Source of the DNA: a phage
Reading direction: 5' to 3' (one strand)
DNA length: 64,000 nt
Sequence record: PQ327946.1
The notes beneath the pieces were generated by a model that did no database searches, was not told where the DNA came from, and worked only from the letters and a program-made list of their open reading frames with translations. Every line of letters starts with the position of its first letter. Positions within the stretch are counted from its first letter, which is position 1. The position numbers and the translations under genes were made by a program. Below, in pieces: positions 1-64,000 of this stretch.

Positions 1-152
1 AACCCGGCATTCAGTGCACCACCTAATGCAATATTCAACATCGGAATACGAGTAGGGACTTCATCACGATTATTAAACAGCTTAGACTTAGTCAAGTCTG
101 CAGTCATTTTAGAAGTAGAAGCTTTAATCAGACGAGATTTTAAATCAGACAT
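1..152 (-). CDS. uvsX: UvsX RecA-like recombinase, N-terminal ~50 codons; gene continues past window start
   Basis: ATG at 152..150; translation MSDLKSRLIKASTSKMTADLTKSKLF... matches the T4 UvsX N-terminus as I recall it; synteny with gene 42. Confidence 0.8.
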   Translation of the reverse strand, partial: MSDLKSRLIKASTSKMTADLTKSKLFNNRDEVPTRIPMLNIALGGALNAG

Positions 153-205
153 TGTATTTTTCCATAGGCATCATTATATTTTACTCATGTTTAAAAGATA
201 AGACG

Positions 206-233
206 ATTATATACTAAGGGTTATACAGCATTT
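206..233 (-). promoter_or_regulatory. Candidate MotA-type middle promoter upstream of uvsX
   Basis: Minus strand reads AAATGCTGTA, 12 nt, TATAAT, resembling a MotA box plus -10. Confidence 0.3.
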
Positions 234-252
234 AAAAACTTTAAACAGGCTC

Positions 253-801
253 TTAACGAGCCCATTTGATAATTTCTGTAATCAAATTATTACGTTCGCT
301 TGCATTAAATCCTATAACTTTGTTAGCACCATCATGATTAAGTAATTGATACGTTTGGATTTCGTTATGAATTGCAAACTCTTCAAAATATGAAATGACT
401 GTATTAAAACCGAATGAAGACAAAGTAATAAGGTCGTCTTCAAAACTTTCAGTCATTTCGTTACGTGTTAAAATAATTGTGAACACATCATGGTTTTGGC
501 AAAGACGAACATAATCCTGTTCATAAACGTCAAGAACCGAGTCCGCATCTTGTCGAATACGTCCATAAACCCAGTTACTAATATATCCACGGTCTAACAG
601 ATAAATCTTAGTAGGGTCTAAATAATTCAACATCGTTTCGAAACAGCCAACTTCATTTCGAGACTTAACATCGAAACGTCCATCAACTGTTCGTTTAAGG
701 AAATCAATCTTTACATATCTTTCACTAATTTCCATTATGTCATTAATGAAAGTTGTTTTACCAGCATTATCCGGGCCATCTACTAAAATAATTTTAGCCA
801 T
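253..801 (-). CDS. P-loop NTPase, small kinase-like protein
   Basis: 182 aa ORF; Walker A GPDNAGKTT near N-terminus; ATG at 801..799. Confidence 0.55.
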   Translation of the reverse strand: MAKIILVDGPDNAGKTTFINDIMEISERYVKIDFLKRTVDGRFDVKSRNEVGCFETMLNYLDPTKIYLLDRGYISNWVYGRIRQDADSVLDVYEQDYVRLCQNHDVFTIILTRNEMTESFEDDLITLSSFGFNTVISYFEEFAIHNEIQTYQLLNHDGANKVIGFNASERNNLITEIIKWAR

Positions 802-802
802 T

Positions 803-1702
803 TTATTCCTCGATTACGACATCTTCATATTTAGGTATATTATACGGTGAAGAAATTAAAGCGTTAAAGTAGATGAACTCACCAAGACCTGGATGGAATA
901 CTTCTTCAGGATTTTCGAAATATTGAATCTTCGGACGTCCTTTAAGAATTTGATAGTACTCAGTTTTAGTTGGATTAAAAATTCGAATCAGCGCTTCTTC
1001 AGGATACTTATTTCTGTCGAAACTATTATTTGGATCAGTTATATAAAGCGGTTGACCTAATTGAATTGCGCATTCAACCACTTGTTCAAAACGATAGCAC
1101 GGGTCACTAATTCGAAATGGATGAAAAATACCATCTAGATGAATAGGAGCCAAATCACCTACAAGACGCTGCATGATGGAAGGACGTATAACTTTCTGCG
1201 TTACGATAATCTTATTACCATCCGCACCAGCGTTAACCAGCACTTCCTTTTGACGTTCATTCAACACAGTAGTTTGAAGTGAACGATTAACCGACAACAT
1301 GTCGGTTTTTAAGAATTCGTCAATATAAAAACGCGGTTTATTAGGGTCTGCGGTGATATTGAAATTGAATTCTACATCAAAAGCACCATCATATCCAGTG
1401 ATATCTGTTATTAGAAAATCACAATCATAATAAGCAATTAATGAATCAACCACAAATTCATTTTCAGACCAGAAATATTTACGAGTGTTATACGCGTTAT
1501 CTTTATACCATAATGGAACAAACTTAAATTCTGGGAAAAGACGTTCACATTCTTTAATATCAGATGCATTACGTGGATATGTAATCACATCACCTGGATT
1601 AGCACGGTGCAAATGAAGTTGGAAGTTGCCATCCTTAAGGATAGCATACTGTCCAGTTTCATAAGACCGCATACTCAAGATAGGTACGCGGAAAATAGCC
1701 AT
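803..1702 (-). CDS. Hypothetical protein in the syntenic slot of T4 beta-glucosyltransferase; candidate novel DNA-modifying transferase
   Basis: 299 aa ORF between uvsX and gene 42; no resemblance to T4 beta-gt as I recall it. Confidence 0.5.
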   Translation of the reverse strand: MAIFRVPILSMRSYETGQYAILKDGNFQLHLHRANPGDVITYPRNASDIKECERLFPEFKFVPLWYKDNAYNTRKYFWSENEFVVDSLIAYYDCDFLITDITGYDGAFDVEFNFNITADPNKPRFYIDEFLKTDMLSVNRSLQTTVLNERQKEVLVNAGADGNKIIVTQKVIRPSIMQRLVGDLAPIHLDGIFHPFRISDPCYRFEQVVECAIQLGQPLYITDPNNSFDRNKYPEEALIRIFNPTKTEYYQILKGRPKIQYFENPEEVFHPGLGEFIYFNALISSPYNIPKYEDVVIEE

Positions 1703-2418
1703 TAGTCAAGGAATCCTTTAACATAATCAAAATCACGTTCAAACACATGGGCACTTACCATGGTATGAGTATAATCACCAACTTCTACACCACATTCGTT
1801 AGCGATATAATGAAGTAATTTTCCTTGGAGATAAAAATCCAACTGCATAACAACAGCACAGTTCTGAGAACGCATATGGCAGTGGGTATAAAGCTTACCA
1901 TCACGAATATAATAAGTCACCGAGTCAGTACATGGATATTCAAGCGTTTCGTCCGAATCAAGCAAAGCCTGATCAGAACTTTCTAGAATTTGGAACACAA
2001 CTCTTCGGGAGTTAGGCTTCTCTTTAAGTTCTTTTAGAAGAGCTGGTAATTGGGCCGCAATGCGAGGACCATAGAAAGTGTTGAAGTTCGCCGGCAAAAC
2101 ATCTGATTTTGGTTTAGAAATAAATTTAGCGACATTAGGATATGCCTTAAACGCTTCTTCTGCGTCAGTACCACCAGAAATCATAAACTTCCAGAAGTCT
2201 TCGGCATATTCATAAGAGATGCGGTTAATACGTGGGTCGGTCATTTTGAATGATGATGGAGTGTCAACAACTACTGTCATAGACCCAATTTCATTACAAC
2301 GTCCAATACGAGAATCAGTTACGAATTCCGGGTTTTCTAAAATTTCACGATTGACTGCTTTAAATGCGGTTTGAAAATCTGCGGCTTTGATATATTTCAT
2401 TGTGTTATGTTTTCCCAT
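1702..2418 (-). CDS. 42: dCMP hydroxymethylase (thymidylate synthase family)
   Basis: 238 aa; ThyA-family motifs YPCTDS and MRSQN; position upstream of gene 43 as in T4. Confidence 0.75.
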   Translation of the reverse strand: MGKHNTMKYIKAADFQTAFKAVNREILENPEFVTDSRIGRCNEIGSMTVVVDTPSSFKMTDPRINRISYEYAEDFWKFMISGGTDAEEAFKAYPNVAKFISKPKSDVLPANFNTFYGPRIAAQLPALLKELKEKPNSRRVVFQILESSDQALLDSDETLEYPCTDSVTYYIRDGKLYTHCHMRSQNCAVVMQLDFYLQGKLLHYIANECGVEVGDYTHTMVSAHVFERDFDYVKGFLD

Positions 2419-2696
2419 GTTTACCTCAATACAATTTATTATATACTCAATTCGTAAAGCTTATTTGAATTTCTTGACAATGTTGATATAACGTAAAGCT
2501 TCAGCATCGATACTTCCAAGAACACTATGAAGAAATGCATCAGCGTAGTATTCCAATTAAACAGGTTCTTTAATCACTTTAGCCGCTTTAGTTTCAAACA
2601 GGCCCATCAGGGCCTTTTTAAGAATTTGTTCGATGCTGTTAATTTTCATAGTCAAAATCTCTTCGTTAAGTTGGTGGTTAAAAGTTTTTCTAGAAA

Positions 2697-3857
2697 TCAT
2701 TCTGGGTACCTCAAAGCGTCGTCAGAGTTAGTTATATCAATAATAGATATAGAATTTTCTGATAACCCATTTTTAGATAACTGACGTTTATAATATCTTT
2801 CACAATATGTACACGTCGTCCCGCAGATTTCATTAGCACAATCGAAATCTGGATGTTTGAACCACCTTTTTTCTAAAAAGCCATCTAACAAAGAGGTTTC
2901 AATATTTACCGTATGTGAAAACTCGGTCTCATTTTCAAGAGTGAAAATGGTCTCTAAAGGCTTCCACAATTCCAACAAATTACCTTCAAATTTTTCGGAA
3001 GCATAAGCTTCAAGAACTTTCAAAATGTAGTCTGTGCTACCTGTACGTCCTGAAACTTTGAATTGAGTGATACCAATATCATTATAAAGTTTCAAATCTT
3101 GAGGACGAACAAAACGAGTTCTCAACCAGTTAAATGGGTCTGTATCACGAGCTTTAATACAGTGCTGCATTGGATACCCATTTAAGGATTTGGCATCATC
3201 TACTGTAACATCGGTGCTATGGAAAATATAGCAAGAGTCACGATAACTACAATGTGTTGTATACCCTTTACCAGCATTAGAACAGAACTCATTTACAAGA
3301 ACTTCAAATATTATATTGTTCTTATTACAAAACTCTGCTGCACGCTTCAGGAAAGAAACTGAACGGTTCTTATGAATTCCGCAGCAGACCTTTTTGATAT
3401 TATATTGGTCATGCAAGTATTTGATTTGAGTTACAGCATCGACATGTAGAATTGTTGAAACTTCAATCTCAATGTCTTTATTGACTTCACGAACAATTTC
3501 CATAACAACAGGGTTAGCGATAGTAATACGCCATACGCCTATTGACCAAAGATACTGAACATAATCCTGAATAGCTTTCTTCTTCCACTCAACTAGTTCT
3601 CTTTTTGAACCAGGATTTATCGTGTTGAGTGTATAGTTAAAGCAAATACCTAATTCGTTACAACGTTTAACGTAGTCTTCTAACATCTTTTTGTCAACGT
3701 CAGGAAGCCTAAAATCAGGTCTGGCTGCTACAAAAGCCATTTCTCTTGTAGAGCCATATACTTCGTTTATCAAGCTATTAGGATAGGTTTTATTGAGCTC
3801 TACGATTTTATCAAGAAGAGCTAAATCAAAATTCGTTCCGATTTTAAAAGTATTCAT
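2697..3857 (-). CDS. U32-like TIM-barrel protein with C-terminal cysteine cluster
   Basis: 386 aa; N-terminal pattern resembles U32 family; C-terminal CANEICGTTCTYC cysteine cluster. Confidence 0.45.
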   Translation of the reverse strand: MNTFKIGTNFDLALLDKIVELNKTYPNSLINEVYGSTREMAFVAARPDFRLPDVDKKMLEDYVKRCNELGICFNYTLNTINPGSKRELVEWKKKAIQDYVQYLWSIGVWRITIANPVVMEIVREVNKDIEIEVSTILHVDAVTQIKYLHDQYNIKKVCCGIHKNRSVSFLKRAAEFCNKNNIIFEVLVNEFCSNAGKGYTTHCSYRDSCYIFHSTDVTVDDAKSLNGYPMQHCIKARDTDPFNWLRTRFVRPQDLKLYNDIGITQFKVSGRTGSTDYILKVLEAYASEKFEGNLLELWKPLETIFTLENETEFSHTVNIETSLLDGFLEKRWFKHPDFDCANEICGTTCTYCERYYKRQLSKNGLSENSISIIDITNSDDALRYPE

Positions 3858-3914
3858 TTTTTTTGCATCCCACGTTAATTGATGCGATGGTTTTTGCAGG
3901 TCTTACTTAAATTA

Positions 3915-4316
3915 TTATAGATTCGGTTTATATGATTTAAATGTTTCGAATTCGCCTTTATTCATAAGAGCTTTGAATTCGTCAGGACGCATAGCTTTGT
4001 CGTCGATAATCCAATCATATACTGGTTTATGTGTTAGCAAATTATGGTACTTCAATCCAATGTTTGCCAAGTTCTGAATCAGACTTGGGAGAATGTCAAT
4101 TGCTATACGACCAGGACCGACTGACTTCATACCGCGAGCAGTGTAAAGCGTTATGGTATGCCCTGCATCATACAGGGCATTAATGGCAGATACCATTTCG
4201 ACGTCTGGTTTGAAGTTCACGTAATCACGATTGTTATTCCACTCTGTTATACAATCATCGACATCAAAACAAAGATTAAGCATGTTTTCTACACGGTGCA
4301 TTAGATTCGTTCCCAT
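3915..4316 (-). CDS. HAD-superfamily phosphatase-like protein (start uncertain)
   Basis: 133 aa ORF; FDVDDCIT fits HAD motif I (DxD); alternative ATG starts at 4301 or 4283. Confidence 0.5.
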   Translation of the reverse strand: MGTNLMHRVENMLNLCFDVDDCITEWNNNRDYVNFKPDVEMVSAINALYDAGHTITLYTARGMKSVGPGRIAIDILPSLIQNLANIGLKYHNLLTHKPVYDWIIDDKAMRPDEFKALMNKGEFETFKSYKPNL

Positions 4317-5986
4317 TGATGAGTGATATCGCCACCGATTGGACGATAAGAAACACCAGTTTCTTTATCAGTTAGTACCCATTTACCAGGATTTTTTGTA
4401 ATCAGAGTAGCCGTTACAGGTTCTGCTACATCATAACTAATAGTGCCGTCCTGAAGTACACGGCCCATGTTACGTAATTGCTTAGTCAGAAGTTCCATAC
4501 CTTTATAATATGCGGCTACCGCTTTAAGTGGATTATTCTTGAAATAACCACCTAATGCAATCCAGATAATTGCTACAGCCAAATGATGATACTCATTAAA
4601 CGAACTCATCTTTCCATATTTGTAAACTAATGGATTGATGTTAATAGTCACATTACAAGTTGTTTCATCAATAGTAAACTGACCCCAGGTCGGATTAGCG
4701 TTGAATTCATCATAACCTGAAACAGCATAAAGCACTTTAGCTTCATCATACAATTTTGGCCCATAAATCTTGGTTTCACCAAAATATCCACGAGGGTCGA
4801 TAAACTTGACTTCACCATTATCAGTAATCATAGTATTACTGAAGTTCGGGTCACCATGAATAACAGAGTACTGTCCCTGAGAACGGTTATGATAACGAAT
4901 AAGGTGTTCTAAAGCTTGTTTCAGCATTGGCTTCAGACGCCCAATCTTAGTGTAGTTCACATGTGTGATTTTACCAAATGAATCAATCAATGGTTGAATA
5001 CTTTCACAACGATCAATAACTTTCGTATAGAATTCTTTAGTGAAATCACGACGAACAGTTTCAGGACTTACAAAATAAGTGTCTGTGCTGAATTTCAGTG
5101 CGTCTAAAATTGCATCAACAATTTGTGGACGAGCAAGACTCGATTTGGATTTAATATATTCAAATGCTGGCTTACCTTTAATGCGTTCCATTTCAAAGTT
5201 ATTTTCATTAACAGAAACTAACTGAGGAACTGAATCTGATTTCACTTTAAGATACCATGAAATCTCATCTTTCTGAAGAGCTCGTCCCTGTTCGGTTAAT
5301 GCGAATTTAGTTACAGTTTCTTCACCAATTTCAACTGCATTAAAACTACGATTAAGTTCACGAACTTCATGAGCTTTTTCAAGTTTAGGCATATCACCTA
5401 AATCAATTAGATTCATAAGCTCTGATTTATTGAATGCGCTGCCGTAAAGGAATTCTACGAAATCACGTCCTTTGCAGTATTCATGAATTTCCTCATCAGT
5501 AGAACCCATATAGAATTCCCAGTCTTTGAACTGATAAATTCCTACAACATTACCACCTGTTGAACCTACGTTAGTGATATTTTCGCCGTCGAAATTATAT
5601 CGACATTCGTCACCCTTAACATAGATTGCGTTAACATTCCAAGACCATGAACCAAAATCAGGAATAATATCACACCAGTTAACAATTACATTATGACCGT
5701 CTAAATCTTTGTGTAATTTAGCAAGAGCATAAGCAGAACCGTACGCTTCATCAACTGTACGAATAGTCACATTGAACCCTTCTTGCTCACAATAAACTCG
5801 AACAGTTTCAGCAAATTTTGAATGAACTACTACAATAATTTCATCTGCGCCAAGGTCAGAATAAATTGTATACAAATTGCTCAGAATAGTGTCTTGTTTA
5901 TAGTTAACAAGCACCTTAGGAATATGATGCGTTATTGGATACAAACGAGTTGCCAGTCCAGCACCAAGAATAACAGCTTTTTTCAT
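4301..5986 (-). CDS. Bifunctional sugar-1-phosphate nucleotidyltransferase / APH-fold sugar kinase
   Basis: 561 aa; N-terminal ILGAGLATRL nucleotidyltransferase signature; C-terminal HGDPNFSN ... DPRG kinase motifs. Confidence 0.6.
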   Translation of the reverse strand: MKKAVILGAGLATRLYPITHHIPKVLVNYKQDTILSNLYTIYSDLGADEIIVVVHSKFAETVRVYCEQEGFNVTIRTVDEAYGSAYALAKLHKDLDGHNVIVNWCDIIPDFGSWSWNVNAIYVKGDECRYNFDGENITNVGSTGGNVVGIYQFKDWEFYMGSTDEEIHEYCKGRDFVEFLYGSAFNKSELMNLIDLGDMPKLEKAHEVRELNRSFNAVEIGEETVTKFALTEQGRALQKDEISWYLKVKSDSVPQLVSVNENNFEMERIKGKPAFEYIKSKSSLARPQIVDAILDALKFSTDTYFVSPETVRRDFTKEFYTKVIDRCESIQPLIDSFGKITHVNYTKIGRLKPMLKQALEHLIRYHNRSQGQYSVIHGDPNFSNTMITDNGEVKFIDPRGYFGETKIYGPKLYDEAKVLYAVSGYDEFNANPTWGQFTIDETTCNVTININPLVYKYGKMSSFNEYHHLAVAIIWIALGGYFKNNPLKAVAAYYKGMELLTKQLRNMGRVLQDGTISYDVAEPVTATLITKNPGKWVLTDKETGVSYRPIGGDITHQWERI

Positions 5987-6167
5987 GTTGTGGTCCTCAT
6001 TGGTAAGTAGGAGTATTGTACACTATTCTAGTTAAAGCATTCATACTTTGCTTGTAGTCCAATCATAATCCATCCGATTATAAGAGTCGGAATCATTACT
6101 GGAGCCGTTAAGCTCCAGTAGATAGTCATGACAAGCATCAATAGTAAAAGTCCTATTGTTATTGCTT

Positions 6168-6803
6168 TCATTGTTCGCCTCGTAACATGGCACCTAGTGC
6201 ACCGCCAGGGTGGAACTTAAGGAAGTCATTAGAGGTAAATCCACGTTCAGACGAAAGGTTGATAGCAAACGTATCGATAAGCGCTAACAACAATGTAGTG
6301 GACATAGTCGGAGCCAGAGAATTCTCATCAACCTCTACTGCGATGCCTGTACAGAACGTATAATCAAAAAGAGCTTCGTATTCTTGTGGAATGTCTGGGT
6401 TACAATGCAACAGAATCTGTTTGACGTTCGGACGAATCATTTTAAGATGCTTAGCCACGCCTATCATTTCTTCAGTTTTACCAGAACGACTAATATGAAT
6501 CAACACATCATTAGGCGCAATGAATCCTGCATCACCGTGAGAATAATGCCCGGTGTTCAAGTACATACTCGGGATACCGAGTGAAGCAAATGTCTCAGAA
6601 GCTTTAGTTGCGATATTAGCGTTCTTACCAACACCTGTAATAATTACACGACTTTCATAATTACTAAGTCCTGGGCGTCGAAGAGTTTCTAGAATAGCAT
6701 TATAACGAGCAGGGTTTTGACTAATTACTTTGGCCATAGCGGCCAAAGAAGAAGCTTGTTTTATGATTGCGTCAATAGCGATAGTAATAGGAGTAGTTTT
6801 CAT
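6168..6803 (-). CDS. SIS-domain sugar-phosphate isomerase
   Basis: 211 aa; ITGVGKNANIA ... HISRSGKTEE pattern typical of SIS domains. Confidence 0.6.
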   Translation of the reverse strand: MKTTPITIAIDAIIKQASSLAAMAKVISQNPARYNAILETLRRPGLSNYESRVIITGVGKNANIATKASETFASLGIPSMYLNTGHYSHGDAGFIAPNDVLIHISRSGKTEEMIGVAKHLKMIRPNVKQILLHCNPDIPQEYEALFDYTFCTGIAVEVDENSLAPTMSTTLLLALIDTFAINLSSERGFTSNDFLKFHPGGALGAMLRGEQ

Positions 6804-6843
6804 ATTTCTCTCATTTAATTAGTTTACCGTCCATGGCATTATA

Positions 6844-9555
6844 TCAAAAATCGAACATATCGAACAGAGATGCTTTCTTCTCGTAATCGAGTTTCGCTGC
6901 TGATGTGAATCCTTCAAGTGGTTTAATAAATGTCTTCTCAAGGAGAACAGTGTAGTCCATCCAATGAAGTACGTCGTCTTTAATTAAATCTGTGATTTCA
7001 GTACCAGAAGGCCATGCGATACATTTATCACCGAATGGGTTTCCTTCACGTAAAGGCAGAACATATACTTTTTCACCTTCTACAACTTGCGGTGCATCGA
7101 TATTACCTTTGATAGCACGGTTATACGTCAGAATTCCACGAATATGGAATGGGCATTTGGGACCAGGGAATCCACCTACATCATATTTAGCAATGTTATT
7201 CGCAGAAGATACCGACGCGATGCTAATATAATTCAATTGACGGAATTCTTTTTCAAACTCTTTAAAATATTCTTGTAATGATTCTTCACCTTCTTGAAGC
7301 ATACGACGAATACATTCTTTAAGAGCTTTCTGTACTGCTTTAGGAGTCGAAGATTTCTGAGTCTCTAGACCCATGATTTTGAGTTTAGGCTCAGCATAAC
7401 GAGTACCTTCCATATCCCACACGTTTAATGCATAACGTTTCTTACCAGTCCAGAATCCACCAATACCTTTAGAACCGAGTGGAGGCCCGGCGATAGCTTC
7501 TCGGTCCATGAACATTAAGTGTTGTTTATTGTTCATGTATTCACACATTTCACGGAAACCTCTATCAATAGCTGGTTCCATACGTTCACGTGCAAACTTA
7601 TCTAAGAAGTCTACCCAATGGTTGGTATCACGGAATTTAGATTCACCAACCTTATCGATAATTTTATCAGCAGATACGTAAATAGAGTCTGTATCACCAT
7701 AAAGAACGAAAGCTTCACCTTCTGTACCACAAACTTCATTCAGATATTCATTAACTTTACGTTCAATCCACTGTAAAGCCATTTGACCAAATGTTGTGAT
7801 TGCAGTAGCATTACGCAAATCGTAATAACGGAACCAAACGTTTCCAAGTGCACCATAAAGCGAGTTGATGAGCAATTTACGGTTAATCTGTGCAGTCATA
7901 CCTGCAACTTCAGTACGTTGAGCTCTAAACAACATTTCATTAAGAGATTTAGCAGACAACTTTTTAATCTTTTCTTTAATCTCATCACTGAAGTCGAAAC
8001 GATAATCAACATCTAATGGTTCGTCAACAGAAAGATTAGGATTATGCAATGCCTCTTTAATTATTTCACCATTACGTTGAGCCGCAAGCATATAACCTTT
8101 ATGTTCTTTACGTTGATTAAAGACTTTAGTGATTTCAGTTGGAACAACACCGTCACGGTCTTTATAATACATCATGCCGTTAGGAGAACAACTGTACACA
8201 TCAGAAGGACGTTCAGCAACAGCGTTAATATAATCATGCAATGGAGCTACTTTAAACGTTCCTGCTATTGTTTCCGGGCTAATATTCACTTGGCGAATAA
8301 TACTTGGATACAGAGATGTAAGGTCGAAACTCATTACATATTTGTATCGATTTGGAATAGGTTCCTTAACAAAAGCGCCGGGATAAGGTTGAACCGGGTG
8401 AGAACGACCTTGTGGAATCACCTTGTTCTGCTCTTTAAGGCTATTAAAAATAATAGCATCCCATGTTTTAATTGGGCTAAACACGGATTGAATCTGTATC
8501 TTAGCATAATAACCCATGTCCAAACTCAAGTTGATGAACTGACGCTTAGCATCAATTTGCAATACACGATACACGTCGATAATGTTATAAGAAATATATC
8601 GTTGGTGATTGCTTTCACGAAGCTTAGAAATAGGGCCGTCATATTTCAGTTTACCAACGTTCAATTCAAATTCTGAAATGTAATCCAGAGAATACGACGG
8701 TTGATTGGTAAAAGAGAATTTTTTGTAAAGGTCAATGTAATCAAGAACAGAGATACCGAATAATGTAATGATTTCACGAGAACCATACATGTTTTCGATA
8801 ACTTTAACACGAGTTTTACGATGTGGTGATAAACGTTTCGCAGTAGATTCGCCAAAAATATTCTTGATTCGGTTATACACATATGGAATATCAAATGACT
8901 CAACGTTCCATCCAGTCAAAATGACAGGAGTTTTCTGTTGCCAGAAATTGAGATATTCCATCAATAATTCTTTTTCGTTATCGAACGGCATATAAATGAT
9001 TTTATCGATAATTTCGGATGGAACTTCATCACCACCTTGTTCTTGAAGCTTAGCCGCAATTTCGATAGACCATTCTTCTACATTACCATATGGAGAATTC
9101 AATAGATCAAATACGTAGAACCTGTCGTCAATTGAGTCATAATGGGTGATAGCATCAATCGGATGTTTTGCTTGTGACGGCTCAGGGAACCCATCCGGAG
9201 ATGTTACTTCGATGTCGAAGTTAGCCACACGAATTTTTGTATGATCGTATTTGATTTCATAGTTATAAGTGTCAGACAAATACGCCAATTTGAAATCGTC
9301 CATGCCAAGTGCTTCAAGACCGATATCTTCCATGCGTTTAATCCATTGGGAGGCATCACGCATATTGGCGAACAACTTACGAGTACACGGCTTACCGTAG
9401 ATATCGAAATATTTCGTAGCCTGACTTTCCGGACAATGAGCAAACAGTGATGGTTTATATTCTACTTCACGAGTACGTTCACGGCCATTAGAATCGATGT
9501 AACGTTCAAAAATTGAATCACCAATCTGTTCAACCGTTAAGTAAAATTCTTTCAT
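6844..9555 (-). CDS. 43: DNA polymerase (family B)
   Basis: 903 aa; exonuclease and polymerase motifs (FDIE, YGDTDS); N-terminus matches RB69-type gp43 as I recall it. Confidence 0.97.
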   Translation of the reverse strand: MKEFYLTVEQIGDSIFERYIDSNGRERTREVEYKPSLFAHCPESQATKYFDIYGKPCTRKLFANMRDASQWIKRMEDIGLEALGMDDFKLAYLSDTYNYEIKYDHTKIRVANFDIEVTSPDGFPEPSQAKHPIDAITHYDSIDDRFYVFDLLNSPYGNVEEWSIEIAAKLQEQGGDEVPSEIIDKIIYMPFDNEKELLMEYLNFWQQKTPVILTGWNVESFDIPYVYNRIKNIFGESTAKRLSPHRKTRVKVIENMYGSREIITLFGISVLDYIDLYKKFSFTNQPSYSLDYISEFELNVGKLKYDGPISKLRESNHQRYISYNIIDVYRVLQIDAKRQFINLSLDMGYYAKIQIQSVFSPIKTWDAIIFNSLKEQNKVIPQGRSHPVQPYPGAFVKEPIPNRYKYVMSFDLTSLYPSIIRQVNISPETIAGTFKVAPLHDYINAVAERPSDVYSCSPNGMMYYKDRDGVVPTEITKVFNQRKEHKGYMLAAQRNGEIIKEALHNPNLSVDEPLDVDYRFDFSDEIKEKIKKLSAKSLNEMLFRAQRTEVAGMTAQINRKLLINSLYGALGNVWFRYYDLRNATAITTFGQMALQWIERKVNEYLNEVCGTEGEAFVLYGDTDSIYVSADKIIDKVGESKFRDTNHWVDFLDKFARERMEPAIDRGFREMCEYMNNKQHLMFMDREAIAGPPLGSKGIGGFWTGKKRYALNVWDMEGTRYAEPKLKIMGLETQKSSTPKAVQKALKECIRRMLQEGEESLQEYFKEFEKEFRQLNYISIASVSSANNIAKYDVGGFPGPKCPFHIRGILTYNRAIKGNIDAPQVVEGEKVYVLPLREGNPFGDKCIAWPSGTEITDLIKDDVLHWMDYTVLLEKTFIKPLEGFTSAAKLDYEKKASLFDMFDF

Positions 9556-9567
9556 TTAATTTCCTTT

Positions 9568-9583
9568 AGACGAGTTATTGTCT
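9568..9583 (-). promoter_or_regulatory. Candidate gene 43 translational operator hairpin
   Basis: mRNA AGACAAUAACUCGUCU (4-bp stem, 8-nt loop) directly 5' of SD AAGGAAA and ATG, the architecture of the T4 gp43 operator. Confidence 0.4.
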
Positions 9584-9602
9584 TTTGTTTGTTGATGAAC
9601 TT

Positions 9603-9633
9603 ATTATACTCCAAATGGGACCGAAGTCCCATT
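9603..9633 (-). promoter_or_regulatory. -10 TATAAT element plus UUCG-tetraloop hairpin downstream of regA
   Basis: Minus strand AAUGGGACUUCGGUCCCAUU (8-bp stem) then TTGGAGTATAAT, shared with promoters at 27553 and 28546. Confidence 0.45.
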
Positions 9634-9636
9634 GCT

Positions 9637-10014
9637 TTAATTACCAATTGTATATTTTGCTTTCAAAGTCCAGTCATCTTTCTGTTTAAAAGAGATAACA
9701 CGGAAGTTATTAGTCAGGCCAAACAGATCTTCACGAGCAGAGTCTTCAATAACAATCAATCCCCATTCTTCAAGCAACTGAGCAATCGAATCACGTCGCT
9801 GATAGTCTTCACCGTCAATATCAACCTGACGTCCGTCCATACGCAACATTTCTTTAAAGTGGACGATATAGTACTTACCTTGCTTTTGGAGGATATGACA
9901 AGACTGGTAAAGGACTTTATCTTTGTTATTAGCGATGCCCATACGAGTCAGAGTCTCTTTGACTTTCAGAAAATCTTCAGGGTTCTTCAATTTAATTTCA
10001 ATCATTTTTACCAT
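9637..10014 (-). CDS. regA: Translational repressor RegA
   Basis: 125 aa; synteny between 43 and 62; sequence resembles T4 RegA. Confidence 0.85.
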
Positions 10015-10571
10015 TCCAATGCTAATTTTTTAAATTGTTTTTGTTCTTTCACATTTTTTGTAACTTCTTTGAGAAACTCATCAGTGACCATGGCCTTCAG
10101 TTCTTTAAGGACTATTGGCAACTTGTTATTTTTTTCAAGGAGCCGCTTATACTCAGTAGCATCATTCATGTTGATTGTGTAATGTTTCATCAACAGTTTG
10201 ATAACTAGTAACTCTGAAGTGTCTTCGACTAGTTTAGCCCATTTAGAGAATCGACGACCACGTGGAATTGCCGCCATCATATAGTTGAAGTGCGCTTCAT
10301 CACTTAATTCAGAACCGACTAAGTTCATCATGTAAACGGCTGGCATACATTCTGGAAACTGGGATAATGAGTTCTCAACCATAAATTTTGAGTAGTCGAC
10401 CTGAGCAATTGACATAGATTTCTTTTCATTAATAGCATTAATGATTTTAAAGAATTCATTCTCAGGTTTTTCTTTAAACATATCAGCACATTTTTGAATC
10501 GCATCAGCGTCATTAGACTTCCATGCAATTTGGTGCTCGTTAAGCCGGACGTCATCATCGAATAAGTTCAT
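10008..10571 (-). CDS. 62: Clamp loader small subunit
   Basis: 187 aa, same length as T4 gp62; between 44 and regA. Confidence 0.85.
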
Positions 10572-10572
10572 A

Positions 10573-11535
10573 TTATTTCCAAGTCAGTTCGCAGGTCAGT
10601 TGAAGAAGCATATACATAACATGTAATTCAATATTACTTGCTAATCCATGAAACTTATTGTTTTCGCCTGCAATTTCATAAAGCGAAATAATACTTTTAC
10701 CAGGTGCAACTTGGTCATAACATTCTGAAACTAATTTATCGATGAACCATGAATAATCTGCGGCATATTTTGGAGCTAATGCACGAAGCTGTTTGATATC
10801 TTTGTTCTTCATTGCTTCGATAACATCAGAGACTGTGCCACGGTCATTAGTTACGATAGACAAAATACCCGCATCAAGAACACCTTTAGACGAGTACTGG
10901 TCTAATTGACCAATTGTGCGACGAAAGTCTGGGAAGTTCTTTTTAACCAGAGCTGCAACAACTTTCATATCAGCGATTTCGATATTTTCATTCTTACAGA
11001 TTTCAACCATACGATGAATCATTTTCTTCATCATCGAGATTTTATCTTCTTCGGTTGGACGCCCGAATTCGATAACTCGACAACGACTACGTAATGGTTC
11101 AATAATTCCATCGATGTTGTTAGCAGTAATAATAATAGAACAGTTACTAGAGAATTCTTCCATGAATGTACGAAGGTGACGTTGTGATTCGGCGAGGCCA
11201 CTACGGTCAAATTCATCGATAACAATAACTTTCGGCTTGCCTTCCATTGAGACTGAACGAGCGAATGCGGTTAACGGTCCGCGTACAAAATCAATCTTAC
11301 AATCAGAACCGTTGACGAACATCATTTCAGCGTTGATATCATTACACAATGCTTTTGCTACGGTTGTTTTACCTGTACCAGGAGAAGGAGAGTGCAAAAT
11401 AATATGAGGAAGTTTTCCTTTAGATACTAAAGACTTGAATGTTTCATGGTCATACGCTGGCAGAATACATTCGTCAATGGAAGAAGGACGATATTTCTGT
11501 TCTAGAATGTGTTCTTTGTGATTGATAGTAATCAT
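10573..11535 (-). CDS. 44: Clamp loader ATPase subunit
   Basis: 320 aa; Walker A GTGKTT and Walker B VIVIDEFD. Confidence 0.9.
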
Positions 11536-11610
11536 GTAATTTTCCTCATTATCATTAAACTGGAGGATTTCTCCTCCATAATAGTACTACATTAAACGTA
11601 AAGCTTTGAC

Positions 11611-12297
11611 TTAGAAGTCGTGAGTAGAATCGGCTTCCATCGCAATAACATAACTTACTTGAGGGCTTTCAAACTTGGCTGCAACTTTATCACCAGCTCC
11701 CCACAACATTACTTTATAATTACCCGGCTGAATTTTCATATTAGCCATATTGATTACGAAGTTAAAGTTGTTAGAACCATCATAATCGGTAAGAGTCAAA
11801 GAATACTTAGGACGAGTTAGTCCGGAATCTTCAACTTTATTATAGCCATTGATAACAATTTTACCATCTTTATTTGTAATAGCAATTGTATCAATCTGAA
11901 GACCACGTGAAACTCGAAGCAATTGTTGAAGGTCTTCAGCTTTAATTTCAGTAATCACAGAAGCCACTGGGAATTGAATTGGCTTATTAGGAAAAACAAT
12001 GGTGCTCTTGTCAGCGGCAGGCCAATAAACCGTGGAACGTGTATCTGCAATTTTAATATTGCCATCGGTGTGCATTGAAATTTCAGCATCATCAGACACT
12101 AGACTCAAAATGCTTAAGAAGCTATTCAAATCATAAAGTGCTACGTCAAAATCAATTTCATCAGAGATATTTGCTTCCGCATAAGTGGTGCCATTAACTG
12201 CACGAGTCATAATAAATTTACCTTGACTCAGCAGAATACCGGAGTTAATAGAGGCAAAGTTTTTCAGAATAGCGATAGTATCTTTAGACAGTTTCAT
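11611..12297 (-). CDS. 45: Sliding clamp
   Basis: 228 aa from ATG at 12297; MKLSKDTIAILKNF matches T4 gp45 start. Confidence 0.9.
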   Translation of the reverse strand: MKLSKDTIAILKNFASINSGILLSQGKFIMTRAVNGTTYAEANISDEIDFDVALYDLNSFLSILSLVSDDAEISMHTDGNIKIADTRSTVYWPAADKSTIVFPNKPIQFPVASVITEIKAEDLQQLLRVSRGLQIDTIAITNKDGKIVINGYNKVEDSGLTRPKYSLTLTDYDGSNNFNFVINMANMKIQPGNYKVMLWGAGDKVAAKFESPQVSYVIAMEADSTHDF

Positions 12298-12337
12298 TTT
12301 ATTTCCTTTCAAGACAATTCAAAGTTTAACAAATTTA

Positions 12338-12754
12338 TTATGCAGCAACCATTTGCTTTTTAATAGCTTCAGGCAGTGATTCAATATATTCTGGAATTTT
12401 AGAAGCAACAATTTCGCCAGCTGCAATTAGTTGTTCGTCGGCATCAACACAATAGAAATCTTCCAGACGTTCAGAACCATCTTTATCAAGAACGATTTTT
12501 CCGCCGGCTTCAATAGAATCTTTATAGTGCTTACGCATCAGATGAATCCACATATCAGATACATCATTATCAATAAAACCATAAATCATAAAACGAGTTT
12601 CTTGTGGCAAAGATTGGAGTTTTTTAGCACTTGCGTCATCACAATGCAGGACCCATGCTTTACGAACACGATTATGGTTATGTGGGTTAGCGTCAGTACG
12701 GATAGAAGTAACTTTCAGATCAGCAGCAGTGAAACCTTTAGCAGTAGTAAACAT
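12338..12754 (-). CDS. rpbA: RNA polymerase-binding protein RpbA-like (by synteny)
   Basis: 138 aa ORF in the position of T4 rpbA. Confidence 0.5.
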   Translation of the reverse strand: MFTTAKGFTAADLKVTSIRTDANPHNHNRVRKAWVLHCDDASAKKLQSLPQETRFMIYGFIDNDVSDMWIHLMRKHYKDSIEAGGKIVLDKDGSERLEDFYCVDADEQLIAAGEIVASKIPEYIESLPEAIKKQMVAA

Positions 12755-12766
12755 ATTATTTCTCTC

Positions 12767-12958
12767 TTATTCGTAGAAGTCGGTAACTGTCCATGCGGAA
12801 TTGCGATTAGACATTATTTTATTATACTCATCTTTAAAAGCAGATTTGAGCATTTGTTCGGTAACAATATGTTCTTCACCTGAAAACGTATTGGTCAAAA
12901 CATATTTTTTAATTTCAGGGACAACGAGAAGATGTTGCCCGGTTGAATACTCCGCCAT
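12767..12958 (-). CDS. 45.2: Small protein, 45.2-like
   Basis: 63 aa ORF in position of T4 45.2. Confidence 0.45.
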   Translation of the reverse strand: MAEYSTGQHLLVVPEIKKYVLTNTFSGEEHIVTEQMLKSAFKDEYNKIMSNRNSAWTVTDFYE

Positions 12959-12982
12959 TATAAATCTCCGTGTTTAAAGCAA

Positions 12983-12990
12983 TATAAATA
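12983..12990 (+). promoter_or_regulatory. Late promoter TATAAATA for the HNH endonuclease gene
   Basis: Exact TATAAATA on plus strand about 45 nt upstream of ATG 13036; SD AAGGA at about 13023. Confidence 0.5.
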
Positions 12991-13035
12991 GGTTTATCAA
13001 TTTATCTGTTGCTGTATCAAATAAGGATTTAGTAA

Positions 13036-13752
13036 ATGAATTATAACTCAATATACGAAAAGCTTATCGCCAATGCTAAATCAAGAAGTTTAGATGGTTA
13101 TACAGAACGTCATCACATTATACCACAATGTTTAGGTGGAAGTGATGATGCTTTAAACTTAGTAGACTTAACACCGGAAGAACATTATTTGGCACATCAA
13201 CTGTTGGTCAAAATCCATCCAGATAATGCCTCTTTAATATATGCCGCTCGTATGATGACAATATCATCTCCTAAAGCAGATAGAAGCAAAAACAAATTAT
13301 TTGGATGGCTTCGACGTAAGAATCAAGAAGTTCAAAAGAACAAAGAATTCACTGCTGAAACCCGTAAGAAAATGTCTGAAGCCGCTTTAAAGAGACCAAA
13401 GATTACCTGTCCACATTGTAATAAATCTGGATACGTTTCTAACATGCGTCGTTGGCATTTCGACAACTGTAAGCATGGACCCAACAAGTGTGTACATACT
13501 ATACCTGAATCACAAAAGCAAAAAATAAAAGACGGGTTAAAGAATGTGGTTCACACTATAGTCCAATGCCGGTATTGTAACATGGAAGGTATAAAGTGTG
13601 TTATAGCAGCACATGAAAAATTCTGTAAATCAAATCCCAATAGAAAGAAAAAAGAGGACAAGAAAATTCAGTGTCCTCATTGTGATAAAATAGGAATCCC
13701 TGCTAATATGTATCGTTGGCATTTTGATAATTGTAAACACAAGCCTCATTAA
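13036..13752 (+). CDS. HNH homing endonuclease with tandem C-terminal zinc-finger repeats
   Basis: 238 aa; HHIIPQCLGG ... EEHYLAHQ HNH motif; two repeats CPHC.K.G...NM.RWHFDNCKH; opposite strand to all neighbours. Confidence 0.75.
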   Translation: MNYNSIYEKLIANAKSRSLDGYTERHHIIPQCLGGSDDALNLVDLTPEEHYLAHQLLVKIHPDNASLIYAARMMTISSPKADRSKNKLFGWLRRKNQEVQKNKEFTAETRKKMSEAALKRPKITCPHCNKSGYVSNMRRWHFDNCKHGPNKCVHTIPESQKQKIKDGLKNVVHTIVQCRYCNMEGIKCVIAAHEKFCKSNPNRKKKEDKKIQCPHCDKIGIPANMYRWHFDNCKHKPH

Positions 13753-15437
13753 GAGGCTTTCATTACAGTAAATCGTCCAACTTTGCTCATTTGAAGATGT
13801 TGTCCATAACGTTGAGGGTCATGGTCTCTATGAGAGATAATGAACACGTTAGTATTTTGTAAACTGCCAAGGATGGTATCTATAGCCTTAACAGCCTCAG
13901 AATCAACAGCTCCATCAAAAACCTCATCAAGAATCAACGTGTTGATTTTAACACCAGAAACCTTTTCGGCAATATCTCGCCATGTAAACAACAATGCGAT
14001 ATCGATACGTGCCTTTTCACCTTGACTAAATGAAGCATAACTGAACTCTTCACGACCACGTGATTTTATAGATTCATTGAATTCTTCATCAATAGAAAAC
14101 ACGTAATCAGCTTCCATGATTTTAAGATAATGGTTAATCTGCTTGTTGAACAGAGGCACATATTTTTTAATGATAGCACCTTTAATACCAGAATCTTTTA
14201 ACATATCTGTGATAATACCACGATGGTATTTTTCAAGAACGATATCTGATTTTGTTTTAATGATTTTATCAAGTTCTTTTTGAAGCAAAGCTATCTCATC
14301 GGCATGGTCGATAAATTCTGCTGAGGCTTGTTCTATTGCGGCTTTAACTTTCTTAGCTTTATCAATAGTGGCAATCATTGCTTGTTTCTTGGTACGAATA
14401 TCAGATGCAAGGTCCTGTTTAGTCTTAACATTAGCTCTATATTCGTCCACTAGGACACTCAGATTATCTCTGTGACATGTAAGTTGCTCGAATGAGTGAT
14501 TACATTCGTGAAGCTTATCGGTAATCTTAGAGACAATAGGGTCACCCTGGTGCAACTGTGACGCACAAGTAGGACATGTGCCACCGTCATGATACATCTT
14601 AATAACTTTGTTATATGAGTCGATTTTAGATTTAATCAAGAATGCTTCTTGTCCGATCTTGTTGAATGCCTCAGTAGGGTCTTCATCAAGAACGATATTA
14701 AGTAGTCGCTCATTAGCTTCTTCGATTTCTGCTTTTAATGAACGAGCTTCTTTGGCTAGGTCATCATACATATTCTGTAGACGCGCTACATTATCACCAG
14801 ATAATTTCTTTTGACGTTCGATATTCTCGTTATAAATCTTAATTTGTTGGATAACACCATCTTTCTTGGCATCGAGAACTTGTCCCTGGGAATTAAGTTC
14901 TCGAACTTGAGACTTATTGATTTTATCCATTTCAGCGAGTGTGCCGACTTCTAAAAGGTCTTCGACAAGTTTTCTACGAGCAGGGGTGCTAAGAGCCATG
15001 AAAGGGGTATACCCTGCCGTCCCAAGCACAACGATTTGTTTAAAAGACGCGTATGACATTCCGATGCTACGTTCAAATTCTTCTTGGAAGTCACGACTGC
15101 TGGCAGATTCATCGAGACGAACACCGTCAACGGAGATTTCGAAAATATTGGGCTTTTGGCCACGTTTAATGAAGTATTTTTTACCATCGAATTCCATCCA
15201 AAGCTCAACTAAGAGCTCTTTCTTGTTCGTGCTATTAATGATTTGCCCTTTCTTAACATCACGAAATGGTTTACCGAAAAGTCCGAAAGTAATGGCTTCT
15301 AACATCGTAGATTTACCACCACCATTTTTACCAGTGATTAATGTCTTTTGGACTTTATCTAATTGGATGTCAATAGGATTCCCACCTACCGACATGATGT
15401 TTTGATAACGAACACGATTTAATTTAAATGATTTCAT
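13749..15437 (-). CDS. 46: Recombination nuclease subunit (SbcC/Rad50-like)
   Basis: 562 aa; Walker A GKNGGGKST, C-terminal ABC signature region; T4 gp46 is 560 aa. Confidence 0.9.
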   Translation of the reverse strand: MKSFKLNRVRYQNIMSVGGNPIDIQLDKVQKTLITGKNGGGKSTMLEAITFGLFGKPFRDVKKGQIINSTNKKELLVELWMEFDGKKYFIKRGQKPNIFEISVDGVRLDESASSRDFQEEFERSIGMSYASFKQIVVLGTAGYTPFMALSTPARRKLVEDLLEVGTLAEMDKINKSQVRELNSQGQVLDAKKDGVIQQIKIYNENIERQKKLSGDNVARLQNMYDDLAKEARSLKAEIEEANERLLNIVLDEDPTEAFNKIGQEAFLIKSKIDSYNKVIKMYHDGGTCPTCASQLHQGDPIVSKITDKLHECNHSFEQLTCHRDNLSVLVDEYRANVKTKQDLASDIRTKKQAMIATIDKAKKVKAAIEQASAEFIDHADEIALLQKELDKIIKTKSDIVLEKYHRGIITDMLKDSGIKGAIIKKYVPLFNKQINHYLKIMEADYVFSIDEEFNESIKSRGREEFSYASFSQGEKARIDIALLFTWRDIAEKVSGVKINTLILDEVFDGAVDSEAVKAIDTILGSLQNTNVFIISHRDHDPQRYGQHLQMSKVGRFTVMKAS

Positions 15438-15688
15438 ATGTATTCTCTTCGAATGAAGTCCTCTACATATTTTAACATGTCATCTCTATCAGCAAAATAT
15501 TCATCTAGTTCTGCATACATAACAACACCTGGTGCGTACTCACAGGTAACATACATTGTTCCAAAGAAACGAGGAGTTGATTCCTCGTAATTCTCAGTCC
15601 ATTCAACGATACCAATATAACCGTCACCAATACTAAATTCATGACGATGGATTTCATAATCAGTCTTCGTCATTATACGCGTCCTCAA
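15434..15688 (-). CDS. 46.1: Hypothetical small protein
   Basis: 84 aa ORF between 46 and 47. Confidence 0.45.
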   Translation of the reverse strand: MRTRIMTKTDYEIHRHEFSIGDGYIGIVEWTENYEESTPRFFGTMYVTCEYAPGVVMYAELDEYFADRDDMLKYVEDFIRREYI

Positions 15689-15917
15689 TACATGCTTCAG
15701 CCATTTTAAGAATAGAACCAGGAGTATCGTTGTCCATTATATTAAAGCTAAATTCAATAGCCCAGTCGGTGCAGACATGAACTGCTTTAACTTCATTGCC
15801 TTCAACGCGTAATGGCTCAATCCAATACTTGATAGCGTTCTCAAATCCATCATCGTCTTTAACGTCCATTTCAACTTCAAGTCCAAGCCCAGCATTGTTA
15901 AATTCATCTAAAGTCAT
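15660..15917 (-). CDS. 46.2: Hypothetical small acidic protein
   Basis: 85 aa ORF between 46 and 47. Confidence 0.45.
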   Translation of the reverse strand: MTLDEFNNAGLGLEVEMDVKDDDGFENAIKYWIEPLRVEGNEVKAVHVCTDWAIEFSFNIMDNDTPGSILKMAEACIEDAYNDED

Positions 15918-16933
15918 TGTGTTGCCTCAATATAAAGTTCGTTGGAATATTTGACCAGCGCTTCTCTGTCTTCGTCTGAGATATCTGGAATCGCGTCAAT
16001 ATATTCTTTAATGATATCTTGAAGTGATTTAATCTCGATTTCCTGGTCGTCATCAGATTCAACACTGTTATCAACTTTAGAAACCATACGAAGAGAGTGA
16101 ACTACTTTTTCAAGTTCAGATTCAAACTTAGTCAACTCTGAATCAATTTCTGATACTATAACACGTATGGCTAGATTAGTATAATCAGAATAATTGATTT
16201 TGCCTTTAAACGGATAAGTGATTCGTCGATGCCATGTTGTTTCATTAGGAATAAATTCCATACGTTCAACATCAGTGTCAAATACCCAGAATCCGCGTGG
16301 GTCGTTCTCATCACCTGCAGTAAGTGTCCACGGTGTCCCAATATATTTGACGTTAGCAGCTTCAGAGATTGTGTGGAAGTGGCCGGACCAGACTTGTTTA
16401 TAGGTCTTTAAGAAATCAGGTTCAAGCCCATGAGACTTCATTCCTTTATAGAAATAAAAGCCGTTCAGTTCCCAGTGACCAACACAATACGCCGCGGAAG
16501 AAGTCTTGATGTGCTCTAAGATTTCACCTGTATTTTCTTCACACATCCATGGAATGATATCAATCAGACATCCGTCAAAATCTACAGTAGTTGGATGTTC
16601 GTAAATAGTAAAGTTTTCAAATTGAGTTAACAATTCAGAAACAGTGTTAGGTGTTATTGTATTCTTAAACGCCATGTCATGGTTTCCTATCGTGACATGA
16701 ACGTGAATGCCTGCTTTAGAAATCATATCAACGATTTCACGATTGAATTCCATCGTACGATGTGTAATTGCTTTACGGACGTCAAACCAATCACCGTACT
16801 GAATCCAAGTTTTAATCCCGTGTTTCTTAGAGTATTCAATTGCTTGACGAATACCATCACGTTGAATATCTTGAACCCATGGGTCGTCTTGTTTGACTCC
16901 GATATGGAAGTCGCCTAAGTGCAAAATTTTCAT
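15914..16933 (-). CDS. 47: Recombination nuclease subunit (SbcD/Mre11-like phosphoesterase)
   Basis: 339 aa; calcineurin-like motifs GDFH, GNHD. Confidence 0.9.
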   Translation of the reverse strand: MKILHLGDFHIGVKQDDPWVQDIQRDGIRQAIEYSKKHGIKTWIQYGDWFDVRKAITHRTMEFNREIVDMISKAGIHVHVTIGNHDMAFKNTITPNTVSELLTQFENFTIYEHPTTVDFDGCLIDIIPWMCEENTGEILEHIKTSSAAYCVGHWELNGFYFYKGMKSHGLEPDFLKTYKQVWSGHFHTISEAANVKYIGTPWTLTAGDENDPRGFWVFDTDVERMEFIPNETTWHRRITYPFKGKINYSDYTNLAIRVIVSEIDSELTKFESELEKVVHSLRMVSKVDNSVESDDDQEIEIKSLQDIIKEYIDAIPDISDEDREALVKYSNELYIEATQ

Positions 16934-17215
16934 ATTATTTCCTCATTAGTTAATTCATTCTATCATCCGTTTATAAAGCAAAAAAGGAACTCCGAAGAGT
17001 TCCTATCCACATAGTACACCGTACAGAGGCTCATTTGAACTTTTAAATCGAATGGGCTTGTATGTAATAGTTCCTTCGGCTTTAGCTTTATCATAAGACT
17101 CTTTAAAACGTCTCATTCTTTCTGCTTTGCCTTTACGGATTTTATCGAAATTTTCAGAAGTCTGGGTGTTCGTCATGCATAATCACCTCTCAGAAAATAC
17201 CTAAATCGATTTCTC

Positions 17216-17437
17216 TCATCGTTTCCACCATTTCTTAACTTGAAATGAATCAACCCACACGAGTTGTTTTGGGTCTGCCTTTACAATAGGTGGACAAATT
17301 TCTGTAATAGAACTGTCGTGATATTCCTTTTCAGAGATTTTAACACAAAGAGGACCTCCCAATTTAATGGAGAATCCTGCGTTCAGATTAAGACGTTTAA
17401 ACTTTGTTTGAACTAGCGCCATTAATGATGTCCTCAA
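17216..17437 (-). CDS. Hypothetical protein (alpha-gt slot)
   Basis: 73 aa ORF. Confidence 0.3.
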   Translation of the reverse strand: MRTSLMALVQTKFKRLNLNAGFSIKLGGPLCVKISEKEYHDSSITEICPPIVKADPKQLVWVDSFQVKKWWKR

Positions 17438-17720
17438 TAGCCTGACGAGTAGTAATCCACTGGATTTTAATTAACTTGTCATTATATGGTTGTCGTAGAA
17501 TATCCCGAGATTTCTTAATAGCATATTCATAAGCTTCGAAGTTGTTTTGAATTGCTGCTTCTTGAGCATGAGCATAAAGACGGTTTAGTTCAAAACGATT
17601 CTTTTTAAGAATCTTTTCGGATTTTTTACGTGCTTCAGCTTCATTTTTCTTTTGGATTTCTTGTAGCATTTTAGCTACTGCATCTTCTGCTTCTTTATTT
17701 TCAATAATCTCGGTAGTCAT
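17397..17720 (-). CDS. Hypothetical protein (alpha-gt slot)
   Basis: 107 aa ORF, charged/helical. Confidence 0.4.
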   Translation of the reverse strand: MTTEIIENKEAEDAVAKMLQEIQKKNEAEARKKSEKILKKNRFELNRLYAHAQEAAIQNNFEAYEYAIKKSRDILRQPYNDKLIKIQWITTRQAIEDIINGASSNKV

Positions 17721-17721
17721 A

Positions 17722-17931
17722 TTATCTCATTAAATTAAAATAAAAACGTCCATCCTCTTCAATACAGAACTCATACTCAACCGGAGTCCCATTTATCGAA
17801 AATGACACGTCATGTGGGTTCAAAGGGTCGATGTCAAAATTAATTTTAAATTCACGACCCAACAGTTTTACCAAATAAGGGATTGCTTCGTCAAAAGGTT
17901 CTTCTAAGTAGTTAGAGATGTCAATTGTCAT
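17722..17931 (-). CDS. Hypothetical protein (alpha-gt slot)
   Basis: ORF trimmed to ATG at 17931, just after gp55 stop. Confidence 0.4.
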
Positions 17932-18496
17932 CCTCATATAAAAAATCCAAACTAGGCGAATCGCTAACAACTTCCTTCTTTTCAGCCCCAGGAGCTTTAT
18001 AAGCGGATTCTTCATAATGCGTCATTTTATCGTAGATGTCTTGAATAAACGTTTCATCTACCAACGCTACCATATCATCGTCATGACTGTCGTAGACATT
18101 ATGAACGAAGTAACTATATTTCTTTGCAACTTCCTTACGTTCTTTTTTGATACGTTGGACAAAAGCATTAAAACAAGCTCGAGTTATGTATGCATGTGGG
18201 TTATTGTACTTAGTTTCGTCGAAATTATGAAGTCCCTTAATAGAGGCTTCAATCCCATCTGCAATCATCTCCTGCTTCCAAGACTGGGTATATCCTGAAA
18301 AGTTGAAACGTTTGGACAGGCCTTCGGCGATAAGCATAATTGCTAAACCGATGGTATCATTCTGACGAATAATTTTGTTTGGGTCTTTATTATTTAAGAG
18401 CTCCTTTTTCCACTCGATTATAGCGGCGAGAAGCTCTTTATTATTCACATAGTTATTTTTAGGTTTTTGTTCAGTCATAAGTACCTCTTGGCTCAA
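17921..18496 (-). CDS. 55: Late-transcription sigma factor
   Basis: 191 aa; sequence closely resembles T4 gp55 as I recall it. Confidence 0.85.
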
Positions 18497-18633
18497 TTCA
18501 TAGGTCTATTATATCATAATATTTAGAGACCTATCTTAAAGCACGAGATACTATCAAAGATACGTAACTTTCATAAAGTTGTCGACTTAAAATTCACCAA
18601 ACTTTTCTTCGGTTATAGCGATTCAAGATAGTT

Positions 18634-18861
18634 TCATTCTATTTCCTTTGCTGCAAATAAGGCAGCATCCAACGAATCAAATTGGTCAACGAAATCAATA
18701 TTCAACGCATCGTCAACCGTAGCATATAACCACCATTGTTTGAATTCGTATTCAAGAATAAATCCGGGACCTTCAATCTGAGGAAGACCTAGGCTATTTG
18801 TACCAACTTCGTAACCAGCTAGACGCAGGTCATTAATCAAAGTTTCTGTTAATACGCTCAT
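18634..18861 (-). CDS. Hypothetical protein
   Basis: 75 aa ORF. Confidence 0.4.
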   Translation of the reverse strand: MSVLTETLINDLRLAGYEVGTNSLGLPQIEGPGFILEYEFKQWWLYATVDDALNIDFVDQFDSLDAALFAAKEIE

Positions 18862-19190
18862 TTTACCGCCTTAACAATTTTCAAGTCAGCGAATTTTTTC
18901 TTACGTTGATTTTTCATACGACGGATAGTTTTTTCAGAGATTTCATGTTTCTGATAAGCTTTAGATTCAACACCAAATGCAGCAACGTCAAATTCAGAAA
19001 GAATATATTGTACTAGAATTTCGCGAATAGAATTACGTCCAATTTTCTGGTCGTGTTTTTGCATGATTTCATAAAGACGGAATTCCCACGCGTCAAGAAC
19101 TTGAGGAGTAACAATATTGCCGGATTCAAGAAGAGCAACAACTTTATCGAAAGCGAAAGAATTAACTACGTTTTTGATTTTAGTAGACAT
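18858..19190 (-). CDS. Hypothetical protein
   Basis: ATG at 19190 with SD GAGGAAA; longer track ORF begins with TTG inside promoter. Confidence 0.45.
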   Translation of the reverse strand: MSTKIKNVVNSFAFDKVVALLESGNIVTPQVLDAWEFRLYEIMQKHDQKIGRNSIREILVQYILSEFDVAAFGVESKAYQKHEISEKTIRRMKNQRKKKFADLKIVKAVK

Positions 19191-19208
19191 ATTATTTTCC
19201 TCGGTTAT

Positions 19209-19255
19209 TTTATTATCCAATGATAGAATTATACTCTGCTCTCAAGAGTTTGTAT
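19209..19255. repeat. 47-nt promoter/stem-loop cassette repeat, copy A
   Basis: 45 of 47 nt identical to 48662..48708. Confidence 0.7.
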
Positions 19256-19256
19256 A
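19228..19256 (-). promoter_or_regulatory. Early promoter (TATACA-N17-TATAAT) with inverted repeat around -10
   Basis: Minus strand TATACA, 17 nt, TATAAT; part of 47-nt repeat shared with 48662..48708. Confidence 0.55.
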
Positions 19257-19258
19257 CT

Positions 19259-19498
19259 CTATTTTTTAAGCATGAAAAGTAAGTAATTTGTATCACGTGG
19301 AGTAATATCAACACCCATATCAAAGATGCCTTTATAGATTGGGTATTTGTTTTCGGTTGTATCGAAGCTGAAACTATTTCCATCACATCTAACAGTAATA
19401 GCATCTGTTAAAATGTCATACTCAATCCTAACAATTGAATCCCCAATTTTAACGTCGAGGTGTTTTTTGAATTTGATAAAATCTAATTCTTGTTCCAT
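19259..19498 (-). CDS. Hypothetical protein
   Basis: 79 aa ORF. Confidence 0.4.
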   Translation of the reverse strand: MEQELDFIKFKKHLDVKIGDSIVRIEYDILTDAITVRCDGNSFSFDTTENKYPIYKGIFDMGVDITPRDTNYLLFMLKK

Positions 19499-19561
19499 GA
19501 TATTTTCCTCATTTTAAGACGATAGGAAGATAATAACATGTCTTCCTATCGTTGTACATTA

Positions 19562-19774
19562 TTAACCGAACTTTTTAGCGCCTTTCCAGCCTTCGTACAT
19601 AACTGCGCAAGTCAGTAGTACAGCGTGCTGGCATTCTTTGTATTTGTAAATCCAGAACCAACGTAAAAAGTCTTCATCATCAACACCGTTGAGTTTCATA
19701 TTGGCAAAGAATTCGGCACGTTCTTCACGAAGTTGCCATGACACAATATTTTCAGGATTCATTTTGTGTTCCAC
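19562..19774 (-). CDS. Hypothetical protein
   Basis: 70 aa ORF. Confidence 0.4.
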   Translation of the reverse strand: MEHKMNPENIVSWQLREERAEFFANMKLNGVDDEDFLRWFWIYKYKECQHAVLLTCAVMYEGWKGAKKFG

Positions 19775-19893
19775 GCCCCATTTTCATCGATGAACTTAAT
19801 CCAGTCATTTACAGACCATTTAGTTGTATCACCCTTTGGATTAGCATTTAAAGTATATAATCCCTGCTTAAAAAGCATTCGTTTGATATTCAT
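19759..19893 (-). CDS. Hypothetical small protein
   Basis: ATG at 19893 preceded by SD GAGGAAA; 44 aa. Confidence 0.35.
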   Translation of the reverse strand: MNIKRMLFKQGLYTLNANPKGDTTKWSVNDWIKFIDENGAWNTK

Positions 19894-19900
19894 AATTTCC

Positions 19901-20194
19901 TCAACTGTAACGATAACATTCGTTAGCTTTACGTTTGGCTTCAGTATGAGAAGTATTATAATCATACTCTTCTTTACTGTAAACATCTTTTTTCAACTTA
20001 CGAACTTCTTTGCGGAGTTGTCGATTCATTTCATTCTTGACTTCAGAATCAACGCCTTTCATACGTTTCCATTTATCTGAGCGGAAGATGTTTTCAACCA
20101 TGTCTTTGTGGCTAACACCGTCAGGAGCTTTACGCTTACCAAAATAGTCGTAATCGCGAACTTTCAAATCTTTACGACGATATGTTTTACCCAT
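19901..20194 (-). CDS. Hypothetical basic protein
   Basis: ATG at 20194 with SD GAGGTA; lysine/arginine-rich. Confidence 0.4.
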   Translation of the reverse strand: MGKTYRRKDLKVRDYDYFGKRKAPDGVSHKDMVENIFRSDKWKRMKGVDSEVKNEMNRQLRKEVRKLKKDVYSKEEYDYNTSHTEAKRKANECYRYS

Positions 20195-20201
20195 AAGTAC
20201 C

Positions 20202-20453
20202 TCAGAGGTTGATTGATACAATGCGTTTGATAAAATTCACTTCACTTACTGAAAGGTGGTCTTTAAGACCGATTGATTCTAAACGCTGAGTAAGCGTCAA
20301 CATTGGGATATAGTCCCAATGTGTTTTAGACGTTTGATAAGTACGGACGCCATTAGCAATTTCAACGTTCAAATCGGAAATGGTAATGAATATCAGACGT
20401 TCGTTGTTTACATTAAGAGTTAGAACAACTTTCTTTGAATCTAAACCAATCAT
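20202..20453 (-). CDS. Hypothetical protein
   Basis: 83 aa ORF. Confidence 0.4.
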   Translation of the reverse strand: MIGLDSKKVVLTLNVNNERLIFITISDLNVEIANGVRTYQTSKTHWDYIPMLTLTQRLESIGLKDHLSVSEVNFIKRIVSINL

Positions 20454-20632
20454 GGCTTAATTTCCTTCGCAATTGAACAGAAGATACCACGGTCACAAAG
20501 CATTTCACCAATTTCTGGATATTTGATCGAACGGTACCAAACATCCAGGCTTGAAACTCTGGTTATCTGTACTGCACTACCGTTGACAGAATAGTACTGG
20601 TCGACCTTAATTTCTTTATCTTCAATTGTCAT
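20450..20632 (-). CDS. Hypothetical small protein
   Basis: ATG at 20632 after promoter-like GTTTAC-N17-TAAGAT. Confidence 0.4.
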   Translation of the reverse strand: MTIEDKEIKVDQYYSVNGSAVQITRVSSLDVWYRSIKYPEIGEMLCDRGIFCSIAKEIKP

Positions 20633-20797
20633 TTTATTTTCCTCTATAGTAGATGGTTTAATCTTAACACATCTATTGAGGATGTAAACTGTTTTATGAA
20701 AATATTTTCGATTTGAGAGGGGCACAAGGAGATAGTGAAGTGAAGATTCCAATGGATTATATTAGAAATGAGATAAAGAAGACCAGGCGGCACCTGG

Positions 20798-21091
20798 TCA
20801 ATCTTCTATGATATCAGAGTCATATCCTAATGAAATCAAGGACTTTTTAAACTCTGCGATATTCCTTTGTTTCTTATCATTTAAAAATATGACAGGATAA
20901 CGAATATTAAGTGAAGTGAATCCTGCACGTTTAGCAAGAGATACGATTAAAGGACGGTCATATTCAATCTTACCATTATTAGTGAGGACTTTATAAAATG
21001 TATAAGGAGCATTGAGCTCCTTTAAAAGTTTTGTAACAGTATAACATCCCGGACAACGTCCTACTTCTTCAGGGATGCCATAGATTTCAAT
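20798..21091 (-). CDS. nrdH: Glutaredoxin-like NrdH-type redoxin (start codon unresolved)
   Basis: CPGCYTV CxxC motif after KIEIYG; no in-frame ATG near expected N-terminus. Confidence 0.5.
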   Translation of the reverse strand: MEIYGIPEEVGRCPGCYTVTKLLKELNAPYTFYKVLTNNGKIEYDRPLIVSLAKRAGFTSLNIRYPVIFLNDKKQRNIAEFKKSLISLGYDSDIIED

Positions 21092-21404
21092 CTTGTTCTT
21101 TAAGTTCGAGTTTTGTTCCACGAGAAATAATTCCTTGGTAAGCCCAATATGGCGGGTTAACAGAATCATCACCGGAGTTTTCTTCAGGAAAATAAACCTG
21201 GATAACAAATCCGGATTCATCAAAGGTAAAATAAACCGTAGGCAGTTCACCTAACAATTCGGCACGAGCATTAATTTCTTCGAGATCTCGTTCACGTCCA
21301 GCCCAAAAACTAGGATTTAGATCACATTCGTAAAAATAATAGTCATTACCGAACATATCAAACCCCTTCCAACTCTCTACCACATACTGCTCAAAACTAA
21401 TCAT
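21087..21404 (-). CDS. Hypothetical acidic protein
   Basis: 105 aa ORF. Confidence 0.45.
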   Translation of the reverse strand: MISFEQYVVESWKGFDMFGNDYYFYECDLNPSFWAGRERDLEEINARAELLGELPTVYFTFDESGFVIQVYFPEENSGDDSVNPPYWAYQGIISRGTKLELKEQD

Positions 21405-21406
21405 AA

Positions 21407-21622
21407 TTAAGCCTTTTTATCAAGAACAGAATTCAGTTTATTAGTAATTTTGTCCAAACGTTCATTGAATTCGCTGGAGGATAATCCCTTTTCCGGAGAA
21501 ATTAAACTAATCAAGAAAAATACAACAGTAAAAGGAATAAGAAAAATAGCTCCAACTGCCATAAACAAAAAGAACGTTACAGTTGTAAGAAAATCAGCTA
21601 AACCTTTACGAAATTTATACAT
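21407..21622 (-). CDS. Small membrane protein
   Basis: 71 aa with a long hydrophobic helix. Confidence 0.45.
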   Translation of the reverse strand: MYKFRKGLADFLTTVTFFLFMAVGAIFLIPFTVVFFLISLISPEKGLSSSEFNERLDKITNKLNSVLDKKA

Positions 21623-21732
21623 ATTTACCCTTAATTAACTAAGCATTGATAAACACCAAACTATACTGCGAATAAAATTCTGGACCAAAACGAAAAATCA
21701 TATCATTTATAGTATCCATAATGTAATTCAAT

Positions 21733-22203
21733 TTAATCATGTTTCCACACCCCATCGGTATTTGACCAAAGTCGCTGATTATCTGATCCTCGCCACATCT
21801 TTTTAGTCGGAAGATTTTTCTCATACTTCCCATCAATAATAACATCAACATATTTAAGCATTTCTAGTTGTTTAATATCTTCAAACTTATATCCTGTCCA
21901 CAACCAAATGCTTTTATTGGGATAAAGATTTTTTACTGTTTGAGCAATGCGATGAATAACATCTCGGTTATCAGGATAGAGAGGATCTCCTCCGGTTATA
22001 GTTAATCCTTCTATATAATCATTATTCAAACATTCAATCAATTGTTCTAGTGTTTCACCAGTGAATGGAATACCATTTCTAGCGTTCCATGTTGATTTAT
22101 TATAACACCCTTCGCATTTATGCAAACAACCTGTAACGAAAAGAACGACCCTGCAACCAGGGCCATTCACAAAATCGCAAGGATAAAATCTATCATAATT
22201 CAT
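21733..22203 (-). CDS. nrdG: Anaerobic ribonucleotide reductase activating protein (radical SAM)
   Basis: 156 aa; CxxxCxxC motif GCLHKCEGC. Confidence 0.9.
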   Translation of the reverse strand: MNYDRFYPCDFVNGPGCRVVLFVTGCLHKCEGCYNKSTWNARNGIPFTGETLEQLIECLNNDYIEGLTITGGDPLYPDNRDVIHRIAQTVKNLYPNKSIWLWTGYKFEDIKQLEMLKYVDVIIDGKYEKNLPTKKMWRGSDNQRLWSNTDGVWKHD

Positions 22204-24017
22204 TGGTGTTTAACCCTATGCATGATTTCTTTATTTTTACCGAGATTAAATCCGCGTTCGTTCGGATTTCCCAAATAACCACATGTTCTTCTTATGGTGT
22301 TCATCTTTTTAGGATCACTTTCTCCACAAACTGAACAAACAAATCCGTTTTCAGTAGGAGTCATTTCATGAGTACTTCCACATGTAAAACATTTATCTAC
22401 TGGCATATTAACACCAAAATAATCTAAATGTTGTGCAGCATAATCCCAGACAGCCTCAAGACCTTTTAAGTTATTTTTCATATCTGGAAGTTCAACATAA
22501 GAAATGTGACCGCCTGTTGCAATGAAATGATATGGGGCTTCGCGAGAAATCTTTTCAAATGGAGTAATATTTTCTTCTACTGAAACGTGGAAACTGTTAG
22601 TGTACCAGCCTTTATCGGTAACATCTTTTACACTTCCATATTTCTCAGTATCAAGTTTACAGAAGCGATAGCACAGGTTTTCAGCAGGAGTAGAATACAG
22701 GCTAAAAGCAAAACCGGTTCTTTCAGTCCACTGCTTAAGACGAGCATTCATTTTAGTTAAAATTTCCTGTCCAATATCACGTCCGACAAGAATATTCAAT
22801 TCGTGAATACCAATGTATCCTAGGGACACTGAACTTCTGCCGTTTTTAAATAACTCAATTATATCGTCATCAGGTTTAAGACGAACCCCGAATGCACCTT
22901 CTTGGTAAAGAATAGGAGCAACAGTAGCTTTAACTCCTTTTAAGGAACTAATTCTGCACATCAATGCTTCAAAACATAAATCCATTCGTTCATTGAATAA
23001 TTCAACAAATTTCTGTTCATTGAACTGTGTTCCAATATAAGAATCTAACGCAATACGAGGAAGATTCAGTGTTACAACACCAAGATTATTACGTCCATCA
23101 AGAATTTCATTACCAGTCGAATCTTTCCATACGCTCAAGAAACTACGACAGCCCATTGGAGAAACAGGAACAGATGAACCAGTGATAGCTTTATTATTCT
23201 TAACTGAAATAATATCAGGATACATTCTTTTGCTTGCACACTCTAGAGCAAGCTGCTTAATATCATAATTCGGATCGTCTTTATAAAGATTAACACCTTC
23301 TTCAACGAACATAACAAGTTTAGGGAAAATAGGAGTTATCCCATCGCGACCAAGACCTTTAATACGATTTTTCAGAATTGCTTTCTGAATCATTCGTTCA
23401 GTCCAGTCAGTTCCAGTACCAAATGTAATTGTCACAAAAGGCGTTTGTCCGTTTGAACTAAAGAGAGTATTTACTTCATATTCATAAGCTTGGAATGCAT
23501 CGTATACGTCTTTTTCTGTTTTAGATTGGGCATAATTCAGCGCATCAGCGATTTGCCATTTTTCTGCATCTTCAATATGTTTTGCGTAGGTGCGTTTAAC
23601 ATAAGGAGAAAGGACTTTATCTACATTCGCAAATGTAGTTCCACCGTATTGATGGGAAGCAACCTGCGCAGTAATTTGTGCCATAATTGCAGTAGCAACA
23701 CCAATCGATTTAGGCGTTTCAATTTGAGCATTGCCTAATTTAAATCCATTCTCAAGCATCCCCTTTAAATCGACTAAACAGCAATTAGTAAATGGAAGAG
23801 CAGGAGAATAATCAATATCATGCATGTGGATAATTCCACTTTCGTGTGCTTTCATAATAAAAGACGGGACCATATTTTTGGCAATGTGCTTAGACACAAT
23901 ACCAGCCATAAGGTCCCGTTGAGTTGGAAAAACACGAGAATCTTTATTAGCATTCTCGTTCAAAAGATCTTTATTAGTTTTATGAATTAATCCTTCAATT
24001 TCTTTTTCAATTTTCAT
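22200..24017 (-). CDS. nrdD: Anaerobic ribonucleoside-triphosphate reductase
   Basis: 605 aa; C-terminal zinc-ribbon cysteines and glycyl radical motif RTCGYLG; uninterrupted. Confidence 0.93.
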   Translation of the reverse strand: MKIEKEIEGLIHKTNKDLLNENANKDSRVFPTQRDLMAGIVSKHIAKNMVPSFIMKAHESGIIHMHDIDYSPALPFTNCCLVDLKGMLENGFKLGNAQIETPKSIGVATAIMAQITAQVASHQYGGTTFANVDKVLSPYVKRTYAKHIEDAEKWQIADALNYAQSKTEKDVYDAFQAYEYEVNTLFSSNGQTPFVTITFGTGTDWTERMIQKAILKNRIKGLGRDGITPIFPKLVMFVEEGVNLYKDDPNYDIKQLALECASKRMYPDIISVKNNKAITGSSVPVSPMGCRSFLSVWKDSTGNEILDGRNNLGVVTLNLPRIALDSYIGTQFNEQKFVELFNERMDLCFEALMCRISSLKGVKATVAPILYQEGAFGVRLKPDDDIIELFKNGRSSVSLGYIGIHELNILVGRDIGQEILTKMNARLKQWTERTGFAFSLYSTPAENLCYRFCKLDTEKYGSVKDVTDKGWYTNSFHVSVEENITPFEKISREAPYHFIATGGHISYVELPDMKNNLKGLEAVWDYAAQHLDYFGVNMPVDKCFTCGSTHEMTPTENGFVCSVCGESDPKKMNTIRRTCGYLGNPNERGFNLGKNKEIMHRVKHQ

Positions 24018-24487
24018 TTTAAACTCTTTCTAAGCTGCTTTTTGAATGAAGCTATTAATTGTGTTTTGGTATCAGATTCATTATATTCAAATCCTCTTTG
24101 AAGCATCTCGGCCATCATTTCCTCTTTACCTAGTCTTGAGAACTCTTTAGTTTTGTCTGGAACAAAATTAGGATGGATATTATTATCAGAATAATCTTGT
24201 TTCAAATAAGCAAGAAGAGCTTCAAGCCATTCTAAGTAGTCAACGTTTTGTCCTTTCAAACCGGAACGGTTGAACTTATGCTTCATTTGACCTTCTGCTG
24301 CGTTGCACAGATTACAGAGTAAACCACGAACTCTACCTGCTTTTGGCCCGTTTAATTCGTGGTCGTGGTCAAGATGGTTACCTTGAACATCAGGGTCTAA
24401 TTCACGGTGGCAAATAGGACACTTACCATTCTGTGCATCATAAAATTTTTGTTTTTCTTCTTTATATTTTGCGCCTGATAATAACAT
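24014..24487 (-). CDS. 49: Endonuclease VII (Holliday junction resolvase)
   Basis: 157 aa; sequence closely matches T4 endo VII as I recall it, including zinc-binding cysteines. Confidence 0.9.
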   Translation of the reverse strand: MLLSGAKYKEEKQKFYDAQNGKCPICHRELDPDVQGNHLDHDHELNGPKAGRVRGLLCNLCNAAEGQMKHKFNRSGLKGQNVDYLEWLEALLAYLKQDYSDNNIHPNFVPDKTKEFSRLGKEEMMAEMLQRGFEYNESDTKTQLIASFKKQLRKSLK

Positions 24488-24492
24488 AATAA

Positions 24493-24524
24493 ACCCTTAC
24501 CTTAAATAGATAAGGGTATTTATA
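24493..24524 (-). promoter_or_regulatory. Gene 49 late promoter plus SD-sequestering hairpin
   Basis: Minus strand TATAAATA followed by ACCCTTA ... TAAGGGT inverted repeat whose 3' arm contains the SD. Confidence 0.55.
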
Positions 24525-24526
24525 AT

Positions 24527-24952
24527 TTAGTAAACGTTATAAAAGTCTCGATGAAAACGTCTTTCTAAATATTCAATGTATTCCGCTGCGGCTTGCATCA
24601 GATTACCTTCATAACCGTCATTATTTTCTTGGGCGGCTAATTTAGCTAGAGCATAAGAAATACGTTCACCTTCGAATTTGCCAACACAAACTACTTGGTC
24701 AATTTCTTCGAGTTCATCTATTGAATGGGATTCCCAGAAGCACCAAAGAGAAGTATCACGGTCATAGATGCAAAGTTTATCACCTGTGTTCAACATCACT
24801 TCGTTAATGCCATGGCCGCCATAACCACCTTCGGTAGTAGTACCAATTACCTTGATGAGTGTTCCTTTCTTTAATTCAGGAAACTTGACTTGTAGTTCTT
24901 CATCTTCTTTAACAATCTTGAACCATTTACCGCGAGTTTCAGAAATATTCAT
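24527..24952 (-). CDS. Hypothetical protein
   Basis: ATG at 24952 (MNISETRG...); track N-terminal extension looks like off-frame read-through. Confidence 0.5.
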   Translation of the reverse strand: MNISETRGKWFKIVKEDEELQVKFPELKKGTLIKVIGTTTEGGYGGHGINEVMLNTGDKLCIYDRDTSLWCFWESHSIDELEEIDQVVCVGKFEGERISYALAKLAAQENNDGYEGNLMQAAAEYIEYLERRFHRDFYNVY

Positions 24953-24953
24953 A

Positions 24954-25151
24954 TCAATATTCTCTATAAAAGTTACGATGAGAACGTTTAGCTTTGCGAA
25001 GCTGACGTTTAGTAGGACGAACTGTAAATGGTTGTCCAGAGAAAAAATTCGGATCGGTTTTAATAAGCAAATACCAATCATGCTTGCCATTTTTTAATAA
25101 ACGGTACAATAATTTAACTTGCATAATAATCTCTTCCCATTTCCATATCAA
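24954..25151 (-). CDS. Hypothetical small basic protein
   Basis: 65 aa ORF. Confidence 0.3.
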   Translation of the reverse strand: MIWKWEEIIMQVKLLYRLLKNGKHDWYLLIKTDPNFFSGQPFTVRPTKRQLRKAKRSHRNFYREY

Positions 25152-25252
25152 TTAATTCATTTATTGAAGGTTCATCATAACACGTTTCTTCGTCATTGTA
25201 AACTGTTTCGACGTCTGGCTCGACTGTCTCCCATCGAGCCGAATACCACGGT

Positions 25253-25609
25253 TTAACCCCGGAGTTTATTGAGCTCTTCATAATCAATCCAGGATTCTAG
25301 CCCTGAAGGCAGGTCACATTCAATGTTCCACAGAAGCTCTTCAATGGCTTGCAGGCGATTATATTCTTCAACGGTAATGGTAACCATTGGTGCAACCGGT
25401 TCTGCCTTTTTAACCATCATATCGTTCATCAGGACGTAAAGGTCATCACGAACGACAGTGTCGTTCCAACCCCATGATTTGGCTTCGTAAGCTAATGATG
25501 AAGGGAGCACATTTAAAACTTCAATAATAGTTGGAGCATCAGGACCAAGTTCATTGGCACAAACTTCGTATACATCTTGGAAATCTTTAAGATTTAATGA
25601 ATATGTCAT
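25253..25609 (-). CDS. Hypothetical protein
   Basis: 118 aa ORF. Confidence 0.45.
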   Translation of the reverse strand: MTYSLNLKDFQDVYEVCANELGPDAPTIIEVLNVLPSSLAYEAKSWGWNDTVVRDDLYVLMNDMMVKKAEPVAPMVTITVEEYNRLQAIEELLWNIECDLPSGLESWIDYEELNKLRG

Positions 25610-25869
25610 TTAAAATATTCTCGCAGTTGGTCAAATCCACCAATATGACTTCCGTCAGGAGCAAACACTTGAGGCATAGTCAATCCGATTTGTGATTCAC
25701 GTCCAAGCTTAACCAGAAGCTCAGCAATTTTCTCATCATCAAAAACACCTTTTTCCGGCATAACATTAATGAATTCGAATGGCTGTTTCTTAACGGTCAG
25801 CAATCGTTTCGCATTATCGCAATAAATGCATTTATGAATAGTAGAGTCATAACCATACACTTTAAACAT
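25606..25869 (-). CDS. nrdC: Glutaredoxin-like protein (T4 thioredoxin NrdC)
   Basis: 87 aa from ATG at 25869; CIYC CxxC motif; matches T4 NrdC. Confidence 0.85.
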   Translation of the reverse strand: MFKVYGYDSTIHKCIYCDNAKRLLTVKKQPFEFINVMPEKGVFDDEKIAELLVKLGRESQIGLTMPQVFAPDGSHIGGFDQLREYFK

Positions 25870-26275
25870 TATTTTTCCTTTCATCGATTAAATATGCAAT
25901 GCCAAATACAATACATGTAATAAAACCTGTGATACAGATAGAAACCAACAACACTGTACCAAAGAACCAAATCAAGTTATCTTTAGTAGTTTGTTTGATA
26001 TCCATCTCACGAATTTCTATAGCTATCGTATCACCTTTATTCAGAAGCGTATAAAACGATGGCGATACACGCCTGTCAAAAACTCGTCCTTGCTCATCTT
26101 TATAGACTGCAATAAATTCTAATTTAGAATATTTTCCTGTAGATTGGCCTGAGATTAATTCCACTACCTCCACAGGAATTACTTTAGTTTCCATGTAAGT
26201 ATTCTGGCTGTTCCAAATGAATGGAATGATGGCAAAAACTAAAGCTGCAATAAAGCAACGAAGGCTATATCTCAT
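25862..26275 (-). CDS. Membrane protein
   Basis: 137 aa with N- and C-terminal hydrophobic helices. Confidence 0.5.
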   Translation of the reverse strand: MRYSLRCFIAALVFAIIPFIWNSQNTYMETKVIPVEVVELISGQSTGKYSKLEFIAVYKDEQGRVFDRRVSPSFYTLLNKGDTIAIEIREMDIKQTTKDNLIWFFGTVLLVSICITGFITCIVFGIAYLIDERKNNV

Positions 26276-26580
26276 TATAATGTTCTCTCAAATTTGTGGA
26301 AGCATTTACGGCATTTCAATTTCAAGTTATCAGTGGTCCAGTTAACCAGTTGGACTTGGATAGTTCCACATTCCGGACATGGATGTTTTGCTGCCGATTT
26401 GGCAGCATTTTCACGTCGTTCAACCATTTTCATTATTTCGTTCCATGCCGGAGGAACGAACTCTTCTTCACCGTGGATTTTATCTCGCTGAACAAATTCA
26501 ATCTTTGAACTATCGTCAATAAACTTAACCAAGCCATGATTAGTGCTCATATCAATATCCTCTAAAAGACGTAGTTTCAT
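26275..26580 (-). CDS. Zinc-ribbon protein
   Basis: 101 aa; CPECG ... CRKC pairs. Confidence 0.5.
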   Translation of the reverse strand: MKLRLLEDIDMSTNHGLVKFIDDSSKIEFVQRDKIHGEEEFVPPAWNEIMKMVERRENAAKSAAKHPCPECGTIQVQLVNWTTDNLKLKCRKCFHKFERTL

Positions 26581-27524
26581 TATAACACCTCAATGGCATT
26601 TCGTAAGCCATCCGCTTTCGCATTCAGAGCTTTTAACGATTTAGTTTGTTCTGCAATCTGGGCTTCGACTTCTTTCAGACGAGATTTGAGATATTCGCGT
26701 TCTTCTCTTAAGTTATCAACTTTTTCTGCTTTAGGCTCTTTAATAGGCTTATACTCATTAGGGTTCTTCAACTTAATTTGAATGCGAGAACTGTATAACA
26801 TTGAACCGTTATCTTCGGTTTCGCTGAACATTTCAACAACATCCATAGTCTGTAATATCATACGAAGTTTATAAGACAGCGAACTAACGGTTTTGTTGCG
26901 CTTATTAATTTCTTCGGCTTTCATGGTACCGAGATTACGTGAGTAGTAATAAGGAACCTGGATATCAATTGACAATGATGCGTTACCATTACCAGTTGGT
27001 TTGAATACTGCAGTAACCCAATCTTTAACATGAACTTTATTTGTACGACCGTCGCCGCCTGTGAATAATTTACGTGAATGTTTAAAAAGCATATTCACTT
27101 GGTTATTGAATTCACAAGCAAATTTATCAGCAAATTTAGTTTCAGGAATGGTAGATAACCAATCAGCTAAATAGGTCTTTTTAACATCGTTAACAATAGT
27201 AAATTCAACCAAATCGGTTATAGATGTCGCAGTTTTAATGAATCTCGGCTTCATAAAGTTTTTAATGTTATCGCGAGCTACAGTAGAAGATAACATACGA
27301 GAACGTTTAAACCATTGAAGCAAATTGCCCAACGAATGAGAATAAGCGTTCTGTGTATCTTTACAGATATGATTTTCTTGACCTGTGTATGTACCAAAAT
27401 CGCGAAGAATACCACTTACTACAACTCGGTGTGGAACATCAAATCCTAATGAACCGGAAGCACGTTGGGCATGAACGTTAGCGATAAGACCTGCAAAATA
27501 ATCAACATAATGTGAACGTGTCAT
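26580..27524 (-). CDS. Hypothetical protein with C-terminal coiled coil
   Basis: 314 aa ORF; ATG at 27524 with SD GAGG. Confidence 0.55.
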   Translation of the reverse strand: MTRSHYVDYFAGLIANVHAQRASGSLGFDVPHRVVVSGILRDFGTYTGQENHICKDTQNAYSHSLGNLLQWFKRSRMLSSTVARDNIKNFMKPRFIKTATSITDLVEFTIVNDVKKTYLADWLSTIPETKFADKFACEFNNQVNMLFKHSRKLFTGGDGRTNKVHVKDWVTAVFKPTGNGNASLSIDIQVPYYYSRNLGTMKAEEINKRNKTVSSLSYKLRMILQTMDVVEMFSETEDNGSMLYSSRIQIKLKNPNEYKPIKEPKAEKVDNLREEREYLKSRLKEVEAQIAEQTKSLKALNAKADGLRNAIEVL

Positions 27525-27552
27525 AATATTTTCCTCTCGTTAAGATAGAAAG

Positions 27553-27581
27553 ATTATACTCCAACCATCCTTGGTTGTAAA
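27553..27581 (-). promoter_or_regulatory. Early promoter TTTACA-N17-TATAAT with hairpin in spacer
   Basis: Minus strand TTTACA, 17-nt spacer with CAACCA/TGGTTG stem, TATAAT; 27 nt identical to 28546..28572. Confidence 0.6.
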
Positions 27582-27586
27582 CTGAT

Positions 27587-28519
27587 TTATGATTTTAATG
27601 CATTCATTGCGTTAAAAAGTTTAGAGTACTGCAACTGGAGCTTGGTAACTACTTGTTGAGCATCACGAAGCTTAGCTTGTGCTTTGTCAAGTTCAACAGA
27701 CAGTTGGTCCACAGTGCCTTTGATTTGATTATAATAGTAATCTTCGGCAGGAAGAAGACCGTTAGAGATTTCCAGTTTAGTCGACGGTGTGCCGTTAAAC
27801 ATAACAGGTTGTGCTGAAGCTGCATTAATCTTACCGATAGTTGGGGCGACAATAATTGACGCTTCGAACGTTGCATTTTCCTTTTTAAGATTTTGATAGT
27901 ATTCAGAGTCTTTGTGCCACCATGGCGCAGGAACCTTTTTACCAATAGATACACGAGCCTGGATAGCGATATGGCCCTTATTCTTGATAGGGTTGATAAT
28001 ATTAAGCTCACGAGAATAAATTGCTTTAATCTGGTGAATATTATCACCTAGCACTTCCAACGCTTGGTGGAATACACGAGCAACGTTATCATTCTTAGGT
28101 TTATACGTAAGAGTGAACTCGTTCTCACTGATAACCATGATTTCCAACTTATCGTAAGTATATTTCAAATGTTTCATGTTAATTGCTTGAGGACGAATAC
28201 GAGAAGCAATGGCCATCAGATTGTTAAGGTTATTCCGGAACTGCTTAGCGAAATATTGTCCTTCATCGCCAATACAAAAATTACGAAGTTTCTGTTTGGC
28301 TAATAAACGGCTGAACTCACCATTTTTAATGAACTCTTTAACGGGTGTGTTAGTAACGCATTCAAATTGAGTAAACTTACGAGAAGTAATCCCATAATAT
28401 GAACAGATTTCCTCAATCTCTTCAGGAGTCTTTACAGGCATACGGATAGGATTAGGACCTGGGGTATATGCGTTCGAGGTAAATTCTTTGATAAGTTCTC
28501 TACGTGTAATAGAAGCCAT
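27587..28519 (-). CDS. Hypothetical protein with C-terminal coiled coil
   Basis: 310 aa ORF. Confidence 0.55.
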   Translation of the reverse strand: MASITRRELIKEFTSNAYTPGPNPIRMPVKTPEEIEEICSYYGITSRKFTQFECVTNTPVKEFIKNGEFSRLLAKQKLRNFCIGDEGQYFAKQFRNNLNNLMAIASRIRPQAINMKHLKYTYDKLEIMVISENEFTLTYKPKNDNVARVFHQALEVLGDNIHQIKAIYSRELNIINPIKNKGHIAIQARVSIGKKVPAPWWHKDSEYYQNLKKENATFEASIIVAPTIGKINAASAQPVMFNGTPSTKLEISNGLLPAEDYYYNQIKGTVDQLSVELDKAQAKLRDAQQVVTKLQLQYSKLFNAMNALKS

Positions 28520-28545
28520 TTTATATTCCTCATGTTGAAAAATTT

Positions 28546-28574
28546 ATTATACTCCAACCATCCTTGGTTGTACA
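28546..28574 (-). promoter_or_regulatory. Early promoter TGTACA-N17-TATAAT with hairpin in spacer
   Basis: Same spacer and -10 block as 27553..27581. Confidence 0.55.
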
Positions 28575-29570
28575 TCATTCCTTAAGAAGTTTTACTACTT
28601 GAATAAGATTAGCTCGTTCTGTTTTATTTTTACCGTTTAAGCCTGCTAATCGTGAGATTTCATCATCAGTCTGTTGAATAGTTACATTAAGTTCGTTAAT
28701 CAAAGCTTCAAAGTATTTGATTTGCTCAGCATGTTTTGATTCAAATTTTTGAACCGGAATAACGTCTTGGTTTAGTTCATCAATAAGGTCTTTAAGAGCA
28801 TCTTCTTGGTTGATATCATATTCAACTTCTTTTATTTCTTCAACGAGCTCGTCTTTATATCTAACGTCTTTTAGTCCTGGTGCTGGTCCTGAAATCTCTT
28901 CTTTAAGAGTACAAACATATCCAATACGGTATCCAATACCGTCTCGCTTGATAACAACTTCGTCAATAAATCCACAATGTTTAAGACCGGAGCCGATTAG
29001 GTCAAAATATCCTTGACGTCGTCCTTCAAACGTTACACGAACTACTAAGACAGTTTTACCTGCAACCTTTTGAAGCTCACATTTATAAAAGTCTGTTGAA
29101 CCTGAATAACGTGGATGAGTTTTAAAGTTCATCTGACGATCTAGGCCCATTTGTAAGCGTGCTGATACGGCCATAAAACGTGTTTGGTTCTCGTTAAGAT
29201 GAGCAACAATCCATTTCAAAGGCATTTTACACTGTTCACGACCGAACAAATCAGTACGTCCTAGATTACGCAGGATGTTGTTAGAGTTAATCATCGACAG
29301 AACGTTAAGTTTATTCAGCGCGCTGAAGATTCCATCGGCCATTGATTTTCCGTAACCTTTACACGCTTTAATAAGCGCTCGCGGTAGATTAGTATAGATT
29401 TCAGACGGCATATGAAAATCAAATTTACTAGTCAGTAATTGATGAACTTGGATAGCAATTTGCTCATAATTAAGTGCTCTGCGATCATTATGGTCTTTAA
29501 ACCACACTTTAATCTGTGAAGCACATAAACCGTTAATTTCATGTTTTACCGCATCAGATGTAATGCTCAT
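28575..29570 (-). CDS. Hypothetical protein with C-terminal coiled coil
   Basis: 331 aa ORF. Confidence 0.55.
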   Translation of the reverse strand: MSITSDAVKHEINGLCASQIKVWFKDHNDRRALNYEQIAIQVHQLLTSKFDFHMPSEIYTNLPRALIKACKGYGKSMADGIFSALNKLNVLSMINSNNILRNLGRTDLFGREQCKMPLKWIVAHLNENQTRFMAVSARLQMGLDRQMNFKTHPRYSGSTDFYKCELQKVAGKTVLVVRVTFEGRRQGYFDLIGSGLKHCGFIDEVVIKRDGIGYRIGYVCTLKEEISGPAPGLKDVRYKDELVEEIKEVEYDINQEDALKDLIDELNQDVIPVQKFESKHAEQIKYFEALINELNVTIQQTDDEISRLAGLNGKNKTERANLIQVVKLLKE

Positions 29571-29632
29571 AACTATTTCCTCAGATTGAATTGGAACTCA
29601 AAACCATTATAACCCGTCCTTGGGTAAAGCGT

Positions 29633-30160
29633 TTATGCGTGAACCGTCTTTAAACGTTCTTCAAATTTCCGAAGAGTACTAATACGTTCTGCTTTCTGTT
29701 TTGTATAGTTTGCAATACGTTCTGAAGTGAGAGCGTATCGTTCGTTTACTGTTTCTTTCATGAAGTCAGGGATTTCACGAGAAGCTTTAATTTCATCAAA
29801 CTTATCGAGTACTGCCTGGTCTTCAGCGATTAAATTTTCGTACATCTCGATATCTTTCTTGATAAACTCGATATCTTCCTGGGTTACTTTGGATAAACGA
29901 GATGCTTTATCCTTTTTGTACTGCTCGTTAGTTTCACGAGACCAGAATAATGTACGTTTTTTGTTAGTGTTTTTGTAGACTTCCACAATTCCAACTGAAT
30001 CGATGATAGCAATCCAATTCCAGCGAGATTTGAAAATCTGACCTCCGTCCACGGTAATCTCGTTACCATAAGCAACGTCATTAAAGAACTTGCTTTGTGC
30101 TTCAGATTTAAATTTACCGTCGTTATAATTTACCAGGTTGAAAATATCTTTAGCGTTCAT
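29633..30160 (-). CDS. Hypothetical protein
   Basis: 175 aa ORF. Confidence 0.5.
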   Translation of the reverse strand: MNAKDIFNLVNYNDGKFKSEAQSKFFNDVAYGNEITVDGGQIFKSRWNWIAIIDSVGIVEVYKNTNKKRTLFWSRETNEQYKKDKASRLSKVTQEDIEFIKKDIEMYENLIAEDQAVLDKFDEIKASREIPDFMKETVNERYALTSERIANYTKQKAERISTLRKFEERLKTVHA

Positions 30161-30187
30161 GTTTTACCTCCAGTAGTTGATAGGTCT

Positions 30188-30216
30188 ATAATAACATAAC
30201 CATAGACCTTGTAAAC
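30188..30216 (-). promoter_or_regulatory. Early promoter GTTTAC-N17-TATTAT within inverted repeat
   Basis: Minus strand GTTTAC, 17 nt, TATTAT; AGGTCTAT/ATAGACCT inverted repeat. Confidence 0.5.
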
Positions 30217-30218
30217 AA

Positions 30219-30506
30219 CTAAAAGAAACTTTTTTCGGTATTTTTTCCACTGAACCAAACCGATTTCGGAATTTTCTGTAATTTTTCAGATTTAAGTTTC
30301 TCTTCCTGTTCTTTCTTATATGCATCCTTGTCGTACTGGAACAACTCTAAGGCATTCTTTTGTAGACGGTCTAAGGTAATTAAGGCTTTAGTTTTTCCTT
30401 TCAAGGAAGAGTCCTGGCGAACCTCCTCGCTATATTGCATCGTAGAACTAACCATACGATGAGCATAGAGTTCTACTGCGGCTTTAATTTTTTGCATAAA
30501 ATCCAT
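30219..30506 (-). CDS. Hypothetical protein
   Basis: 95 aa ORF. Confidence 0.4.
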   Translation of the reverse strand: MDFMQKIKAAVELYAHRMVSSTMQYSEEVRQDSSLKGKTKALITLDRLQKNALELFQYDKDAYKKEQEEKLKSEKLQKIPKSVWFSGKNTEKSFF

Positions 30507-30644
30507 AACATATCCTCTTTGATTTGTACATCATTATTTTTAAATATTTCTATGCCCTCAGTAGGTTCCTGGTGTCCTTCTTTGAGGTAAGCCATATGAT
30601 TATTCATCTTTATGGCTTTTGTTACCTCAGAACTTCCTATAAGC

Positions 30645-31646
30645 TTATTTCAGTAAAGTTACTTCAGAGATTTCCTCCCAACCATCTTTATCAGTTGAAA
30701 TAAAATCTGCTACGTAAAGAGCCGTACGTAATGATACATTGCGAAGACGAGATACGTTAGCCTTCATCCAGGACAATGCTTTATACGTTTCTGCATCCGT
30801 CAGACCACGTTTCTGCATCATGTCAGTAGATAATATTACATCTTCAACTCGAACCATAATCTCTTCATTAGAGTGTACTCCAAGGTCGAGATACACTGAA
30901 CGAGATACTAAAGCTTGAAGGTGTGGGGCAAGTTTCGAACCGCGTTCTAACTCTTTATCGATATCAACGTTTGTAATGAAAACGATAGTACCTTCAAACT
31001 CAAATTCTTTATCAATACCCTTATCATCGAGATAAGATGACGCAGTGCTCCAACAAACTTTGCGTTTATCTCCAGTATCTAATGCTGCTTTAAGAAGGTT
31101 CAAGATGTCCATATCTGAGAATACGTCAACGTCGTCGATTAAGAGAACGCTGTCTGCATCACGGTTGAGCCAAAGTTGTTCGTAAAGGCCGATACCAGAG
31201 ATTTTACCATTAATGCTTTTGTATTTGATGAAACCATTATCATTAGCGTTATTAAGTGCTTTATCCAGAGAATACGTCTTACCAATACCAGCTGCACCTG
31301 AAATAATGAGTGAACGAATTTTACCATCGATAATGCCATTCGTCATCATGTTCATTACTTTAAAGCGTTTGTTGATACGAGTTTTCATATCTTCAGTGCT
31401 TTCAACGACTGCAACTGGTGATGTCTCAACTCCTTCCATTACGATGTCTGATTTGAAGACCCATACTCCACGTTCAGAACCGTCAATCATAACGAAGATT
31501 TTACCATCACCTAAGTGGGAACATTCAGGATTAAGCTTTGCCGGGAACCAGGTCTTTGTGGCAACATAAGAACCAGAGATTTCGTTATTACGATAGATAC
31601 CTTTTTTGATTTGAACGTTGAACATTTTATTCTCCAATTTACTCAT
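30645..31646 (-). CDS. AAA-type ATPase
   Basis: 333 aa; Walker A GAAGIGKT and Walker B VLLIDDVD. Confidence 0.6.
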   Translation of the reverse strand: MSKLENKMFNVQIKKGIYRNNEISGSYVATKTWFPAKLNPECSHLGDGKIFVMIDGSERGVWVFKSDIVMEGVETSPVAVVESTEDMKTRINKRFKVMNMMTNGIIDGKIRSLIISGAAGIGKTYSLDKALNNANDNGFIKYKSINGKISGIGLYEQLWLNRDADSVLLIDDVDVFSDMDILNLLKAALDTGDKRKVCWSTASSYLDDKGIDKEFEFEGTIVFITNVDIDKELERGSKLAPHLQALVSRSVYLDLGVHSNEEIMVRVEDVILSTDMMQKRGLTDAETYKALSWMKANVSRLRNVSLRTALYVADFISTDKDGWEEISEVTLLK

Positions 31647-31663
31647 TTCGTTTCGATAGGTCT

Positions 31664-31691
31664 ATAATAACATATCCTAAAAGCATGTACA
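31664..31691 (-). promoter_or_regulatory. Early promoter-like element (TGTACA-N16-TATTAT)
   Basis: Minus strand TGTACA, 16 nt, TATTAT upstream of ATPase gene. Confidence 0.4.
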
Positions 31692-31720
31692 CCACTTTTT
31701 AAAAATATTTTATCCCCCTA

Positions 31721-31738
31721 AAGGGCCTTCAGGCCCTT
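31721..31738 (-). terminator. GC-rich hairpin after nucleotidyltransferase gene
   Basis: AAGGGCC-TTCA-GGCCCTT directly after stop at 31740; weak U-tract. Confidence 0.35.
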
Positions 31739-31739
31739 A

Positions 31740-32753
31740 TCATTTATAGTACGAATTGTGGTTTTCTAAGTAAACTTGTTCAAGGAAGTCATCCCAGAAA
31801 CTCATATCTACTTTTTGCTGCATACCATTCTTAGCGGCTTGTTCTGACGCATGTTCTACCTGGTCAACAATATCTTCCAGGAATTCTTGTACAGTTTTAA
31901 ACGTATGTTTACCAAGCTTAACATCGAGAATAAATGGAGCATCTTGAAGCGGGTAAACCAGGTCGCCGGTTTTGTAAATTTCCAATAATTGAAGTCCACC
32001 ACGGCATGCATGACTCAATGCTTTCCAGTCAATACCTTCGTTAGCTTCTGCCTTACGAGCACGTTCACCGTATTCGGCATCAAGTTTATTCAAAGACTGC
32101 TTAAGCTCAATAAGAGAAAGTGTTGTCTGATATTTACGACCCAACACAGTGTAGAACGTTTGTGGGCCGGTTTTCTCATGATTATGGAATACCCATTCAC
32201 AAAACTCGTTTTCAGGGAGTCGGTGTTTGATATCTTCTACCTTAGTTCGGCGTAAACGATCTGGAATTCCCTCTTGGTAATCAACCCACTGGTCAGGGAT
32301 TTGATTAACTACTTTCAATACATCACGTAATGCGGCCAATCGAGAACCCTTGACGCCATATTTAGAAGCTTGCTTACGGACATACCCTAAATAAGATTTC
32401 ATGTTAGTAGTATAGAAACGAGACCTGTTGTCTCGAATATACTTCCACACGTCAGGCAAATCAGATTTAACTACTAAACTTGGTGGAGTGTGAAGCATAT
32501 CTAATGCGACTGTTTCACCATCTGCAGCTAGTTTAAAGAAATATTTGAGACTATACAACTCATGGTCCACGTCGTCTTTTGTGTTCTTAGAAGACGTGTT
32601 ATTCGTGTTCTTGCTCATATGTTCTTTAACGTTACCGGTCAAGATATCACGAGCATGAGGGACGTAAATTTCTTTAAAATCGACGTCAGATTCAGGAGTA
32701 GACGTTCCATAAAGGTGACTACCAAAATAAGTTTTCACAATTGTTTTCATCAT
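31740..32753 (-). CDS. Pol-beta superfamily nucleotidyltransferase-like protein
   Basis: 337 aa; N-terminal GS ... SDVDF minimal NTase motif. Confidence 0.5.
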   Translation of the reverse strand: MMKTIVKTYFGSHLYGTSTPESDVDFKEIYVPHARDILTGNVKEHMSKNTNNTSSKNTKDDVDHELYSLKYFFKLAADGETVALDMLHTPPSLVVKSDLPDVWKYIRDNRSRFYTTNMKSYLGYVRKQASKYGVKGSRLAALRDVLKVVNQIPDQWVDYQEGIPDRLRRTKVEDIKHRLPENEFCEWVFHNHEKTGPQTFYTVLGRKYQTTLSLIELKQSLNKLDAEYGERARKAEANEGIDWKALSHACRGGLQLLEIYKTGDLVYPLQDAPFILDVKLGKHTFKTVQEFLEDIVDQVEHASEQAAKNGMQQKVDMSFWDDFLEQVYLENHNSYYK

Positions 32754-33223
32754 TTAGCCTTATATTCAAGAGTAGGACAGACTTTTTCTTTACGAGCTTT
32801 AAGGTATTCACCTATTAATGATTTCTTACGTTCAATAGGCTCAAGTCCATTTTTAATTCGTTCTTGGTTTTGTGCAATGAGCTCAACTTCTTTATAATAC
32901 TTCCGCTCTCTGTATAAGTCGATTAGCCACGGTATGCCTAATACTAAAACTATAGAAATACCAACACATAATGCAATGAATAAAACACCTACGCCAATTG
33001 AGGCCGGAACTAATGACCATAAACTACTAAAGACAAAGAATTTAGTTAAAATTTCCTGGCCAACGATTGTGGCCGCTGCTAAAATCGCAAATCCAATAAT
33101 CGAAACAAACAATACCGGGAGAAACGTTTTCCAAAAATAAGCACACAACGTTTTCGGGCGATTCCATGTACTATTGAACGCGGCGTAAATTTTAAAGTGC
33201 CAAGAGTTTTCATTGATAATCAT
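32750..33223 (-). CDS. Membrane protein
   Basis: 157 aa with two to three hydrophobic helices. Confidence 0.5.
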   Translation of the reverse strand: MIINENSWHFKIYAAFNSTWNRPKTLCAYFWKTFLPVLFVSIIGFAILAAATIVGQEILTKFFVFSSLWSLVPASIGVGVLFIALCVGISIVLVLGIPWLIDLYRERKYYKEVELIAQNQERIKNGLEPIERKKSLIGEYLKARKEKVCPTLEYKAK

Positions 33224-33232
33224 AATAATTCC

Positions 33233-33763
33233 TTATTTCAAAGTTGGGATAATAGAATCGAGATAAGCTTTAAGAGCAACTGCTTCATCTTTGTCTAATG
33301 TAACGATATGCTGACGAAGGTCATCAATTTGACGAATAACTACAACATCGCCATCTTCATAAGAAGGATTAACACCTAGGATCGTTGTATAGTCAGGGCG
33401 GTCCTGATTTGTAATAAAAGCATTACGGCATTTAGCCCATTGAAGTTTGGCTTTTTTGTCTGTTTCAGATTCCATGAATTCTTTCACCTTAGTGACGAAT
33501 GTTTTCCAATTATTAATAGAAAAACATTCGTCTTCAGTTTCGATATTAACCCCACTATAAAGTCCGTGATAAAAACGAACTTGAAGGTCTTCATCAATGT
33601 TAATTACAGATGCATGGCCGGGTGGATTGAGTTTCAAAATCTTGTCCAGTTCCATAGGAAGAATAGTAGCAGCATCATCTTCTTGTGTCAGAACATACAC
33701 ATAACCACGTTTTTCGATACATAAATCACCAAACAACTCGGTTGTTTCAATTACAGTTTTCAT
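33233..33763 (-). CDS. Hypothetical protein
   Basis: ATG at 33763; track start is TTG. Confidence 0.5.
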   Translation of the reverse strand: MKTVIETTELFGDLCIEKRGYVYVLTQEDDAATILPMELDKILKLNPPGHASVINIDEDLQVRFYHGLYSGVNIETEDECFSINNWKTFVTKVKEFMESETDKKAKLQWAKCRNAFITNQDRPDYTTILGVNPSYEDGDVVVIRQIDDLRQHIVTLDKDEAVALKAYLDSIIPTLK

Positions 33764-33764
33764 A

Positions 33765-33944
33765 TTATTCACCAATTAAAGTTTCAACAAAATTCACCAA
33801 AGCATTCTGGCAAGCATCAACCTGATTTTCATAAAAGTCTCCGTTATCATTTACCGCATGATAAGCTACATCATTCAAATCTGAATCGGCTTCACGTAAG
33901 TCATGGATAAGTTCCATCAATTTATTAGCTTGTTCACGGGTCAT
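33765..33944 (-). CDS. Small ORF (59 aa) below the track cutoff
   Basis: Hand translation MTREQANKLMELIHDLREADSDL...; ATGA-type junction with downstream gene. Confidence 0.35.
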   Translation of the reverse strand: MTREQANKLMELIHDLREADSDLNDVAYHAVNDNGDFYENQVDACQNALVNFVETLIGE

Positions 33945-34108
33945 TTTACCATACTCATTTCAATAAGATTCACTATGCCGTTTACCATGTTATAAGTAAA
34001 CATCGGATAATTGTATTGTACTACAACATAAGCGATAAGCAAAAGTTTCATTTTGTTCTCCATTTGTTTTGGTAGGATTACTATATCATAGTCCTACCAA
34101 GACGTAAA

Positions 34109-34324
34109 CTACCGATTATGTTTTAAAATGCTATAAAGAGCTTCTACTTGGCTTGCATCCAGGTAAATAACATCATCATCTTGCTCAATGGAAATCCCAC
34201 CAGTATTACCTGCAACAAAATTACATTCACATACTTCAACTGGGCGGTATACGTCACCAACTGGATGCTCAGGTTCCAGAACAATCACACCATTTTCAAA
34301 ATTACCACTTGGGTCATACAGCAT
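34109..34324 (-). CDS. Small protein, MLYD family paralog 1
   Basis: ATG at 34324; MLYDPSGNFENGVIVLEPE parallels neighbour. Confidence 0.45.
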   Translation of the reverse strand: MLYDPSGNFENGVIVLEPEHPVGDVYRPVEVCECNFVAGNTGGISIEQDDDVIYLDASQVEALYSILKHNR

Positions 34325-34415
34325 TACAGTTTCCTCGCTAACCATGAAAAGAATAAACCAATTAAAACAGGCCCTATAGCCATTGTTAACCAAGCCCAAG
34401 GTTCAAGATAGTAAA

Positions 34416-34580
34416 TCATCTCATGCTCCTGTGCCAACAGTTTCTTGGTTCACGTTTAAAAATTTCATCACGCATTGATTGACAACCAACACAAAACATC
34501 ACTACCATATCATCTTCAGCGCTTTCAGGTAAAAGTTCAAGTACACCGTCTTCAGATTTTCCAGTATAATCGTAAAGCAT
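34416..34580 (-). CDS. Small protein, MLYD family paralog 2
   Basis: ATG at 34580; MLYDYTGKSEDGVLELLPE; CxxC pair. Confidence 0.45.
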   Translation of the reverse strand: MLYDYTGKSEDGVLELLPESAEDDMVVMFCVGCQSMRDEIFKREPRNCWHRSMR

Positions 34581-34587
34581 AATATCC

Positions 34588-34767
34588 TCACATAATCTCG
34601 TTAACATACATTTGCAATTCGGTGTGGGCTTCGGCCATCTTTTTCATAGCTCTGTTAATGTCGATGTCTCCATCTTCGCAACCATGAGCATTTTCCCAAT
34701 CAGATACCGCATTAGCATACTCTTCAATCAAAAACATCAACTTAGAAATCTTTTCTTTACGTGACAT
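34588..34767 (-). CDS. Hypothetical small protein
   Basis: ATG at 34767 (MSRKEK...). Confidence 0.4.
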   Translation of the reverse strand: MSRKEKISKLMFLIEEYANAVSDWENAHGCEDGDIDINRAMKKMAEAHTELQMYVNEIM

Positions 34768-34794
34768 AACGTTCTCCTCTAGTAAGTAAGGTCT

Positions 34795-34823
34795 ACTATA
34801 ACACAACCTGAGGAGAAGTAAAC
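34795..34823 (-). promoter_or_regulatory. Early promoter GTTTAC-N17-TATAGT
   Basis: Minus strand GTTTAC, 17 nt, TATAGT; flanked by TTCTCCTC/GAGGAGAA inverted repeat. Confidence 0.5.
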
Positions 34824-34833
34824 TGCTAAATGC

Positions 34834-34861
34834 AAAAAAGCCCCAACCGTAAGGAAGGGGC
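34834..34861 (-). terminator. Rho-independent terminator (repeat family copy 1)
   Basis: Minus strand GCCCCUUCCUUACGGUUGGGGC followed by U-run. Confidence 0.6.
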
Positions 34862-34868
34862 TAGTAAA

Positions 34869-35171
34869 TTAGATAGATGTAGGCTCTAATTTTATTTTCA
34901 TGAACTCGGCAAATTGTCTGGCAGTTTTTATGCCTTGTTCATGACATTCAAATGCATCATCACAGGGGCTATTTTTGTAATGCTTTGCCATATACTTATA
35001 GAATTTTTCAGAATTCTCGACATTTTGAATTTCAAACAAAGTATATACGTTTTTAATCCCTGATTCCATAAAGTTATCAAAATATGGGTCGGTGTACGCA
35101 GTACCAACGTTAGGAGTTGTTGCTGCAAAAAACCCCAGCATCGCCATGACAGCTATCGCTCTTAAGGCCAT
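34869..35171 (-). CDS. Secreted small protein
   Basis: 100 aa; N-terminal signal-peptide-like hydrophobic segment. Confidence 0.5.
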   Translation of the reverse strand: MALRAIAVMAMLGFFAATTPNVGTAYTDPYFDNFMESGIKNVYTLFEIQNVENSEKFYKYMAKHYKNSPCDDAFECHEQGIKTARQFAEFMKIKLEPTSI

Positions 35172-35183
35172 ATAGGCCTCCTG

Positions 35184-35396
35184 TTAATTTTGGCCAGTAT
35201 TTATTTTTCGCCTTTGGACGGCCTTAACATCTGTGAGGTATTTTTCCAGCTTGCGCTTGCGTGTATAATCAGCTTTAGAACCAGTTTGACGGATATCCTC
35301 GTTTAAATGAGAAATAGAATGTCCTATTTCTCTTCGGATTTCATCCAATTGGGTTACAGTAAGATTACGAAGTTGTCTTTCGTTTAATTGCTGCAT
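35184..35396 (-). CDS. Hypothetical small protein
   Basis: 70 aa ORF. Confidence 0.4.
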
Positions 35397-35420
35397 ATAT
35401 ACCTCTTGGTTAGATATTAG

Positions 35421-35428
35421 TATTTATA
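35421..35428 (-). promoter_or_regulatory. Late promoter-like TATAAATA
   Basis: Exact TATAAATA on minus strand about 25 nt upstream of ATG 35396. Confidence 0.4.
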
Positions 35429-36005
35429 ACAACCCTGTCAAATCATTCCAATGCTTCCGGCATAATGACACATATCTATCGGTATCACCAATTTCAATTT
35501 GACTGCCATCTGTAATTGGAAGTCCGTCTTCCGTGACTCTAGCTACCATTGTGGCCTTTTTACCACAATGACAGACACCTTTAAGTTCAACAAGCTTATC
35601 GGCAATAGCCATTAATGCTTGAGAACCTTCAAATAGATTACCTTTAAAATCTGTTCGTAGTCCATATGCCATTACCGGCACATTGTATACGTCAACAATA
35701 CGACTAAGTTGATACACCTTTTCAGTAGTTAAGAACTGAGCTTCGTCAACAAATACACAATGAATATCCTTTTGTGCTGCAGCCCATTTATAGAATTCAA
35801 AGATATCCATGTCTTTTGTAATTATATTGGCATCCTGACGAATACCAATACGAGAGACTATTTCACCTTTTGAATCACGAGTATCAATAGCCGGTTTAAG
35901 AACTAATACACCCATGCCACGTTCTTTATAGTTGTGTGCGGCTGTAAGTAATGAAGCAGACTTACCAGCGTTCATAGCGGCGTATGTAAAAATTAAACTC
36001 GCCAT
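35424..36005 (-). CDS. tk: Thymidine kinase
   Basis: 193 aa; P-loop AMNAGKS; zinc ribbon CHCGKKA. Confidence 0.9.
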   Translation of the reverse strand: MASLIFTYAAMNAGKSASLLTAAHNYKERGMGVLVLKPAIDTRDSKGEIVSRIGIRQDANIITKDMDIFEFYKWAAAQKDIHCVFVDEAQFLTTEKVYQLSRIVDVYNVPVMAYGLRTDFKGNLFEGSQALMAIADKLVELKGVCHCGKKATMVARVTEDGLPITDGSQIEIGDTDRYVSLCRKHWNDLTGLL

Positions 36006-36006
36006 T

Positions 36007-36195
36007 TTAATCCTTAGTTAAATTTTCTAAATATGTTTTTAAATCATTTTCAGCTTTATCGATAGATTTTACTAATTCGTAATATGTTTCGGCATCTCCA
36101 TATTCAGAAGATATTTCAAAAGACAAATCCTTTTCTAAACTAATAATTTCACCAACTAAAAATAATATTTCGTTCTTTTGTTCGCGAGTAATCAT
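36007..36195 (-). CDS. Small protein, paralog pair member
   Basis: 62 aa; similar spacing of EQK ... EY.EL.K to neighbour. Confidence 0.4.
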   Translation of the reverse strand: MITREQKNEILFLVGEIISLEKDLSFEISSEYGDAETYYELVKSIDKAENDLKTYLENLTKD

Positions 36196-36383
36196 AAGGA
36201 ATTTATATAATTAATAAGTTCTTGTTCTTTATTATCGAATTCTTTAGAAAGTTCTTCGTACTCGTTTGCACTAAAAGGACCGCATTCATTACAAACTTTT
36301 TCCAATTCACTATTTTTATCCATAACTTCGTGGATAAGAGAAAAGAGTTTGTCTTTTTGTTCTTTACTTAAACTCATAACCAT
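36192..36383 (-). CDS. Small protein, paralog pair member
   Basis: 63 aa ORF. Confidence 0.4.
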   Translation of the reverse strand: MVMSLSKEQKDKLFSLIHEVMDKNSELEKVCNECGPFSANEYEELSKEFDNKEQELINYINSL

Positions 36384-36601
36384 GTCACCTTTAAGCAGTA
36401 TTCTTCTACATGCTGTTTACGACCTTTCTTATCAATAAAGGTATATTCAACGAATGTTCCGATGTAGTCTTTATCTACATCATGTGGACTATTAATTGGA
36501 CATTTGGTACGACAAATGCGTTCCCATTGACGAATAATTACTACCTTATTCTTTGGGTCATATGGATGTGGATAATGTATATTCATAATAACGGTTCCCA
36601 A
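36374..36601 (-). CDS. Hypothetical small protein
   Basis: 75 aa ORF. Confidence 0.4.
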   Translation of the reverse strand: MGTVIMNIHYPHPYDPKNKVVIIRQWERICRTKCPINSPHDVDKDYIGTFVEYTFIDKKGRKQHVEEYCLKVTWL

Positions 36602-37080
36602 TCAACAATCACAATTTCTAGTTTAGTGGAATACGTATCTAAAATCTCTTCGATGACATCCCAGTTTCCACCACCGATACCTGCACCAATTCTTGGCATA
36701 TAAATTACAGGCTTTGTTATCTTATTCTTTCCGAATTCATTTAATTCTATTATACAATTCATTAAAGCAGAGTACTCAAAATTAGGTCCCGGCTCAAACT
36801 GCGTATAAAGATTAAAGCAATAAGCTTTATGGGTCTTAAAATATTTTTCATAAACTGAATAAGTCCCGAGTTTAGACTCGTCTCCGAATTCGGTTTGAAG
36901 TTTATCGGCTTCTAAAATTTTTGGATAAGCCTTTGCTAATTGGCCTGCTACACCGGCGCCCATTGTATGAAAACAATTACACCCATGAGCAATATTATTA
37001 CCTTTAGAAAACAGGGCGACAATATCGCCCTTGATATAGTTTTTAATCACTTGCTGCAAGTCCTCTATTATAAGAGTCAA
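36583..37080 (-). CDS. Macro-domain (ADP-ribose binding/processing) protein
   Basis: 165 aa; glycine-rich MGAGVAG and IGAGIGGG segments in macro-domain arrangement. Confidence 0.6.
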   Translation of the reverse strand: MTLIIEDLQQVIKNYIKGDIVALFSKGNNIAHGCNCFHTMGAGVAGQLAKAYPKILEADKLQTEFGDESKLGTYSVYEKYFKTHKAYCFNLYTQFEPGPNFEYSALMNCIIELNEFGKNKITKPVIYMPRIGAGIGGGNWDVIEEILDTYSTKLEIVIVDWEPLL

Positions 37081-37390
37081 CTAGACGGTCCACCATAGAA
37101 TTGCATGCTGCTTTATCTTTAGGTTCCGCCACCGAGCATTCTAATATTTGCCATTTTTTATAGTATCTTTTAATTAAGGTAGACGCCTTGAACCTACTAG
37201 ACGCCCCATCTTTTTCTCCGTCTTTATACGCATATAACAATTTTTGTGAAAAATCTACTTTACACTCTTGACTTTGACCACAATAATCAGATGCCGTTCT
37301 GTTTGTATACTCCGTTACATCAGTATATGTAGTATTAGCAAGAGCGTTAAATGAAACCAAGCCAACTATTAAAGCCAACATTTTGGTCAT
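37043..37390 (-). CDS. Secreted/periplasmic protein
   Basis: 115 aa; signal-peptide-like N-terminus. Confidence 0.5.
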   Translation of the reverse strand: MTKMLALIVGLVSFNALANTTYTDVTEYTNRTASDYCGQSQECKVDFSQKLLYAYKDGEKDGASSRFKASTLIKRYYKKWQILECSVAEPKDKAACNSMVDRLVDSYNRGLAASD

Positions 37391-37929
37391 TCTTTTATTT
37401 CCAGTAGTTTGTTTGATTTAAGGTAATTAGCCTTTTCTAGGACTTCAGAAGCATATTTACTTCCAGCACTCGTCTTCCATCCCGCATTATATGAGGATAT
37501 AGCTTTTCTTATATCCCCGTTATGTATATTTAACCAATAAGAAAATTCGATATAAGCCCATCTGGCTGAATTAGACCGCTTAGATAGCATTTTCTTAATT
37601 TGGGCATCAGACATATTATAACCAAGCCGGTTAATTCTTGCCCTCATTGTTGGTAGATAATTTTGGAACATTCCATACGCATGGTGACCTTTCTTATCTT
37701 TAAGATTAATACCAGCAGATGATTCCTGCCATAGTATTGCGGCCATTATGTATCCAAGTCCTTTCTTATGCATATTTTCATGCGTTTTAAATTTTCCATC
37801 CTTAGAAAACTGTTCCCCAAACTGATAAGCATAATTCAAGTTATCGAGTTGGACATTACTAAAAGTATGCTCGGAGCTATGTGCTGATAACGAAAGAGCA
37901 AATAGACCAGCGAGTAGTGCTTTTCTCAT
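37387..37929 (-). CDS. Secreted lytic transglycosylase-like protein
   Basis: 180 aa; signal peptide; WQESSAG ... GMFQ ... YNAGW resembles SLT-domain motifs. Confidence 0.5.
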   Translation of the reverse strand: MRKALLAGLFALSLSAHSSEHTFSNVQLDNLNYAYQFGEQFSKDGKFKTHENMHKKGLGYIMAAILWQESSAGINLKDKKGHHAYGMFQNYLPTMRARINRLGYNMSDAQIKKMLSKRSNSARWAYIEFSYWLNIHNGDIRKAISSYNAGWKTSAGSKYASEVLEKANYLKSNKLLEIKE

Positions 37930-37937
37930 GTTTACCT

Positions 37938-38396
37938 CTAGATTTTAATCACTGCTTTAGAAGCTTTTCCTGGTAGTCGTTTACTGTTAATAATAGCCAT
38001 TCTACATTGAAGAGTCTTCATTTTGAATGCTGGATTTTCGCGACAAACTGTAAGTCCTAGCCAAAGATTTCCATCAGTTATTTCTAAACGGCCTGGACGA
38101 TATTCGACACCTTCGACAAAATCTTCATCAACATCTGGACGTGCCGGCATTGATAAAAATTCTGCAACTTCTTTAACATGATTTTTTACTTTACGAAATA
38201 ATTCAAAAACGTAGTTCTCATCTATTTCTCTCTGGATAGCACGATCTAAGAGATGTTGAGAATACTTGATATGAAAGCCTGGTAGTCCAAGAGACTTTGC
38301 AGCATCTTTTATACCGGCATTTATTTTGCGGAACTCCGTTTCAAAGATTCGACGGAGTTTATTACGGCGGATAAAAACGTCAGAATTGATAGTCAT
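37938..38396 (-). CDS. regB: Endoribonuclease RegB
   Basis: 152 aa; sequence closely resembles T4 RegB as I recall it. Confidence 0.85.
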   Translation of the reverse strand: MTINSDVFIRRNKLRRIFETEFRKINAGIKDAAKSLGLPGFHIKYSQHLLDRAIQREIDENYVFELFRKVKNHVKEVAEFLSMPARPDVDEDFVEGVEYRPGRLEITDGNLWLGLTVCRENPAFKMKTLQCRMAIINSKRLPGKASKAVIKI

Positions 38397-38404
38397 TTTT
38401 GATT

Positions 38405-38454
38405 TCTCCTCTAGTTGACAGGTCTATAGTAACACAACTAGAGGAGAAGTAAAC
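38405..38454 (-). promoter_or_regulatory. Early promoter GTTTAC-N17-TACTAT inside a 13-bp inverted repeat; SD-sequestering hairpin for regB
   Basis: Arms TCTCCTCTAGTTG (38405..38417) and CAACTAGAGGAGA (38435..38447) flank the -10. Confidence 0.55.
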
Positions 38455-38753
38455 TACTCTTTGAAAGGAATTAACTTTTTAACTGCTTTAGATACTTCGT
38501 CACGAACCTGGTGGAAGTTCTTGAGCTGTTCAAGGCGTTGTTCGTAATACGCAATCTCATCTTCTTCAAGACAATCGTCAGCGTCTTCTTTCAGATATGC
38601 CTTGTACTCATTAAAGAGGGCCCATAGGCGATTCTCAAAGTCATCAAGGCTTTGAATTTTCTTGTGCTTCGGAACAAGGCCAAAAGGATTGCTTTCAGTT
38701 ATGCGTCGAGATGCTTCATAATGAGTTCCAAAGCCTGATAGGATTTGAGCCAT
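38454..38753 (-). CDS. Hypothetical protein
   Basis: ATG at 38753 overlapping upstream stop. Confidence 0.4.
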
Positions 38754-39019
38754 TAGTATTTTTCCTCTGGTCGAAATACCGCACGGCATGCCCACATGCT
38801 GGCTTCTTTTAGATGTTGCTTAGCATACTTAAGAGCCTGCACTGCATCCATATCTTCTTTGGTTTGTTGCTCTGATTCATTTTCTTTCAAGATATATGCT
38901 TCTTCAATCAGAGCATCAAACATCAATCCAAGACGGACTTCTGCGTCTTTAATAGCGTTCACTTTACTGATTTTATCATCGGTATGTGGCTTGTAGCCTT
39001 TGATGTCTTCAATCGACAT
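38753..39019 (-). CDS. Hypothetical protein
   Basis: ATG at 39019 with SD GAGGAAA. Confidence 0.4.
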
Positions 39020-39233
39020 AAGGAATTTCCTCATCGGTGGCAAGGTCATATTCAACCAATTGGATAGGCTCATTAATACCATATCCGCGTACAGTGATAT
39101 CAGTTGTCGGATATTTTCCAGTAATATCACCCGTTCTAAATGCTTCAATGAATGATTGCTCGCCTGAGCAACTAAACCAGGCGGCAAAACATTTTAAAAC
39201 ATCTTCAGACCCTTCTATAATCAATTTAGCCAT
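39009..39233 (-). CDS. Hypothetical small protein
   Basis: 74 aa ORF. Confidence 0.4.
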   Translation of the reverse strand: MAKLIIEGSEDVLKCFAAWFSCSGEQSFIEAFRTGDITGKYPTTDITVRGYGINEPIQLVEYDLATDEEIPYVD

Positions 39234-39595
39234 TATAGACTCTCAGTAAAGGTACGAGCGATAACGTCGCGCTGCTGTTCCGGAGTCAGAGAGTTAAAGC
39301 GAACTGCATAACCGGATACACGGATGGTCAACTGCGGATATTTTTCCGGATGCTTAACTGCATCTTCCAGAGTTTCGCGACGCAGAACGTTAACGTTCAG
39401 GTGTTGACCACCTTCAATTTTAACTTTAGGTTGATGTTCAATTTCAATTTCACGGGCATTCAAACCGTAGAAAATTTCCGGGTCTACAATAGCGTCTTCT
39501 TTAAAAGTCTTAGAGACAATAATCCGGGCTTGAGTACCGTCTTCAAAATAAATAGTGCCTTTGTGTGTGCCTTCAAGAATTTGATATGCTTTCAT
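39233..39595 (-). CDS. Autonomous glycyl radical cofactor-like protein (GrcA/YfiD-like)
   Basis: 120 aa; C-terminal RVSGYAVRF glycine radical motif. Confidence 0.65.
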
Positions 39596-39601
39596 ATAAC
39601 C

Positions 39602-39910
39602 TCAATTAGAAAATAAATTTATCCAAGATTTTTCTTTAATCAAAAATGGGTCGGAATTAAACGCCATTAAACTTTGAGTGATTAATCCCTTAAATGGCCC
39701 ATCAATAAATTCCATTTTGAAATGCGGAATACTAGTCATCAACCGTGCATTAGGAGCAGTACAAAGAACCTGCTGACCTGCGAACGGACCTTTAGTCAAA
39801 CGATATCGTTTAGGTTTAAAATGGTAGATCTCGTAATTTTCTACAAGAGCCCTTTTATTGCATACTGGACTGTTATAACAATACTCAAAAACTTCAATAG
39901 TGGTCATCAT
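39602..39910 (-). CDS. Hypothetical protein
   Basis: ORF trimmed to ATG at 39910/39907. Confidence 0.4.
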   Translation of the reverse strand: MMTTIEVFEYCYNSPVCNKRALVENYEIYHFKPKRYRLTKGPFAGQQVLCTAPNARLMTSIPHFKMEFIDGPFKGLITQSLMAFNSDPFLIKEKSWINLFSN

Positions 39911-40446
39911 TGCATTCCAATCACAAAAAATTGAGGACGAGCAGTACCGCCTATGCAATATTTGCTTTTGCAGCAGTGCTGTACTGATTTAATATGGACA
40001 TTGTAAATCTTATCCATATCAGGAGCTTTAATAGGCTCGTCAATTATGTATAGAATACGAGAAAGCGTTAATCCACGGAATTTAGAACCTTCATTGCCAA
40101 TAAAACTACGGACAGAATCAGTAAATAAACGGAATCGAATATCATCGCTAGAATAACGAGAAAATTCTTTTTTAATGTTGCCAGCAGAAATTTTAGCATA
40201 AGCTGAAGTATTAGAAAGAACAATAACTGTTCCATCGTCGTGCAGCCAATTAGCAGCAAAATTAGTTACTGCAGTGGATTTACCTGATTGTCTGCCACCG
40301 TCTAAACGAAGTGTACAGTACTGCTTGAGTATGTCTTCAAATGGTGGGACATAACCGTTCTTACAAATTTCTTCTACTCTAGCATCAGAATGGTGTGTAA
40401 AAGCATTCATCAGGGATAGATAAGGTCCAGTTAAAAATGTTTTCAT
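39907..40446 (-). CDS. P-loop ATPase
   Basis: Walker A GGRQSGKST and Walker B ILYIIDEP; start at 40446 or 40494. Confidence 0.5.
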   Translation of the reverse strand: MKTFLTGPYLSLMNAFTHHSDARVEEICKNGYVPPFEDILKQYCTLRLDGGRQSGKSTAVTNFAANWLHDDGTVIVLSNTSAYAKISAGNIKKEFSRYSSDDIRFRLFTDSVRSFIGNEGSKFRGLTLSRILYIIDEPIKAPDMDKIYNVHIKSVQHCCKSKYCIGGTARPQFFVIGMQ

Positions 40447-40718
40447 TTTGTTCTCTCTAAGTTTGGGCCATTCCATGGCACATGAATTGTCCATTTCTGT
40501 ATTTACCCATTACCGCACTTGGGCTCGACCTTATTACAGGTTGGCGGGAATCCCTCATAGAATCATGAGGTCCAGCTTGTTCCCATGTTATTTGAATGTA
40601 AATATTTTTGCCTTAATACTTATACCAGTGTGGCTTCATTAAAATTTTTTCATCGAGTCATTTTACCTCTCCAAGTAATTATGATTATACTATCACAATT
40701 CTAGGAGAAAGTAAACTG

Positions 40719-41021
40719 TTATTTACCTTTAATTACTTTAGCTGCTTCGATAGCCGCTTGCTGAAGGTCATCCATAGACATACCGAATTTAGAAGCAAAG
40801 TTATCAATTTTCTTTTCAACAGCATTCAAAGGCTTGGCCTGTTTACCTTCATTAGCGCCAGGAAGAGCGAGAATACGCTCTTTGTCAATATAAAGGCTTA
40901 CAAGTTTCTTACGGTCTTTATCGGACAAATCGTGAAATGAATGGGCCTTTTTATTTATAGCGGCTTCTAATTTACCTGCACTCACTCGCGCTTCAGTAAT
41001 AAATTCTTGATATGTTTTCAT
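40719..41021 (-). CDS. Internal protein candidate with capsid targeting sequence (IPII/IPIII-like)
   Basis: 100 aa; N-terminus MKTYQEFITEA matches the T4 internal-protein targeting sequence. Confidence 0.55.
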   Translation of the reverse strand: MKTYQEFITEARVSAGKLEAAINKKAHSFHDLSDKDRKKLVSLYIDKERILALPGANEGKQAKPLNAVEKKIDNFASKFGMSMDDLQQAAIEAAKVIKGK

Positions 41022-41112
41022 TTTTGTTTCCTTGTTTGTTTTGATAGAGTAATTATACCATATTAATACTTAAGCGTAAACTGTTTAAGCTTTACCATCG
41101 CAACCTTTTTCC

Positions 41113-41526
41113 TTAGTAAATTGATTTACCATAGTATTTGTACCAAGTAGGACGTTGAGCAATTTTTTCATCTAAACGAGCTTGACTTATCGCAATGGAC
41201 GCTTCGGTCGGGACATAATTATTACGAAATTCGGCAGGGATGTCGGAAATATCTTGGACAGTCGTGTCCTTGATTTTGAAACCACGTTTCAAGCATTCAG
41301 CGATTAGCTCGATTTGACGTAAACGTAAAAATTCGAGTTTGTCGTAAAAGAATGTTACATGACCTGTGCCTAAGATAAATGTCGGGGAGATTTTAAAATC
41401 CTTTACACGTTTACCGTTTTGAACATGTTTACGGACTGCACCAAATACGCGTGGTAATTCACGATACTCAGCCATAAGATGTTGGTCGGTCAGTTCAGAA
41501 ACAAGTGTTAAATTGATACGAGTCAT
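41113..41526 (-). CDS. denV: Endonuclease V (pyrimidine dimer DNA glycosylase)
   Basis: 137 aa from ATG at 41526; [12 protein letters not shown] matches T4 DenV. Confidence 0.9.
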
Positions 41527-41529
41527 AAT

Positions 41530-41583
41530 TTCCTCCAAGTAGTTGATGAATGTATAGTATCAAAACCCTTGGAGGAAGTAAAC
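41530..41583 (-). promoter_or_regulatory. Early promoter and SD-sequestering inverted repeat upstream of denV
   Basis: Arms TTCCTCCAAG (41530..41539) and CTTGGAGGAA (41568..41577) flank -10 TACTAT; -35 at about 41577..41583. Confidence 0.5.
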
Positions 41584-41584
41584 A

Positions 41585-41866
41585 CTATTTTTCTGAAGCG
41601 CCTGAAATGTATTTTTCAAGACGTTGTTTCATCAGCGAGCCGTTCTTAGCGATTTCTTCCGGTTTATCGCACATACGCAACAAGGCTTCAAGCTTAACGA
41701 TATCACTGGTGCGCTCAAATTTGCGAGTATCTATCTTACTAGCAAGTTCAGAAATACGTGCTAATAGACTTTCAGCTTCAACCAAAGCTGCACCTAGCTT
41801 AGTTGCAAATGTGTCAGTAGCTTCGTTAAGAATAGATTCTGATAAAAATTCACTATATGTTTTCAT
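41585..41866 (-). CDS. Internal protein candidate with capsid targeting sequence
   Basis: ATG at 41866 overlapping lysozyme stop; N-terminus [10 protein letters not shown]. Confidence 0.55.
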
Positions 41867-42351
41867 ATATACGCTTTCCAAGTTCCTGTTTTAAATGTTG
41901 AGATTACGCGTTTCGCGCGATTAGGTGTCTGACGATACCATTTAGATTGTGCTAGATTTACTGCCGCTTCGTCCCAACGTTTCTGTTGAAGCATACGAAG
42001 AGAATTAGTAAAACCGGCAACGCCTGCTACACCCATTTGGAAGACCATATTGACCAATGCACATCGACGAACTGCATCTAAAGAATCATACACCGGTTTA
42101 AGTTTAGCATTACCCAAGATTCCACGAACGGCTTTATCAACGTCTTCATTAAATAGCTTTTCAGCCTCATCAAGGGTAATTGTACCGTTGCATTTACGTC
42201 CGATCATTCTGTCAAGTTCAGCTTTAGCTACGGTTAAAGACGGGTTCTTTGTTACTAAATGACCTATGCCAATCGTCCAAAAGCCTTCAGTGTCTTTGTA
42301 TAAAGTCAGTCTAAGACCTTCGTCATTACGAAGCATTTCAAATATATTCAT
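41863..42351 (-). CDS. e: Lysozyme (endolysin)
   Basis: 162 aa from ATG at 42351; [15 protein letters not shown] matches T4 lysozyme. Confidence 0.93.
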
Positions 42352-42352
42352 A

Positions 42353-42378
42353 ATACCTCCCACGTTTATAGGAGGTAT
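42353..42378 (-). promoter_or_regulatory. SD-sequestering hairpin with late-promoter-like loop upstream of gene e
   Basis: ATACCTCC/GGAGGTAT arms; loop contains TATAAACG on minus strand; SD GGAGG in 3' arm. Confidence 0.5.
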
Positions 42379-42385
42379 TTATTAC

Positions 42386-42844
42386 TTATAGGATGGTAGT
42401 GAGCACCTTATATAATGATTTGCCCATTACATATTCCCATTGAGAAGGTTTAATTAAAGCGAATGCATCAAATTCAGGAATCTGTCGTCCGTCTGGGAAT
42501 GTATGATAGGAATTACAAACACTGTTTCTGAATTGCTCGTGCTCTACAGGGATGGTATATAGGAACAGATGAATATTCTTATTGTCTGAGTAATGATGTT
42601 CACCTAGGTCTTTCAGGAAGGCAGGGTCATATTGTGTAAACCCAGTTTCTTCTTCGCATTCACGAATAGCGGCTTCGATAGGAGATTCACCGGGCTCGAC
42701 ACGACCTTTAGGAATATCCCACCGATGAGCTAAAGAACCTTTAGGACGAGAACCAGTTACACGCCCCATGAATAACTCTTTATCTTTTGTCATGAAGATA
42801 ATACCGGCTGATAGTTCTTTCACTTTATTTTTCTTACTCATCAT
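42386..42844 (-). CDS. nudE: Nudix hydrolase
   Basis: 152 aa; Nudix box GRVEPGESPIEAAIRECEEETG. Confidence 0.8.
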   Translation of the reverse strand: MMSKKNKVKELSAGIIFMTKDKELFMGRVTGSRPKGSLAHRWDIPKGRVEPGESPIEAAIRECEEETGFTQYDPAFLKDLGEHHYSDNKNIHLFLYTIPVEHEQFRNSVCNSYHTFPDGRQIPEFDAFALIKPSQWEYVMGKSLYKVLTTIL

Positions 42845-43085
42845 CTCGGTCCCATGATTTAGCCATTAATTCGGACATAAATTCTTCAATGCGCGTTTCT
42901 TTAGATGGACTTTCACTATTAGAGACCGCAAGTTTGTAATCTGCAATAGGACAGAACATATCAAGGTCCATATTAAGATCGTCTTTGATTTTTTCTTCTG
43001 ACACGTCTTTATCGTATGTGTACAGATAACTATCACATGATTCTGATTTAATGTAAATTGCTATACTCATCTCAAATTCCTGCAT
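42834..43085 (-). CDS. Hypothetical small acidic protein
   Basis: 83 aa ORF. Confidence 0.4.
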   Translation of the reverse strand: MQEFEMSIAIYIKSESCDSYLYTYDKDVSEEKIKDDLNMDLDMFCPIADYKLAVSNSESPSKETRIEEFMSELMAKSWDRDDE

Positions 43086-43558
43086 TCGGTAATAAAACGT
43101 TCAACTTCATTATTCTTGGCCTTTATCTTGTCTTTACGTTCCTGTAAACTACTTTTAACAAGATTAATAGCGATGCCTACAGTACCTCCACCAATAATAC
43201 CACCAATAATACTTACAATAGTAGATGCTAATAAGATAGCGATAATATCTAGTACAGCAAAGGCACTTACTTTAGTACTAAAAAACCATACCGACGGTAC
43301 AAATATAATCCATCCTGTTATCCATTGGCACTTATTGAAAAACTTTTCAAGATCAGCTTGAGTTGTTCGTATTACTTCATCGATAGGTTGATATCCATTA
43401 ATGTATCTGTTCACAATAATACCTGCTGGCTGGTCGATTTTAAATTCTTGGCAAATATGTTTCACTAAATAGGATGGACATCCCGTCCAATCTACTGAAT
43501 AGTATGAAATACCTTCGTTGTCATCGTCTATATTAGACCAATATGTTTTGTTAATCAT
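43067..43558 (-). CDS. Membrane protein
   Basis: 163 aa; central hydrophobic helices and glycine-zipper-like segment. Confidence 0.5.
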   Translation of the reverse strand: MINKTYWSNIDDDNEGISYYSVDWTGCPSYLVKHICQEFKIDQPAGIIVNRYINGYQPIDEVIRTTQADLEKFFNKCQWITGWIIFVPSVWFFSTKVSAFAVLDIIAILLASTIVSIIGGIIGGGTVGIAINLVKSSLQERKDKIKAKNNEVERFITECRNLR

Positions 43559-44244
43559 TACCAGCCTTCCATAGGGAATTCTAGATAAACTTGAGCGTTG
43601 ACACGAATTTCATTGGTAATCTTTTTAACTCGGTCTGTATTACGAGATACACGTCCGAACCAACGCCATCCATTACTAATTGCACGAGAACCAGTGTGCC
43701 ATGTTTGCCAATCAAACTGAAGAAGAGTACGATCTGGAGCTTCCCATTTCTCTAGTTCACCTTTTTCAATTTTTTCGAGGACTTCTTTGTGCCACTGGCG
43801 ATAGATAAGTTCGCCATCAGGAATCTGACTGAACTCTGCAGTTCCTGTTGCAAAATGAGTAGGACACACATCAGCGTTAACAAGACCAAGAATATGTTCA
43901 GACAAATAACGAGGATTGTCATAATCAGGTTGTCCTGCAGTAATAAAATGTTGTCCTGTTGGAATATCTGGGCGCGGTACGTCATCATGGTGATATCCAG
44001 GAATAGCAGGGTACCAACCAGGCATCAGCATGTGGACTCGTGAATCAAATACTACATCCGAGTCTTTCCAATCGTCAGGAAGATTTTGGATAAAGCTACG
44101 AGTAATCGGGCCGCCATTATCAAAAGTAAAATTCAAATCACAGTTAAAGAACATAGGCTCGTTTTTAATCTGGTCGTTTTTAATCGCATGAGCAAAACCG
44201 CCTACTGCACGAGCTTGGCTATTAAACACTTTAGAACTATTCAT
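43558..44244 (-). CDS. Hypothetical protein
   Basis: 228 aa ORF. Confidence 0.5.
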   Translation of the reverse strand: MNSSKVFNSQARAVGGFAHAIKNDQIKNEPMFFNCDLNFTFDNGGPITRSFIQNLPDDWKDSDVVFDSRVHMLMPGWYPAIPGYHHDDVPRPDIPTGQHFITAGQPDYDNPRYLSEHILGLVNADVCPTHFATGTAEFSQIPDGELIYRQWHKEVLEKIEKGELEKWEAPDRTLLQFDWQTWHTGSRAISNGWRWFGRVSRNTDRVKKITNEIRVNAQVYLEFPMEGW

Positions 44245-44245
44245 A

Positions 44246-44551
44246 TTATTTTCCTCGACATTCTTTAATGAAATTTTCTAGATTGGTAGATTCAATAGCT
44301 TTTTTACGAGCTTCTGCGTGTTCTTCTTCAGACAATTTACATTTATAATTGACCCAGACATTATGGTCGAAACTAGTCGTGGCATATAATAACAATGCTC
44401 CGACGAATAATAAAAACGGTGATAAGAATACAAAACCAGGAACACCATCCATATCGTAAGCCTTTTGTAATACTGCAACAGAAAGAGCTGCGTAAAAAGG
44501 TGATGCAAGTATTGTTAAAAGACCAATTCGGTTGGTTTCTGTTAATTTCAT
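44246..44551 (-). CDS. Membrane protein
   Basis: 101 aa with two hydrophobic helices. Confidence 0.45.
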   Translation of the reverse strand: MKLTETNRIGLLTILASPFYAALSVAVLQKAYDMDGVPGFVFLSPFLLFVGALLLYATTSFDHNVWVNYKCKLSEEEHAEARKKAIESTNLENFIKECRGK

Positions 44552-44579
44552 AATATTCTCCTCATGTTTTAATAGGACT

Positions 44580-44609
44580 ACTATAACATAGTCCTATAAT
44601 TGTGTAAAC
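44580..44609 (-). promoter_or_regulatory. Early promoter GTTTAC-N18-TATAGT with inverted repeat
   Basis: TAGGACTA/TAGTCCTA inverted repeat around the -10. Confidence 0.45.
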
Positions 44610-44622
44610 AGTTTTTGCGAAA

Positions 44623-45579
44623 TTATTTGAAAGGTTTTACCATATGAAAGTTTTGTTTGAAACGCTTGACGTAATCGTCGTGTCCTAAGCTTTGGTACAT
44701 ACTTACTACTTTGCTATAATTTTCCCAAGCGAACTCACGGAACCAACCGGAGGTGATGCTTGTGCAGACTTTTTCTAATGCCATCATGAAACTGGCTTCA
44801 GGGTTAATTTCAAAGTTATTAGGAATCTGAGAACGTTCTAACGCTAGTACACATGATTCTTCGTATACACCGGCCAATTTGACCATTTCCGGAAGTGATT
44901 CAAACTTCTCGCGTGAGGTCATTACTTCAGAACCGTCTTTCATATAAAACGTATAAGCCGGACGGTCTGTTAGTGCAATGGCTTCATGAATAGTATCATG
45001 GTCATATGTATAGATGTCATCTTTAAAGAACGCACTTTTAGAAGTGTCAAGAATCGGGTGAGCATAGTTCAAGGTTTCTTTCTGGCGTTTCAGCATAATT
45101 TCAGTAAGTTCATCGTTCAGTGTAACACCTTTACCACGAAGATACTGAATATGGTTCATAGTCTTTAAAAAGAATGGATTATTTTTCTTGAAACGATGAG
45201 ACATCTTAATTGCAAGACATATCTCAGGAGTTGCCCAGTAAAACCCGTTCAAACGGTCTTTAGTCAAATTTTTCTTGGCGTATTTTAAAAGGTCATAAGA
45301 AGACGTGAAATCTTCAGGAGTGAGTTCACCGACTAATTCACTGACATTAGTGATTGCCGGAACAATATATGCTTCAAAATGAGTTTCGCGTCCATTATGG
45401 AAGCATTTGAAAACTTGGACATCAGGGTTATCTTGATGAACATATACACCCATCATTTGATTTTTGAATGCATTCCAAGAACCTTGGTCTGCAATAAAGT
45501 CCCAGTCACTATTTTTGATAGCGTTAGAATCAATAAGACCGTGATAGTGAAGTGCACGAGAACCAATAACTAACATCAT
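44623..45579 (-). CDS. Hypothetical protein
   Basis: 318 aa ORF. Confidence 0.5.
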   Translation of the reverse strand: MMLVIGSRALHYHGLIDSNAIKNSDWDFIADQGSWNAFKNQMMGVYVHQDNPDVQVFKCFHNGRETHFEAYIVPAITNVSELVGELTPEDFTSSYDLLKYAKKNLTKDRLNGFYWATPEICLAIKMSHRFKKNNPFFLKTMNHIQYLRGKGVTLNDELTEIMLKRQKETLNYAHPILDTSKSAFFKDDIYTYDHDTIHEAIALTDRPAYTFYMKDGSEVMTSREKFESLPEMVKLAGVYEESCVLALERSQIPNNFEINPEASFMMALEKVCTSITSGWFREFAWENYSKVVSMYQSLGHDDYVKRFKQNFHMVKPFK

Positions 45580-45604
45580 AATAATTTCCTCGAATTTAGA
45601 TTAC

Positions 45605-45856
45605 TTAAATTTCACGACATGCGATATTATATTCATCCCAGAGGTCGTCATGTGAAGCCTCTACCAATGGAACGATTGTACCGTTTATGTCTTCATTATA
45701 AGGACAAATTGTACAGTGCGCATCTTCGAATCGGATGCCTTTGTGTTCAGATTTTTTATAACGCATATCGAATATCTTTGCAAACTTTTCACGAGTAATG
45801 GTTTTACCAACCACTTTGGTTCCGATACTTTCGTAATAAATCATTGTGGACTCCAT
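45605..45856 (-). CDS. Hypothetical small protein
   Basis: 83 aa ORF. Confidence 0.4.
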   Translation of the reverse strand: MESTMIYYESIGTKVVGKTITREKFAKIFDMRYKKSEHKGIRFEDAHCTICPYNEDINGTIVPLVEASHDDLWDEYNIACREI

Positions 45857-45872
45857 TTAATTTGATAGGACT

Positions 45873-45902
45873 ACTATAACATAGCCCTATCTTGTTGTAA
45901 AC
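45873..45902 (-). promoter_or_regulatory. Early promoter GTTTAC-N18-TATAGT
   Basis: Same cassette type as 44580..44609. Confidence 0.45.
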
Positions 45903-45906
45903 TGTT

Positions 45907-46104
45907 TTAGCAAGAATAACTAGATGATACCCAGCCTTGAACAGTAATGCTATTATTGGATAATGAGATCGCGTCCTGGAGATTCAGACCTGCGTTATCT
46001 TCAATCCACAATGTAACTTCTTCGCGTTCTTCTGTTGCAATTTGGAACAGGTTTTCCAGAGCAGCTACTGCCGTACGTACAGCACAATCTAATTCACGAG
46101 ACAT
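45907..46104 (-). CDS. Small protein, tandem paralog family (C-terminal W-x-S-S-x-x-C)
   Basis: 65 aa ending GWVSSSYSC. Confidence 0.45.
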   Translation of the reverse strand: MSRELDCAVRTAVAALENLFQIATEEREEVTLWIEDNAGLNLQDAISLSNNSITVQGWVSSSYSC

Positions 46105-46113
46105 ATGGTTTCC

Positions 46114-46386
46114 TTAGCAAGTGTGAGAAGATGCGATCCAACCACCAGTTTCGAGGCTCAGGTTGTAGTCGTATTGGTAAACATCAGCCCATTCAGCATA
46201 GCCGTTTTTTGTACAACGTTCAAGATCGGCTTTAAGTTGTCCGGGTGAATGATAGGTTCCACCCATACCATAAGCTGGATACAAGTCGAATGTTGTGTTT
46301 TGTTTATCAGCAATTTCTTTGGCAGCCTCAATAGCTGCATAGATTTTTGCTACAGCTTCAGCCAGTTCGGTTTGTTCTTTAGACAT
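46114..46386 (-). CDS. Small protein, tandem paralog family
   Basis: 90 aa ending GGWIASSHTC. Confidence 0.45.
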   Translation of the reverse strand: MSKEQTELAEAVAKIYAAIEAAKEIADKQNTTFDLYPAYGMGGTYHSPGQLKADLERCTKNGYAEWADVYQYDYNLSLETGGWIASSHTC

Positions 46387-46395
46387 AATGATTCC

Positions 46396-46701
46396 TTAGC
46401 ACAACGCAGAAGACGAAACCCAAGCACCTTCAGTAATAACGTAACCATTACCTTCACGCTTAACATCGCCACCATTATTTTCAATTTCATCTTTCATCCA
46501 CTGGGATACGATTTCACCCTTAGGATAATAAGTACGACCGCTACCATAATCACCTACAGAAAATGATACGGCGTATTGGTCTGCGATCTTTGTTGCTTCT
46601 TCTTCGATACGTTCAGCTTGATTCAGAAGTTTATAAATTGCATCTGAAGCGGATTTGGCATCATTAAACTCTGGTACTTTAATTTCAATAATCTTACTCA
46701 T
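46396..46701 (-). CDS. Small protein, tandem paralog family
   Basis: 101 aa ending GAWVSSSALC. Confidence 0.45.
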   Translation of the reverse strand: MSKIIEIKVPEFNDAKSASDAIYKLLNQAERIEEEATKIADQYAVSFSVGDYGSGRTYYPKGEIVSQWMKDEIENNGGDVKREGNGYVITEGAWVSSSALC

Positions 46702-47057
46702 TTTCTACATTCCTTAATAAAGTTTTCTATTGTTTCATTTTCACGTCTAGCTAGGAGTTCATTATAACTAATCATTTGAGAAGCGTAAACCTTTTTATTT
46801 TTCTTGTTATGGCTTATAAAATCATAGTAAAAATAGACTACAGTACAAAAGGATGCGATGGATGCAAAGGCTTGGGTATACCGTAAGTCCTGCCATTGGT
46901 CTGTGAATCCACCGGTGTTCCCTATAAATCCTAACACAACGCCGTCAATAAGAAATCCAACTAATCCAAAGGCAAATCCCATGCCAATACTCATAATAAA
47001 AATTAGAATGTTCTCGCCAAGAGAAGGCCATACGGTTAAGAGTTGAGGCTTTTGCAT
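46698..47057 (-). CDS. Membrane protein
   Basis: 119 aa with hydrophobic helices. Confidence 0.45.
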   Translation of the reverse strand: MQKPQLLTVWPSLGENILIFIMSIGMGFAFGLVGFLIDGVVLGFIGNTGGFTDQWQDLRYTQAFASIASFCTVVYFYYDFISHNKKNKKVYASQMISYNELLARRENETIENFIKECRK

Positions 47058-47461
47058 CTTATTTCCTTAACGAATTCCATAGCTTCTTCATATTCATACT
47101 TTTTAACAGCTTCATCATACTGAGCTTGGGCTTTTGCGCACTGAACTTTCCATTCTCTTAATCGGGCTCTGTGATGGCGTCCTTGGTACCAATATCCCAC
47201 CCAGTTAATAGGCATTAATAAAAATGGTACAATAAACGACCCGGCTATAATAAGTAAAAACACTGCATCAGACGATATAACTTTATTGGAATCTAAAATA
47301 GCTCCTATAATCATAAAGATTAAAAATGCTAAAGCTAAAATAGGGCCAAATAGTACTTCATTTGGGATTAATTTACGCTTGTATTCATACGCCCAGGGCT
47401 TACTTGGCATGTATAGGGTTGGCTTTGACATATTCTCTACATTCCATAATAAATTGCTCAA
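47036..47461 (-). CDS. Membrane protein
   Basis: 141 aa with two hydrophobic helices. Confidence 0.45.
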   Translation of the reverse strand: MSNLLWNVENMSKPTLYMPSKPWAYEYKRKLIPNEVLFGPILALAFLIFMIIGAILDSNKVISSDAVFLLIIAGSFIVPFLLMPINWVGYWYQGRHHRARLREWKVQCAKAQAQYDEAVKKYEYEEAMEFVKEIRCKSLNS

Positions 47462-48017
47462 GGATTAAATTGTTAGTGAAATTAGGACTAACAACCATGG
47501 TTTCATAAAGCGCATCAATAGCACTTAAAGCATCAACTCTTTTAAGCAAAGGCTTGCCTTCATACATAGTTTCAGAATCGACGATTAACGTAAAGTAATA
47601 TTTTTTATTATTGACCAGAACTTCTGTATCAATATAAAACATGTTAGATCTTAAAAGCTTGTCTCTAAAGCCTACGTAATCATCTGAACGTTCGCTGATA
47701 TATTCCCATTCAGTGTTTAAACAACAAACAGACCACGTAGGAGCAACGAAATCAGTGAATCTAATATCATGGTCTGCAACTAGTTTAGCAATAGCTCCGA
47801 TATCATGAATCATAATACCTGGGGCTAATAAAGATTTTCGGCGATTTGCATATTCAGTTGTCTCATAAGAAGACGACCAGTACCATTTACGTCCAGTTGC
47901 AACATGTCGTAATGAATCAACTAAAGACGTAGGTGGATTTACCTTATCTCGGAACTCTTCGAACATTGAGTCAATATCATTATTTTGGTTTCGCATGTTA
48001 ACTCCTTTATTATCCAA
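47400..48017 (-). CDS. Hypothetical protein
   Basis: 205 aa ORF. Confidence 0.45.
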   Translation of the reverse strand: MDNKGVNMRNQNNDIDSMFEEFRDKVNPPTSLVDSLRHVATGRKWYWSSSYETTEYANRRKSLLAPGIMIHDIGAIAKLVADHDIRFTDFVAPTWSVCCLNTEWEYISERSDDYVGFRDKLLRSNMFYIDTEVLVNNKKYYFTLIVDSETMYEGKPLLKRVDALSAIDALYETMVVSPNFTNNLILEQFIMECREYVKANPIHAK

Positions 48018-48045
48018 AAGGAGGACCGGAGTCCTCCGTATTATT

Positions 48046-48639
48046 TTATTTCAAAGAGTTAATATATTCTTGTACATCAGCAGAAGTGGTTTCGACACCA
48101 GCTGGAGTGCCATTGAACGTTTCAACACGAGTCAGAGTGTCTTCGATATCAACCTTAGTCAGTGCAGCGATTTCAATTACATCATCAGCCGTAGAGATAC
48201 CAAGGGCATTGGCTGCTCGAGTTTCACGAATGTATTCGAGTTTGATTGCCAGGTTCTGACGAGCATCGTCAAGTTCAACAACCTTACGAGCAATTTCAAT
48301 TCGCATAGCGGCATACCCGTCAGCTTTTGTATTAAGTTGTTCGGCCGTTCGACGATACAGAAGACCAAGCTTAGCATGCATGGTAACATCTTGTCCTTCA
48401 GCCAGGAGCTTACGAATTTCACGTTCCTTAGAAGCGGCTTGCTTGTTCTTTTCATTAACAAGTTCGCGAATACGTTTTTCTTCATTAATAGATTTAACAG
48501 AAGCCGTTTTTAGTTCTTTGATTTGGGTAATCAACTTATCTGCAGCTGCGTTATACTGTTCTTCGACAGTCAGATTTTTAGCCATAGCAGTACCCAGTTT
48601 AGTGCGGATGAATTCAACAAGTTTCTTCAGTGTGTTCAT
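48046..48639 (-). CDS. Coiled-coil protein, possibly PspA/IM30-like
   Basis: ATG at 48639 (track start is TTG); long heptad-like helical sequence. Confidence 0.4.
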
Positions 48640-48661
48640 ATTATTACCTTTCAATTGGTGG

Positions 48662-48708
48662 TTTATTATCCAATGAGAGCATTATACTCTGCTCTCAAGA
48701 GTTTGTAA
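48662..48708. repeat. 47-nt promoter/stem-loop cassette repeat, copy B
   Basis: 45 of 47 nt identical to 19209..19255. Confidence 0.7.
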
Positions 48709-48709
48709 A
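48681..48709 (-). promoter_or_regulatory. Early promoter TTTACA-N17-TATAAT with inverted repeat
   Basis: Part of 47-nt repeat shared with 19209..19255. Confidence 0.55.
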
Positions 48710-48937
48710 TTATTTTTTAATCAAATTGACATAAAACTCGGCGTCTTCCGGGTGCATGCCTTCGCAGTATTCTTCAACCATGAACTTCTTAACAGCTTCA
48801 TAAGGACCACTCAGATTAAGCTCAGTTGTCCAGAACTTGGAATCTTGGACTGAATCGATACGAACTTCAGGGTGGCGGTTGCGAATAACTTCTTCGGTGT
48901 ATTCATAATCAACGACATCAATACTAACTGTAGCCAT
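48710..48937 (-). CDS. Hypothetical small protein
   Basis: 75 aa ORF. Confidence 0.4.
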   Translation of the reverse strand: MATVSIDVVDYEYTEEVIRNRHPEVRIDSVQDSKFWTTELNLSGPYEAVKKFMVEEYCEGMHPEDAEFYVNLIKK

Positions 48938-48966
48938 TTTGTTTCTCCTCTGTAGTTGATAAGTCT

Positions 48967-48995
48967 ATAGTATCACCATCTTTGGTGCTTGTACA
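48967..48995 (-). promoter_or_regulatory. Early promoter TGTACA-N17-TACTAT with hairpin spacer
   Basis: Spacer contains CACCA/TGGTG stem. Confidence 0.5.
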
Positions 48996-49004
48996 TCATT
49001 ATTT

Positions 49005-49310
49005 TTAATTTTTCCAACTTAACAACTTGTAGTGTCCTTCATTCATACGTGGTTTATCCCAAGAAATACTAATATATGATTCGCTGTCAATAGAAGTCGC
49101 CGGGTTTTTCTCTACCGTAAGACCTTCACTTTCCAGCCATTCAATAGTATTTGCGCATAAATCGGAAGAACACCTCATCGGAAACCTGCAAGATTTTTCA
49201 CCTTTAGATGCAGCGTTATACATCTTTTCTAAAATACGCTTTTGCACGTTTTTAAAAATAGTTTCAGCAGATTCTTCAGATTTTTTATTCAGTTCAGTAT
49301 AAAGACTCAT
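49005..49310 (-). CDS. Hypothetical protein
   Basis: 101 aa ORF. Confidence 0.45.
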   Translation of the reverse strand: MSLYTELNKKSEESAETIFKNVQKRILEKMYNAASKGEKSCRFPMRCSSDLCANTIEWLESEGLTVEKNPATSIDSESYISISWDKPRMNEGHYKLLSWKN

Positions 49311-49338
49311 AACATTTTCCTATGTGGTTGATAAGTCT

Positions 49339-49367
49339 ATAGTATCATGTCCTTAGAAGAAGTAAAC
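49339..49367 (-). promoter_or_regulatory. Early promoter GTTTAC-N17-TACTAT
   Basis: Consensus-like -35 and -10 with 17-nt spacer. Confidence 0.5.
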
Positions 49368-49400
49368 ATCTTTATGAAATATTTTTATGCCCTAGATACC

Positions 49401-49427
49401 AAAAAGCCCCAACCGTAAGGAAGGGGC
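49401..49427 (-). terminator. Rho-independent terminator (repeat family copy 2)
   Basis: Same GCCCC...GGGGC hairpin plus U-run as 34834..34861. Confidence 0.6.
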
Positions 49428-49433
49428 ATTCTA

Positions 49434-49898
49434 TTATTTAATTTGTTTAGCAGACCAGATACGGTCTTTAATAAGTTTTTGGATATCTTCAACATACTCG
49501 AGGCTATGAGCGTGAGGATTATCTTTGAAGCTATGTGCTCGTGCCAGTTTCCGGCCTTCTGTTTTGATTACTAAAAGCTCTTTAAGAATTGCTTCATACT
49601 TAGAAATAATTCCTTTGGCGATATTTTTTTCTTGAGCGGCTTTAGGGTCCGCTTTTGGCGTAGGTGCTTTACCTGTAGCTTTTTGGAACAATTCACCTGA
49701 TGCAGCTAGGCTTTTAAAAACTCGGCTAACAGTATTAGCATTAGTAAAACCTTCGGCTTTAAAATCTCTAATAAAACGGAAACGTTCTTCATCAGAGGCG
49801 TCTTTGTAAGAATATTTACCTGCTTGAATTGCTGCAATCGCAGCGGCTTTTACATCTGAACTAGATTGTTCAGTCAAAAATTCAGCGTATGATTTCAT
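49434..49898 (-). CDS. Internal-protein-like protein with capsid targeting sequence
   Basis: 154 aa; N-terminus MKSYAEFLTEQ; flanked by terminators. Confidence 0.5.
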   Translation of the reverse strand: MKSYAEFLTEQSSSDVKAAAIAAIQAGKYSYKDASDEERFRFIRDFKAEGFTNANTVSRVFKSLAASGELFQKATGKAPTPKADPKAAQEKNIAKGIISKYEAILKELLVIKTEGRKLARAHSFKDNPHAHSLEYVEDIQKLIKDRIWSAKQIK

Positions 49899-49942
49899 GT
49901 TGCTTTTCCTAAGTTAATTAACTTATCTATTTATTATTATAC

Positions 49943-49971
49943 AAAAAAAGCCCCAACCTTTCGGAAGGGGC
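49943..49971 (-). terminator. Rho-independent terminator (repeat family copy 3)
   Basis: Minus strand GCCCCUUCCGAAAGGUUGGGGC plus U7. Confidence 0.6.
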
Positions 49972-50024
49972 TATGCCTTGCGGCAACCTTGTCGGGGTTC
50001 CACCTGCTAAGGCAAGTGTTTGTA

Positions 50025-50048
50025 CGAAACGCCGGGATTCGAACCCGG
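50025..50048 (-). other. tRNA-like T-arm/acceptor remnant
   Basis: Minus strand CCGGG-TTCGAAT-CCCGG; no convincing D or anticodon arm found by hand. Confidence 0.3.
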
Positions 50049-50283
50049 TTATTAAGCAGTTGACACTACTCAATATTTTTAAAAGGCCATATCTCGACCA
50101 TATCCGAACGTTCCGTCAAAAACGCTACTCGGCTTACGGCAAAGATATTTCCTCGAATCGATAATTCTGTGCGCCGTTTCTGCTGTGATGTAAGGGGATA
50201 TTAACGAATCATAAAGATTTATTAAGACCAGTCCTTACACAGGGAACATCAGTCCGACGACTTGCCGGTAGCGACCCGGCTTC

Positions 50284-50628
50284 TTATTTTGGCATATCAT
50301 CAATTTGCTCTCGACGCCGACGCCATAGATTAATCGCTTCATAAACACATTCGGCATTTGGTATATGGCGGCAATAATATAATGATTCACGTTTCTGGAA
50401 CCGATGTTGCAATGGGATTTCGTTTAAAAGGTCTTTACGGTCAAAGTATTCAAAACTAGTTAACCCGGAACGATTTTTAATGAACTTCCAATGTCCAAAT
50501 TCATTTTGAACATAGATGTAATCGGCATGCTGATACAGCGAATTAATCAATCGATGAGAAATAACTGTATCATATTCGTTAAAATAAAACGTTAAATCAT
50601 GAACTACCAGATAAATATTGCCTTTCAT
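50284..50628 (-). CDS. Hypothetical protein
   Basis: ATG at 50628 with SD GAGGAAA; track extension would overlap tRNA-Arg. Confidence 0.45.
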   Translation of the reverse strand: MKGNIYLVVHDLTFYFNEYDTVISHRLINSLYQHADYIYVQNEFGHWKFIKNRSGLTSFEYFDRKDLLNEIPLQHRFQKRESLYYCRHIPNAECVYEAINLWRRRREQIDDMPK

Positions 50629-50646
50629 ATTTTCCTCACTTAAAGT

Positions 50647-50723
<77 letters not shown>

Positions 50724-50729
50724 AATATA

Positions 50730-50803
50730 TGACCCAGACCAGATTCGAACTGGTAACCTTTCCCTTATGAGGGGACTGCTGCTAACCATTGAGCTACAGG
50801 GCC
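50730..50803 (-). tRNA. tRNA with anticodon CAU (Met or lysidine-Ile), non-canonical D arm
   Basis: Acceptor GGCCCTG/CTGGGTC, T arm ACCAG-TTCGAAT-CTGGT, loop CTCATAA; 6 nt downstream of tRNA-Arg. Confidence 0.6.
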
Positions 50804-50882
50804 TAAATAACTTTCTATTATGAAAGGCACTTTAGAGCACCTTTGGTAATAGATGGTATGAATTAATAATAACACATAATTC

Positions 50883-51398
50883 TTAAAGCAAATCAATCAT
50901 TTTAACTGTTGGCAAAACGATTTCTTCTTCAATATAAGCAAATTCGACACGTTCAACTACACGCAAGAAATCATAATCATAATATTCAGAAGCATGGCCA
51001 AGAATATCAGTGAGACCTTCTGATACCAAATATTCATTCTCACGGAACAGGTCGAATACACGCGATTCGTCTTCTTCAGATTTATTACCGAGGTCGACTT
51101 CAATATCAAAGACCTTTTTAATGAATTCTGGATAAAGCTGGTCTGAGAACAGTCCTTCAACCAAGTATTCATAGATTAAAAGCGAGCAATCACTGAATAG
51201 TGTATTACCACAGTAACGTTCAGCTTTAGTACTAGAATGACGACTCTTAAATTTCTTCAAGAGATATTTAAACTGTTGGAGCTCATGCTCTTCTACACCA
51301 AATAATGTTTTGGTTTTATAGTTGTCACTGTCATTTTCCCAAGTAGTGACATCAATTACATAACCTTTAGGAATTGTACTGCCTAAACAAATATTCAT
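50883..51398 (-). CDS. Hypothetical acidic protein
   Basis: 171 aa ORF. Confidence 0.45.
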   Translation of the reverse strand: MNICLGSTIPKGYVIDVTTWENDSDNYKTKTLFGVEEHELQQFKYLLKKFKSRHSSTKAERYCGNTLFSDCSLLIYEYLVEGLFSDQLYPEFIKKVFDIEVDLGNKSEEDESRVFDLFRENEYLVSEGLTDILGHASEYYDYDFLRVVERVEFAYIEEEIVLPTVKMIDLL

Positions 51399-51402
51399 TT
51401 AA

Positions 51403-51693
51403 TCACCGTACCATATTAATGTAATTATATTCAATGCAACGTAATTTCAAAGGGTTCTTGAAAATATCATATTCAAGAGGGCCTGATTCAGTTTCAATAA
51501 AGAAATCAAAGTTAACTGTGTTAAATTTATCATCTTCACAGAGTAATTTAACCTGTGAAGACGAACGGTCGATGTAAACCTTTTCAACTTCAAAACATGT
51601 TAAAATGCCATAATCATCAATCAAGGCTTTAGCTGCTTCTTGATCATATTTATATCCATTTTCAATGGATGATACTTTCGCATAAAGAATCAT
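51403..51693 (-). CDS. Hypothetical protein
   Basis: 96 aa ORF. Confidence 0.4.
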   Translation of the reverse strand: MILYAKVSSIENGYKYDQEAAKALIDDYGILTCFEVEKVYIDRSSSQVKLLCEDDKFNTVNFDFFIETESGPLEYDIFKNPLKLRCIEYNYINMVR

Positions 51694-51695
51694 TA

Positions 51696-52079
51696 TTAAC
51701 CTTTATCAACAATAGTATGTGTATGGGCATTTACGATTTGCCACCAGTCAAAACTATCGCCAAATCGTTTTGATTTATTGTCTTCAATAATTTGGCGTAA
51801 TTCATCTTCAGTAGCGGCTTTCGCGATTAAATCAGCATATCCACCACGAGGATAATAATTATCACCTGCAAAAAGTAAAAAGTTTGGTTTAATATTATTA
51901 AACTCTTCAAGAGTAATAACTGTTCCACCAGGTTGAACAATATCTACATAACTATATCCTAATTTTTGAGCAGCATCTACTGCTTCAAGCAGGGTATCAT
52001 GAGCCCATCCAATTTGGCAATCTGGCTTTTCAGATGGATTAGCCTGATAATCCGCGTACACTTTATACATTCTATTCAC
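51696..52079 (-). CDS. Hypothetical protein
   Basis: 127 aa ORF. Confidence 0.45.
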   Translation of the reverse strand: MNRMYKVYADYQANPSEKPDCQIGWAHDTLLEAVDAAQKLGYSYVDIVQPGGTVITLEEFNNIKPNFLLFAGDNYYPRGGYADLIAKAATEDELRQIIEDNKSKRFGDSFDWWQIVNAHTHTIVDKG

Positions 52080-52257
52080 CTTTAGAAATTTTATCCATAA
52101 CGATAGCGATTAAACCGATTAGAAATGCTACTACCAATGAGATAGAATTTTCTGTTGTTGTCAGTAGTCCACAAATGAATCCTACAAACATCGAAAAACT
52201 AAAAGCCATTGAAGCAATTACTACAGCAACATTACGAATCAGTTCAGCGCGTTTCAT
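52072..52257 (-). CDS. Small membrane protein
   Basis: 61 aa, two hydrophobic segments. Confidence 0.4.
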   Translation of the reverse strand: MKRAELIRNVAVVIASMAFSFSMFVGFICGLLTTTENSISLVVAFLIGLIAIVMDKISKGE

Positions 52258-52287
52258 TTTATTATCCTCTCATGTTTTGATAGGACT

Positions 52288-52317
52288 ACTATAACATAGT
52301 CCTATCAGCATGTAAAC
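52288..52317 (-). promoter_or_regulatory. Early promoter GTTTAC-N18-TATAGT with inverted repeat
   Basis: TAGGACTA/TAGTCCTA repeat around -10. Confidence 0.45.
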
Positions 52318-52321
52318 TACT

Positions 52322-52609
52322 TTACAGAAGAGTTTTTGCAATAATTTTAAGCTGAGCTACAGAAATATGCTTAGCTTTAAACAGTGTAGTCTCTTCAGCC
52401 GGAGAGATAACAATAGTAGCGCCGTCTTTCTTAGCAGACCATCCATCACCTAAGTAAACAGTACCTTTTACTTCTTCGCCGTCAACCAGACTAATCATCG
52501 GTTTACCCTCACGTCCTTTATTTGCTTTAATAACTTCGGAAGTAAGAGTTGCTTCAGTCAGAGTAGAAACGTTAGCAACAGGTGATATAAATTCTTTATA
52601 GGTTTTCAT
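52322..52609 (-). CDS. ipI: Internal protein I-like (capsid targeting sequence)
   Basis: 95 aa, same precursor length as T4 IPI as I recall it; N-terminus MKTYKEFI; directly upstream of 57B. Confidence 0.6.
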   Translation of the reverse strand: MKTYKEFISPVANVSTLTEATLTSEVIKANKGREGKPMISLVDGEEVKGTVYLGDGWSAKKDGATIVISPAEETTLFKAKHISVAQLKIIAKTLL

Positions 52610-52643
52610 TTTATTTCCTTGAGGTCGTTTATTTGATAGGATG

Positions 52644-52673
52644 ATAGTAACACACCATCATCCTTATGTAAAC
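52644..52673 (-). promoter_or_regulatory. Early promoter GTTTAC-N18-TACTAT
   Basis: Cassette with GGATGAT/ATCATCC inverted repeat. Confidence 0.45.
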
Positions 52674-52686
52674 TGTTTTGTGAAAA

Positions 52687-53372
<686 letters not shown>

Positions 53373-53376
53373 TTTA

Positions 53377-54111
53377 TTACCTTAAGATTGTTTCAATTTT
53401 AGAATAAAGCTCTTCTAAAGAGCCGTCGTTTGTAATAACTAAATCGCCTTCTTCAATAGGCAACCCAGCTTCTGTAATATGTTTATCAGTGGATTCCGTA
53501 CCAGAGCGAACCACATGAATAACTGTAGCACCCATCGCTCTAGCGGTTTCCATTTCATGGACTTGGCGTGTATCGGTTACAACATAGTAATCGAAATCAC
53601 TTCCAATATAATCCATATAGTTTAATGCAAAAAGTTTAACCCAATACATACGGTCAAATAAATTAACGACAACATCCGTACCGAGGGCTTGCATAAGACG
53701 GCGGATTGACCATGTGTCGTTGATATTATTTATAGCTTCACGCAGGGCTTCATATGGTTTAATATCTAGATATGAATACCCACCTTCTAATGATGATAAT
53801 ACTTTAACATTATTAATTGGTAAATATTGACTTTGTAAATAAATTAGCGCTTCTTCCAATAATTCAATAACATCCAACTTATTGAGATTTAATGGTGTTT
53901 CACGGTCGTATCCAACACCTTCGAAGTATTCATATTTCAACTCAGTGAATACATCAGGATTTTCAGCATGCCTACGTCCCCAGGCTATTGCTAGAGCGTC
54001 TTTAATCGGATATGCCAATTGGTATTTTACGGATTTAAAGTTTGAATTGATGTAATCGGCAGTAGTGTCTTTACCACTACGTTTGATGCCGCTTAAAAAG
54101 ATTAGCTCCAT
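53377..54111 (-). CDS. 1: Deoxynucleoside monophosphate kinase
   Basis: 244 aa; P-loop SGIKRSGKDT; closely matches T4 gp1. Confidence 0.9.
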   Translation of the reverse strand: MELIFLSGIKRSGKDTTADYINSNFKSVKYQLAYPIKDALAIAWGRRHAENPDVFTELKYEYFEGVGYDRETPLNLNKLDVIELLEEALIYLQSQYLPINNVKVLSSLEGGYSYLDIKPYEALREAINNINDTWSIRRLMQALGTDVVVNLFDRMYWVKLFALNYMDYIGSDFDYYVVTDTRQVHEMETARAMGATVIHVVRSGTESTDKHITEAGLPIEEGDLVITNDGSLEELYSKIETILR

Positions 54112-54164
54112 AGGTTTTCCTCATATAATTTATGAATGATTATAACATACGGAGCTAGAAGCGA

Positions 54165-54749
54165 TTAACGCAAGGAAGGGTGTCTAGAAATGGATTTAGA
54201 TTCGACCGCTTGACGTGGCTGTTGAGATACAATGACTTCGCCATCCTTTTCTATCGTCATATACGCGTAGTGAATAGTTGCTACGCACGTAACGGCAGGG
54301 TCAGAGTCTTCGGTGTAACTAAATTCAATTTCACTCAAATCAGAAATCCATGGTTTATAGAAATTTGCCGTCAAAACTACTTCGGTCTTATTGTTGTTTA
54401 AAATGTGCAAAGTAACAAACTCAGGACCATCTGAGTGGGCCGTATTATGTCCGGTTATATAGTTATTAGTGCTGAGCATCCATTTATACATGTTCATCCA
54501 GGACGTCATGTCTTCATCAACTATAAATCGTACAACAAAAGGGTCATATTCAAATGTGGTGCCTGCACGCATTGCACGTCCTAACCCCATTGTGCCTGTC
54601 ACAGTTTCAACAACAGGAATTCTCACACCTGGCAATGGAGCCGTTTGGGCATTGAGCACAAAACCTGAAGTTCGTGTACTATCTGGGATATCCACAACAA
54701 AGTTTGTTATATTTGTTTGGTTAAAAATCTGTCTCGCTGGACGAGTCAT
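54165..54749 (-). CDS. 3: Tail completion / sheath stabilizer protein (by synteny)
   Basis: ATG at 54749 with SD GAGGTG; position between genes 1 and 2. Confidence 0.6.
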   Translation of the reverse strand: MTRPARQIFNQTNITNFVVDIPDSTRTSGFVLNAQTAPLPGVRIPVVETVTGTMGLGRAMRAGTTFEYDPFVVRFIVDEDMTSWMNMYKWMLSTNNYITGHNTAHSDGPEFVTLHILNNNKTEVVLTANFYKPWISDLSEIEFSYTEDSDPAVTCVATIHYAYMTIEKDGEVIVSQQPRQAVESKSISRHPSLR

Positions 54750-54851
54750 AAGCACCTCAAAAACGCTTTAATAAAAATGCAGTATAATGGTTTTAGGTCT
54801 CTTCCATTAATCCGGTTCAACAGAATATCAGAAGAACGGAAGAGAATAGAA

Positions 54852-55673
54852 TTAAGATTTCCAAACAGTATTCGCAGAGAAACGTTTTCCTTTTGACATA
54901 AACTGCTGAGTAGGTAACATGATTATGTTAGCCCAGTCTTTAGGAGCTATTTCTGTTATTGTTCCTCTAATGTGGCCTGGCAGGTATGCTTTAATCATTT
55001 TGTCAGCACCTTGAAATCCTTTCACCTTGCTCCAGTCTATCTTCAACTTTGTGTTATTAGTAATAGTAGTTGTGCTAGCATATTGCTTCAGCAATTCTTC
55101 AAGAAACTGTTGTCGTGCTTTAGGTGGGATATAGTGTAAGTTTAACCCATACATCAAATTATGTTTACCTAATCCTAAATAAATAATCAAAGGATATCGG
55201 TCCCAGTACGGCAGAGTATCTTTATGTTTAGCATCATACACGTAAGTATAAATTTTGCCTGGCGTAGGCTTGACTACTTTATGACCTTTTACACTTTTCT
55301 TAATTGTTTCAACAAACCACTTAGATGATTTGTTGTTTACTGCTGCGCCTTCATTTCTAATCTTTTCTCGTATTGAACTGCGAAACGAGTTTATCATCAG
55401 AAGTTGACGTTCTTGCTTATTGAGTTTATTTTTAGGTTTAGATTCAAGTGTTTCAATTTTCTGTGCAGTCTTAATAGATGATGCATATCTAGACATTGCA
55501 GATGTAAACGACGAGTATTTTATTCCTTTTGATTCTGCAAATGCTTTTGCAGTGATTCCTTTCTCTTTAGCTTTCTTGTATTCTAATCCTATCTCAATCC
55601 ATTTTCTTTCATTCATAGACTGAGCAATCTTAGGGGCTTGTACGCCTTCAGATATAATTTGGAATATGCTCAT
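54852..55673 (-). CDS. 2: DNA end protector protein (by synteny and length)
   Basis: 273 aa (T4 gp2 is 274 aa). Confidence 0.65.
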
Positions 55674-55675
55674 AA

Positions 55676-56125
55676 TTACCCCTTGTATCCGAGTTTTCTA
55701 AGACCATCCTCGGTTAGAACTCGGAATTTTATATTTCTCTTTTCAGCAACAGCTGAGGCAGCTTTCCATTTATCACAGTTCACAGACCAGGTATATATTT
55801 CATTCATATAACGTTTCTTTGCTGCAGTCGTAAGATTTGCAGGCTTAATAGGTGGTTGAGTTTCTTTCTTTGGTTTTATTTCTACAAAGAACTCTTGACC
55901 TGATGCATCCTTCATCCATATATCCATAAAGTATCGACGTTTTTTACCTTCTGCGTTACAGAAATATGGAATTACTGCTGTTTCACTACCCCATGCAATA
56001 ATTTCTGGATTTTTATCCAACCATTCGAAAAAGAATTTTTCCCAGTTTGAACGATACGTTATTTTGGTATGGTCTCCACGGTATTTTTTTAAATTTTTTG
56101 GGACCCATTTACCAGAGTAGGCCAT
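55676..56125 (-). CDS. 4: Head completion protein
   Basis: 149 aa from ATG at 56125 with SD AAGGAGG. Confidence 0.65.
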
Positions 56126-56136
56126 GTTGTCCTCCT

Positions 56137-56144
56137 TATAAATA
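56137..56144 (+). promoter_or_regulatory. Late promoter TATAAATA (gene 53 direction)
   Basis: Exact TATAAATA on plus strand between divergent genes 4 and 53. Confidence 0.5.
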
Positions 56145-56151
56145 GTATTAT

Positions 56152-56159
56152 TATTTATA
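56152..56159 (-). promoter_or_regulatory. Late promoter TATAAATA (gene 4 direction)
   Basis: Exact TATAAATA on minus strand about 27 nt upstream of gene 4 ATG. Confidence 0.5.
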
Positions 56160-56186
56160 CCAATTTCATATTGGAAGGAGACTATC

Positions 56187-56762
56187 TTGTTATTTACATT
56201 CTTCGACCCAATAGGATATAGTGCTAAAACAGTTAATAAGAATGCACCTACTATTCCTATGACAGACATATTTCGTAACTATAAAGAGTACTTTAAGCGT
56301 GTTGCTGCCAATTATAGATTACGTTCTTATTATATTAAAGGCTCTCCGCGTCCTGAAGAACTAGCAAACATAATTTATGGCAACCCTCAATTATACTGGG
56401 TCCTTTTGATGTGTAATGACAACTATGATCCGTATTATGGTTGGATTACATCTCAGGAAGCAGCGTATCAAGCTTCTATTCAGAAATATGCTAATGCTGG
56501 CGGCGACCAAGTTCTTTATCATATTAATGAAAATCGTGAGAAATTTTACAATTTGGTTTCATATCCGGACGAGCCTTTAGTGTGGTACGATAAAGGTGAT
56601 GAAGCTCGTAAGTATCCGCAATATAAAGGACCTTTAGCTGCAGTAGATACTTATGAAGCGGCAGTATTAGATAATGAAAAACTTCGTAAAATAAAAATTG
56701 TTGCAAAAGAAGATATAAACTCGTTTATCACAGATTTGATTCGTGAGATGGAGATTGCATAA
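56187..56762 (+). CDS. 53: Baseplate wedge protein
   Basis: 191 aa; LFTFFDP N-terminus matches T4 gp53; TTG start with SD GGAAGGAG. Confidence 0.8.
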   Translation: MLFTFFDPIGYSAKTVNKNAPTIPMTDIFRNYKEYFKRVAANYRLRSYYIKGSPRPEELANIIYGNPQLYWVLLMCNDNYDPYYGWITSQEAAYQASIQKYANAGGDQVLYHINENREKFYNLVSYPDEPLVWYDKGDEARKYPQYKGPLAAVDTYEAAVLDNEKLRKIKIVAKEDINSFITDLIREMEIA

Positions 56763-58495
56763 TGGAAATGATTAGCAGTAGCCTTAATTGGTTCGTGGGT
56801 GTTGTCGAGGATAGAATGGACCCATTAAAACAAGGGCGAGTTCGAGTTCGAGTCGTTGGTCTTCATCCGGCGCAGAGAACACAAGGTGATGTACAAGGTA
56901 TTCCTACAGAAAAACTTCCATGGATGACTGTTATTCAACCTATTACGTCTGCATCAATGTCAGGTATTGGTGGTTCTGTTACAGGTCCTGTTGAAGGAAC
57001 TCGAGTATATGGTCATTTCTTAGACAAATGGAAAACAAACGGGATTGTACTTGGTACATATGGCGGAATAGTACGTGAAAAGCCTAATAGACTTGAAGGT
57101 TTTTCAGACCCGACAGGTCAGTATCCGCGACGTTTAGGTAATGATACGAACGTATTAAACCAAGGTGGTGAAGCTGGTTATTATTCAAACTCTAACGTAA
57201 TTCAAGATAACAACTTGGATTATGGTATAAACCCAGATGATACAGATTTAGCAAATATTCCAGAAGATGATGACCCTAATTTTACAATAACAGAAATGTT
57301 ACGTCGTGACGAAGGTCTTCGTGATAAAGTGTATTGGGACCATCTCGGGTATCCTACAGTAGGTATTGGACACCTTATCGTAATGGAAAAGACCCGAGAT
57401 ATGTCTCGAATTAATAAATTGTTATCTGATCAAGTAGGGCGTGAAGTAACAGGAAATCCGGGAACTATTACATTAGAAGAAGCAACAGCGTTATTTGAGA
57501 AGGACCTTGCTAAGATGCAGAAAGACATTCGTTCTAATTCTAAAGTAGGTCCTGTTTATGCTAAAATGAACAGATCTCGCCAAATGGCGTTAGAAAACAT
57601 GTGCTTCCAGATGGGCGTTGGTGGTGTAGCAAAATTCAATACTATGCTTAAAGCAATGGCCACAGGTGATTGGAAAACCGCATACAAATCTGGACGCGAT
57701 TCGTTATGGTTCCAACAGACTAAAGGGCGTGCTTCACGTGTAACAACAATTATTTTAACTGGTAACATGGAATCATATGGCGTTCCTGTTAAAACACCAC
57801 CTTCACCAGGAGTTGGTGCTGATTTAGTTACTAGAAATACCGATCCAGAAGACCCAGCTGGTCCTCCTGTTCCGTTAGATTCACGCATCCTTTTTAAAGA
57901 ACCGGAATCAAGTTATCGTGGTGAGTATCCATACGTTCATGCTATGGAAACAGAAAGCGGACATATCCAAGAATTTGACGATACTCCAGGTAATGAACGT
58001 TATCGCTTAGTTCATCCAACAGGGTCATATGAGGAAGTTTCTCCGTCTGGGCGTCGTACTCGTAAAACTGTAGAAGACCTTTTTGACATCACTAATGGCG
58101 ATGGGAACTTCTTGATTTCTGGTGATAAGCTTGTTAACGTTGGTGCTAACGAAATATATTATAACATGGCAGACCGCCTCCATCAAATAGATGGCAATGA
58201 CACAATCTTTATTCGCGGTAACCAATCTAAAACTGTTGAAGGCGATGGAACTCTTTACGTTAAGGGTAATATCAAAATAGTTGTTGACGGAAATGCAGAT
58301 ATTCTTGTTAAAGGTGATGCTAAAACTCAGGTCGAAGGGAATCATGATTACACCGTCAACGGAAACGTTAAATGGACTGTTAATGGTAATGTTGATATGA
58401 CTGTTGCCGGGGATTGGGCAGAAACAATGTCTACAATGAGCTCAGTAGCTTCAGGACAATACACTGTTGACGGATCTCGTATTGATATTGGGTAA
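56762..58495 (+). CDS. 5: Baseplate hub and tail lysozyme, cell-puncturing device
   Basis: 577 aa; central T4-lysozyme-like domain; C-terminal VxGxxxxxV beta-helix repeats. Confidence 0.95.
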   Translation: MEMISSSLNWFVGVVEDRMDPLKQGRVRVRVVGLHPAQRTQGDVQGIPTEKLPWMTVIQPITSASMSGIGGSVTGPVEGTRVYGHFLDKWKTNGIVLGTYGGIVREKPNRLEGFSDPTGQYPRRLGNDTNVLNQGGEAGYYSNSNVIQDNNLDYGINPDDTDLANIPEDDDPNFTITEMLRRDEGLRDKVYWDHLGYPTVGIGHLIVMEKTRDMSRINKLLSDQVGREVTGNPGTITLEEATALFEKDLAKMQKDIRSNSKVGPVYAKMNRSRQMALENMCFQMGVGGVAKFNTMLKAMATGDWKTAYKSGRDSLWFQQTKGRASRVTTIILTGNMESYGVPVKTPPSPGVGADLVTRNTDPEDPAGPPVPLDSRILFKEPESSYRGEYPYVHAMETESGHIQEFDDTPGNERYRLVHPTGSYEEVSPSGRRTRKTVEDLFDITNGDGNFLISGDKLVNVGANEIYYNMADRLHQIDGNDTIFIRGNQSKTVEGDGTLYVKGNIKIVVDGNADILVKGDAKTQVEGNHDYTVNGNVKWTVNGNVDMTVAGDWAETMSTMSSVASGQYTVDGSRIDIG

Positions 58496-58498
58496 TAT

Positions 58499-59014
58499 AT
58501 GGCACAAATACTTCCTTTAAATACCGACTTAGGAGAAGACATGGAAGGGGCGTCTATTGACGTCCTTTTTACTCCACAGTTAGAAACAACCGAAACTTTA
58601 GTGTCAATAAATATAACAGATTATGAACCGACACAAGGCATTACGGTAGATGGTAATCGTTTATATGGAACATATGAAAGTGTGTTTAGCTTTTCTTCGG
58701 ATGCATTGAAATACCGATTAAATGATGATTTTGAAACCGCATCTTCATGGGATGATTTACCAAAAGATGAATCCACACAGTTATATTTGTGGAGAGCTCC
58801 TCAGAATCTTCGTAAAGTGTTTAGTTATACGGTTGAAATGATTTATAACTACCAAGAAGAAAGTTCATCAGGCGGTTCTAGAAGTGACTCTGGTACAGAA
58901 CCTCCACCGGCTCCAGTACAAAAAACTCTTACTAAGGTTTATACAAAAACTATAGTAGGAAATTGGAGCAAATGGGCTCAACAATTACGAAACTATGTTT
59001 ATGTGAGGCCGTGA
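58499..59014 (+). CDS. 5.1: Baseplate-associated protein
   Basis: 171 aa ORF after gene 5. Confidence 0.6.
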
Positions 59015-59016
59015 AA

Positions 59017-59310
59017 ATGTCTGGCTTAAGTTACGACAAGTGCGTTACAACAGGTCATGAAGCATGGCCTCCTACTGTAATAAATGCTTCCCAATCTAAA
59101 GTATTCACCGGTGGTATTCCTGTTCTTGTGGCAGGAGACCAAATAACACCTCATACAGAAATTAAAAAACCATACGAGACTCATGGAGGTGTTACTGAAC
59201 CTCGTACATCTAAAGTATACGTCACCGGTAAAAAGGCCGTTCAAATGGCTGACCCAATTTCATGCGGGGATACTGTTTCTCAGGCCTCGTCAAAAGTCTT
59301 TATAAAATAG
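59017..59310 (+). CDS. 5.4: PAAR-repeat spike tip protein
   Basis: 97 aa from ATG at 59017, same length as T4 gp5.4. Confidence 0.7.
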
Positions 59311-59318
59311 GAATTAAA

Positions 59319-61292
59319 ATGGCAAACACTCCTGTAAATTATCAATTAACACGAACAGCGAATGCTATTCCCGAGATTTTTATCGGGGGCACATTTGCCG
59401 AAATCAAACAGAACATTATCGAATGGCTCAATGGGCAGAATGAATTTCTTGATTATGATTTTGAAGGTTCGCGTTTAAACGTATTGTGTGACCTTTTAGC
59501 ATATAACACTCTTTACATCCAACAGTTCAGTAATAGTGCAGTGTATGAAAGTTTTATGCGTACTGCAAACTTGCGTAGTTCTGTTGTACAAGCGGCTCAA
59601 GATAACGGATATCTGCCTTCATCTAAATCAGCAGCACAAACAGAAATTATGCTCACATGTACGGATGCATTAAATAGAAACTATATCACCATTCCACGTG
59701 GCACTCGTTTCTTAGCATACGCTAAAGATACTTCTGTTAACCCGTATAACTTTGTTTCTACTGAAGATGTCATTGTAGTTAAAGACAAAAATAACCAATA
59801 TTTTCCACGTCTTCGATTAGCTCAAGGACGTATTGTTCGCACTGAATTAACATTTGATAGATTAAAACCTATCATTATTCGTGATAAGAATATTGACCGT
59901 AATTTGGTTAAGCTGTATGTTGACGGAGCAGAATGGATTAACTGGACTCGTAAGTCGATGGTTCACGCTGGTTCTACGTCAACAATCTATTATATGCGTG
60001 AAACAGTTGATGGGAACACCGAATTTTATTTTGGTGAAGGCGAAATCTCTATTAACACATCAGAAGGTGCGTTAACATCTAACTATATTGGTGGCCTTAA
60101 ACCTGTTCAGGGTTCTAAAATCGTAATTGAGTATATTTCTACTAACGGCGCAGATGCTAACGGTGCTGTAGGATTTTCTTATGCTGATACATTAGCTAAT
60201 ATCACGGTAATCGATATTAACGAGAACCCTAGCAATAACCCAGACTTTGTTGGGGCCGACGGCGGCGGCGACCCTGAAGATATTGAACGTATCCGCGAAT
60301 TAGGCACAATTAAACGCGAAACTCAACAACGTTGTGTAACCGCTTCCGACTATGACACATTCGTCTCTGAGCGGTTTGGTTCTATTATTCAAGCGGTTCA
60401 AACATTCACAGATTCATCTAAACCAGGGTACGCATATATTGCTGCTAAGCCTAAATCTGGATTGTATTTGACTTCTGTTCAACGTGATGATATCAAAAAC
60501 TATTTGAATGATTATAACTTAGGGACTATTACACCTGTTGTTATTTCGCCTGATTATTTGTTTATCAAAATGAATATCAAAGTTACGTACGCGTTGAATA
60601 AACTCCAAGAATCAGAACAATATCTTGAAGGGCAGATTATTAATAAAATTGACCGTTATTATATTGAAGATGTAGAAATTTTTAACTCATCGTTTGCAAA
60701 ATCTAAAATGCTAACTTATGTCGATGATGCAGATATTTCTATTATTGGTTCTTCAGCTACTATTCAAATGGTTCGCGAAGTACAAAACTTCTATAAAACG
60801 CCTGAGGCCGGTATTAAATACAATAATCAGATTAAAGATAGATCGATGGAATCTAATATATTCTCGTTTGATTCGCACAGACCTAATCCAGAAAATGCAA
60901 ACGAAACTATTAAATACGGTGTTCGCATAGTATCTTCTGACCGTAATGATCGTGGCATAGGTCAAGTTATTATTGGTCCATTTGCAGACGGTGATGTTGT
61001 TGAAAACGAAAATATACAACCTTATACAGGTAATGATTTTAATAAACTTACTGTTACTGACGGACGAAACAAATACTATTCAATTGGTGAAGTGAATTAT
61101 CCTGCCGATTCGATTTATTGGAACATTGCTAAAATTGACCTCACTTCAGACCGTTTTGAAGTTCAAACAATTGAACTTTATTCCGACCCTGCAGATGATA
61201 TTATTTTTACAAAGGATGGTTCTTTAATCGTATTCGAAAATGACTTACGTCCTCAGTACTTAACTATAGATTTGGAGCCTATTTCACAATGA
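59319..61292 (+). CDS. 6: Baseplate wedge protein
   Basis: 657 aa from ATG at 59319; size and position match T4 gp6. Confidence 0.8.
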   Translation: MANTPVNYQLTRTANAIPEIFIGGTFAEIKQNIIEWLNGQNEFLDYDFEGSRLNVLCDLLAYNTLYIQQFSNSAVYESFMRTANLRSSVVQAAQDNGYLPSSKSAAQTEIMLTCTDALNRNYITIPRGTRFLAYAKDTSVNPYNFVSTEDVIVVKDKNNQYFPRLRLAQGRIVRTELTFDRLKPIIIRDKNIDRNLVKLYVDGAEWINWTRKSMVHAGSTSTIYYMRETVDGNTEFYFGEGEISINTSEGALTSNYIGGLKPVQGSKIVIEYISTNGADANGAVGFSYADTLANITVIDINENPSNNPDFVGADGGGDPEDIERIRELGTIKRETQQRCVTASDYDTFVSERFGSIIQAVQTFTDSSKPGYAYIAAKPKSGLYLTSVQRDDIKNYLNDYNLGTITPVVISPDYLFIKMNIKVTYALNKLQESEQYLEGQIINKIDRYYIEDVEIFNSSFAKSKMLTYVDDADISIIGSSATIQMVREVQNFYKTPEAGIKYNNQIKDRSMESNIFSFDSHRPNPENANETIKYGVRIVSSDRNDRGIGQVIIGPFADGDVVENENIQPYTGNDFNKLTVTDGRNKYYSIGEVNYPADSIYWNIAKIDLTSDRFEVQTIELYSDPADDIIFTKDGSLIVFENDLRPQYLTIDLEPISQ

Positions 61293-64000
61293 CAGTAAAA
61301 GCGCCAGCAGTCACAAGTCTCAGAATATCCAAGTTGTCCGCTAACCAAGTTCAAATACGCTGGGATGACGTTGGTGCTAATTTCTACTATTTCGTAGAAA
61401 TCGCTGAGACTAAAACGGCAGACGGGGAAATAATTCCCCCTGCCAGCTACAGATGGACAAATTTAGGATATACTCCTAATAGCAACTGGTTCGAAAGTAG
61501 CTTAGACCCATTAACTTCTTATATTATTCGTGTATCAACTGCCGCCGAAGGCTTCGAGAGATCTGATTGGGTATATACTGAAATATTTGAATCATTTCAG
61601 ACTAACGCGTATACATTTCAACATATGATTGAAATGCAATTGGCTAACACTTTTATTAGAGAAAAATTTACAAATAACAACATGGCTTATGTCGATTTTA
61701 ATAACGACACTATAATGGCAGCTCTAATGAATGAATCGTTCCAATTTAGCCCTGCTTATGCGGATATTTCATCTATTAAAAATTTCATTATTGGCGAAAA
61801 TGAGTATCATGAAATTCAAGGTTCGATTCAACAGGTGTGTCATGATATAAACCGTGTTTATTTGATGGAATCTGAAGGAATTCTTTATTTGTTTGAACGG
61901 TATCAGCCTGTGGTTAAAGTCTCTAATGATAAGGGACAAACCTGGAAATCGGTTAAATTGTTTAATGACCGTGTAGGGTACCCTGTATCAAGAACAGTGT
62001 ATTACCAGACAGATTACACCACGTATGTTCTTGGATATGATAAATTATTTTACGGCCGTAAATCAACCGACATTCGTTGGTCTGCCGATGATGTGAGATT
62101 TAGTTCTCAAGATATAACATTTGCTAAAATTGGTGACCAATTAAATTTAGGATTTGATGTAGAAATATTTGGTAACTACGCATCATTACCTGCTAACGTA
62201 TCACGTATTGCAGAAGCTATTGTTTGCAACGACGATTATGTATACGTTGCTGCTCGAGATAAAGTTCGTTTTATTAAAACTAGTAATGCCCCTATTGATT
62301 CAGACCCGTTATCTCCGACATATTCCGAACGTTTGTTTGAACCAGAAACATTTAACATCACAGGTAACCCTAAGGCCGTTTGCTATAAAATGGATTCTGT
62401 TGGTGGTAAAATATTTGCACTGATTATCGGTGAAGTTGTTAATCTTAATGACGACCCGAGGACCACTCCTATTGTTGATTCTGTTGATAAGGGTGTTTAC
62501 GTTCTAGACCATGATGCTGGCACATTTAAACGTGTGTTTGGTAATACTGAAGAAGAACGCCGTCGTATTGAACCTGGGTACACCAGTATGTCTACTGATG
62601 GTGTTGAGTTATCTATTTCATCTAGTAATTTTAAATTTTTAGAATCAGATATTGTTGATGACCCAAAAACACAAGCCAAGTACGGTTTAATCGGTGCTGT
62701 TAAATACGAGTATCCTCGCGAATGGTTGGCTGATAAACATTATCATATGATGTCATTTATTTCAACCGAAGACTCTCAATGGGAATCGTTCACTCCTCAA
62801 CCGATGGAATACTATGCTGAGCCATTCTTTAGTTATTCTAGAAAGTCTGGTACTCGTTGTTGGATTAATAACTCAGACAAGGCCGTTGTAATTTATTCTG
62901 ATTTACTTTACACTAAGGTTATTGAGAGTCATCCACTTAGTTCTCCAGACCGTGAAGTTCATGAATATTGGAAGGACGGTGACTGTACAATAGTGATGCC
63001 TAACGTAGATTTCACCGGATTTAAAAAATATGCATCCGGCATGATTTTCTATAAAGCATCAGGTGAGATTATTTCTTATTATGATTTTAGTTACCGTGTT
63101 AGAGATAATGTTTCTATAATTTGGAAGCCTACTAATGTATTCTTAACAGCATCGTTACAAAACCAAGAAAAAGATACCACATGGTCTCCTGTGGAAGAGA
63201 ATGGTATTGCGGACCCAGATTTACGACCATTGCTCACTACAATGATGCCGGAGTCTTATCTTTTAGATAATACAAACTTCGAAGCATTCTGTGAGGCTTA
63301 TATTCAGTATCTTTCTGACGGCTATGGGACCCATTATAACAACCTTTTAAATCTTATTAAAAATCAATATCCGCGAGAAGAACATGCGTGGGAATATTTA
63401 TGGTCTGAGATTTATAAACGAAACATTTACTTAAACGCCGAAAAACGCGATTTAGTGTCTCGTTTCTTTGAATCAAGAAGTTATGACTTCTATTCAACTA
63501 AAGGAACTGAAGCATCATATAAATTCTTGTTTAAAGTGCTTTATAATGAAGATGTTGAAATTGAAATTGAATCTAGTTCCGGGACCGAATATGATATCAT
63601 CATTGAATCTGATTCGTTGACAGAAGATTTGGTCGGACAAACCATATACACCGCTACAGGACGTTGTAATGTAACGTATATCGAGAGAAGTTACTCTAAA
63701 GGTAAATTACAATGGGCTGTAACAATTCACAACCTCTTAGGTCGTTTAATCCAAGGACAGGAAGTTAAAGCTGAAAGACTCCCTGGTTTTGAAGGTGAAA
63801 TTGTTCGTGGTATTAAAGGTAAAGAGCTTTCTCAGAACAACATCGATTACATAAATCGTGGTAGAGCATACTACGTAATGAAGATTAAATCTAAACTTCC
63901 ATCATCTCGTTGGAAATCAGACGTATTACGTTTTGTTCATCCGGTTGGATTTGGATTTATCGCAATTACCCTTCTCACAATGTTTATTAACACCGGATTA
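61289..64000 (+). CDS. 7: Baseplate wedge protein, 5' part; continues beyond window end
   Basis: ATG at 61289 overlapping gene 6 stop (ATGA); frame appears open to 64000. Confidence 0.7.
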   Translation, partial: MTVKAPAVTSLRISKLSANQVQIRWDDVGANFYYFVEIAETKTADGEIIPPASYRWTNLGYTPNSNWFESSLDPLTSYIIRVSTAAEGFERSDWVYTEIFESFQTNAYTFQHMIEMQLANTFIREKFTNNNMAYVDFNNDTIMAALMNESFQFSPAYADISSIKNFIIGENEYHEIQGSIQQVCHDINRVYLMESEGILYLFERYQPVVKVSNDKGQTWKSVKLFNDRVGYPVSRTVYYQTDYTTYVLGYDKLFYGRKSTDIRWSADDVRFSSQDITFAKIGDQLNLGFDVEIFGNYASLPANVSRIAEAIVCNDDYVYVAARDKVRFIKTSNAPIDSDPLSPTYSERLFEPETFNITGNPKAVCYKMDSVGGKIFALIIGEVVNLNDDPRTTPIVDSVDKGVYVLDHDAGTFKRVFGNTEEERRRIEPGYTSMSTDGVELSISSSNFKFLESDIVDDPKTQAKYGLIGAVKYEYPREWLADKHYHMMSFISTEDSQWESFTPQPMEYYAEPFFSYSRKSGTRCWINNSDKAVVIYSDLLYTKVIESHPLSSPDREVHEYWKDGDCTIVMPNVDFTGFKKYASGMIFYKASGEIISYYDFSYRVRDNVSIIWKPTNVFLTASLQNQEKDTTWSPVEENGIADPDLRPLLTTMMPESYLLDNTNFEAFCEAYIQYLSDGYGTHYNNLLNLIKNQYPREEHAWEYLWSEIYKRNIYLNAEKRDLVSRFFESRSYDFYSTKGTEASYKFLFKVLYNEDVEIEIESSSGTEYDIIIESDSLTEDLVGQTIYTATGRCNVTYIERSYSKGKLQWAVTIHNLLGRLIQGQEVKAERLPGFEGEIVRGIKGKELSQNNIDYINRGRAYYVMKIKSKLPSSRWKSDVLRFVHPVGFGFIAITLLTMFINTGL

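Follow-up and report, generated by a model that had tools for sequence, protein, structure and literature searches.

The DNA considered here, referred to below as the window, is the 64,000-nucleotide stretch of sequence record PQ327946.1, and it belongs to an RB69-like phage of the Mosigvirus type (98.7% identity by megablast to phage S143_2, with 152 near-full-length matches). A run of minus-strand genes fills its first 9.6 kb (Table 1). At the equivalent position T4 has the order uvsX-segA-b-gt-42-imm-43, and a previous reading, made from the letters of this DNA alone (the sequence-only reading), had placed two ORFs of 299 and 182 aa in the slot of the T4 beta-glucosyltransferase gene; both are indeed found there, on the minus strand, between uvsX and a gene of thymidylate-synthase (ThyA-like) type. 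The two ORFs lie 1 nt apart, and the start of the 299-aa gene, hereafter GT1, overlaps the stop of the ThyA-like gene upstream of it at 1702.

Table 1. Genes and features of the window that are discussed in the text.
Feature	Positions	Strand	Basis
UvsX N-terminus, left edge of the slot	152->3	minus	translation and annotation of matching record
Terminator-like hairpin across the kinase stop codon	243-267	minus	10-pair stem, then T-rich tail
182-aa thymidylate-kinase-fold P-loop nucleotide kinase (KIN), RB69 gp45 orthologue	253-801	minus	
299-aa orphan GT-B glycosyltransferase (GT1), predicted base-proximal arabinofuranosyltransferase	803-1702	minus	
238-aa thymidylate-synthase homologue, 5-hydroxy-dCMP synthase (makes the acceptor hydroxyl)	1702-2418	minus	98% identity to PDB 9iqc/9ir2/9iqu
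386-aa peptidase-U32-family protein (RB69 gp50)	2697-3857	minus	Pfam PF01136 6.3e-11
HAD-type phosphatase (RB69 gp51, AfhF-like)	3915-4316	minus	phrog_1238
561-aa bifunctional sugar kinase / sugar-1-P nucleotidyltransferase (RB69 gp52:53, AfhE-like)	4301-5986	minus	Pfam NTP_transferase 2e-9; weak kinase-family matches; phrog_4098
Arabinose-5-phosphate isomerase (RB69 gp55)	6168-6803	minus	Pfam SIS 1.7e-10; phrog_5670 2.3e-116
RB69-type DNA polymerase	6844-9555	minus	
T4 gp1-type dNMP kinase, second, unrelated nucleotide kinase of the phage	53380-54111	minus	62% identity over 244 aa, 3e-95 (tblastn)

The gp1-type kinase was located with the T4 gp1 sequence as query. With T4 alpha-GT, T4 beta-GT and RB69 gp3 as queries, tblastn found no match in the window, and the slot that holds alpha-gt in T4 (genes 47 to 55) consists here of ~1 kb without a transferase. 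The hairpin at the stop codon of the 182-aa gene probably, if tentatively, marks the end of a synthase-GT1-kinase unit; across the window as a whole, terminator-like sites show no enrichment (4 found vs 3.5 expected from shuffles), and the promoter and terminator scans stayed overall at the level of chance.

What RB69 has as ORF047c and ORF046c is, in the window, one uninterrupted 299-aa ORF, with 99% identity at the DNA level; in the RB69 reference one extra T splits the ORF in two, a split of gp46:47 that has been called a sequencing error (Lee et al., NAR 2026, PMC13326640). Further orthologues of GT1 are DLP3 gp79 and Thanatos TH1_063, while DLP3 gp78, together with RB69 gp45, corresponds to the 182-aa protein. 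The functions given to these RB69 and DLP3 proteins are published predictions only, namely “arabinosyltransferase 1” for gp46:47 and “nucleotide kinase” for gp45 (Lee et al., NAR 2026, PMC13326640), and in nearly all GenBank records GT1 is still labelled “hypothetical protein.” Its sole family match is phrog_3891, of unknown function (1.5e-155 over residues 1-298), and its matches in BFVD are RB69 ORF047c and ORF046c and KARL-1. There is no Pfam match at E<=0.1 and no NCBIfam match, and neither phmmer nor a profile of 58 sequences returned anything from the PDB, that is, no glycosyltransferase.

Thus, all the sequence routes failed to assign GT1 to a family, and fold comparison alone succeeded. 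The sequence-only reading had proposed fold recognition against the GT-A and GT-B families, and this comparison places GT1 in GT-B: the protein has two Rossmann-like beta/alpha/beta domains with a cleft between them, and it resembles solved GT-B enzymes (sucrose-phosphate synthase 6kih, 17.6; BshA, 16.7; HepE, 16.3; PimA, 16.0; phage HY126 glycosyltransferase 9iqz, 14.4; T4 alpha-GT 1y6f, 13.1), the nearest being retaining enzymes of the GT4 type. The same reading had seen no resemblance between the 299-aa protein and beta-gt, which holds for the sequence (BLASTP E = 3.6, and an empty tblastn of T4 b-gt on the window) but not for the fold, as both belong to the GT-B class. T4 beta-GT and GT1 therefore share a slot, from uvsX to the ThyA-like gene, as well as a fold class, and on the predicted function of GT1 they would also be alike in moving a sugar from a UDP-sugar to a C5-linked hydroxyl of cytosine. 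T4 alpha-GT differs from GT1 in length (400 aa against 299), shows no sequence similarity to it, and has no homologue in the window.

The closeness to GT4-type enzymes is one of structure. GT1 is 40-100 residues shorter than the retaining enzymes of this type (6kih, BshA 6n1x, PimA 2gej, MshA) and matches neither Glycos_transf_1 nor Glyco_trans_4 of Pfam; although the window protein contains an EX7E-like pair, E267-x7-E275, residue 267 is mostly K or T among 58 homologues, whereas residue 275 is always E or D, and an invariant HPG is found instead. The GT4-like family formed by RB69 gp3, Bas46 Aat and the HY126 glycosyltransferase (9iqz, 9ir0) is a different one (hhalign probability 0.1%; pairwise E 3.1); the solved HY126 enzyme is an orthologue of gp3 and not of GT1. 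Because the first Glu of EX7E is not conserved and the profile comparison with gp3/Aat is empty, GT1 is a compact sequence-orphan with a GT-B fold and no demonstrable member of GT4. Its invariant positions are distributed over both halves, with R12, S13, K23-D24-G25-N26, R33, Y66, R74, Y126 and D128 in the N-terminal (acceptor) half; on the donor side, which is the C-terminal half, they are R197, D200, K246 and H270-P271-G272, and residue 275 is acidic throughout.

What the acceptor might be is indicated by the neighboring gene. The sequence-only reading took it for gene 42, but it encodes a 5-hydroxy-dCMP synthase and not a dCMP hydroxymethylase, with 98% identity to PDB 9iqc, a solved enzyme of the HY126 type. 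The 238-aa protein has the catalytic C146, L143E, N177D, which gives specificity for dCMP, and D169N, where the gp42 proteins of T4 and PS2 have D169; the D169N change is diagnostic for 5-hydroxy-dCMP synthase (Lee et al., PMC13326640). Its RB69 counterpart, gp48, is a flavin-binding enzyme shown to make 5-hydroxy-dCMP using O2, and the DNA of RB69 contains mono- and di-arabinofuranosyl-5-hydroxycytosine, not arabinosyl-hmC (Lee et al., PMC13326640); a paper on the Durham collection reached the same finding of 5-hydroxycytosine for Mosigvirus NP. Since the ThyA-like neighbor makes 5-hydroxy-dCMP, the acceptor would be 5-hydroxycytosine (5hoC), and the hmC proposed earlier has to be corrected on the strength of the synthase's identity and its D169N signature. 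An assay on DNA containing hmC, as had been proposed, would thus use the wrong substrate, because the acceptor hydroxyl sits on 5-hydroxycytosine. With this correction, the suggestion that the 299-aa protein is by its position a candidate transferase gains support from the GT-B fold, the orthology with RB69 gp46:47 and the adjacency to the synthase, and the protein is very probably a glycosyltransferase of the arabinosyl-5-hydroxycytosine pathway.

A comparison of synteny across phages, which the sequence-only reading had also proposed, was made on 55 loci, of which 52 were IMG/VR loci found with the GT1 family profile and three were metagenomic, their ORFs being scored with profiles of the module proteins. 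In nearly all of those with enough flank, GT1 directly adjoins a ThyA-like gene, and in nearly all 55 the kinase belongs to the module, its gene following GT1 directly, in many cases with an overlap (about 30 loci), or lying beside the HAD gene. The D169N/N177D signature, checked in the window and in the three distant loci L003, L005 and L006 alone, is present in all four. A group of metagenomic phages (L037-L050, L003, L005) has the synthase-GT1-kinase triad alone, no arabinose cassette being found up to 9 kb away, and because some loci hold the triad without the cassette, the triad is, judging by gene content, the core conserved across distant phages, and the sugar-nucleotide cassette would be accessory to it.

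The distribution of GT1 in phage records is likewise wide. It was found in 349 records, in 341 of them at near full length, from phages of Escherichia, Acinetobacter, Klebsiella, Shigella, Serratia, Enterobacter, Proteus, Yersinia and other hosts, whereas the gp3-type gene, which lies near rIIA and outside the window, occurs in 212 records, almost only from Mosigvirus phages of Escherichia and Shigella, with one copy, and from phages of Acinetobacter, with two. The prediction for the gp3-type enzymes is that they attach sugars two and three, and their copies match the sugars observed, one in di-arabinosylated RB69 and two in tri-arabinosylated DLP3; in Thanatos, which is mono-arabinosylated, the GT1-type enzyme is the only one (Lee et al., PMC13326640). 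That GT1 is spread more widely than the gp3-type gene, the copy number of which matches the extra arabinoses, argues in terms of gene distribution for GT1 as the universal, base-proximal transferase, and its role as the first transferase is probable.

The opposite order, in which a gp3-type enzyme places the first arabinose while GT1 serves another purpose, for example the addition of the second sugar or an action on a target other than DNA, has some points in its favor. Thomas et al. (2018) proposed only ORF003c (gp3, “Aat”) as arabinosyltransferase and did not discuss ORF045c-047c, the HY126 orthologue was crystallized under the name “phage HY126 glycosyltransferase” (9iqz/9ir0), and some records label the gp3-type gene “putative hmC-arabinosyltransferase.” However, GT1 without a gp3-type gene is seen in at least 137 phage records, the copy number of the latter (0, 1, 2) tracks the extra arabinoses, and it is to GT1, not to gp3, that the hydroxylase gene is welded. 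Moreover, Bas46 survives the deletion of aat, losing protection against just one defense system, and the gp3-type pair of DLP3, gp76 and gp77, added the third arabinose, and only jointly, to RB69 DNA that was already arabinosylated (Lee et al., PMC13326640). All this makes the opposite order very improbable.

In the accessible literature no transferase activity has been published for any member of the GT1 family. The first arabinose transfer was not reconstituted by Lee et al. (PMC13326640), in whose hands the single DLP3 transferases were inactive on 5hoC-DNA, and these authors leave room for a first arabinosylation of either the mononucleotide or the DNA. Brandt et al. reported that purified TH1_063 of Thanatos formed UDP-xylose from UTP and xylose-1-P and gave no transfer to DNA, dCMP, dCTP or cytosine, a result from which it could be thought that the 299-aa protein is a UDP-pentose pyrophosphorylase and not a transferase. 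The failure of transfer is, however, uninformative, because the acceptors used had no 5-hydroxyl. In addition, the fold of GT1 is GT-B and not that of a nucleotidyltransferase, and the canonical NTP_transferase domain sits in the 561-aa protein, whose orthologue AfhE of HY126 is reported to make UDP-arabinose (PMC13326640). A role in the activation of sugars would also make no sense in the loci that hold the triad without a sugar cassette, and such a pyrophosphorylase is hardly credible.

The description of the 182-aa protein as P-loop kinase-like has been borne out, as it carries the P-loop GPDNAGKTT and a D70-R71 motif, and 23 homologues keep G9-K15-T16 and D70-R71 without exception. By comparison its fold is that of the thymidylate kinases, and it matches the PHROG “thymidylate kinase” family phrog_761 at 1.8e-43; it gave no match to Pfam PF02223, and with TIGR00041 it reached 15.8 bits, the cut-off being 83. 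The PHROG match of the kinase and the 349 records of GT1 mark both ORFs as real genes. The nearest known systems are the thymidylate kinases of vaccinia (2v54) and Thermus (5x7j) and the T4 gp1 dNMP kinase (1dek). Its place in the pathway is not obvious, given that the gp1-type kinase of RB69, gp159, converts 5hodCMP to 5hodCDP, and that 5hodC enters DNA when the synthase and the gp1-type kinase alone are expressed (Lee et al., PMC13326640); as gp159 already phosphorylates 5hodCMP, the gp45-type kinase is left without a necessary role.

Proteins in which both domains are joined offer a clue. An exhaustive profile search through 1.84 billion representative proteins yielded 230 members of the GT1 family, and among them at least eight clusters are fusions in which GT1 is followed by a P-loop domain of ~190 aa (EGFDRIGKDT ... 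MTRLFVSDYVYG), while in one cluster the P-loop domain precedes GT1. Homology between the fused domain and the kinase of the window was established with hhalign (probability 94.6%, E 7e-8, 129 columns) and required it, since the narrow kinase HMM detected none of the fused kinase domains; in these the P-loop is of a variant form, GKD[TS], and TR stands in the place of DR. Because they are fused in both orders elsewhere, GT1 and the kinase are functionally coupled, as far as gene architecture can tell, and probably physically as well, which suggests a reason for the inactivity of isolated GT1 in vitro. It follows, too, that the two genes of the slot, described beforehand as unrelated, are not unrelated to each other, as other phages have them in a single protein. 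Seven further clusters carry a KdsC-like HAD domain at the N-terminus of GT1, and therefore fusion within the module need not mean consecutive steps.

The 182-aa protein might also be something other than a mononucleotide kinase: a kinase acting at the level of DNA, a kinase of sugars, or a partner with no catalytic role that GT1 needs in order to fold or to bind DNA. The hypermodification of thymidine provides a precedent, with P-loop kinases whose substrates are modified bases already in the DNA, the protein stays below the thymidylate-kinase thresholds of Pfam and NCBIfam, its fused versions have the variant motifs just described, and it seems redundant with the gp1-type kinase. We nevertheless hold such roles to be improbable. 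An analogy with the 5-hmdU-DNA kinase was likewise considered for this protein, and on chemical grounds was judged unlikely.

Taken as a whole, the scheme in which GT1 is the first arabinosyltransferase, the thymidylate-kinase-like (Tmk-like) kinase its partner, and the 5-hydroxy-dCMP synthase the maker of the acceptor is one that we consider fairly likely. Two of its parts, the hydroxylation of dCMP at C5 by the ThyA-like enzyme to give 5hodCMP and the production of UDP-D-arabinofuranose from ribulose-5-phosphate by the cassette at 3915-6803, are established, either from published work or through sequence identity; within the cassette, the AfhF-like HAD phosphatase would convert arabinose-1,5-bisphosphate to arabinose-1-phosphate, according to what Lee et al. 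(PMC13326640) cite from He et al. Kinases would then raise 5hodCMP to the triphosphate, which would be polymerized, the 182-aa Tmk-fold NMP kinase phosphorylating 5hodCMP or its arabinosylated form and working physically with GT1. The C-terminal domain of GT1 would bind UDP-Araf, probably through R197, K246, H270-P271-G272 and the acidic residue 275, and the arabinose of this donor would become the first, base-proximal sugar on the 5-hydroxyl of 5-hydroxycytosine, after which the gp3-type transferase would add the second arabinose on the DNA. The reported alpha linkage of the first sugar fits with the retaining, GT4-type structural neighbors of GT1.

Whether GT1 would act before or after replication has to be weighed separately. 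To our knowledge every characterized phage DNA glycosylation is post-replicative, following the paradigm of T4, and we incline somewhat toward an action of GT1 on DNA after replication and not on the free nucleotide. In the contrary order, GT1 would arabinosylate free 5hodCMP, the Tmk-like kinase would phosphorylate the resulting Ara-5hodCMP, too bulky for the gp1-type kinase, and the polymerase would incorporate a glycosylated dCTP, leaving only the second and third sugars to be added on the DNA. The fusions in both orders, together with the overlapping genes, would be in accordance with this, and so would the presence of a second kinase, which implies a second substrate if the gp1-type enzyme already handles 5hodCMP; the fusions and the redundant kinase do mildly favor it. 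The invariant basic residues R12, K23, R33 and R74 of the acceptor domain could grip a 5′-phosphate, and in vitro the homologues of GT1 showed no activity on 5hoC-DNA, the option being left open by Lee et al. Against it, besides the uniform precedent, 5hodCTP is usable by the polymerase, given that synthase and gp1-type kinase suffice to put 5hodC in DNA; the HAD::GT1 fusions show that fusion without consecutive steps is possible; and where a gp1 homologue is absent the Tmk-like kinase would simply serve 5hodCMP. Arabinosylation of the free nucleotide thus seems to us a doubtful order of events, and doubtful to the same degree is an obligate two-enzyme unit of GT1 and Tmk-like kinase dedicated to arabinosylation prior to polymerization, with the kinase specialized for the glycosylated nucleotide. 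Were it true, such a unit would constitute the first pre-replicative DNA glycosylation pathway, and would explain why isolated GT1 is inactive on 5hoC-DNA. The net charge of the proteins was also considered as a means of discriminating between DNA and nucleotide acceptors (pI 5.05 for GT1, 6.11 for T4 alpha-GT, 9.05 for T4 beta-GT), and is uninformative, since T4 alpha-GT, which has been proven to act on DNA, is acidic as well.

The assignment of the two genes of the slot is supported, and as a prediction it was published in 2026 for the RB69 orthologues, for which reason it adds no new kind of system. What is new relative to the literature is the conservation of the triad, the record counts of GT1 and the gp3-type gene, and the transferase-kinase fusions in both orders. 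GT1 and the kinase would complete the list of parts for arabinosyl-5-hydroxycytosine DNA, a modification that shields RB69-like phages, used in therapy or as models, from restriction enzymes, CRISPR-Cas and DNA glycosylases; and GT1, with its 349 records against 212, is a better genomic marker of glycosylated 5hoC than the gp3-type “Aat.”

One further member of the run, the U32 protein, belongs to a family that includes the oxygen-independent hydroxylases TrhP and UbiU/V. Its RB69 counterpart, gp50, is tabled only as a “sugar or heterocycle reductase,” with no discussion (Lee et al., PMC13326640). In E. coli, the U32-motif protein RlhA, which needs Fe-S clusters and prephenate and whose C-terminal Cys are essential, yields the 5-hydroxycytidine of 23S rRNA (Kimura et al., 2017). 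A direct BLASTP of the phage protein against RlhA matched one short motif only, and our literature search found no paper linking U32 with phage 5hoC. By analogy, and very tentatively, the phage U32 protein could give rise to 5-hydroxycytosine where oxygen is not used, as a complement to the ThyA-like enzyme, which depends on O2. Five GT1 loci (L056, L058, L061, L063, L065) carry the U32 gene with no ThyA-like gene in the 13-19 kb of sequence covered, and the missing ThyA-like genes could sit elsewhere in those genomes. The U32 protein matches UbiU weakly and is the best conserved of the module, with 48-50% identity in lineages where GT1 has ~26%, and ten of its Cys, including those of a C-terminal CX4CX3CX2C cluster, are kept in at least 95% of its homologues.

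The predicted first arabinosyltransferase (GT1) and a kinase domain occur together on one natural polypeptide, in both orders, and the kinase domain of these fusions is homologous to the 182-aa protein of the window (hhalign probability 94.6%); other GT1 fusions carry a KdsC-like HAD phosphatase domain. Beside a GT1::kinase fusion of the L067 contig lies a canonical thymidylate synthase (L143, D169, N177), not a 5-hydroxy-dCMP (5hodCMP) synthase; this contig, of 8.6 kb, ends too early to show any hydroxylase candidate. The GT1 gene itself is near full length in 341 other phage records, and in the RB69 reference one extra T, at column 563 of the alignment with window 803-1702, breaks it into ORF046c and ORF047c, two halves that still stand as separate entries in UniProt and BFVD (Q7Y591 and Q7Y592).

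Among the neighbours of GT1, the best conserved member of the module is the U32 protein, at 48-50% identity where GT1 shows ~26%; ten of its Cys are conserved, among them those of a CX4CX3CX2C cluster at the C-terminus. Its gene is found beside GT1 in five loci that show no ThyA-like hydroxylase within the 13-19 kb covered per locus. The 5-hydroxycytidine of rRNA is the product of E. coli RlhA, a U32 protein dependent on Fe-S and prephenate (Kimura et al. 2017), and by analogy the phage protein may be an O2-independent enzyme forming 5-hydroxycytosine, an activity to which our literature search found it nowhere tied. In a distant phage contig (L005), a Flavodoxin_2-family gene directly precedes the group formed by the D169N ThyA-like gene, GT1 and the kinase, in line with a 5hodCMP synthase that depends on flavin.

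The N-terminal half of a 308-aa protein of phage PS2 is GT1-like (24% identity, 2e-13), its BFVD match is from Serratia phage Muldoon, and its neighbour is a genuine D169-type dCMP hydroxymethylase; therefore the acceptor-domain architecture of GT1 may reach hmC phages too. PS2 further encodes b-gt together with a beta-glucosyl-HMC alpha-glucosyltransferase.

Coordinates of the features discussed
Feature	Location	Strand	Remarks
GT1::kinase fusions	P0257, P0259, P0264, P0286, P0288, P0240, P0277, P0267		
kinase::GT1 fusion	P0260		
HAD::GT1 fusions	P0167, P0176, P0177, P0192, P0193 (= L057 8452-10104), P0246, P0226		
Thymidylate synthase	L067 2680-3651		
Split GT1 gene	L002 4098-4998 = NC_004928 24597-25497		RB69 reference
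U32-'peptidase' protein	window 2697-3857	-	module gene
U32 protein, other loci	L056 9954-11048; L058 5783-6865; L061 9885-10970; L063 10053-11153; L065 10179-11276		
Flavodoxin_2-family gene	L005 4715-5275		flavin reductase-like; 168-kb contig
308-aa hypothetical protein	L009 5001-5927		Serratia phage PS2, Muldoonvirus
Gene 47	window 15914-16933		
Gene 47-55 slot	window 16934-17932		~1 kb, one 107-aa ORF
Gene 55	window 17933-18478		
T4 gp1-type dNMP kinase	window 53380-54111	-	62% identical to T4 gp1
Terminator-like hairpin	window 243-267	-	10-bp stem, T-rich tail
47-aa ORF	window 6028-6171	-	strongly hydrophobic (MKAITIGLLLLMLVMTIYW...); between isomerase and nucleotidyltransferase genes

Whereas T4 holds a-gt and mobB between genes 47 and 55, the corresponding slot of the window contains no transferase. 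With the gp1-type kinase that the window also encodes, the phage possesses a second nucleotide kinase, unrelated to the 182-aa one, and either of the two could act on 5hodCMP.

As for smaller features, the hairpin overlaps the kinase stop codon, just ahead of the region upstream of uvsX; taken together, terminator-like sites in this stretch are no more frequent than expected by chance. The RB69 counterpart of the 47-aa ORF is ORF054c, whose annotation notes a similarity to the intercistronic region between 42 and imm of T4.

Follow-up and report, generated by a model that had tools for sequence, protein, structure and literature searches.

A U32-family protein as a candidate oxygen-independent hydroxylase in the arabinosyl-5-hydroxycytosine gene cluster of an RB69-like phage

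A cluster shared with RB69

What is the role of a U32-family protein encoded beside sugar-activating enzymes in a T4-like phage? The window analysed here is a stretch of 64,000 nt from PQ327946.1, an RB69-like Mosigvirus. Between the DNA polymerase gene and the gene-42 homolog lie open reading frames, all on the minus strand, for a SIS protein (6168..6803), a nucleotidyltransferase/kinase (4301..5986), a HAD-type phosphatase (3915..4316) and a U32 protein (2697..3857). A sequence-only reading of the window had interpreted these four as a sugar-activation cassette in the slot that holds imm.1 and imm in T4. The ORF list contains each of them at these coordinates, and comparison with the T4 layout (43 - imm.1 - imm - 42 - b-gt) agrees on the slot. 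That reading passed over a glycosyltransferase (803..1702), a TMK-like kinase (253..801) and two small ORFs (2557..2700 and 6028..6171).

The block corresponds to RB69 gp50-gp55, with the same gene order, a shared D169N signature in the neighbouring hydroxylase and cluster proteins that are 98-100% identical to those of RB69. It is kept in ~150 Mosigvirus genomes at 95-99% identity. In the RB69 record gp46:47 and gp52:53 are split by sequencing errors, while the window genes are intact. On balance we favour the explanation that the locus is the published arabinosyl-5-hydroxycytosine cluster (RB69 gp45-gp55) with U32 as a putative anaerobic hydroxylase. The three sugar genes have been published already, and the hydroxylase reading of U32 is a lead that we found in none of the accessible literature.

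Enzymes for an arabinose donor

The SIS protein (6168..6803) scores significantly against Pfam SIS (1.7e-10), the KpsF/GutQ (2.2e-32) and KdsD (1.2e-30) families of NCBIfam and the PHROG 'arabinose 5-phosphate isomerase' (2e-116). It has one SIS domain without a CBS pair and is the ortholog of RB69p055 (gp55), a type of protein for which an arabinose-5-phosphate (A5P) isomerase role has been proposed (PMC6024577, PMC13326640). It would convert ribulose-5-phosphate into A5P.

The nucleotidyltransferase/kinase (4301..5986) is of the RB69 gp52:53 and HY126 AfhE type. Its ORF is intact at 561 aa, and re-sequencing of RB69 likewise gave an intact 561-aa protein (PMC6024577). Residues 3-99 match NTP_transferase significantly (2e-9), residues 344-409 give weak APH-type kinase matches in Pfam, and NCBIfam returns Arch_glmU (1.2e-13) and AglF (1.3e-12). 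On inspection the RmlA-like motif GAGLATRLYPIT and the Brenner/APH motif HGDPNFSN...IDPRG can be recognized. The C-terminal APH-like domain would phosphorylate A5P at C1 to give arabinose-1,5-bisphosphate, and the N-terminal domain would convert arabinose-1-phosphate into UDP-arabinofuranose.

The small HAD-IIIA-type phosphatase (3915..4316), of the RB69 gp51 and AfhF type, would act between these steps by removing the 5-phosphate of the bisphosphate. The HAD assignment had also been proposed from sequence. The Pfam search gave no match, but NCBIfam gave the EcbF/BcbF capsule-biosynthesis phosphatase family TIGR01689 (4.3e-13) and a weak HAD-IIIA match (0.026). The protein matches phrog_1238 (5e-43) and shows motif I as DVDDC, and a phosphatase role for the AfhF type is given in PMC13326640.

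The same isomerase, kinase/nucleotidyltransferase and phosphatase are found in the arabinosyl-5-hydroxycytosine pathway of RB69, HY126 and DLP3 (AfhE/AfhF, with Aat glycosyltransferases). The proposal that, in a phage of the RB69 type, they provide NDP-arabinose for the hypermodification of cytosine stands. A route via free arabinose does not: in the summary of PMC13326640, reconstituted HY126 AfhE/AfhF proceed from A5P through arabinose-1,5-bisphosphate and arabinose-1-phosphate to UDP-Araf.

The analogy drawn earlier with the ADP-heptose pathway (GmhA/HldE/GmhB) is upheld in its enzyme logic. The order of steps is the same (ketose-P to aldose-P isomerase, anomeric kinase to a bisphosphate, phosphatase that takes off the distal phosphate, nucleotidyltransferase), and kinase and nucleotidyltransferase are fused both in HldE and in the window protein. 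The sugar is a heptose and the carrier ADP in that system, against a pentose and UDP here. The accompanying claim of different folds is only half right. The kinases (APH-like here, PfkB there) and the nucleotidyltransferases (RmlA/GlmU-like here, cytidylyltransferase-like there) do differ, but GmhA is also a SIS protein, although the window isomerase belongs to the KpsF/GutQ family, and GmhB is HAD-IIIA while the window phosphatase is HAD-IIIA-like.

Between the isomerase and nucleotidyltransferase/kinase genes lies a 47-aa membrane ORF with two hydrophobic segments (6028..6171, minus strand; phrog_3610, 4.5e-27). It is RB69 gp54-like and is kept at this place in several genera, with small ORFs at the equivalent position in PM2 and CHI14. 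The RB69p054 record carries the note 'similar to T4 42-imm intercistronic region'.

Hydroxylation and arabinosylation of cytosine

The thymidylate-synthase homolog (1702..2418, minus strand; Thymidylat_synt, 2.4e-15 in Pfam) has a rounded amino-acid identity of 1.00 to RB69 gp48 and carries L143E/D169N/N177D as that protein does, whereas T4 gp42 retains D169. RB69 gp48 has demonstrated 5hodCMP synthase activity, with 18O2 labelling (PMC13326640). From these residues we assign the homolog as a flavin- and O2-dependent dCMP 5-hydroxylase, predicted to hydroxylate dCMP at C5, and not the dCMP hydroxymethylase assumed earlier. Nor is the modification arabinosyl-hmC, as had been suggested; in the published modification arabinose is joined to 5-hydroxycytosine by an ether bond (PMC13326640; PMC13390438), and cytosine in the phage DNA is completely replaced (PMC13326640).

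The sequence-only reading noted no alpha- or beta-gt but overlooked a DNA glycosyltransferase next door. This gene (803..1702, minus strand; DNA arabinosyltransferase 1) is intact, occupies the T4 beta-gt slot and encodes a protein homologous to RB69p046/047 (phrog_3891, 1.5e-155). A GT fold is assigned to the RB69 gp46:47 type (PMC13326640 Table 1), and the protein is unrelated to T4 alpha-gt and beta-gt (PMC6024577). The TMK-like nucleotide kinase (253..801, minus strand; RB69p045, gp45) matches phrog_761 'thymidylate kinase' (1.8e-43), and a terminator-like hairpin follows its gene at 267..243. The 5-hydroxy nucleotide would be phosphorylated and incorporated into DNA, after which its 5-OH would be arabinosylated by the glycosyltransferase.

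We are highly confident that the isomerase, kinase/nucleotidyltransferase, phosphatase, hydroxylase and glycosyltransferase constitute the arabinosyl-5-hydroxycytosine pathway published for their orthologs. Decoration of 5-hydroxycytosine from UDP-arabinose in RB69-type phages is already known (Thomas 2018; Mahler 2025; He 2026; Lee 2026). The T4 glucosyl-hmC system (gp42, alpha-gt, beta-gt) occupies the same neighbourhood and likewise combines a thymidylate-synthase-family enzyme acting on dCMP, full replacement of cytosine and post-replicative addition of sugar. The T4 base is hydroxymethylated and its sugar is glucose, whereas here the base is hydroxylated (D169N) and the sugar is arabinose; unlike T4, this phage must make its own sugar donor.

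The U32 protein and its genomic partners

Descriptions of the RB69-type pathway in the accessible literature give gp50, the U32 protein, no real role. The window protein (2697..3857) matches Peptidase_U32 (PF01136, 6.3e-11; score 42.4 bits, cutoff 22.4), and its AF2 model (pLDDT 90.5) has the U32 TIM-barrel fold, with 5D88 as the best PDB match. No other protein of the cluster is as conserved (dN/dS 0.03, strong purifying selection). Members of the U32 family are [4Fe-4S] hydroxylases that work without O2 and depend on prephenate as oxygen donor, and the product of RlhA is 5-hydroxycytidine (PMC6747719, PMC10990095, PMC5727448); in vitro reconstitution of the hydroxylase has been reported for no U32 protein (PMC10990095). 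The phage proteins share the Pfam domain and fold with RlhA (ho5C2501 of 23S rRNA), TrhP (ho5U34 of tRNA) and UbiU/UbiV (ubiquinone). They form a separate and very distant, virus-encoded subfamily of ~360-390 aa, in which the cysteines are spaced in a way of their own and a CX4CX3CX2C motif is added at the C-terminal end. Ten cysteines are invariant (158, 177, 192, 203, 209, 233, 340, 345, 349, 352). HMMER does not link the subfamily to RlhA, TrhP or UbiU/V; hhalign, run against E. coli RlhA and UbiU, gives RlhA as the better match (E 1.7e-5, probability 78%). C203 and C209 align on the cluster ligands C169 and C176 of RlhA, so that two of the four canonical cysteines are aligned. The likeness to RlhA extends to the proposed chemistry, C5 hydroxylation of cytosine.

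Does U32 then act on the sugar, as a fourth enzyme in the making of NDP-arabinose? This had been the sequence-only reading, and the protein is entered as 'sugar or heterocycle reductase' in a table of Lee et al. 2026. In T4-like phages U32 does have the HAD phosphatase on one side and the base-modifying genes on the other. We surveyed ±10 kb per contig in 21 viral U32 lineages, metagenomic contigs of unstated habitat included, and a nucleotidyltransferase/kinase gene is within 5 kb in ~10 of them. Yet 57 Acinetobacter phage records, Dhakavirus, JS98, AM101 and DLP3 have the arabinose genes but lack U32, and U32 occurs without the arabinose genes in many viral lineages. Seven lineages have a GT1 glycosyltransferase beside U32 and no SIS, nucleotidyltransferase/kinase or HAD gene (five of these also with a TMK-like kinase). 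Moreover AfhE and AfhF alone make UDP-arabinose from A5P, according to the summary of PMC13326640, none of the known U32 proteins has a sugar as its substrate (PMC6747719, PMC10990095, PMC5727448), and a sugar enzyme would leave the association with chorismate mutase and DAHP synthase, described below, unexplained. We consider this role very improbable. Since arabinose genes and U32 each occur without the other, U32 evidently falls outside sugar activation. It is accessory, because E. coli Dhakaviruses, which lack it, cope without it.

The association with prephenate supply is one that phage U32 shares with the U32 hydroxylases. A catalytically complete AroQ chorismate mutase adjoins U32 in all seven non-Mosigvirus genera sampled, and all 51 phage records with this chorismate mutase have it at the U32 locus. 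In the survey U32 adjoins chorismate mutase and/or DAHP synthase in five lineages, its neighbours on unrelated viral contigs being a stand-alone chorismate mutase, a DAHPS::CM fusion or a DAHP synthase. These DAHP synthases are true DAHPS and not KDO8PS. Such enzymes would feed the supply of prephenate, with the phage chorismate mutase providing it in most related genera.

Mosigviruses, including that of the window, have no chorismate mutase, probably through loss, and would depend on host PheA/TyrA. The slot that holds its gene in other genera is filled by a decaying ORF, a gp49-like frame of 79 codons (2461..2700, minus strand). Unlike RB69, which has CAA, the window has an in-frame TAA at 2557-2559, leaving a called ORF of 47 aa (2557..2700); the frame of S143_2 is truncated in the same way. 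This ORF is not itself a chorismate mutase, a CM_2 search having given no match and hhalign against phage chorismate mutases a probability of 0.1%.

GenBank labels phage U32 proteins 'peptidase' or 'putative protease', and genes 43 and uvsX flank a stretch known to be plastic (PMC6024577), so that a PrtC/collagenase-like protease, or an unrelated auxiliary metabolic gene with no part in DNA modification, might be considered. This is distinctly unlikely. The invariant cysteine clusters fit Fe-S U32 hydroxylases and not a protease active site, U32 and chorismate mutase have relocated jointly in Thanatos-2, and a context of nucleotide and DNA-glycosylation genes is kept across the 21 lineages at just 45-55% identity. 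GT1 is near U32 in 14 of the 21; marker genes are absent in four, and in two more they amount to a kinase, a gene of the shikimate pathway or both.

A possible role under anoxia

We therefore propose that U32 is an Fe-S hydroxylase that would use prephenate as oxygen donor, providing an O2-independent route to 5-hydroxy-dCMP. From sequence and gene context we judge the chances of this to be evenly balanced. It is the neighbouring kinase genes alone that point to the level at which it would act (dCMP, DNA or RNA). The two characterised pyrimidine-hydroxylating U32 proteins both act on RNA (PMC6747719, PMC10990095, PMC5727448), and together with the better match to RlhA than to UbiU this could suggest action on a polymer, either the cytosines of replicated phage DNA or host rRNA or tRNA in the manner of RlhA and TrhP. 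However, the recurrent neighbours are enzymes of mononucleotides (TMK-like kinase, dUTPase_2-like, dCMP deaminase, NT5C, dNK and HD 5'-deoxynucleotidase), a Pfam search detected no nucleic-acid-binding domain in U32, and full replacement of cytosine would be easier via the nucleotide pool. A polymeric substrate thus seems unlikely, and for the phage enzyme we presume a deoxynucleotide in place of the RNA or quinone of RlhA, TrhP and UbiU/V.

The thymidylate-synthase-type enzyme requires O2 and would be inactive without it, while NrdD and NrdG, both encoded in the window, would still allow dNTP synthesis. Under these conditions U32 would yield the same 5-hydroxy-pyrimidine nucleotide. The arrangement, in which the two enzymes are encoded side by side, resembles the aerobic/anaerobic pairs of facultative anaerobes and their phages (TrhO/TrhP, UbiI,H,F/UbiU,V and NrdAB/NrdDG); unlike in pairs of the TrhO/TrhP type, activity has been demonstrated for the O2-dependent member alone and U32 is a candidate. 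We found no report of such a role in the accessible literature, though He 2026 and Mahler 2025 may hold data. The hosts of U32-bearing isolates are Enterobacterales or Shewanella.

A hydroxylase-type thymidylate synthase homolog is within 10 kb of U32 in only one of the 21 lineages, the T4-like one, and 13 of the other 20 have GT1 nearby. In many uncultured low-GC phages U32 appears to be the sole hydroxylase serving the glycosyltransferase. The common layout in U32 lineages is dUTPase_2-like, TMK-like, GT1, U32 and polymerase.

An RB69-type arabinosylation cluster

The region bounded by the DNA polymerase gene (6844..9555) and a terminator-like hairpin (267..243) contains nine genes, all on the minus strand. 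They encode a SIS isomerase (6168..6803; Pfam SIS 1.7e-10, KpsF/GutQ 2.2e-32), a 47-aa membrane ORF with two hydrophobic segments (6028..6171; phrog_3610), a 561-aa nucleotidyltransferase/kinase (4301..5986; NTP_transferase 2e-9, with weak matches to APH-type kinases), a small HAD phosphatase (3915..4316), a U32 protein (2697..3857; Peptidase_U32 6.3e-11), a 47-codon ORF in an RB69 gp49-like frame (2557..2700), a thymidylate-synthase (TS) homolog (1702..2418), a 299-aa homolog of RB69 gp46:47 that adjoins it (803..1702) and a TMK-like kinase (253..801). A reading from the sequence alone had picked out the SIS, nucleotidyltransferase/kinase, HAD and U32 genes as a four-gene sugar-activation cassette. 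All four ORFs lie at the coordinates it assigned, its domain calls stand in Pfam and NCBIfam profile searches, and it correctly placed them in the slot where T4 has imm.1 and imm, with beta-gt across gene 42. The hairpin (a 10-bp stem followed by a T-run, minus strand) directly follows the TMK-like kinase stop codon. No other site in 1..7200 is convincingly terminator-like, and the gene block probably ends here. A promoter scan of 1..7200 gave no enrichment over shuffled sequence. The RB69 homolog of the 6028..6171 ORF is annotated as similar to the T4 42-imm intercistronic region, and ORFs of 46-47 codons occupy the equivalent position in PM2 and CHI14.

The block has 95-99% identity with about 150 Mosigvirus genomes and is collinear with RB69 gp45-gp55; its U32 protein and gp50 share 98% identity, and the TS homolog has an identity of 1.00 (rounded) to gp48. 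The isomerase, nucleotidyltransferase/kinase and phosphatase are orthologs of RB69p055, p052/053 and p051. The best NCBIfam families for the SIS protein are the KpsF/GutQ and KdsD arabinose-5-P isomerases. The fused protein has an N-terminal NTP_transferase domain and a C-terminal APH/choline-kinase-like domain, with clear GAGLATRLYPIT and HGDPNFSN motifs. The HAD protein is matched by TIGR01689 (4.3e-13) and HAD-IIIA (0.026), both under curated cutoffs, and by nothing in Pfam. By its homology to RB69 gp46:47, the 803..1702 protein is the GT1 DNA arabinosyltransferase of the cluster; the glycosyltransferase fold of RB69 gp46:47 is taken from Table 1 of Lee et al. 2026 (PMC13326640).

The pathway to which these genes belong has been described in RB69. 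Thomas et al. 2018 found arabinose on RB69 DNA, and proposed that ORF053c/052c (a single 561-residue gene) together with ORF055c serve UDP-arabinose synthesis (PMC6024577). Lee et al. 2026 identified the base as 5-hydroxycytosine carrying ether-linked mono- and di-arabinose, and assigned gp55, gp52:53 and gp51 to the synthesis of NDP-arabinofuranose (PMC13326640). Arabinosylated 5-hydroxycytosine has been observed in virion DNA of RB69 and of Mosigvirus NP by LC-MS/NMR (PMC13326640; PMC13390438), and the 2026 study of NP calls the earlier hydroxymethyl assignment erroneous (PMC13390438). Judged by its genes, the block is an arabinosyl-5-hydroxycytosine cluster of the RB69 gp45-55 type. The flagged cassette is already known: RB69-type arabinosylation dates as a proposal from 2018 and was elucidated in 2025-2026.

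The core idea of the sequence-only reading, an NDP-arabinose donor for cytosine hypermodification, is thus correct and was already published, having been proposed in 2018 (PMC6024577), but the modified base is 5-hydroxycytosine and not hmC (PMC13326640). Nor does its route through free arabinose agree with the published one, which passes through arabinose-1,5-bisphosphate (PMC13326640). As relayed in PMC13326640 from He et al. 2026, AfhE of HY126 converts arabinose-5-P into the 1,5-bisphosphate, and generates UDP-arabinose once AfhF has taken off the 5-phosphate. The text of PMC13326640 follows this route, unlike its own Table 1, which keeps the free-arabinose route (phosphatase acting on Araf5P, kinase on Ara); the route first suggested for the window matches this older version.

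The cassette had also been likened to the ADP-heptose pathway (GmhA/HldE/GmhB) built from different folds. GmhA itself belongs to the SIS proteins and GmhB to the HAD-IIIA phosphatases, so that the isomerase of the window shares its fold with its heptose counterpart and the phosphatase may do so; the difference holds for the kinase and the nucleotidyltransferase. HldE combines a PfkB kinase with a cytidylyltransferase-like adenylyltransferase, whereas the window protein is NTP_transferase plus APH-like. The window isomerase is of the KpsF/GutQ, KdsD type, and no model of GmhA (the sedoheptulose-7-P isomerase) is among the NCBIfam matches listed for it. For the phosphatase, a heptose-1,7-bisphosphate phosphatase is reported as a structural match (PMC13326640).

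The TS homolog was aligned with E. coli ThyA, T4 gp42 and RB69 gp48 and compared at the diagnostic positions of Lee et al. It carries L143E, D169N and N177D, as do RB69 gp48, JS98, Thanatos and others; at position 169, where the window protein has N, T4 gp42 retains D. RB69 gp48 is a 5hodCMP synthase that uses flavin and O2, as demonstrated by 18O2 labelling (PMC13326640). The neighbouring gene had been taken for a dCMP hydroxymethylase, and the D169N/N177D signature contradicts this, matching RB69 gp48 and not T4 gp42. The block differs from the T4 system of hmC glucosylation both in N169 and in its glycosyltransferase, which in RB69 is not of the alpha-gt/beta-gt type; RB69 has no homolog of either (PMC6024577).

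The U32 gene is probably separate from arabinose synthesis

The value of the locus lies in the U32 gene, which is left unexplained by the accessible published accounts. In Lee et al., gp50 appears solely as a table entry ('sugar or heterocycle reductase') without discussion, and the two tRNA pyrimidine-hydroxylation pathways are discussed with no mention that TrhP is a U32 protein (PMC13326640).

The nucleotidyltransferase/kinase is found in 369 phage records, including 57 from Acinetobacter, and U32 in 222, with no Acinetobacter among the organisms listed for these. Both AM101 (Acinetobacter) and JS98 (E. coli) lack U32, and there the HAD gene directly abuts the TS or TMK gene. Conversely, the 268 U32 homolog matches include proteins of 45-58% identity in unrelated viral contigs, with thymidylate-kinase-like, dCMP deaminase, dUTPase, UDG, NT5C, dNK and DNA polymerase genes as neighbors. 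No protein of the cluster is better conserved between genera than U32, which has 80-86% identity compared with 68-82% for TS and 44-72% for the nucleotidyltransferase/kinase, and its dN/dS against RB69 is 0.03. Since arabinose genes occur without U32, U32 occurs without arabinose genes and U32 is the most conserved, we consider it separate from arabinose synthesis; the proposal that it is the fourth sugar-activation enzyme is not borne out.

Fold and cysteine residues of the U32 protein

The U32 protein matches PF01136 at 42.4 bits (cutoff 22.4). Its predicted structure (pLDDT 90.5) has as top Foldseek match 5D88 (E 1.9e-7), the only solved U32 structure, which has a TIM-barrel fold. Relationship to the E. 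coli paralogs is very distant, and visible only by profile-profile comparison; HMMER and BLASTP comparison with UbiU, UbiV, RlhA and TrhP gave nothing significant, and a sequence search of the PDB gave no match. In hhalign the phage family aligns with RlhA over 203 columns (E 1.7e-5, probability 78%), and much more poorly with the UbiU profile. The RlhA alignment places C203 and C209 on RlhA C169 and C176, leaving the remaining cluster ligands unaligned, and also pairs 'CYI.H' and 'FK.xGR' segments.

Ten cysteine residues are invariant in the phage subfamily, i.e. C158, C177, C192, C203, C209 and C233, together with C340-X4-C-X3-C-X2-C352. The spacing is CX10CX5CX23C plus the C-terminal CX4CX3CX2C, compared with the family [4Fe-4S] pattern CX6CX15CX3/4C or a variant of it. 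The C-terminal motif (residues 340-352) is not found in the four E. coli paralogs; the C-terminal cysteines of RlhA (C572, C580, C611 and C614) are differently arranged. This motif points to a putative second metal or Fe-S site.

Characterized U32 proteins contain a [4Fe-4S] cluster needed for O2-independent hydroxylation with prephenate as oxygen donor; the substrates are ubiquinone precursors for UbiU/UbiV, tRNA for TrhP (product ho5U) and 23S rRNA for RlhA (product 5-hydroxycytidine) (PMC6747719, PMC10990095, PMC5727448, PMC6599085). Reconstitution of hydroxylase activity in vitro has been reported for no member of the family (PMC10990095). In outline, the phage subfamily would fit these O2-independent hydroxylases.

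U32 in other viral lineages

A scan of IMG/VR provided 52 U32 loci, whose U32 proteins form 21 lineages when clustered at 70% identity. The glycosyltransferase family of the 803..1702 protein (GT1) is encoded within 5 kb of U32 in 14 of the 21, the nucleotidyltransferase/kinase in 10 and SIS in eight. By contrast a hydroxylase-type TS homolog lies within 10 kb in just one, the T4-like lineage, so that 13 further lineages have GT1 beside U32 and lack a TS-type hydroxylase within that distance. A jackhmmer search with four seeds (E. coli ThyA, T4 gp42, the window protein and one extra hit) gave only one other TS-family gene. This gene (L029:5509-6360) is of the canonical ThyA type, with L143/D169/N177, and lies directly upstream of a GT1 homolog on a 230-kb viral contig that also carries U32. 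Four lineages have no marker genes near U32, and two more have a kinase and/or shikimate-pathway gene alone. The G+C content of the contigs is 22-40%, except for one lineage at ~52%.

Chorismate mutase (CM) and/or DAHP synthase (DAHPS), both tied to the supply of prephenate, are encoded next to U32 in five of the 21 lineages, and neither in the window. Three gene layouts recur: dUTPase_2-like, TMK-like, GT1, U32 and polymerase; GT1, SIS, nucleotidyltransferase/kinase, TMK-like, a DAHPS::CM fusion, HAD and U32; and U32 then CM, with the nucleotidyltransferase/kinase ~1-2.5 kb downstream. U32 is adjoined by a DAHPS fused at its C-terminus to CM at L040:7302-8357, and by a DAHPS at L027:9384-10130. 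We considered whether the U32-adjacent DAHP_synth_1 proteins could be KDO8P synthases, which would tie them to arabinose-5-P. They match solved DAHPS structures at 1e-36 to 1e-48 and KDO8P synthases at 1e-6 to 1e-11, and so by homology are true DAHP synthases. For phages, shikimate-pathway entry enzymes are uncommon as auxiliary metabolic genes.

Chorismate mutase in the gp49 position

In seven other genera, the slot orthologous to gp49 holds a CM_2 protein. In Enterobacter phage Entb_45 the annotated CM gene overlaps the end of U32 (Pfam CM_2 2.4e-10), and CM_2 is above the gathering threshold in Klebsiella CP-p-KP-21072, Pectobacterium PM2, Yersinia phiR1-RT, Proteus phiP4-3, Serratia CHI14 and Shewanella Thanatos-2. 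U32 has been relocated within the cluster of Thanatos-2, and CM has been relocated along with it. All 51 phage records with this CM have it at the U32 locus. Among solved structures the family matches the chorismate mutases 1YBZ (3.5e-17) and 1ECM (5e-5). Its residues R8, R25, K36, E49, S71 and Q75 are invariant, and their spacing matches that of the catalytic R11, R28, K39, E52, S84 and Q88 of the E. coli enzyme (1ECM).

The exceptions are the Mosigviruses and Marfavirus. They would have to draw on host prephenate. The possibility that the gp49-like ORF (2461..2700) is a diverged CM was rejected, as neither the window nor the RB69 protein matches CM_2 and the hhalign probability is 0.1%; RB69 gp49 has the position and length of CM yet is unrelated to it. 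In the window the 79-codon frame is shortened to 47 codons by CAA to TAA at 2557-2559, and phage S143_2 has the identical truncation. In Mosigviruses the ORF seems to have taken the place of CM and to be in decay now.

A possible anaerobic route to 5-hydroxy-dCMP

With GT1 beside U32 and no hydroxylase-type TS in 13 lineages, and prephenate enzymes accompanying it in five, U32 is most simply read as a pyrimidine C5 hydroxylase that depends on prephenate and not on O2, and that would act as the anaerobic partner of gp48 in RB69-like phages. We put this reading at about evens. The glycosyltransferase requires a hydroxyl group on the base, supplied in T4-like phages by the TS-type enzyme with O2. 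When O2 is absent, U32 would supply the C5 hydroxyl using prephenate, the supply of which would be raised by the adjacent CM and DAHPS in the five lineages; for the many uncultured low-GC phages that lack a TS-type hydroxylase, U32 would be the only route. U32 and its accompanying CM would then constitute a second, O2-independent and prephenate-dependent route to 5-hydroxy-dCMP, allowing DNA hypermodification under anoxia in gut phages, and here too we find the balance to be equal. That the substrate is dCMP, as opposed to DNA or RNA, we infer from the neighboring kinases only. The gp48/U32 pair would mirror TrhO/TrhP and UbiIHF/UbiUV of the host, and NrdAB/NrdDG of the phage.

The window encodes NrdD (22200..24017, minus strand; 605 aa, NRDD 1e-171) and its activase NrdG (21733..22203, minus strand; 156 aa, with CX3CX2C). 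The phage thus has the means to make dNTPs under anoxia, although O2 is required by its known cytosine hydroxylase. Phages of Acinetobacter, a strict aerobe, have the arabinose cassette without U32; among 2,912 NrdD-bearing phage records Acinetobacter is not one of the ten commonest organism names, the tenth having 41 records. A strict rule, by which all phages of facultatively anaerobic hosts and no others would have U32, was rejected, as E. coli Dhakaviruses lack U32.

We regard U32 as a well-supported and directly testable new lead within a known system. The association of U32 with CM and DAHPS was not found in the accessible literature on phage cytosine modification, though an earlier description is possible. 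A U32 hydroxylase would close the gap in gut phages that have an anaerobic ribonucleotide reductase but an O2-requiring cytosine hydroxylase, and would explain why phages carry CM and DAHPS. If correct, this would be the first virus-encoded U32 hydroxylase, the first with a small, soluble molecule as substrate, and the first instance in which a phage redirects the shikimate pathway (through CM and DAHPS) to feed DNA modification; a large number of uncultured phages would be added to those with 5-hydroxycytosine-type modification. By the field's own account, a soluble substrate with which to assay prephenate-dependent hydroxylation in vitro is missing, and this would provide one. The state of modification under anoxia sets sensitivity to restriction, CRISPR and type IV systems, and is therefore relevant to phage therapy and engineering.

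Other U32 loci

At one locus with the TMK-like/GT1/U32 layout, U32 is followed by a gene for a 356-aa protein (L030:11090-12160) with weak GT47/exostosin-like similarity (7.5e-6, below the Pfam cutoff) that may be a second DNA glycosyltransferase. One U32-bearing contig (L002, 1..17098, and L003) is bacterial-looking, with genes for glutamate-cysteine ligase, MarR and a dockerin/GH43 protein. The U32 homolog is neighbored there by NT5C, NMN-transporter-like, dNK, AlaRS-like domain, radical SAM/SPASM and nucleoside deoxyribosyltransferase-like genes, and by a further U32 paralog that is faint. The dockerin and GH43 genes suggest an origin in an anaerobic Firmicute, and the contig may represent a nucleoside-modification island of an anaerobe.

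Follow-up and report, generated by a model that had tools for sequence, protein, structure and literature searches.

The described enzyme closest to the protein studied here is RlhA (YdcP), the E. coli synthase of 5-hydroxycytidine at C2501 of 23S rRNA, whose activity depends on prephenate and Fe-S assembly as well as on the cysteines C169 and C176 and on further cysteines at the C-terminus (PMC5727448). RlhA belongs to the U32 family, in which prephenate is the oxygen donor of UbiU/V and has been proposed as the donor for all members; in vitro reconstitution has so far been achieved for no U32 enzyme (PMC10990095). In two systems, TrhP/TrhO acting on a tRNA uridine and UbiU-UbiV/UbiI-H-F acting on a ubiquinone precursor, a single hydroxylation is served by both an O2-dependent enzyme and an O2-independent, prephenate-dependent U32 enzyme (PMC6599085, PMC10990095).

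A hydroxylated cytosine also occurs in the DNA of phage RB69, where every cytosine is replaced and the only modified base is arabinosylated 5-hydroxycytosine. The pathway is pre-replicative and proceeds via 5-hydroxy-dCMP and a dNMP kinase; the 5-hydroxy-dCMP synthase, gp48, is a flavin-bound enzyme drawing the oxygen atom from O2 (PMC13326640). Acinetobacter phage DLP3, which has no U32 gene, makes tri-arabinosylated 5-hydroxycytosine. For phage HY126, AfhE and AfhF were reported to have been shown to turn Ara5P into UDP-Araf, and a full route from ribulose-5-P has been proposed without a U32 protein.

Family, fold and conserved cysteines of the phage U32 protein

The window analysed here is the whole stretch of 64,000 nucleotides of phage DNA in sequence record PQ327946.1. 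The U32-family gene lies at 2697..3857 on the minus strand, exactly where the sequence-only reading had placed it, starts with ATG and encodes a protein of 386 aa, which is orthologous to RB69p050 with 99.2% amino acid identity. The source phage is RB69-like and the gene carries the annotation "peptidase". Membership of the U32 family, suggested earlier from the N-terminal organisation of the protein, was confirmed by a match to Pfam PF01136 (Peptidase_U32; E=6.3e-11, 42.4 bits against a gathering score of 22.4) over aa 94-286 (3000..3578, minus strand), a region forming part of the TIM-barrel core. The protein also matched PHROG 5757 'peptidase' with E=2e-266. Its AlphaFold2 model showed a pLDDT of 91.3 and a pTM of 0.90, and the best Foldseek match in the PDB was Mk0906 of Methanopyrus kandleri (5d88; E=1.6e-7, TM 0.73 normalised to the target), the top structural match that Lee et al. 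also report. Mk0906 differs from the phage protein (11% identity, 247 aa) and is devoid of the C-terminal cysteine domain. Lower-ranked matches were sugar-phosphate isomerase/epimerase TIM barrels. The sole match of the U32 family profile among PDB chain sequences, yeast Bim1, was judged spurious.

The gene is real and under constraint. Comparison of the window phage with RB69 returned a dN/dS of 0.028, and between genera the synonymous sites are saturated while pN reaches only 0.11-0.16. The C-terminal tail (aa 377-386; 2700..2729, minus strand) is variable, is modelled with a pLDDT below 50 and is missing in most distant homologs. A promoter-like site, TTTAAA-16-TATAAT, lies upstream of the start codon (3914..3941, minus strand) as a consensus match only, the region containing 16 such sites against 18.5 expected in shuffled sequence, with no excess.

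When the protein was aligned with the U32 paralogs of E. coli by hhalign, RlhA was the best match (probability 84.6%, E=6.8e-6), while the similarity to TrhP, UbiU and UbiV was weak. Among the NCBIfam equivalog models, only that of UbiU was hit, and its 19.4 bits fall far short of the cutoff of 440, giving no orthology to a named subfamily. A search of 1.84 billion proteins returned 1,661 cluster representatives of the phage type at E<=0.001, and on these sequence comparisons the phage proteins form a subfamily separate from RlhA, TrhP, UbiU and UbiV.

The C-terminal cysteine cluster noticed in the sequence-only reading is indeed present and conserved. It has the form C340-x4-C345-x3-C349-x2-C352 (putative metal site 2, aa 340-352; 2802..2840, minus strand), and its cysteines are invariant in 30 homologs and retained in 112-114 of 119 representatives of the wider family; the C-terminal 92 aa searched alone gave no Pfam match. 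A second conserved site had been missed. Putative metal site 1 spans aa 190-233 (3159..3290, minus strand) with the arrangement E190-F191-C192...C203-x5-C209...C233. Among the same 119 representatives, C203 and C233 were found in all, C192 in 118, and the position of C209 was occupied by Cys in 72 and by His in 46. Judged by conservation, the protein carries two four-ligand putative metal sites and not one, and these probably hold Fe-S.

The hhalign alignment paired C203 and C209 with C169 and C176, the essential cysteines of RlhA, and set E190-F191 and C203-x5-C209 against E161-F162 and C169-x6-C176, with a five-residue insertion in the phage protein. The segment F266-K267-V-S-G270-R271 (3045..3062, minus strand) was paired with 'FKIEGR' of RlhA, and both K267 and R271 occur in 119/119 representatives. 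The U32 signature (E-x-F ... C-x6-C) and the FK(I/V)EGR segment are both present in the phage protein. Counting against a hydroxylase function, the score with the UbiU model is low, and only two of the four canonical cysteines align, which in the prephenate-dependent U32 hydroxylases hold a [4Fe-4S] cluster. The earlier lead to RNA pyrimidine C5 hydroxylases and anaerobic quinone hydroxylases was nevertheless right in family terms, and RlhA and the phage protein share the U32-motif cysteine site and the presence of C-terminal cysteines, the product of RlhA being 5-hydroxycytosine. The two proteins are not orthologs, however. RlhA is a protein of 653 aa that modifies rRNA within pre-50S particles, whereas the phage protein is without the long C-terminal region of RlhA, bears the U32-motif insertion C192-x10-C203-x5-C209 and a distinct C-terminal cluster, Cx4Cx3Cx2C, and is encoded in a DNA-modification locus.

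The modification cluster and the linkage to chorismate mutase

All genes of the cluster described below lie on the minus strand. A P-loop nucleotide kinase-like protein (RB69p045; 253..801) is followed along the window by the putative first DNA arabinosyltransferase Aat1 (RB69 gp46:47; 803..1702) and by a thymidylate synthase (TS) homolog (1702..2418). The sequence-only reading had taken this last neighbour for a dCMP hydroxymethylase, which proved wrong, as the protein is 99.6% identical to RB69 gp48, the O2/flavin-dependent 5-hydroxy-dCMP synthase (PMC13326640). RB69 gp48, DLP3 gp80 and the HY126 homolog resemble the U32 protein in the product proposed for it and in their place in the same cluster, one small ORF from U32, but gp48 has the unrelated fold of the thymidylate synthase superfamily, binds flavin and uses O2. 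On the other side of the U32 gene stand a HAD-type phosphatase (RB69p051, AfhF analog; 3915..4316), a bifunctional nucleotidyltransferase/kinase (RB69p052:53, AfhE analog; 4301..5986) and a SIS-domain arabinose-5-phosphate isomerase (RB69p055; 6168..6803). The U32 gene was located within the DNA-modification cluster in 28/28 T4-like loci examined.

The small ORF of 79 codons between the TS homolog and the U32 gene (RB69p049 homolog; 2461..2700) overlaps the U32 stop by 4 nt, is broken by an in-frame TAA at 2557-2559 and fills the slot taken by chorismate mutase in sister genera. Its reading as a diverged type II (AroQ) chorismate mutase was examined with Pfam CM_2 and with R11, R28, K39, E52, S84 and Q88 as the catalytic residues, and was rejected: neither the window ORF nor the intact RB69p049 matched CM_2, the hhalign probability against phage chorismate mutases was 0.1%, and the chorismate mutase signature was absent.

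In T4-like phages of the eight non-Mosigvirus lineages sampled, the U32 gene precedes a gene for a type II chorismate mutase (CM_2 34.7-46.8 bits against a gathering score of 27), frequently with a 4-nt overlap. The pair is intact even in Shewanella phage Thanatos-1, whose cluster is rearranged. The phage chorismate mutase was found in 51 phage records and in 13/15 T4-like viral-contig loci, with 6/8 catalytic residues of the E. coli enzyme invariant. A second architecture was observed in contigs of 194-294 kb, where a U32 gene whose product is 46-50% identical is followed by a chorismate mutase (CM 53.6 and 54.9 bits). In a third, found in further phage contigs, the U32 gene adjoins a gene for a DAHP synthase-chorismate mutase fusion. 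The adjacent SIS gene had first suggested that the DAHP_synth_1 neighbours were KDO8P synthases; this was rejected, since their DAHP synthase scores (131-237 bits) exceed those for KDO8P synthase (50-67 bits) and several of them are fused to a chorismate mutase domain. The linkage of U32 to prephenate supply thus recurs in three independent gene architectures.

The two genes are also absent together in Dhakavirus VR5, Acinetobacter phage AB-Navy71 and Pseudomonas phage PspYZU05. VR5 is an E. coli phage with the same modification cluster, which counts against the hydroxylase reading in that U32 is not universally required. Against a prephenate-dependent reaction, no recognisable chorismate mutase was detected in the window phage and the other Mosigviruses, and Klebsiella phage Marfa is likewise without one; these phages would rely on PheA/TyrA of the host.

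Oxygen and a proposed route to 5-hydroxycytosine

The U32 gene was identified in 222 phage records, and the host genera seen were all Enterobacterales or Shewanella. It was found in 0/57 Acinetobacter and 0/20 Rhizobium phage records bearing the TS homolog, and is missing from phages of strict aerobes. In cellular genomes, the subfamily returned 8 matches among 100,044 species genomes, all in anaerobic lineages. This pattern is confounded by phylogeny. The window phage also encodes an anaerobic ribonucleotide reductase (21733..24017, minus strand; nrdG 21733-22203, nrdD 22200-24017), whose two products match their RB69 counterparts at 153/156 and 596/605 residues, and is therefore equipped for anoxic DNA synthesis. 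Lee et al. predicted from structure a phage dCTPase, RB69p028, which would deplete dCTP. As gp48 needs O2, an anoxic infection would be left without a cytosine nucleotide unless a second route exists, provided that the predicted role of the dCTPase is right.

The family and fold of the U32 protein, its conserved ligand positions, the linkage of its gene to chorismate mutase, DAHP synthase and glycosyltransferase genes and its phyletic pattern are the observations from which we infer Fe-S binding, the use of prephenate, a substrate and an anaerobic role. The protein, with its two probable Fe-S sites, would hydroxylate without O2 in the manner of RlhA, TrhP and UbiU/UbiV, taking the oxygen from prephenate. 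Its target would be C5 of cytosine, most likely in the conversion of dCMP to 5-hydroxy-dCMP when O2 is absent, and the 5-hydroxyl would then serve the arabinosyltransferases as sugar acceptor. We give an even chance to this role as an O2-independent, prephenate-dependent hydroxylase supplying the 5-hydroxycytosine acceptor under anoxia. The O2/flavin enzyme gp48 and the U32 protein would then form a pair analogous to those described for tRNA and ubiquinone. Gene context in distant metagenomic loci also speaks for the hydroxylase. An Aat1 homolog occurs within 5 kb of U32 in 26/39 of these loci and is directly adjacent in eight, while a TS homolog lies within about 10 kb in only 1/39. The neighbours labelled unk334/326 were identified as Aat1 homologs by direct BLASTP (E=5e-14 and 2e-17), which together with single-sequence phmmer excluded jackhmmer drift as the source of the homology. 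In one distant locus (L021), the U32 gene overlaps that of a TET-associated glycosyltransferase. In phage TET/JBP modules, a base-oxidising enzyme makes the hydroxyl that such a neighbouring glycosyltransferase decorates, and by analogy U32 takes the position of the hydroxyl-generating enzyme in this locus. TET enzymes work on 5-methylcytosine in DNA and depend on O2, Fe(II) and 2-oxoglutarate, whereas the phage U32 protein is unrelated to them and presumably O2-independent. Known U32 enzymes act on RNA polymers or on a quinone precursor and never on a mononucleotide, which counts against dCMP as the substrate.

The sequence-only reading had envisaged a further step, hitherto undescribed, of modification or sugar tailoring. 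This is not the best reading, as DLP3 arrives at its tri-arabinosylated base without U32, and our results favour a second, O2-independent way of achieving the same hydroxylation over an added step.

Alternative readings and significance

The same chemistry might take place on DNA, the U32 enzyme hydroxylating cytosine or another pyrimidine after replication and so feeding the DNA glycosyltransferases directly. Every nucleic-acid U32 enzyme characterised so far has a polymer as its substrate (PMC10990095, PMC5727448), and the U32 gene often adjoins or overlaps genes for glycosyltransferases acting on DNA, either Aat1-like or TET-associated. The usual partners of TET-associated glycosyltransferases are DNA-level oxidases. 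Two observations make hydroxylation of DNA unlikely, namely the complete, pre-replicative replacement of cytosine in RB69 through 5-hydroxy-dCMP and dNMP kinase, and the nucleotide-pool genes (dCMP deaminase, MazG, DCD and thymidylate kinase) that stand beside U32 in distant loci.

The SIS and AfhE-like genes that co-occur with U32 in many distant loci fit a sugar pathway as well, and this constant company of sugar-activation genes counts against the hydroxylase. The protein would then be a sugar-tailoring TIM-barrel enzyme, a reductase, epimerase or similar, in the nucleotide-sugar branch, in line with the label 'Sugar or heterocycle reductase' of Lee et al., the name 'epimerase' used in another paper for this cluster, the lower-ranked Foldseek matches and the location of the gene, which has the HAD phosphatase on one side and the base-modification genes on the other. 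However, AfhE and AfhF of HY126 reportedly lead from Ara5P to UDP-Araf, the complete route has been drawn up without U32, and DLP3 makes its tri-arabinosyl-5-hydroxycytosine without it. A sugar-tailoring function would also leave the chorismate mutase/DAHP synthase linkage and the two conserved metal sites unaccounted for, and we consider it rather unlikely.

It is improbable that prephenate or the metal clusters serve a chemistry other than hydroxylation, either a radical reaction or the transfer of a prephenate-derived group of the CmoA/Cx-SAM type yielding 5-carboxymethylcytosine. Phage DNA carboxymethylation does need prephenate through CmoA (PMC12783734), the conserved CxxxCxYC (C345-x3-C349-x2-C352, in which Tyr precedes the final Cys) is similar to a radical-SAM motif, and radical SAM-SPASM genes are close to U32 in several distant loci. 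Nevertheless, neither the whole protein nor its C-terminal 92 aa matched Radical_SAM in Pfam, the Cx3Cx2C-like motif stands at the C-terminus only and not near the barrel start, and four cysteines are conserved there against the three used by radical-SAM sites. The cluster is without a CmoA-like gene, and RB69 DNA holds no modified base besides arabinosylated 5-hydroxycytosine.

A role as an RlhA/TrhP-like hydroxylase of host or phage tRNA or rRNA, tuning translation during infection, would agree with RlhA as the closest E. coli paralog and with the tRNAs encoded by T4-like phages. Against such a role, the window phage has Arg(UCU) and Met(CAU) as its standard tRNAs, and neither is of the ho5U/cmo5U type. 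The gene moreover stays by a DNA glycosyltransferase and nucleotide-pool genes in every T4-like locus examined and the protein is without the long RlhA C-terminal region (386 against 653 aa), which makes an RNA substrate very improbable. A genuine collagenase-like PrtC peptidase is the least credible identity, being backed by annotation labels ('peptidase', 'collagenase-like protease') while the proteolytic role of U32 proteins has been questioned, characterised members are tied to hydroxylation (PMC10990095, PMC5727448), and the eight conserved putative metal ligands, the chorismate mutase linkage and the DNA-modification context would be left unexplained.

Returning to the O2-independent hydroxylase, no earlier proposal of such a role for phage U32 was found in the part of the literature covered by our search. 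That this widespread phage subfamily, hitherto unassigned, is the first nucleobase hydroxylase to work without O2 in the service of DNA and not of RNA, with prephenate as donor, is a possibility to which we assign a little less than an even chance. If true, phages of Enterobacterales would hold U32 as a backup of the O2-dependent 5-hydroxy-dCMP synthase, which would explain how they replicate in the anoxic gut despite a first cytosine-modification step requiring O2, and U32 would be the sole hydroxylase in many phages of strict anaerobes. Phage chorismate mutases and DAHP synthase-chorismate mutase fusions would acquire a function as auxiliary metabolic genes feeding U32. Should the substrate be a small soluble nucleotide, the phage enzyme could allow a U32 hydroxylase to be reconstituted in vitro for the first time. 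Glycosylated 5-hydroxypyrimidine DNA would be common in anoxic viromes, defining a large hidden set of anaerobe phages, which matters for the evasion of restriction and CRISPR, for biases in sequencing and for phage therapy in the gut, and prephenate-dependent U32 hydroxylation would reach beyond RNA and quinones to the precursors of DNA.

Identity and metal sites of the U32 protein

The window phage is RB69-like, a T-even Mosigvirus, and its bases 1-7000 showed 98.7% identity to Escherichia phage S143_2, many relatives reaching about 98%. The U32 gene (2697-3857, minus strand) is an ORF encoding 386 aa, its product is 99.2% identical to RB69p050, and with a dN/dS of 0.028 against RB69 it is under strong purifying selection. 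The U32-like character proposed by the sequence-only reading was confirmed by a Pfam Peptidase_U32 match of 42.4 bits (gathering score 22.4), by a match to PHROG 5757 and by fold comparison. The AlphaFold2 model, obtained with 30 homologs as input, was confident (pLDDT 91.3, pTM 0.90) and its top PDB match was the U32 protein Mk0906 (5d88), the remaining matches all being generic TIM barrels. Elsewhere in the window, ARAGORN returned a "tRNA-???", 95 nt long and with an anticodon of four bases (ttta), at 50022-50116 on the minus strand, about 0.5 kb from tRNA-Arg(UCU) (50647-50723), with tRNA-Met(CAU) next (50730-50803).

Conservation was counted over 119 representatives of the wider U32 subfamily. 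The C-terminal cysteine cluster recognised in the earlier reading was found as C340-x4-C345-x3-C349-x2-C352, its four cysteines being present in 112-114 representatives. A second conserved site comprises C192, C203, C209 and C233; C192, C203 and C233 occur in 118-119 representatives and position 209 holds Cys in 72 of them and His in 46, an exchange that fits the expectation for a metal ligand. C158 and C177 lie outside the conserved core.

Among the four E. coli paralogs, RlhA was the clear best match in profile-sequence alignment (probability 84.6%, E=6.8e-6, 204 columns); TrhP and UbiU matched weakly and UbiV gave no match. E161-F162 and C169-x6-C176 of RlhA align with phage E190-F191 and C203-x5-C209, and its FKIEGR motif with phage FKVSGR. 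RlhA produces 5-hydroxycytidine in 23S rRNA and requires C169, C176, two C-terminal cysteines, Fe-S assembly and prephenate (PMC5727448). In UbiU/V-dependent anaerobic hydroxylations the oxygen was shown to be donated by prephenate, a role also proposed for it in U32 proteins generally, none of which has so far been reconstituted in vitro (PMC10990095). The phage protein showed no orthology to the named U32 subfamilies (19 bits against NCBIfam UbiU, cutoff 440) and falls in a subfamily of its own, which at E<=1e-30 comprises 459 clusters at 50% identity; it is a variant within the known enzyme family, outside those subfamilies.

Gene neighbourhood and linkage to prephenate supply

The U32 gene and its neighbours all lie on the minus strand. 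On one side are a small ORF homologous to RB69p049 (2461-2700, 79 codons), a thymidylate synthase (TS) homolog (1702-2418), the putative first arabinosyltransferase Aat1 (803-1702, 299 aa) and a kinase-like gene (253-801); on the other are a HAD phosphatase (3915-4316), a nucleotidyltransferase/kinase (4301-5986, 561 aa), an arabinose-5-phosphate isomerase (6168-6803) and the DNA polymerase (6844-9555). The RB69 reference record splits the Aat1 and nucleotidyltransferase/kinase genes (p046/p047 and p052/p053); here both are single intact ORFs, in line with the literature, where the splits in RB69 are regarded as sequencing errors. The TS homolog had been taken for a dCMP hydroxymethylase, which does not hold, since it is 99.6% identical to RB69 gp48, a flavin-bound enzyme drawing on O2 for the oxygen atom, whose product was shown by Lee et al. 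to be 5-hydroxy-dCMP (NAR 2026, PMC13326640). The same study showed the modified base of RB69 DNA to be arabinosylated 5-hydroxycytosine, not hydroxymethylcytosine.

The key new evidence is the linkage of U32 to prephenate supply. In other T4-like genera a small gene lies closely 3' of U32, often with a 4-nt overlap with its stop codon, and encodes a genuine type II chorismate mutase: in Pfam CM_2 it scored 34.7-46.8 bits (gathering score 27) in phages of Enterobacter, Erwinia, Edwardsiella, Klebsiella, Yersinia, Shewanella, Morganella and Proteus, and the E. coli residues R11, R28, K39, E52, S84 and Q88 are retained. This gene occurs in 51 phage records, each time inside the cluster, and in 13 of 15 T4-like loci of the viral contig collection. 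U32 and chorismate mutase stay together even in the rearranged cluster of Shewanella phage Thanatos-1, and both are missing from phages that otherwise have the same cluster: Dhakavirus VR5, Acinetobacter phage AB-Navy71 and Pseudomonas phage PspYZU05. Within the genus Marfavirus chorismate mutase is variable, U32 being followed in Klebsiella phage P545 by chorismate mutase and then the TS homolog, and in Klebsiella phage Marfa by the TS homolog directly.

The linkage was seen again in unrelated phages with U32 proteins of only 40-55% identity. Six contigs of 194-294 kb share the order U32, chorismate mutase, Aat1-like, AfhE-like (nucleotidyltransferase/kinase), and in five further contigs U32 adjoins a fusion of DAHP synthase with a C-terminal chorismate mutase domain (131-164 bits as DAHP synthase versus 50-56 as KDO8P synthase; CM_2 38.7-86 bits in the four fusions scanned). 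Two more contigs carry DAHP synthase alone beside U32. These fusion or stand-alone genes, found in the uncultured phage loci L051, L052, L054, L055, L065, L004 and L040, resemble an auxiliary metabolic module of the shikimate pathway.

No recognisable chorismate mutase was found in the window phage or other Mosigviruses, so that prephenate would need to come from host PheA/TyrA. The corresponding slot holds the 79-codon ORF, which has no similarity to chorismate mutase, belongs to no detectable family and changes at a higher rate than the adjacent U32 gene. In the window it is broken by an in-frame TAA at 2557-2559 where RB69 reads CAA, and phage vB_EcoM_JQD51 matches the slot at 100% identity.

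Distant loci and anaerobic genomes

Thirty-nine distant loci (7 from the protein database and 32 viral contigs, flanks of about 10 kb) were compared. A TS homolog lay within about 10 kb of U32 in only one; an Aat1 homolog lay within 5 kb in 26, eight directly adjoining U32 and six more separated from it by chorismate mutase alone. The Aat1 homology was full length in direct pairwise BLASTP (E=5e-14 and 2e-17) and held in single-sequence phmmer. Recurrent neighbours include SIS (the domain of the window's arabinose-5-phosphate isomerase) and AfhE-like genes for sugar activation, as well as MazG, DCD/dUTPase, dCMP deaminase, thymidylate kinase, replicative polymerase and UDP-galactopyranose mutase; in one locus (L021) a TET-associated glycosyltransferase gene overlaps U32. 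These phages thus have all that glycosylation of a hydroxylated pyrimidine requires save a known hydroxylase, which leaves the U32 protein as the candidate for that step. Two large phage contigs (L001 and L020) share a unit of dCMP deaminase, U32 and a protein of about 250 aa of unknown function, adjoining genes for DNA polymerase III alpha, UDG, thymidylate kinase and MazG, which hints that in some phages uracil, not cytosine, nucleotides may be the substrate.

The hosts seen for the 222 isolated-phage records with U32 are without exception Enterobacterales or Shewanella, which are facultative anaerobes. The TS-type hydroxylase occurs in 374 phage records, including 57 from Acinetobacter and 20 from Rhizobium phages, and U32 is in none of the records from these two groups; some coliphages also carry the modification cluster without it. 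This host-oxygen pattern is confounded by phylogeny. A scan of 100,044 cellular species, one genome each, gave eight U32 loci, all in anaerobic lineages (Erysipelotrichales, Lachnospiraceae, two Romboutsia, a Bacillota MAG, Tannerella, Phocaeicola faecalis and a groundwater BRC1 MAG), three of them repeating the order U32, chorismate mutase, Aat1-like.

A separate conserved cassette, seen in anaerobe genomes (L002/L003; L074, Bacillota; L077, BRC1; L078, Tannerella; L079, Phocaeicola faecalis), runs from a GP88-family protein through a methyltransferase of 414 aa and an unassigned protein of 265 aa to U32. The genes that come next in both L002 and L074 are NT5C, a PnuC-like transporter, deoxynucleoside kinase, radical SAM-SPASM, another U32 that is very divergent (22% identity) and nucleoside deoxyribosyltransferase, L002 also having a tRNA-synt_2c-family protein between the kinase and radical SAM genes. 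The window itself carries nrdG and nrdD, the anaerobic ribonucleotide reductase (21733-24017, minus strand; 153/156 and 596/605 aa identical to RB69). The RB69 annotation also has a GrcA-like glycyl-radical cofactor (vs.6).

A proposed hydroxylation without oxygen

RB69p050 appears in PMC13326640 as a table entry alone ("Sugar or heterocycle reductase"), without experiment or discussion, and the words U32, Fe-S, hydroxylase and RlhA are absent from it; another paper labels the cluster "isomerase, epimerase, sugar kinase, NTP-transferase". Lee et al. cite the HY126 Afh sugar-activation proteins solely for functions matching other cluster genes (PMC13326640), which suggests that no function has so far been assigned to the U32 gene. 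A search that did not cover He et al. 2026 and Mahler et al. 2025 found no literature tying 5-hydroxycytosine to a U32 protein or chorismate mutase of phages.

We infer the following scheme, in which the substrate may be dCMP or DNA. The dCTPase RB69p028, predicted from structure by Lee et al. (PMC13326640), would if active deplete dCTP, so that cytosine would re-enter DNA only as the modified nucleotide. With O2 present gp48 hydroxylates dCMP; with O2 absent the U32 enzyme would do so instead, oxidising C5 with the aid of its metal clusters and taking the hydroxyl from prephenate with release of phenylpyruvate and CO2, as proposed for UbiU/V (PMC10990095). Kinases and polymerase would then incorporate the hydroxylated nucleotide and Aat1 would add arabinose.

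The earlier observation is confirmed and extended and its interpretation borne out in part. The functional hypothesis is specific, testable and previously unstated, and is supported by several independent comparative lines. In the window phage, nrdD/nrdG sets a precedent for T-even phages pairing aerobic with anaerobic enzymes.
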